From Perkinsus olseni (Eukaryota): a stretch of DNA of 20,000 nucleotides. Both the position numbers and the translations under genes were made by a program. The notes under the pieces were generated by a model. The model did not search any database and was not told the DNA's origin. It saw only the letters and a program-made list of their open reading frames with translations. Positions 1 through 20,000 of the stretch are shown piece by piece; within the stretch, counting starts at the first letter, position 1, and every line of letters starts with the position of its first letter. Where the stretch lies: positions 55,328 through 75,327 of the forward strand of contig JABANN010000095.1 of assembly GCA_013115125.1 (NCBI GenBank). The letters are read 5' to 3'.

Positions 1-3000
1 GGAGCGATGGAACCTTTCCCGGTCCGCTCCGAATGACGACTAGGTCCACACCCTCGGCCGCAGAATTCATGAGAGCTCGCAACACCCCTTCGAAGTTCCA
101 ATCGAATGCATCTCCTGAGGAGCAGCTGCCTGGGGATCAAATCCCTCCATTTCTCACCATGATTGACCTTGGCTGCCATGACTTCGTCCCCCTCCCTGAT
201 CTCGTCACTCCCCCACGCCGGTGACCCTCCGACCACGCCAGCGACGACCGCAGCGGCGTTGCCAGAGTTGGAGAGCGGCAGGCCCCAGCGGATGTCTGTG
301 CTCTCACGAGCCAGGGTGATGTGGACCTGCAGACCTCCCGCGTCGGAGTGGCGCCCTCGAATGATGACTTACCGGCCGGTCAGCTGCAGCAGAGTAGAGC
401 TGTAGGAGCAGCTCCCGAGCTGCAGATCTCGATGTGATATCGGGCCTACGAGCTCACCAGCAGTGTTGGAGCATATCGACACTACAGCTCACCCAATGGT
501 ATCTTGGCCCTGCTGACATGCTCGAGCATAGCCTGTCCTGAGGAGCTCCCTCTCCACTATTCGCGGGTCGTCCTCCACCACCGTCGGCTGATCAGCTCCC
601 CCGCCATCAGTGACGCGACTGTCCAGCTCCTCCTGCTCAGGCGATGTTGTGTCCTCAACTTCTCCAACCTCATCCATCCGCTCCCGCATCGCAGGCTTCT
701 CCACATCTGCTTGTGAATCCTCGTTGGCACGTTCATCAGCCCTCTCCAATTCGATGAGGTTCTCATGCCGCCCCACGACTCGAGAGCTCGGAAGCATCTT
801 AGGAATCGGCGGCAGCAAAGGCGGCGGCCTAGACAGTGCTCTCGGTCGCCGTTCGATCGCTTCTGCAGCAACTCCGTCAACACAGCGGACCTGAACGCAT
901 CGACATCAGATACCATTACTCAAGCAATGGCTTCTCTCACCAGCTGCACAGTTATTGTCCTCGGTCCGGCAGCCCGCAGCTCCGCCGCTATCTCCCTCAT
1001 GGCACTGCCTGAGACAACAGACGTAGCGGCGATCAGGTGGAGGACAGCACCCACCGCTGCCATTCACTGAGACCAGACAGTCGCCGACACACAGAGGCGG
1101 TACTGCCGACAATGACGGGCCCGACAACTTCTTCACCTGAGATCATCGTGGAGGAGCTCAAAACCGAAGAGACCAAACTCTCGCTACCCCTACCAGGCGA
1201 TCAGGGGATAGGGTGATACCCCAGAAGTCCTGTTTGGGCTCTCTCGAGATGGTCGCAGTGTAGATTTGCACCTGCACTTCCAAGTACTGCTCCGACGGGG
1301 GTGGGCCGACGTCATACTTGTGCGTTCCTCCTCACGAGCACCAAGCGAGCAGCTGTTGCAGTAGAAAGGTTGAAGAGCAGAGAGGCGCCCGCCTGGCCAT
1401 TCGCCGACTGGACCTTCGCCAAACGACACCGTGATGGAGGCGACGGCAGGGCACGAGACACTCACAACGTCATCTTCGCGCATGCCACTCCTCGATACTC
1501 GTTCCTCGTCGATAGCGGTGACCTTCAGACTAGTCGGATCGACTTGGAACCCCCAGGGGTGCATCAGGCTCCGGCGGAAAACGCTGACCTCGAACCTCCA
1601 CGGCATGGACTCAACCGGTCCCTGAAGGGGGGGGGGGTCCGCAGCTGGACTAAAGTAACAGGAAAGTACATTTTCTAGTAGCCGAGGAGAGATGGATCTG
1701 CCGCTCGGCTCAGTCGCTCCATCATCATCACCGCTGCCGTCTGCAAGACTTGAAGCTACACGAGTTGGCGAAGTTGTGGTATTACTTTTCGGCCGAACCA
1801 AGACGTGCGTTATCTCACCAGCCCTGTGTGAAGTGGAAATAACGTGGCACCTAGTACCATAAATTACGCAACTCCTCTGGAGGAATCGACAGCAGCAGCA
1901 GCTCACCCAGGCTCGACCTTTCGCTGCTGACTAGCCGTCCTATTGTATGCGCAAACAGTTCCACCATGCTTGACAAGGGTGACGACACCATCAACGAGCG
2001 CCATGCTGCCAGCTTCAACCTCGGATACCGTGAGGGTGAAGGGCGTAAGCCTGAGTCAGCGAAGCGTCGACAACCTTGTCTGGCCGGCGCCTCAGTCACC
2101 CGGCATTCTTAACGAAAGTTAACTGGATGTCCATCTCTCCGGTCAAGGCTGCGGTGATCGCCTCGGGCTCGGTGTTCCCATTACACGCTAGGAGCCTCGA
2201 GAAAGCCTCTGAGGGAACAGTGAAGCCCGACGCTGTAGTTGGGCTCCTTACCAACTCCCGAGGCCGCCGCGATCGACCCGCTGACGACATCCTTCACCAC
2301 CCGACAGCCGTAGGCCGAGTAAAGGTGGTCATCCCAAGTAAACCCCCACCTGTCGAGAGTGCCTGTCGAACAGATATCTCTTCGGCCACTCGGACGGACT
2401 CCGGTCATCCAACTCGCTGAGTTGCATCGTCGAGAAAGTCCTTACTTTCCCTATGTAGGAAGAGAGTATTGGTCGCCGGGCCGTACGTAAGTCCACTGCA
2501 GCCGCAGGACTCTCGGCCTTCCACCCTCGATGGTCCCTCGGGTCTGGAGGAGAGGAAACCATCGGCCATCAGGTACGTCAGGGGTGCTCTGTATTCCGCT
2601 CATGTTTGGCAGCCTCGTCCGGATGCACCCGCCTGCCTCTCACCTCGGATTATCGCTCGTTGAGAGGCTGTTGACTTCCCCACCCGGACCCCCGCGGGAG
2701 GCCGGTCGGGTAATACCAAGCTGAATCGAGGAGGTCGCCACCTTCAGTAGTGATAGAACCCCAGCTACCTTTAGTGGCCTCCGGCTCCGTAACATCAGAA
2801 TGATGTGCGCCTGCATGGTGCAGTCCACGGGCATATCTAAGCGCACAGCGAAGAAATGGCAAGCGGACGGTCGAAGCTTACCAGATATAGAATCTAAAAT
2901 ATCCCCCGGTCGCATTCCCATCCTCCTTGACGCTGTTTCAAACTCCACTCGCTGCACTCGAACCCGGTCATCGCAGTGGCTCCAGTCGAACGTCGCTCCA

Positions 3001-3020
3001 ATACCTGCAGCCTTGCATGA
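1..3020 (-). CDS. Multi-exon protein with about six PDZ-like domains (boundaries approximate; may extend further upstream and past the left edge)
   Basis: Manual minus-strand translation across GT-AG introns gives repeated PDZ signatures: GIGATFDWSHCDDRVRVQRVEFETASRRMGMRPGDILDSIS (~2880-3010); DRWGFTWD..RVVKDVVSGSIAAASG..LLACNG (~2110-2360); VTLVKHGGTVCAYN..KVEPG (~1800-1990); FEVSVFRRSLMHPWGFQV..GMREDDVVSV (~1455-1600); ISREPKQDFWGITL..LCVGDCLVSVNG (~1055-1280); VHITLARESTDIRWGLPL..VVGGSPAWGSDEIREGDEV (~80-325). Confidence 0.75.
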
Positions 3021-3429
3021 CCTCCTCCCGAATGGCTTCGCTTGTCATCACCAGTGGAAGACCTATCAGGAGGCTCAGTCAGTCTCATCCACAGCTGCTG
3101 CCCTTCGCCGCCGCCGCCCCACGATCTGGCTTTTGACGTCACTACCGACTTGGCAGGAGCCAGCGGCCCGCCAACAGCGGAGGGGGGGCTGCTGGGGTCT
3201 ACAACACAGGAAGGTTCAGCGCGGAGATCCTAGAAATATCAAGTTAAGATGATGAGTAATACGAAAGACGATGCGTTTGGGTTCAACCCTCGGTCCTTCC
3301 ATGAGCCACTGCTTTCATCGGTACTAGAGCCCCCAGGCGTTTAACGATCCTTTCTACGAGCACTACTAGGGGTTGCAATAGCTGTGGAAAGGCGCTAGCG
3401 TCTCTCGCCCGGAAGACATCATATGATAG

Positions 3430-4250
3430 CTACACGCCATCGCCATGTAGCGGTGCCGCGCTAACACAGTTACACTGGAGCCCCGTACTGACAGTCAGCA
3501 TCGGCCGCTCTGTCGCTCCTGCTCCTTTGATCAGCTGAAAACGATAGCGGAATGAAGAAGGTTTCGGCGGCGTTGAGGTCACGATCGTTCCCACCATATT
3601 TCTTCTTCTTCTTCTTCCGCTCTTTCTCTCTACGTCGCTCCTCGCTTGCCTTCTCAAAAGCCTCGACAGCCTGAGTTCAAACGGATGCGACGAACACAAG
3701 GCCTGTGCTTGGACGCTGAGAATCCTATCTCGCAGCTCGGTCACGATACGAATAGCACCGAGAGATCGCGCCGGCCTCTCAGCTGACCTCGAGCTCCTTT
3801 CTTTCCATCTCCCTCATCTTCATGTAGTGTGCGTGTAGAAGCCTTTTCAAATGGCTGACTTGAGGGTCTCCAGCTTGGTAGCCAGGCTGACACGACGCAC
3901 GATGCCGCCAAAATTCAAACTGCCCCAAGACCAGAGCCAATCACAAATACGGAGCGAGCGGTAGTCTCTATCGAGAGCGGTCACTCAGGACCATGAAGGC
4001 CACCCGACTTGACCCACCTTCGACAAGCACTGCACGATAGTCCTGATGGGGCTTGTCACCCCTGGCACTATCGAGTCAACCTGAGGAGAGGCTGGCCACC
4101 CAGAGAGGAGGGAGTTCTAGCCTCACCGTGAAGGCTTCCTCAGGGTCCTCCTCGGGCGCCGGTCGTGGTGACACCTTATCGCATCGCAGTACTTCCTCGA
4201 AGAGCAGCTGGTCGTCGATACCTGCCAAGCCAACCATAATAATCACCATT
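3430..4250 (-). CDS. Multi-exon hypothetical protein (could be the 5' part of the PDZ gene)
   Basis: Open exons GIDDQLLFEEVLRCDK..EEAFT | VDSIVPGVTSPIRTIVQCLSK separated by GTGAGG..CAG and GTGGGT.. intron starts, plus ORF 3430-3744 with a basic RRRRR stretch. No recognisable domain. Confidence 0.4.
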
Positions 4251-4401
4251 AGACGTACTGATCACTATCGGGACAGAAGTGTGTGATCACTGACTCATGA
4301 GTAAGTGCATAGAGAGAACTGTCCGAGACCATTGGGAACTCCAAGGACCCGATCGACTAGTGCAACTCCCTATTTGGGAGTTCTAGTAGCCAGTCGAGTG
4401 C

Positions 4402-5466
4402 TCAGTCCTGCCGAGTCTCACGCAGTGGCAGCCATAGGTCGGTCCTGGTTCTTATCCACCCATCATCAACGTCAGCGGCCTCCACGATCTGCCCTCCACG
4501 GACGCCTTCCGAGCACTCTGAAGGACCTCGCGGATCGCCAAACGCTCGACTGACTGCCGCCCTACTGTCATCGATATTCGGTGAGCTTCTAAAGGCAACT
4601 CCATCACGAACAAGACATACGAATTTCCTATTTCCCACAGAAGCACTCTGCGGCTGATCCTCCCCCACAGTCTTCGTTTCACCCATCGCCACACCTCCGG
4701 ACGAGAAACCGTGGCTGCTACCACTGAACCACGGTGGTTCCGTGGGCCAAGCGCTTCGTCTGAGGAAGTCGACACTGGCAACCATCAGCTGATGCAAGGC
4801 TCCCACTTCTTCTTTTTTCGACCCTTCAGTGCTTCTGTCCTTCTGATAAATAGGTCGAGGTAAACTGGAGCACTCTCGTCCGAGAAGGTGGTCCACCAAC
4901 CAGCTGGCTTCCCTTCACTTCCCACAGGAACCATGAAGGCCTGAAGGCGGCCCTCGCGAGCTGGCCCTCATCACAACACGCACACCCTACCGCAACACAC
5001 GCCTGGTAATATTTCCTGCATGGCAAGCCAAGAACGGTGGCATCAGTTCCGCTGTAGGCAGCCGCGGCGTCGCCGGAAACTCGCCCAGTTCGAGCGTCGA
5101 TGCACCTCCAGGATCCACCTAGGCCAGAAACTGTGACCACAGCGGTTCAGCGTGATGACCTTCTTGCTTCACACACAAGGCGTAGGCCCGAGGCTTCAAA
5201 GTCGAGAAAGGCGGCGATGACGATACGGACTCGCTCCAGCTCGCGCAGGTATCTTGGAGCCCGACTGGACAGTTCCACTCCCTCCCGCTGGCCCATTGAA
5301 TGTGAAGAGTGCCTCGTACGGGCTGTACCTGTCGCTATGGTGTGCGTGCCATACCACACCATTCCCATCTCACAACAGGGGGTCGGGGTCTCGGCAGTGG
5401 TAAACACCCAGGCGTAGGTCCCCGTTCAACCCGTATATCATCGTTGAGCGCAACTGCGGGTGCCAT
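4402..5466 (-). CDS. Multi-exon hypothetical protein, possible N-terminal F-box-like motif and C-terminal SH3-like domain
   Basis: ATG at 5466 (MAPAVALNDDIRVERG..), a GTGAGA..TAG intron, then RELERVRIVIAAFLDFEASGLRLVC (F-box-like spacing). Last exon reads FVCLVRDGVAFRSSP...GQIVEAADVDDGWIRTRTDLWLP (SH3b-like pattern). Stop at 4402-4404. Confidence 0.45.
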
Positions 5467-5568
5467 GGTCTGCTATGCTGTAAATATCAAGTAACGCAAC
5501 CCCTGACCACAGAAGTTGGGCGAAATGTGGTATCACCGCTACCGGCCACGAGGACAGGCAAAGCCCGA

Positions 5569-5997
5569 GCTAATTGACCACAAAAGACTCCCTGTGTCTC
5601 TCATACAAGATTCGACCACTTCGTGATTCATGCAGATCGGCGTCCCTCAACGCCATCCTCAAGCACCGACTAGCCCACATAATACACCCCGAGGTGCTTG
5701 CTCGCTGGTGTGATATCTACCCCTCCAATTTCACACGAACGTCCTAACCATGTACCGCGGGGAAAGCGGGAAGGACTTTACTAAGTGGACGGCTCCAGGT
5801 TTCACACTGACGGTGTTGTGCGAAGAATTTCTAGTGCCCGGGACTCGAAATTTTCATTGGTCGCGTTTGAGATGGAATTTAAGTCTTCACTGCATCACCA
5901 TCAGATCGGCCATGAAAGATTTACTGTGAGAAATTTTCACTGGAAAACCACAAATTGATTTTCCTCATCCCATCTCGCGCGCCTCCATGAACACATT
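5569..5997. repeat. Diverged, internally deleted duplicate: 5569-5758 matches 8460-8640 and 5760-5997 matches 13292-13516
   Basis: Colinear shared blocks: GCTAATTGACCACAAAAGACT; CCTCAAGCAyCGACTAGCyCAC; TTCACACGAA..TCCT.ACCATGT; AAGCGGGAA; AGTGGAC; GACGGTGTTG; GCCCGGGA.TCGAAATT; TGCATCACC; CATGAAAGA; CCACAAA.TGATTT; CATCTCGCGCGCCT. Confidence 0.85.
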
Positions 5998-6224
5998 GGC
6001 ATGATCATGGCAATCACCGCCACCGCTCGCCCGTGACCGGTCGCGTCACCCCCGGCGCGGTGACGCCGGATCCTTCAATGAACGTCGTTTACTGCTCCTT
6101 ACCTTGATGTCACAATCGCGCTCCATGTCTCCATTTAGTCGGCCAAATCCCGACAGCTTCTGCCGATGCACCTCTCATTAATGTCAGCTCTGACAAAGGC
6201 TTTTCAATCAAACCTTTCCTTCCA

Positions 6225-7076
6225 ATGAGCACCTCCATCCCGACTTGCTTGGCAGTCATTCAAGCTGTGCTCATCGTCACGACGGCTCTGGAGCCTGGTA
6301 CGTACATCTACGAGGCAGTAGACTGTACTATAGCCTTCGAAGTGGACGAGAATTTCAACGCTACACTTATCGTCGAGTCACATTTCAAACCTGGAGCTTC
6401 TGGCATGGACTTCTCACTTCCTTTGAGCTTGCCTCCAGTGCCACTGGTGAGCGACGATGGCAATAAAACATATTCCTACGACTTGCAAAGGGCGGATCCT
6501 CACCTGCCTTCGAGTCACCTGTTCGATATGATCAAGCTTGTTTTTAGTGCTGCCGGGTGGGTCGACATGGATGACGACACCTTTCCACCAGCTGGTACTA
6601 AGACAGAAGACTTCACTGTTATCACTCACGTGGACCCCAACGCCATTTCCATCAAGTTCCGGGGAGAGCCGATCATCCTCATGAAAAATGGGCGAAATGT
6701 GGTGGCTGGTAAATACGTATACAAGTCACCTACCCCTCCTAAGTTCAAGTTGGTTTATAAGATACGCCATGATGGTGGTGTGAGGATACGAGCTAAATGT
6801 GGAAAGCGTGGCACTCCTCGCTTCCACTTCCAGCTGTTCGATCACTTTGGGCCGGGCGACATCTCCAAGTACTACACCGTGGAGCCCAAAGTGCTAAAGG
6901 CTAGGAGCAAGCAATATGTCTGGGACGATGTATTGGAGTGGGTCTTGCGTGCTTGTCCGGAGAGATCACGCTATTTACAGCCCGACGACCTCAAGCGAGT
7001 TGTCGTTGCCAATAAGACAACGATTTTTGTGCTATTCCGTGAATCTCGTCTTGGTCTCACCAGAGTCTCCCCGTAA
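6225..7076 (+). CDS. Intronless 283-aa predicted secreted protein with two internally repeated beta-rich domains
   Basis: ATG-to-TAA ORF. Hydrophobic N-terminus CLAVIQAVLIVTTA is signal-peptide-like. The halves begin LEPGTYIYE / VVAGKYVYK and end DFTVITHVDPNAISIKFRGEPIILMK / DLKRVVVANKTTIFVLFRESRLGLTR. Confidence 0.85.
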   Translation: MSTSIPTCLAVIQAVLIVTTALEPGTYIYEAVDCTIAFEVDENFNATLIVESHFKPGASGMDFSLPLSLPPVPLVSDDGNKTYSYDLQRADPHLPSSHLFDMIKLVFSAAGWVDMDDDTFPPAGTKTEDFTVITHVDPNAISIKFRGEPIILMKNGRNVVAGKYVYKSPTPPKFKLVYKIRHDGGVRIRAKCGKRGTPRFHFQLFDHFGPGDISKYYTVEPKVLKARSKQYVWDDVLEWVLRACPERSRYLQPDDLKRVVVANKTTIFVLFRESRLGLTRVSP

Positions 7077-7854
7077 ATCGTTCATTGAATGACTTGTGGG
7101 CATTTTTTTCTCGAGCACCCAGAGCCCCAGGGGCCCGAGGAGCATCGTGCCGCATACTCTCCGCTGATTGTTGTTTCACTACTAGCAGATTGGGTGAGGG
7201 ACTATTCTCGTCACTATTGAATGACGCTACCGTAAAGTACCCGTTTCAGACTTTTCTTACTCAATACGAGAAGCGCTTTTAACTTCCCGCGTTACCCGTT
7301 TGATAATTCTGGTGACTTAGGGTACACAATGAGCCATGTTTGTCGCGTTTAGCCAAGTGCTAGTAGATCTGAGACGGGCTGAGATCGGGACTTACGGGGC
7401 TTTTTTCTTAGCTATGCTACGACTGGGCTCGCTCAGCGATTCCAATCGGCACCTTCCCAGAAAAAATACCGATTTACGTTGTACTCGAAAGTACATTGTA
7501 CTCGGTGGTCGGAAATGATAGAGGCTAGACCAGCTCAGACTCTACAAAGAAGGCGAAACCATATAAGGAGGCCAACGAAGCAAACACCGGCAGTCAGGCC
7601 TTTGGAGTGAAGCTCCAAAGGTATACTGTCGATAGCAAATGGTCGAATGCTGTGAAGTTTGGACGCCTCACCACCTATGATAGTGTCTAGTTATCGTAGG
7701 CGTACCAACACGGTTGGATGAAGGCCCGATCCTGGGGCAAGTAGATCAAGTGTTAGATAGTGTTTGAGGCAGAGGCGTCGAGACTTCTTTGTTTGTTCAT
7801 CTTATACTATGGTCGCCTTCTGGCGATGTTATGGTATACTCGACGGTGGTATAT

Positions 7855-7877
7855 TGATGATGATGATGATGATGATG
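7855..7877. repeat. (TGA/GAT)n microsatellite, 7-8 copies
   Basis: tgatgatgatgatgatgatgatg read directly. Confidence 0.95.
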
Positions 7878-8613
7878 CCTGCGTGCTCAATTATGATTTT
7901 CCACTTGTTGAAGTGGTCCCGTGGTTATAACTAAGGGCTCCTGGGAGCGGGAACTTTTACTGTGAATCTTCCCTGGGCAGCGGAAGAGGTACTTGCCAGA
8001 CCTAAGGCCTGGTTACCAGGCGCTTAGGACAGCAAAACCTCTGGTCTCCGAGATGAGGCGCAGTAGCTCCCTTACGTCGGTAAGGTGAGCAGGACCTCGT
8101 GACGCCAGCAGGGAACGCGAAGACAAACTGTGCCGAGGCCGACGGCGATGCTACAAATGGCAATAGCGGTACGGCATGCACAAGCTACCACTCGAAGACC
8201 TCGGGAGAACGGCGCCCGTCTAATCATGCCGTTATCGAGCACCTGACAGCTCCAGCCGATACTCATGGGTCATGAGTCATGGCACTAGCCTGCTTGCGTG
8301 GGAGGCACAACCGGAATACGAGATGGCCCGATGTGCGCACAATATAACATTGCGCCGGTTTTAACCTAGATATTATCTCCTACGGCCGTTCTCGAGCCCC
8401 TAGAAGGCTCCCCATTTCTCCACCATGTCGAGTGCATCATAACTGTACAATACCCGACAGCTAATTGACCACAAAAGACTTCCTGTATCTCACACAAGCG
8501 TCGACCACCATCTCATGCTGATTCATGCGTGAGATACTCCCATCCCGGAGCCAACTAGCCTCAAGCATCGACTAGCTCACCCGAGTCCCAACTGGCTGAC
8601 ATCCGCTGCAACT

Positions 8614-11112
8614 TCACACGAAGTTCCTGACCATGTGGCGTGGCAGCACCGCCTTCTCCCGGGCCCGAACACTCTTCGCTATCGCAGCTTTCTTCCTTCG
8701 CCACAGAGAGTCACCACGGATCCGCTCAAGCAGATGAGCCCGAGCCTGAAGGGAGCGAATAGACCGATTCCTAACCAACGGCGCCGCGATCGGCCAAGAC
8801 ATCAACCATGTTACGGGATATGTTCTTAGCACCCCTTCCCCGGTTAGTAAGTACCCTACCGAACCCCATACAACGGCACTCGGAAGTGAGACAAGAGCCG
8901 GGAAGTGACACGCCACCCTAGACCTTCCAGCTTCCAGCAAGGCCCTTTCACGAAGACTCAAGAATCACCCCTAAAGCGCAATTTTCTGTTAGTATCCTAC
9001 CTCATCTCGCTCCATTGTGAGCGCCTCCACCAAGGGCCTCATCCTGAGTTCGTGATCCGCGTCTGTGAGATCCCGGGGTGGTATGATGAGCAGCTCACAC
9101 GTCAGCGATACCACTTCGCACGAGCATATATGAGAGACACCCCAGCCCCCTACAAGAGCTTCAAGACACAGGACGTCTCCTGGCACCTGAGTGCATGCCA
9201 TAACTTCCACCACGATTTGCTCAATTTACGGTACTGCTCCTCCGAGATTCGATTCATACGCCAACATTACTGAGCTAATGACCACTATTTCCAGTTAACC
9301 CGTCTACTTGAACGTCTCGTGCCCCCTCTGGGATGGCGTATTGCGCCGCGAGCCTACAAGCCCGTGATTCCTATCCCGGAGGAGAGTTCACCTCTAAACG
9401 ACTACGATCGACATTGGCAGTCAACAACCCCAACGGCTACGCCGAGCTTACCAGAGTAGTCCACCAGTTCAACCTCTTCTCTGTAAGATACTTCTCGCTG
9501 CTGAGTCCCAGCGCCCTCACAATATCATGCCGCAGTGCCGTCTCTAGAGGATTGGGCACGTCCAGCCCCAATGCATCAGCCTTATCCAGTACCATCTCTT
9601 TCCCGAATCTTGCCATGCCCACCTCCAGACGATCGTCACCCACCACCGTCAACTTCAGCTTCCCCTTCATCACCACTATCAATCCCGGCGGGCGCTCACC
9701 CTTGCACGGTTCAAAGACGACGTCTCGCAATCTGTACTGCTTCTTGTGGAACAAGCTCTCCACCTTGTACCCGCCGACCTCCGTAAACAGCCGAGCGAGA
9801 CTCGGCTTCGAGAACAGAGCAGCGCAATCCAAAAGAAAAGTGCTAAATTCCGTCGCCGGACTGAATTTCAGATTTCCCGAAACTTCGTGTAGGAGCCGTG
9901 AGAACACCCACTTCGGAATGACCGCGATCTCCACGTGCTGCCTGCCCTCAGCGACATACACATCAGCACTCGTAGGCTTCAAGGGACTATCCAGCAATAT
10001 CCACTCTCCCGCCCGTACCGTACCAACTTTTTCGTAACTCACAGTGGCATCATCACACAATTCGGCGAATCCACATTTAGTCGAATTGACATCGCGCGCG
10101 CCCGAAAAGCAATACCGGCCAACCCTCCCATGCAAAACGATGACTACACATATTGGGGACCCGGCCACCGTCAACGGCAACCCCGGGTAGCTCACCCGGA
10201 CTTCACATTGGGCCATATGCCTCTCCAACACCTCCCGAGAGACCTGGAAATGGCAGAGATGGTGAGCACGAGTTCAAGCTGGGGGAGATACTGCAGTGGC
10301 ATTGCTTCTAGACAACGCTACGTCGACGAAAGGCGGGCCGCGTCAGACCACAGTTGAGCAGGGACGGCGTAGACGAGTCTTACCCCGAGAGCGCCCAGTG
10401 GGGTCGGGCCACCGTACCGCACGAGAGAGTCTGCTACCACACGCAGCTCAGCGGCACCACTGTTCTCGTGTAGTAATGAGGTCGCGGTGTGACGGGAGAC
10501 CGCTAGGCGTACCTGAAGGGAAAGAACAGAGCAGTTCTACCAGAACTGTGAGGTCGTTGAAACACTTCCTCTCCATCTCAGAGTTAACCACGGCCTCAAA
10601 GCTGCGGCTGCACAGCTCAATGAACATACCACATTTCGCTCAAATCGTAGAGCCGGGGTACCCCACTTCGAGATGCAGCACCCTATGGCATCCTCCCTAT
10701 TACCTTATCCGTTGGAGGCACCGCCGTCTCTTGAAACCGCTGTCGATCCCCTCCCCCCTCCGCTTTCACTCTCCGTCGCACCATACTAATGCTCCTTCCC
10801 GGGAGTTCCCGGAGCTGCGAACGACGTGGGTTCTGACACCCAAAGGGCGATCGCCTTCGAAACACTTCGAAAAAGACTCCGTCGAATCGTCCTCAACCAG
10901 TGCGACATCGACGCGTCAACAAAGACGATCTCCGAAAGGAGGCCTTCGTTGCTTGAGCGAAGCTCCTGCGCGAAGCAGCAGCCGCCCGGGTCAGAGAAGT
11001 CCAGAGGAGCCACACAACCCAATGAGATCACCATGAGAGTCTCTTCGGCCAATGCAGCTTCGAGCCGCAACAGCTCCACTCTGTCCCGGGCCCAGGCAAA
11101 ATCTGCCCACAT
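8614..11112 (-). CDS. Multi-exon protein with tandem cyclic-nucleotide-binding (cNMP/CAP_ED)-like domains; outer boundaries approximate
   Basis: ORF 9437-10231: VSYPGLPLTVAGSPICVVIVLHGRV...VGTVRAGEW...ADVYV..HVEIAVIPKWVFSRLL, then KKQYRLRDVVFEP..GLIVVMKGKLKL...RFGKE. Both follow the cNMP beta-roll pattern. Flanking minus-strand ORFs 10786-11112, 8989-9213 and 8614-8961 are probable further exons. Confidence 0.65.
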
Positions 11113-11361
11113 CTGAGTCTCGTGAGTGAGGAGGTCTCTGTCAGCACAATCACTTCTGCAAAACTTCAGTAGAACAACTAGTACACTTCACTGGGTTACC
11201 GTCAAACAACGAGAGAAACCACTGTCGAACACGCTTCCCTTCTACCAACAACAAACACCCTCAACTATAATTTCTGTTCAATACCGAACGATGACTTATT
11301 AACAATTTCAGCGAAATCGTAAAAGTTACGAATCCAGTAAAATTATTTTACTGCCAAACGG

Positions 11362-13125
11362 CTAAGAAGGCTCCCTACAAAGCCATACAGCAAACACCCC
11401 CACTACAATTTCCGTTTGAGCCCAAGTTTGCATCCCTTCTTTTGTGGTTCCGTCGGTTCTGTGAAGACCGGCAGAACCTTGCGGGCCGCGGTGAGCCGAA
11501 TGATGATTAATTGCAACGGTGGCGGCTTCCCGTCGTCTGCACGAGTAACATGGAAGATCCACCACCCGCTTCAACCCTACCGTTCCCTTCACGACTTTCT
11601 ATGAATCCTTTCACGGCCTCGTCCGCTGCTGCAAATGCTGCTTCGTAGCTGCCCAGCTTGAGAGAGCACACCGCAAGATTGAAAAGTGTGGCCAATTCTC
11701 TCTTGCATGGTGCTTCGCTCCGCCCTCGCTTTTCTCGCATCCACCCCAGAGACCACCGGAAGACCAGCCCTGCTCTCTGAAGGCCACACGAGGCATTCGA
11801 AAACTCGGCGGCAAGCGTGAGCTCTCACCCGCACGCTTCTTAGTCGCGCCATCGCGCAGCCAAGTATCCCCATAAGATCTATCATTAGGGGTTCCAGCTC
11901 CTGGGTGTCTCCATCGTCGTCCTGCTCACGGCCCATGGCCTTACTCACAGCATCGAAGCGCTCTCTTGCCAAGTGACTTCGACAAGTCACTTGTACCTGA
12001 GCCAATATCCTCATCCTCCTGACTCATCAGCATTCAAGCCGCACTGCGTACTGGGCGTAGCTGCGATATAAAAACAATCCTCGAACCAAAACTGTCTCTC
12101 CTGTCCTTCAACTAAGCTACTCGTCTCTCTAACTGCTCCATCTCGTTCGCTTTGAGCACAATGCACCGCTCTGTTGCGTTTCTACCACTACCATACTCTC
12201 TACACTGAGGCAGTGCACCCCCAAGCCCTATTACCGCCGTTCTGCCCATCTCGTAGACACCTTCCCAATCCCCCTCTCGGATCTTGTGGAACAGCGGTCC
12301 CCTCCGCAACTCCGCGGGAAGTCTCGTATCAGCATCAACTTCAAGCTCGGGCGTTGGTCTAATATTTTCCGGCAACAAGTCAATCGCCAATGGCTGATGA
12401 CTAGCGATCCGTCCAGGGCAGCTCTTCGGCCGTTCACGAGGCGTCGCCGCTTTCGGACTTCTAGGCGACGATCCCCGGCGGAACATAAACAGAGACTCTC
12501 CACCCGAGAGCGTATTCCTCCTCCTTCGCCGAGTCACGGCAGCCGGTGTAATTAACCGGAGGGAACGTGCTGAGCAAGGAGAAGGGGTGCGAATCCGCGC
12601 AACATAATTTCTAATATTCTTACCCACTACGCTGATAGAGCTCGAGCGTCGCCTCGAACCAATTTTTGGCAGTGGTTTCGGGGACCGTAGTGGCTCTTTT
12701 TCGCCCTCCTTTTCCGCACGAAAATAATGACTTTTGCTGCGTTGGAGCCCCTTCGCGGCTGCTTCCGAGTCCATCTCTAATGTACGCCCTCTATTAAGAT
12801 GTTCAGTCCAGCGAGCCTCGACAAAATCTTTGCTGTGCGTTATGCGGCAAAGATCTTCAGCTCGACAGTCCACCAGCCTCAGCAGCTCCTGCATGCGCAA
12901 CTGCTCCATGTCAGTTCTACTTCTCGTGGGAGCATTCTCCGTCGGGACTTTCACTGGTCTCGCCTGACCCGTCGGACAAGTACGCGGTCTCGCAAGGCTC
13001 ACTACAGAAGGGAACTTAACCGCCTGACCATCTCGGGAAGAAGGACGACCGCGAGACGCTGGAGTAGTGGTAGCCGGCCGTTGCAGTTGGCATGCAAGCG
13101 ACAGCATTGACCTCGCTGGGGTCAT
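11362..13125 (-). CDS. Multi-exon protein with a long basic, Ser/Arg-rich N-terminus and a C-terminal TPR-like region
   Basis: Long ORF 12112-13233 (first ATG at 13125). Downstream exons include ELATLFNLAVCSLKLGSYEAAFAAADEAVK, a typical TPR helix pair. Confidence 0.6.
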
Positions 13126-16100
13126 TCGGGTGATGCCTCGTCCTGTGGATGACGAACGCCTGGGTAGAACTTGGAGCTCACAGCTGTCCACAGATTTACT
13201 GAAAGTACCTTGCTCGTTCCCGCGATGGTGCACGCGCTGGTAGCAGGGCGGAAGTCATGCAAGGTTGAAATAGGTTTGGCTGAATACTCTGGTGGGAAGC
13301 GGGAAAGTTCGTACAGAGTGGACAGCTTCACCGACGGTGTTGGGCCAATAATAACGAGCGCCCGGGATTCGAAATTCTAATCGGACGAGGTTGCGACGGA
13401 AGGAATGTCCATCATTGCATCACCCACGGATTGGTCATGAAAGAGTTGAAGTTGACGGTGGAAATCCACAAAATGATTTCTTCGTGCTCATCTCGCGCGC
13501 CTTCGTAAACAAATTCTGCCGTTCTACTCGAGCGGAAATTATACGCGGCTTATGCTCATGCGTGCCCCTTAAAAGTTCTCATGTGTACCCCAAAAAATAC
13601 GAAAAGCGCGCGCCCAGGAGATCGATTAAGCGCGTGCTGCTTTGCGAAGCATAAAGAGCGTTAAGTAATTTGAGCACAGGAGGCTTCTGGAAACCTACGA
13701 GATGGTTCGCGTTGAACCCCACGCGCGAGATTGAGGACATGGGTTGAAGGCAGGTAGCGCTGGTGTACCAGCGTTTGTCCCTAGTGCGTCGAATATAGTG
13801 TCATGTAGTGTGTGTATGTCGAGCGTGTGGTGAAGAGAGCTCATATACTCATTCATCGTTTGAGTCTTCGCAACTTTCCCAACCGCGTCGTGACTGCGCA
13901 CACCGGCCAAGGCTTCCCGAGCTGCTATGATGGAGACACTGGCACTGCCAGTCTGGCTGAAAGATCGAATTTGCTGCTGCGCTATGTGATGTAGGCCCGT
14001 TAGGGAGGGCGTGGGCTCGAATGCTGGTGTGACTAGAATCGCTTTTCATTACCCTTGCGGCAAGGGCCTTGCCGAATCTCCTGCACGACGTGTTCGCTGC
14101 AACGAACTCAGTGTGGCTCGCGGCAATAATACTCAGCGAACTAATTACGCCGTCGCAGTCACTCATAAAATTTTTTTCAGGCACCTTGTTCTGAGGAGTG
14201 GTCTTTGGAAGTCCCCTGATTTGTGGTCGAAATGGCACCCCAACGCAGGGCTCAGCTGCCGCAGACCTCAGCGGTCCATTCTGAAACGTACGGCTACTTT
14301 GCTCGAGGTGGGAGGGGTTATAGTGTAAGTCGGGAGGCTCCGCGTACAGATCTCGGGCCTTGTGTGATTCTTATGTGACGCCTCGACGTTTGAATGGTGA
14401 ACACAGATCCACGACGTTTGATTCATCTTGGTTCATCTTGGGACTAGAATAATCCTTTCAGACCGAGGCGATGGCTTCTACAGTCACTGCAGCTCGTCCT
14501 TTGGGCCAAACTATTCCGAAAACCTCGAATAACACCAACATAAGCTCTTAACAGTGTTTTAAGAAGGTAAACCGCTGAGGTATTATACCTGGTCCTGCCT
14601 CGATCGCCGATCAATGATCGGGCGCCATGGTGAGGTCCACCTTATTACTATTCCGCTGTGACCCTCCGAACTTCGGAGTCCGGAGGGTGGGTACACACGG
14701 CACTGCCGTGGCGGTAGCGAGGAGAAACGATTAAAAGCTGGAGTGGTAAGTGAGCTAGGGAGTAGAGTACTGTGATTTTGAACTGGAGGTGCCTTGGTCG
14801 TTGGCCTCCCAGCTGCACGCTTGGCTCGCTCATTTGGAACATGGATGGGAATTTGATATTCGCCTGCTTCCGGCTCGGCACTCATGCAGTGGCTGGAGTC
14901 TAGGCGGAGTTCATCAAATGAACGAATGCGCCTCACTCGTGATCCTATGATGATCAGGGCTGTCTGGATGACGCGAGTTCTCTTCTTCTTGGAGCAGGAA
15001 ATGCCTCCGTGGCTGAACCGGTTCAGGCGATCTCTAGTGGATAACAACTGTGAAGTAGTAAGGTGTTTGAGTAACTTGCCTGTTTGAGTAGTAGACTACT
15101 ACTAGTACTTCAGCAGCTGGAAAAGTTCACCTTGAACTCCTCGTGATCGGCTAGCACCGCTCGCGTCCTGGTCATCAAAATGAAAAGGGGCGCTCTCGAT
15201 GGTTGAAGAATCCTTTATGCCCTTTCAGAGTCAGCGAATCTGAGGTGTTAAGGAATTCATTGTGATATCGAATGAATGATGTTGGATTGATTCTAGGATT
15301 ATGAACACATATCTTTATAGTACATCTCTCACAGAGCACGCCTATGATGCTCAGTACTGGCTTTGAAACTGAGAACTCAATCCCGAGTGGCAGCGTGTGA
15401 TAGGATTGTAGCAATTATTGCGACACGAGGCTTGTGTCGGTAGGCGTGCAGTAGGCCAAGACTTTAGTAGCTTCTTCGCTTAATTTTGACGCTTCTTCCC
15501 TTAGCCATCTGATTGTAGTCAGGGCGATCTCCTCCGCGTAGCCTCTTACGAATTGGTGGAGTAGTTTCCGTGACCTGTCATCTACAGAAATTGTTAAGTG
15601 CCACTCGCTGACCTCTCACCTTGCTCATTCCGCCATCCGTAGCATTGATATCACACGCCACTTCCTCAGATACGTGATAAGATGGACTCGCTGGGTTCAT
15701 GGGAGGTTGCGTCTGCTGCACCGTAGGATCTGGGATGTCTTCTAGCTGTTCCGCCGCCATCTCTCGGTATTGCTTGTTCAGGTCCACACTTCGCAGTGGT
15801 TCGAGTTTCAGTGCGTCGCGTGGAAACTGGGGACTTGAACCGATTCCCGAGCTGCCCTCAGCCATCCTGATTATTTCCAGCTGCCGTCGTACGTAATCTG
15901 CATCTGGAGTGAGCCCTTTGGCCTTGGTGTGTCTGCGCAGAAGAATATGGAACCGGTGAGTATAAGCGCAAAGATCTTCTCACTTCGCTCTCCCTTTATT
16001 AACTTCCCCTAGCGGTAGTAAGTCTGCCAGGCTGATATCAGGTACTGCCTCCTCCAAGAGCCCTAGGCCTAGTGCATGCTTGCAGTTGCCCTTGCGGCCA

Positions 16101-16531
16101 CAATAGCAGGAACATGTAAGTTGCCCTCCTCGTCTCTTGACGACGTGTATGCAAGATATGGCCAACTCATAGTTATCCCAGGTCCAGTCTTCCCAGGAGG
16201 CGTCGGGGTCGTCGAGCTTCTCTTTGAACCGCGCGACAAAGTCGTTGAGACGGCGTCGCCCCTTGCATATTGACACACAATGAGGAGTTGGTACGAAGTA
16301 TCTCTGTTGATCGGAGTCAATGAAGGTGTTCTTGGCAGCTGATGAAAGCGTCCACCTAGCCGCTTCCACTAGTTCTTTACGACTGGGCTTGCGGGGGAGA
16401 ATGGATGGGGTCGACGAGGGTAACGCCTCTGCCTTGGTTGAATAGGCCTCGCACGATTTTATGATATCACTGATGAGACTCGTGATCTTGGGGCCTGGAG
16501 TTATTTGACCTGAACAGGATCGTGCTCATAT

Positions 16532-16788
16532 TGCTACTGTTATCCTACCTAAGGATACTGCTACCAATGCTACTGTTATCCTACCTAAGGATACTGCTAC
16601 CAATGCTACTGTTATCCTACCTAAGGCTACTGCTACCAATGANNNNNNNNNNNNNNNNNNNNNNNNNNNNNNNNNNNNNNNNNNNNNNNNNNNNNNNNNN
16701 NNNNNNNNNNNNNNNNNNNNNNNNNNNNNNNNNNNNNNNTGCTACTGTTATCCTACCTAAGGCTACTGCTACCAATGCTACTGCTACC
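16532..16788. repeat. 36-bp minisatellite (TGCTACTGTTATCCTACCTAAGG[A/C]TACTGCTACCAA), at least 4 copies, spanning an assembly gap, inside MULE intron 16510-16787
   Basis: Units start at 16532, 16568, 16604 and 16740. N gap at 16643-16739. Confidence 0.95.
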
Positions 16789-17217
16789 TCTGCGCAGTGC
16801 CCAGTTGGTCCCCTCGATTGCACACGAGTGCCTGGGCACGGTTGGAGGTAAGTCAAAGGCTTGTTGGAAGCATGCGCAATTCTTGTGCAGCCACGTCCGA
16901 GCGAAGTATTTAGCTGCCTCTTCCCACTCGGCTTCCCAACGAGTATAGAAAAGCTTAGCTGCCCCCGCGAACATGACGTGCGATGGGCAGACTTGCAGGA
17001 GTCGGATGCCAGCAAGGAAGCGCTCGATCTTCTCGTCGGCTTCATCTTCGGCTTGATCCTTCGCCAGTCTCCTTAGGTACGCTCTAACCGCTCTCAACAT
17101 ATGGACGTGGCAGTGAAGTCGAACCGTTCCTTCACTTGGGACCCAGCGGAAGTCGGTAGTGAGGCAATTCTTCTTGATACATCCGTGAACCTGGCGCGGA
17201 TTGAATTTGGCGCAGCT

Positions 17218-17595
17218 GAATTTTGAGAGAATTTTGAGAGAATTTTGAGAGAATTTTGAGAGAATTTTGGAATTTTGAATTTTGGAATTTTGGAATTTTG
17301 AATGAATTTTGAATGAATTTTGAATTTTGAATTTTGAATTTTGAATTTTGAATTTTGAATTTTGAATTTTGAATTTTGAATTTTGAATTTTGAATTTTGA
17401 ATTTTGAATTTTGAATTTTGAATTTTGAATTTTGAATTTTGAATTTTGAATTTTGAATTTTGAATATTNNNNNNNNNNNNNNNNNNNNNNNNNNNNNNNN
17501 NNNNNNNNNNNNNNNNNNNNNNNNNNNNNNNNNNNNNNNNNNNNNNNNNNNNNNNNNNNNNNNNNTTTAAATTTTAAATTTTGAATTTTGAATTT
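17218..17595. repeat. (GAATTTT)n heptamer array with 11-bp variants (GAATTTTGAGA, GAATTTTGAAT), spanning an assembly gap, inside MULE intron 17191-17602
   Basis: Read directly. N gap at 17469-17565. Confidence 0.95.
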
Positions 17596-18269
17596 AGCTC
17601 ACCTCTTTCCATGCCTTGCTAAAGATGGATGCAGAATCTGCAATTAACACTTGTGGTGAGTGGTCAAGTCCGATGGCAGTTGCTTTCTCTTTGATGGCTC
17701 TCATAGCAGCCCGCACAGCCGTTGTATCTTCGCGGGCGGATATGCCGGCGGTGAGGAGGCGGAAATGACCGCCTTCGTCGATGCCTCCGACTAGCAGTAC
17801 CGGCACTCCCTTCCACGAGAGTTTATAAGTAAAATCACAGGTAAGTAGGGGAAGGGAGCCGTGGGACGATAGAAGTTGACGGGTACTATAGAATGATTAG
17901 AGCTTGTCATCGGTACTGTAGCATAGGCAAAATACCTCCGACGGCTTGCTGCTAGGTGGAATCACCATCATGCGCTCGCATAGCTCGGCGAGTTCAACCC
18001 TGCTGTCGTTGGGGAACATAGATGCCTCGCCTTTATAGCGGGTTCGCTGCCGCCTATTCCATACCATCCTCTCCAGGTCCTGACCCTCGACGAGCGGCTC
18101 ACCTTGCCGGAGAAGCTGGATGATAGTTATGGATGCAGCAACACCCTCTCTCACGTGCCGGTCAACGAGGTCGCGGCCCTCCTTACTCAGTCCTCGTGGT
18201 TTCCTTGCCTGTGAGGGTATCATGTGATGCTCCGGATGTGCACCTGGATCAATCTCCAACGTGAAATTG

Positions 18270-19050
18270 TCACCAGAATCGCATCATAGATTCTCTCTTC
18301 CTAGCAGGCGTTACACCAGTACCAGCCATGGAGCATAAGGCTCCCTTATAAGCACCAGCGCCGATGATACCCAGCTCGTCATAAGCCTTACCAGCTATAC
18401 TCAGCAGCGAACGTCTATTAGTCACCAAGGGGAGGCTCCTTTCCTTGCACTTGAGTCGAGTGACGCCGTCCTCGCGATATACCACATAGCCTAGCATCTT
18501 GATGGAGCTCACATTGTCCAACACCTCAAATGCCTCATCCTTAATGAGGAAGCCCTTGTTGTTGAGAGCGTCACGATCGCCTTGCATAGCAGCTCTGGTG
18601 ATCTCATCTAAGGGAGAAGAATAGCACAAATTATCAGCGTATACTCGCCTGATACAGCCTTCCTTAACAGGAGTTGAATCGAGCAGATCTCGAACACATA
18701 TTCCAAGCACGCGGCTTGAATGAACCCAGCCCATAGGCAGCCTCGTGAAACGATAAACCTTGTCACGGTAGTAGAACGCGGGATACGCGGCCCCTTCAGC
18801 AACCGTGAAGCGTATAGAATAATATGCTCGAGTGAGATCCAATTGTCCAACGCTATGATGGCCCTTGTTGCGCAGAGCGAACATGACTTCTCGAATGGAC
18901 GCAGGCTCAGAGATACTGCCACCACATTCAGCGTTGAAGTCGCGCAAGTCAACCACACCACGATCACGATGACCAGTTTCCACCACAAACAACCGCGTAG
19001 GAGCCACAGGCACGTCATCACTCCAGGGAGCTAGCTTCAGCATGATCACG
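18270..19050 (-). mobile_element. Reverse transcriptase of LTR-retrotransposon class (Bel/Pao-like features), 3' truncated
   Basis: RLFVV...RGVVDLRDFN, QLDLTRAYYSI, YRFTRLPMGW, YADN (18630-18641), IKMLGY, then TNRRSLLSIAGKAYDELG, which resembles the Bel/Pao TKRxxLSxxxxxYDPLG motif. The open frame runs 18270-19283. Confidence 0.9.
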
Positions 19051-19347
19051 GTTCCAGACAATGTCCTTCCACGTGCGGTCAGATATGGCACAGCCCTCAG
19101 CTTGAATACCAGCCAGACGTAGACTGTCGCGAGTTCTGCCCACGATCGGCAACCACTGACGAAACTGCTGCACGTTAGTGAAACCTTCGGAGTCGTTGAG
19201 GGCCTTGTCGAGAATCTTAGCGTAGTACTCGAACACGTCACTCCACTTGGAAGGGTCGGTGTCAAAGACAGATGTAGCAACATCTTCTTGAGGAGCGGGA
19301 TGGAGAATGCCGCGGATCTGATCGAGGTCTTCTTCGGTGAGGGGCAT
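19018..19347 (-). CDS. 109-aa ORF upstream of and overlapping the RT frame (small ORF1 or frameshifted RT N-terminus)
   Basis: ATG start MPLTEEDLDQIRGIL... with acidic, helical-looking composition. It ends just where RT similarity begins in another frame. Confidence 0.55.
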   Translation of the reverse strand: MPLTEEDLDQIRGILHPAPQEDVATSVFDTDPSKWSDVFEYYAKILDKALNDSEGFTNVQQFRQWLPIVGRTRDSLRLAGIQAEGCAISDRTWKDIVWNRDHAEASSLE

Positions 19348-19377
19348 GTTAACCGGTTTGAGTAGACTATAACTTTT

Positions 19378-19482
19378 GATTAATTAGCTCAGTACGGAGA
19401 GCATCGTGTCGTCCATCCGTACACCCAGGTTCGATCCCCGCTCGTGTCAGTCACTCGGGTTCAATTCCTGGTTACTCCTTTT
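19378..19482 (+). ncRNA. tRNA-like/SINE-head-like Pol III element with duplicated T-arm (not a canonical tRNA)
   Basis: A box TAGCTCAGTACGG (19385-19397) with a perfect D stem GCTC/GAGC. B boxes GGTTCGATCC (19428-19437) and GGTTCAATTCC (19458-19468). TTTT at 19479-19482. Anticodon and acceptor stems are imperfect. Confidence 0.65.
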
Positions 19483-19687
19483 CTTTGCGAGGTAGACAGT
19501 TTGTGCATGCGTGCAAGATACTTGTGCGCCATTTCCGCACAAAGCTGAAACGGTTGTCTCCCTGCACCACTCTCGAATCACTGGGGTCATGTGACTTTAC
19601 CCGAGTTCGATTCGGGAGTTGGGTTAGCGTGTCAATGGGTCTTTGCTATAGTTCTCTTTCAGTTATATTGTCGGTTATTATCCGTAC

Positions 19688-20000
19688 GGCATGTCTTCGA
19701 GACATCCATAACCTACTTAGTTGCAAGTGAGTGCTTGCGAGAACCAATCGTATCCTGTCGCCAAGGTTGAGTGGTGGAACGCAAGACGGCATGTCTTCGA
19801 GACATCGATAACCTACTTAGTTGTGAGTGAATGCTTCCGAGAACTAATAATACCCCGTCGCCAATGTTGAGTGGTGGAACGCAAGACGGCACGCCTTCGA
19901 GACATCGATAACCTACTTAGTTGCAAGTGAGTGCTTGCGAGAACCAATCGTATCCTGTCGCCAAGGTTGAGTACTGGAACGCAAGACGGCATGCCTTCGA
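19688..20000. repeat. Tandem array with an exact 100-bp period, at least 3.1 copies, running off the window
   Basis: GGCAyGyCTTCGA recurs at 19688, 19788, 19888 and 19988. The three complete units align without gaps and each ends TGGAACGCAAGAC. Confidence 0.97.

Follow-up and report, generated by a model that had tools for sequence, protein, structure and literature searches.

A reverse transcriptase locus of Perkinsus olseni is probably a dead, rearranged retroelement copy beside two independent repeats

We analysed a 20,000-nt stretch of Perkinsus olseni DNA (assembly GCA_013115125.1, contig JABANN010000095.1, positions 55,328 to 75,327 of the forward strand), called the window in the following; all coordinates are window positions. 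An earlier note, made from the letters alone, had listed a 100-bp array, a spacer of about 200 bp, a tRNA-like element, a 109-aa ORF and a reverse transcriptase (RT) at its end, and we find all of them where it placed them. Along the minus strand, the features are:

19686-20000, strand not assigned: 100-bp satellite array (TRF period 100, 3.2 copies, 87% matches), cut by the window end
19361-19685, plus: dispersed repeat of ~327 bp holding the tRNA-derived stretch (contig matches with unlike flanks)
19599-19619: third T-arm-like hairpin
~19377-19479, plus: tRNA-derived stretch with A- and B-box-like sites, followed by a T run at 19482-19485
19036-19357, minus: ORF1 remnant including its flank, N-terminal part of the element's upstream protein, presumably gag-like
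19018-19347, minus: 109-aa ORF of the ORF1 remnant (ATG at 19347, stop at 19018-19020)
19017-19035, minus: internal deletion junction (at least ~0.45 kb lost, frame change; knuckle and pre-RT region gone)
18270-19283, minus: RT ORF of 337 aa (RVT_1, E 1.1e-6, 29.0 bits against a cut-off of 29.6)
18285-19034, minus: RT domain remnant, fingers to thumb (RVT_1 and relatives; YADN replaces YxDD)
18284/18285, minus: 3' truncation point of the retroelement (relatives stop at 18285, X10 record 9 at 18284)
17597-18284, minus: remnants of a Mutator-like (MULE) transposase (MULE domain on 17597-17896, E 4e-5, 24.4 bits against a cut-off of 27.6)
15983-16525, minus: likely C-terminal part of the same MULE transposase (SWIM zinc finger, E 0.011, below the cut-off)

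With regard to the RT, the frame is still open across 250 codons, and the domain is thus not heavily mutated. Residues 1-83 of the RT ORF are ORF1 sequence read out of frame, which rules out the ATG at 19283 as the true start, and the similarity of the relatives begins at residue 84. The remnant is 93% identical over 250 residues to residues 164-413 of the P. olseni protein P0004; in tblastn comparisons, identity amounts to 44% for P0005, 46% for P0006 and 33% for P0007. The matches of all four relatives end at 18285, beyond which each of these proteins continues into an RNase H that the window does not hold. Neither a CCHC knuckle nor RNase H nor any other part of the related proteins was found by tblastn elsewhere in the 20 kb. 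Long direct repeats flanking the RT are likewise absent from the window, which ends 650 bp upstream of ORF1, such that a more distant LTR is possible. This is in accordance with the earlier observation that no zinc knuckle, protease or LTR is recognisable ahead of the RT.

The relatives are more complete. P0004 carries 163 residues ahead of its RT match, including a CCHC knuckle at 6-22, and its RT is followed by the start of an RNase H ('YTDAS'). P0007 combines CCHC, RT and RNase H, and P0005, from P. marinus, shows RT and RNase H and ends directly after the latter without a methyltransferase domain; the RT_RNaseH matches of the family are weak. No protease was matched at E values up to 1 in any of the four family proteins, and no integrase was found in any of them, these being predicted proteins and not DNA copies. 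Searches for longer family proteins gave only P0006 in the range of 591-2000 aa and none of at least 1205 aa, the length ranges searched with P0005 as query leaving out 870-1204 aa. Of the ordinary gag-PR-RT-RH-IN order that, according to the earlier note, would speak against its reading if found in other copies, the gag (CCHC), RT and RH parts are borne out by the relatives; protease and integrase were seen in no family member.

Similarity of ORF1, whose ATG lies 30 nt away from the tRNA-like stretch, leads to the upstream part of P0006, a divergent family member. Here, BLASTP aligns ORF1 with residues 191-294 (31% identity, E 1e-14), and tblastn maps residues 190-294 to 19350-19036; P0007 shows no similarity to ORF1 (E 0.04). 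Judged by position only, ORF1 is presumably gag-like. In P0006, 147 residues separate the ORF1-like segment from the RT match; in the window, the similarity edges abut, i.e., ORF1 ends at 19036 and the RT starts at 19034. At this very point, contigs of another sample hold at least 421 nt of additional sequence: X10 record 10 agrees with 19032-19357 at 86%, followed by 421 nt that do not resemble the window, and an X10 RT copy matches 18284-19016 at 87% and runs on past 19016 into sequence absent from the window.

The knuckle region could also have been removed as an intron, the copy being reverse-transcribed from spliced element RNA with no deletion of DNA. A junction that is precise within ~10 nt would fit such an origin, but the reading frame changes at the junction, and the 3' truncation and the absent termini show additional damage at the DNA level in any case. 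We consider this route unlikely compared to an internal deletion. A P. olseni protein that matches the window at 100% comes from a gene model that splices ORF1 onto the RT frame; this public model is an annotation artefact.

Of the 141 matches of a profile search with the RT family, only 6 have an E value of 1e-10 or better, and the four among them with a named source are all Perkinsus proteins; the family appears to be deep-branching and has been seen only in Perkinsus-named proteins. In an RT tree of 67 rows, whose reference labels reflect Pfam architecture only, the Perkinsus clade (support 98) lies outside the Ty3/retrovirus side, on a side of 25 rows (support 81, weak, with a polytomy) that also contains a Dam-methyltransferase-bearing clade (support 95). 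A structure search of the Atlas with the P. marinus RT-RH returned as nearest an arthropod cluster with DUF7047, RVT_3 and rve (TM 0.80), while a search of the PDB by sequence with P0005 gave nothing meaningful (best E 0.2). A metagenome scan with the RT profile yielded 67 pattern matches, none of which was confirmed, and our literature search found no paper on the Perkinsus RT family.

Compared to known classes, the family shares single traits with each. As in Ty3/Gypsy and BEL/Pao elements, the relatives have a CCHC knuckle in gag and an RT followed by RT-linked RNase H (although RT_RNaseH is weak), and the nearest structure cluster carries rve; in contrast to these elements, no protease, integrase, LTR or primer-binding site is found in the window or in family members, and the tree places the Perkinsus RT elsewhere. 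DIRS elements are characterised by a Dam-like methyltransferase, inverted repeats and an internal complementary region. With DIRS1-like elements, the family has in common a gag-like ORF ahead of RT and RNase H, the lack of a detected protease, an RT on the weakly supported tree side that includes the Dam-bearing clade, and one inverted-repeat joint beside ORF1, seen in a single contig (see below). It differs from them in the YADN motif of its RT and in that we found neither a tyrosine recombinase nor a methyltransferase domain nor paired inverted terminal repeats.

Upstream of ORF1, the tRNA-like stretch was screened with the A- and B-box consensus patterns. The A-box-like TAGCTCAGTACGG at 19385-19397 is the only match without mismatch in the window. 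B-box-like sites occur three times in the window, compared to 0.41 expected by chance from shuffled sequences, and two of them lie here, 30 nt apart (19428-19438, 19458-19468). The A and B boxes stand at tRNA-like spacing, and ACCCRGGTTCRAT is present in three copies in the region (repeat family D1). On the other hand, ARAGORN reports no tRNA gene in the window, neither with default settings nor with introns allowed, and the Rfam tRNA model has no match at its gathering score and is not among the two matches at E <= 10 on 19300-20000. Only with a threshold of 85% and introns does ARAGORN propose a tRNA-Arg(TCG), a poor one whose stems contain mismatches, and the minimum-energy fold of the stretch is no cloverleaf (z -1.85). 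That is, the earlier description as a tRNA-like element holds for the box-like sites but not for tRNA detection or fold. As a primer-binding site of an LTR element, the stretch was ruled out, given that it resembles a copy of a gene, lacks CCA, is followed by a T run and is part of a separate repeat. Like the decayed tRNA-gene fragments of Perkinsus genomes, it consists of A-box and B-box/T-arm-like pieces that fail tRNA detection; unlike those, the pieces lie inside a ~327-bp dispersed repeat with sharp ends and not in a short intron.

The extent of this repeat follows from contigs of other runs. X7 record 19 (1525 nt) aligns to 19361-19687 (40 differences, 13 gaps) and is unlike the window on both sides (425 nt and 760 nt); its depth is 62.9, compared to 18.7 for the window's own contig. 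X1 record 1 matches 19361-19652 and is unlike for 424 nt beyond 19361, and X10 record 11 matches 19355-19529 and is unlike for 431 nt beyond 19355. In all three runs that hold the repeat (X1, X7, X10), its copies have unrelated flanks, none of which resembles ORF1 or the RT. Judged from these alignments, the ~327-bp repeat is an independent repeat and no part of the RT copy. We found no terminal inverted repeats around it and no inverted copy of it in the 20-kb window.

In one X10 contig of depth 16.7, a further ORF1 copy continues at 19357 into the far end of the tRNA-like repeat in inverted orientation (19683, 56 nt). This joint may indicate that the 5' end of the element and the repeat are linked by more than chance.

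Such a link would be expected if the repeat were the element's own terminal repeat, perhaps an inverted one of DIRS type with an internal complementary copy. The repeat ends at 19355-19361 coincide with the end of the ORF1-flank similarity at 19357, and the X10 joint, the lack of a detected protease and the tree side shared with the Dam-bearing, DIRS-like clade all point the same way. Furthermore, P. marinus is among the taxa tabulated for DIRS1-like elements in PMC3266345. Still, the inner flanks of the other repeat copies are unlike ORF1, with the X7 paralogue unlike on both sides, the window lacks the inverted copy, the joint is a single contig, and the tree position is a polytomy. Phage_integrase (tyrosine recombinase) was detected in none of the 69 Pfam-scanned RT relatives at the thresholds used, and the end of P0005 right after RNase H leaves no methyltransferase domain. 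We therefore rate a terminal repeat as quite doubtful. Improbable, too, is the more far-reaching proposal of a Perkinsus-only, protease-less gag(CCHC)-RT-RNase H lineage close to DIRS-like elements, with YADN and with the tRNA-derived 327-bp repeat as its inverted terminal repeat; if true, it would be a variant of tyrosine-recombinase-type retroelements that bear a Pol III-like, tRNA-derived module at their ends.

At its other end, the RT copy adjoins the MULE remnants. The segment at 15983-16525 probably belongs to the same transposase as the MULE domain at 17597-17896. Between both parts lie microsatellites and two N gaps (16643-16739, 17470-17566), and (GAATTTT)n as well as a 36-bp repeat are found beside the N runs. 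Terminal inverted repeats for this neighbour were not found in the window. A capture of the ORF1-RT piece by the MULE (Pack-MULE), with the ~327-bp repeat as the terminal inverted repeat of the MULE, would fit the start of the MULE remnant at the exact base where the RT similarity ends and the sharp ends of this multi-copy repeat. However, no inverted copy of it lies in the 20 kb downstream of the remnants of the transposase, and nothing tested connects it to MULEs, such that we hold this to be very improbable.

Contigs identical to the window were observed in X7 (17602-19496) and X11 (18247-18507); that these sets are RNA is a guess, such that they give no firm word on expression. In X10 and X1, parts of the stretch are without cover, a blank from which nothing follows.

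The 100-bp satellite is separated from the tRNA-like stretch by a spacer of ~206 bp (19480-19685). Part of it, 19586-19685, was compared with the array as a possible diverged satellite unit, which was ruled out. The whole stretch is matched by 364 contigs of X1, 69 of X7 and 31,401 of X10, nearly all of them on the satellite. The X7 satellite contigs listed have depths of 79-760 each compared to 18.7 for the single-copy contig, i.e., several-fold to 40-fold more, where summed contig depth does not equal copy number. One X7 contig exits the array into other sequence, leaving a loose end behind 19886. A metagenome scan for a 28-nt satellite pattern had no matches, and no relevant survey of Perkinsus satellites or genome repeats was found in the literature.

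Taken together, the locus is most probably what remains of a Perkinsus retroelement, a dead and rearranged copy beside two independent repeats, their adjacency being due to repeat accumulation. In fuller relatives, a gag-like upstream protein with a CCHC zinc knuckle would be followed by RT and then RNase H; this intact architecture is a composite of predicted proteins whose gene models may be mis-spliced, and no full-length copy was seen. The surviving copy spans ~1.07 kb from 19357 to 18285 on the minus strand. Of the gag-like protein, an N-terminal segment would remain as the 109-aa ORF, which an internal deletion would have fused to the RT domain in another frame. Just ahead of RNase H, the RT is cut off, and the remnants of the Mutator-like DNA transposon start there. 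Upstream lie the ~327-bp dispersed repeat, made up in part of decayed tRNA-gene pieces, and the very abundant 100-bp satellite. Nothing at the locus would function as a unit, the neighbours having been brought together by the accumulation of repeats. Homologies, breakpoints and the occurrence of both repeats in multiple copies with other flanks were observed directly, and from them we infer the order of events and the inactivity of the copy.

Because a truncated, deleted copy adjoins an unrelated repeat and a satellite, the locus is genomic debris and not a self-contained RT system. The alternative that the earlier note itself had offered, a heavily deleted retrotransposon in satellite DNA, is supported by the deletion, the 3' truncation and the hyper-abundant satellite. 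Its favoured idea, an RT module that stands alone and is supplied with primer or template RNA by the tRNA-like element or the array, could appeal to the compact layout, the open RT frame and the box-like motifs with a T run that could yield a Pol III transcript, but is scarcely credible for an RT that is a piece, truncated at both ends, of a family with CCHC gag upstream and RNase H downstream, that is joined out of frame to ORF1, and that lies next to a stretch which is no tRNA and has no stable structure. Neither is the layout common to other copies, which the note had proposed to examine for a shared ORF1-RT spacing, tRNA-like element and array: the spacing differs, the tRNA-like repeat has unrelated flanks in the contigs, and both this repeat and the satellite are found independently elsewhere. 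A fixed spacing of RT and RNA across copies, as in retron-like systems of RT and non-coding RNA, is not seen here.

As a decayed transposon copy in repeat-rich DNA, the locus itself is of little import. The RT family, on the other hand, is poorly connected to other RTs and shows no protease, and is worth a short census; its class assignment (tyrosine recombinase vs. integrase) would enrich the sparse picture of perkinsozoan mobile elements. All four full RT sequences carry YADN in place of YxDD, for which YVDD (25), YLDD (24) and YIDD (15) are found among 104 aligned RT rows. Even copies with no more than 44% identity retain Asn in the position of the second catalytic Asp, an unusual trait for an RT that has apparently multiplied.

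All parts of the layout described in the earlier note, i.e., the 100-bp array, a spacer of about 200 bp, an oppositely oriented tRNA-like stretch, a 109-aa ORF about 30 bp further on and the reverse transcriptase (RT), were located in the window. The features of the locus and its neighbourhood are:

19686-20000, running off the window end: 100-bp tandem array, 3.2 units with 87% matches (Tandem Repeats Finder)
About 206 bp left of the array, plus strand: tRNA-like stretch with tRNA-gene hallmarks
19347 down to 19018, minus strand: 109-aa ORF (ORF1), starting 30 bases left of the tRNA-like stretch
19283 down to 18270, minus strand: 337-aa ORF, overlapping the 109-aa ORF and carrying the RT domain (RVT_1, E 1.1e-6, slightly below the Pfam cut-off)
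15983-18283, minus strand: Mutator-like transposase remnants (MULE and weak SWIM)
16643-16739 and 17470-17566: N runs (assembly gaps)

We searched for relatives of the RT by sequence and by profile. The protein search returned a deposited P. olseni hypothetical protein, P0003, with a 100% match to the window. Its gene model (18270-19347) uses a predicted intron to connect residues 1-54 of the 109-aa ORF with the RT frame and is probably an annotation artefact, because a deletion junction lies between ORF1 and RT. The partial P. olseni protein P0004 is 93% identical to the window RT across 250 residues and shows a CCHC zinc knuckle 140 residues ahead of the matching part as well as a 'YTDAS' RNase H start beyond it. 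P0005 from P. marinus combines an RT of 44% identity with a full RNase H. For P0006 (P. olseni), the RT identity is 46%, and residues 191-294 match the 109-aa ORF (31% identity, E 1e-14, both starting MPLTEEDL). This segment is found 147 residues upstream of the P0006 RT, and the 109-aa ORF therefore belongs to this element family as one of its conserved upstream segments.

The profile search covered 1.84 billion representatives and yielded 141 hits at E <=1e-3, six of which reach 1e-10. Four of the six (P0003-P0006) carry source names, all of them Perkinsus. The others are P0007 and P0008. P0007, which has no source name, is the fifth member of the family and has CCHC and RNase H along with a partial RT. 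P0008 is a tandem-repeat artefact in which a single RT segment is repeated at least five times, an odd architecture with no relation to the locus. Judged by these searches, the RT family is isolated, and its fuller members are organized as a gag-like part with knuckle, followed by RT and RNase H. Protease families gave no match in any of four family proteins at E <=1.

We then mapped four relatives onto the window via tblastn. ORF1 similarity spans 19350-19036, and RT similarity begins at 19034-19049 and stops at 18285 in every case. ORF1 and RT are thus directly adjacent and in different frames at a position where the relatives have about 150 residues, knuckle included. The window copy is missing its RNase H, and the same search finds no knuckle and no RNase H similarity elsewhere in the 20 kb. 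The window copy has lost an internal segment and is truncated at its 3' end.

Contigs from public sequencing runs bearing the same organism label support this independently through other copies. In X10, a run from another sample, 18284-19016 is matched at 87% by a contig with 44 and 224 additional bases unlike the window; a second matches 19032-19357 at 86% and adds 421 unlike bases on the RT side. Both run into unlike sequence at the junction, and thus the short ORF1-RT spacing is not shared by other copies. In one X10 contig (depth 16.7), an ORF1 copy of 86% identity is connected at 19357, the same flank position as in the window, to the opposite strand at 19683, i.e., to the inverted far end of the 327-bp repeat that contains the tRNA-like stretch. 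This joint could reflect another insertion event at a palindromic site (an 8-bp palindrome, AACCGGTT, is present at 19351-19358); it could also be a sign that the 327-bp repeat belongs to the element's termini, or an assembly artefact.

With regard to the 327-bp repeat, a 1525-nt contig of run X7 matches exactly 19361-19687 (40 differences, 13 gaps) at a depth of 62.9 (window's own contig: 18.7). Its two flanks comprise 425 and 760 bases unlike the window, so this copy adjoins neither ORF1 nor the satellite. Further copies in runs X1 and X10 break into unrelated sequence at 19361 and 19355. These boundaries show 19361-19687 to be a separate repeat, independent of the RT copy. At least three more contigs (X1, X7) start matching at 19611-19614 with differing sequence before; the right-hand 75 bp therefore form a more widespread sub-repeat. 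Matched contigs number 364 in X1, 69 in X7 and 31,401 in X10, nearly all on the 100-bp array. The X7 satellite contigs listed have depths of 79-760 each versus 18.7 for the single-copy contig, and one X7 contig exits the array into other sequence. The 100-bp unit is plainly a very abundant satellite, its summed depth not being a copy number.

The tRNA-like stretch carries an A-box-like TAGCTCAGTACGG at 19385, the sole perfect match to the A-box pattern in the window, B-box-like sites at 19428 and 19458 (three matches in the window versus 0.41 expected from shuffles) and a third T-arm-like hairpin near 19599. We reject it as a tRNA: ARAGORN reports none with default settings or introns allowed, Rfam gives no match at gathering score (and at E <=10 on 19300-20000 two matches, neither a tRNA), and the free fold (z -1.85) is not a cloverleaf. 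Relaxed ARAGORN alone proposes a mismatched tRNA-Arg with a 19-nt intron.

Directly past 18284, the minus strand continues with the Mutator-like remnant (MULE domain, E 4e-5; weak SWIM finger farther along, E 0.011), which is broken by a (GAATTTT)n microsatellite, a 36-bp tandem repeat and the two assembly gaps. A 261-nt contig identical to 18247-18507 crosses the RT/MULE junction; it stems from X11, a putative RNA run that bears the label of another organism, and may represent the parasite within a sample of its host.

Taken together, the locus consists of transposon debris, with a deleted, truncated retroelement copy between Mutator-like transposase remains, the dispersed tRNA-derived repeat and the satellite. 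The stand-alone RT module favoured in the earlier note is not supported, given relatives with gag-like/CCHC-RT-RNase H order and neighbours that are independent repeats; copies of the tRNA-like repeat in X7, X1 and X10 have unrelated flanks. Its alternative, a heavily deleted retrotransposon in satellite DNA, is supported by the deletion, the truncation and the abundant 100-bp satellite. The locus itself is of little interest.

To place the family, 69 of the 141 profile hits were covered by a Pfam scan. Of these, 45 have an RNase H of the RT-linked families, as is typical for Ty3-like pols, two have DUF7047 with integrase and three a Dam-type methyltransferase (P0053, P0072, P0117), a DIRS-like architecture. 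No tyrosine recombinase was detected in the 69 at the thresholds used. One hit, P0013, has thymidylate kinase, thymidine kinase and dUTPase domains in addition to RT and RNase H, again an odd architecture unrelated to the locus. A quick maximum-likelihood tree was computed from 67 RT cores (rows with >=150/216 profile positions), leaving out P0003, which does not differ from the window, and 72 proteins with short coverage, P0007 among them. All four Perkinsus rows group in a single long-stemmed clade (98), within an unresolved 25-row side (support 81) that also holds the clade with Dam (95) and the two DUF7047 rows; the Ty3 and retrovirus-like rows (42) are on the other side of the tree. An Atlas structure search with P0005 places an arthropod cluster with DUF7047, RVT_3 and rve nearest (TM 0.80). 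The element may be DIRS-like or of the integrase type. P. marinus is named among the taxa with DIRS1-like elements in a table of PMC3266345.

At the catalytic YxDD motif, the window (near 18640) and all three full-RT relatives (P0004, P0005, P0006) have YADN, and P0007 has HANN. When aligning P0005 with 103 profile hits, we observe D at the second catalytic Asp position in 93/104 and N in 7/104, including P0005. Such retention of Asn across copies of only 44% identity is notable in a family with several diverged copies.
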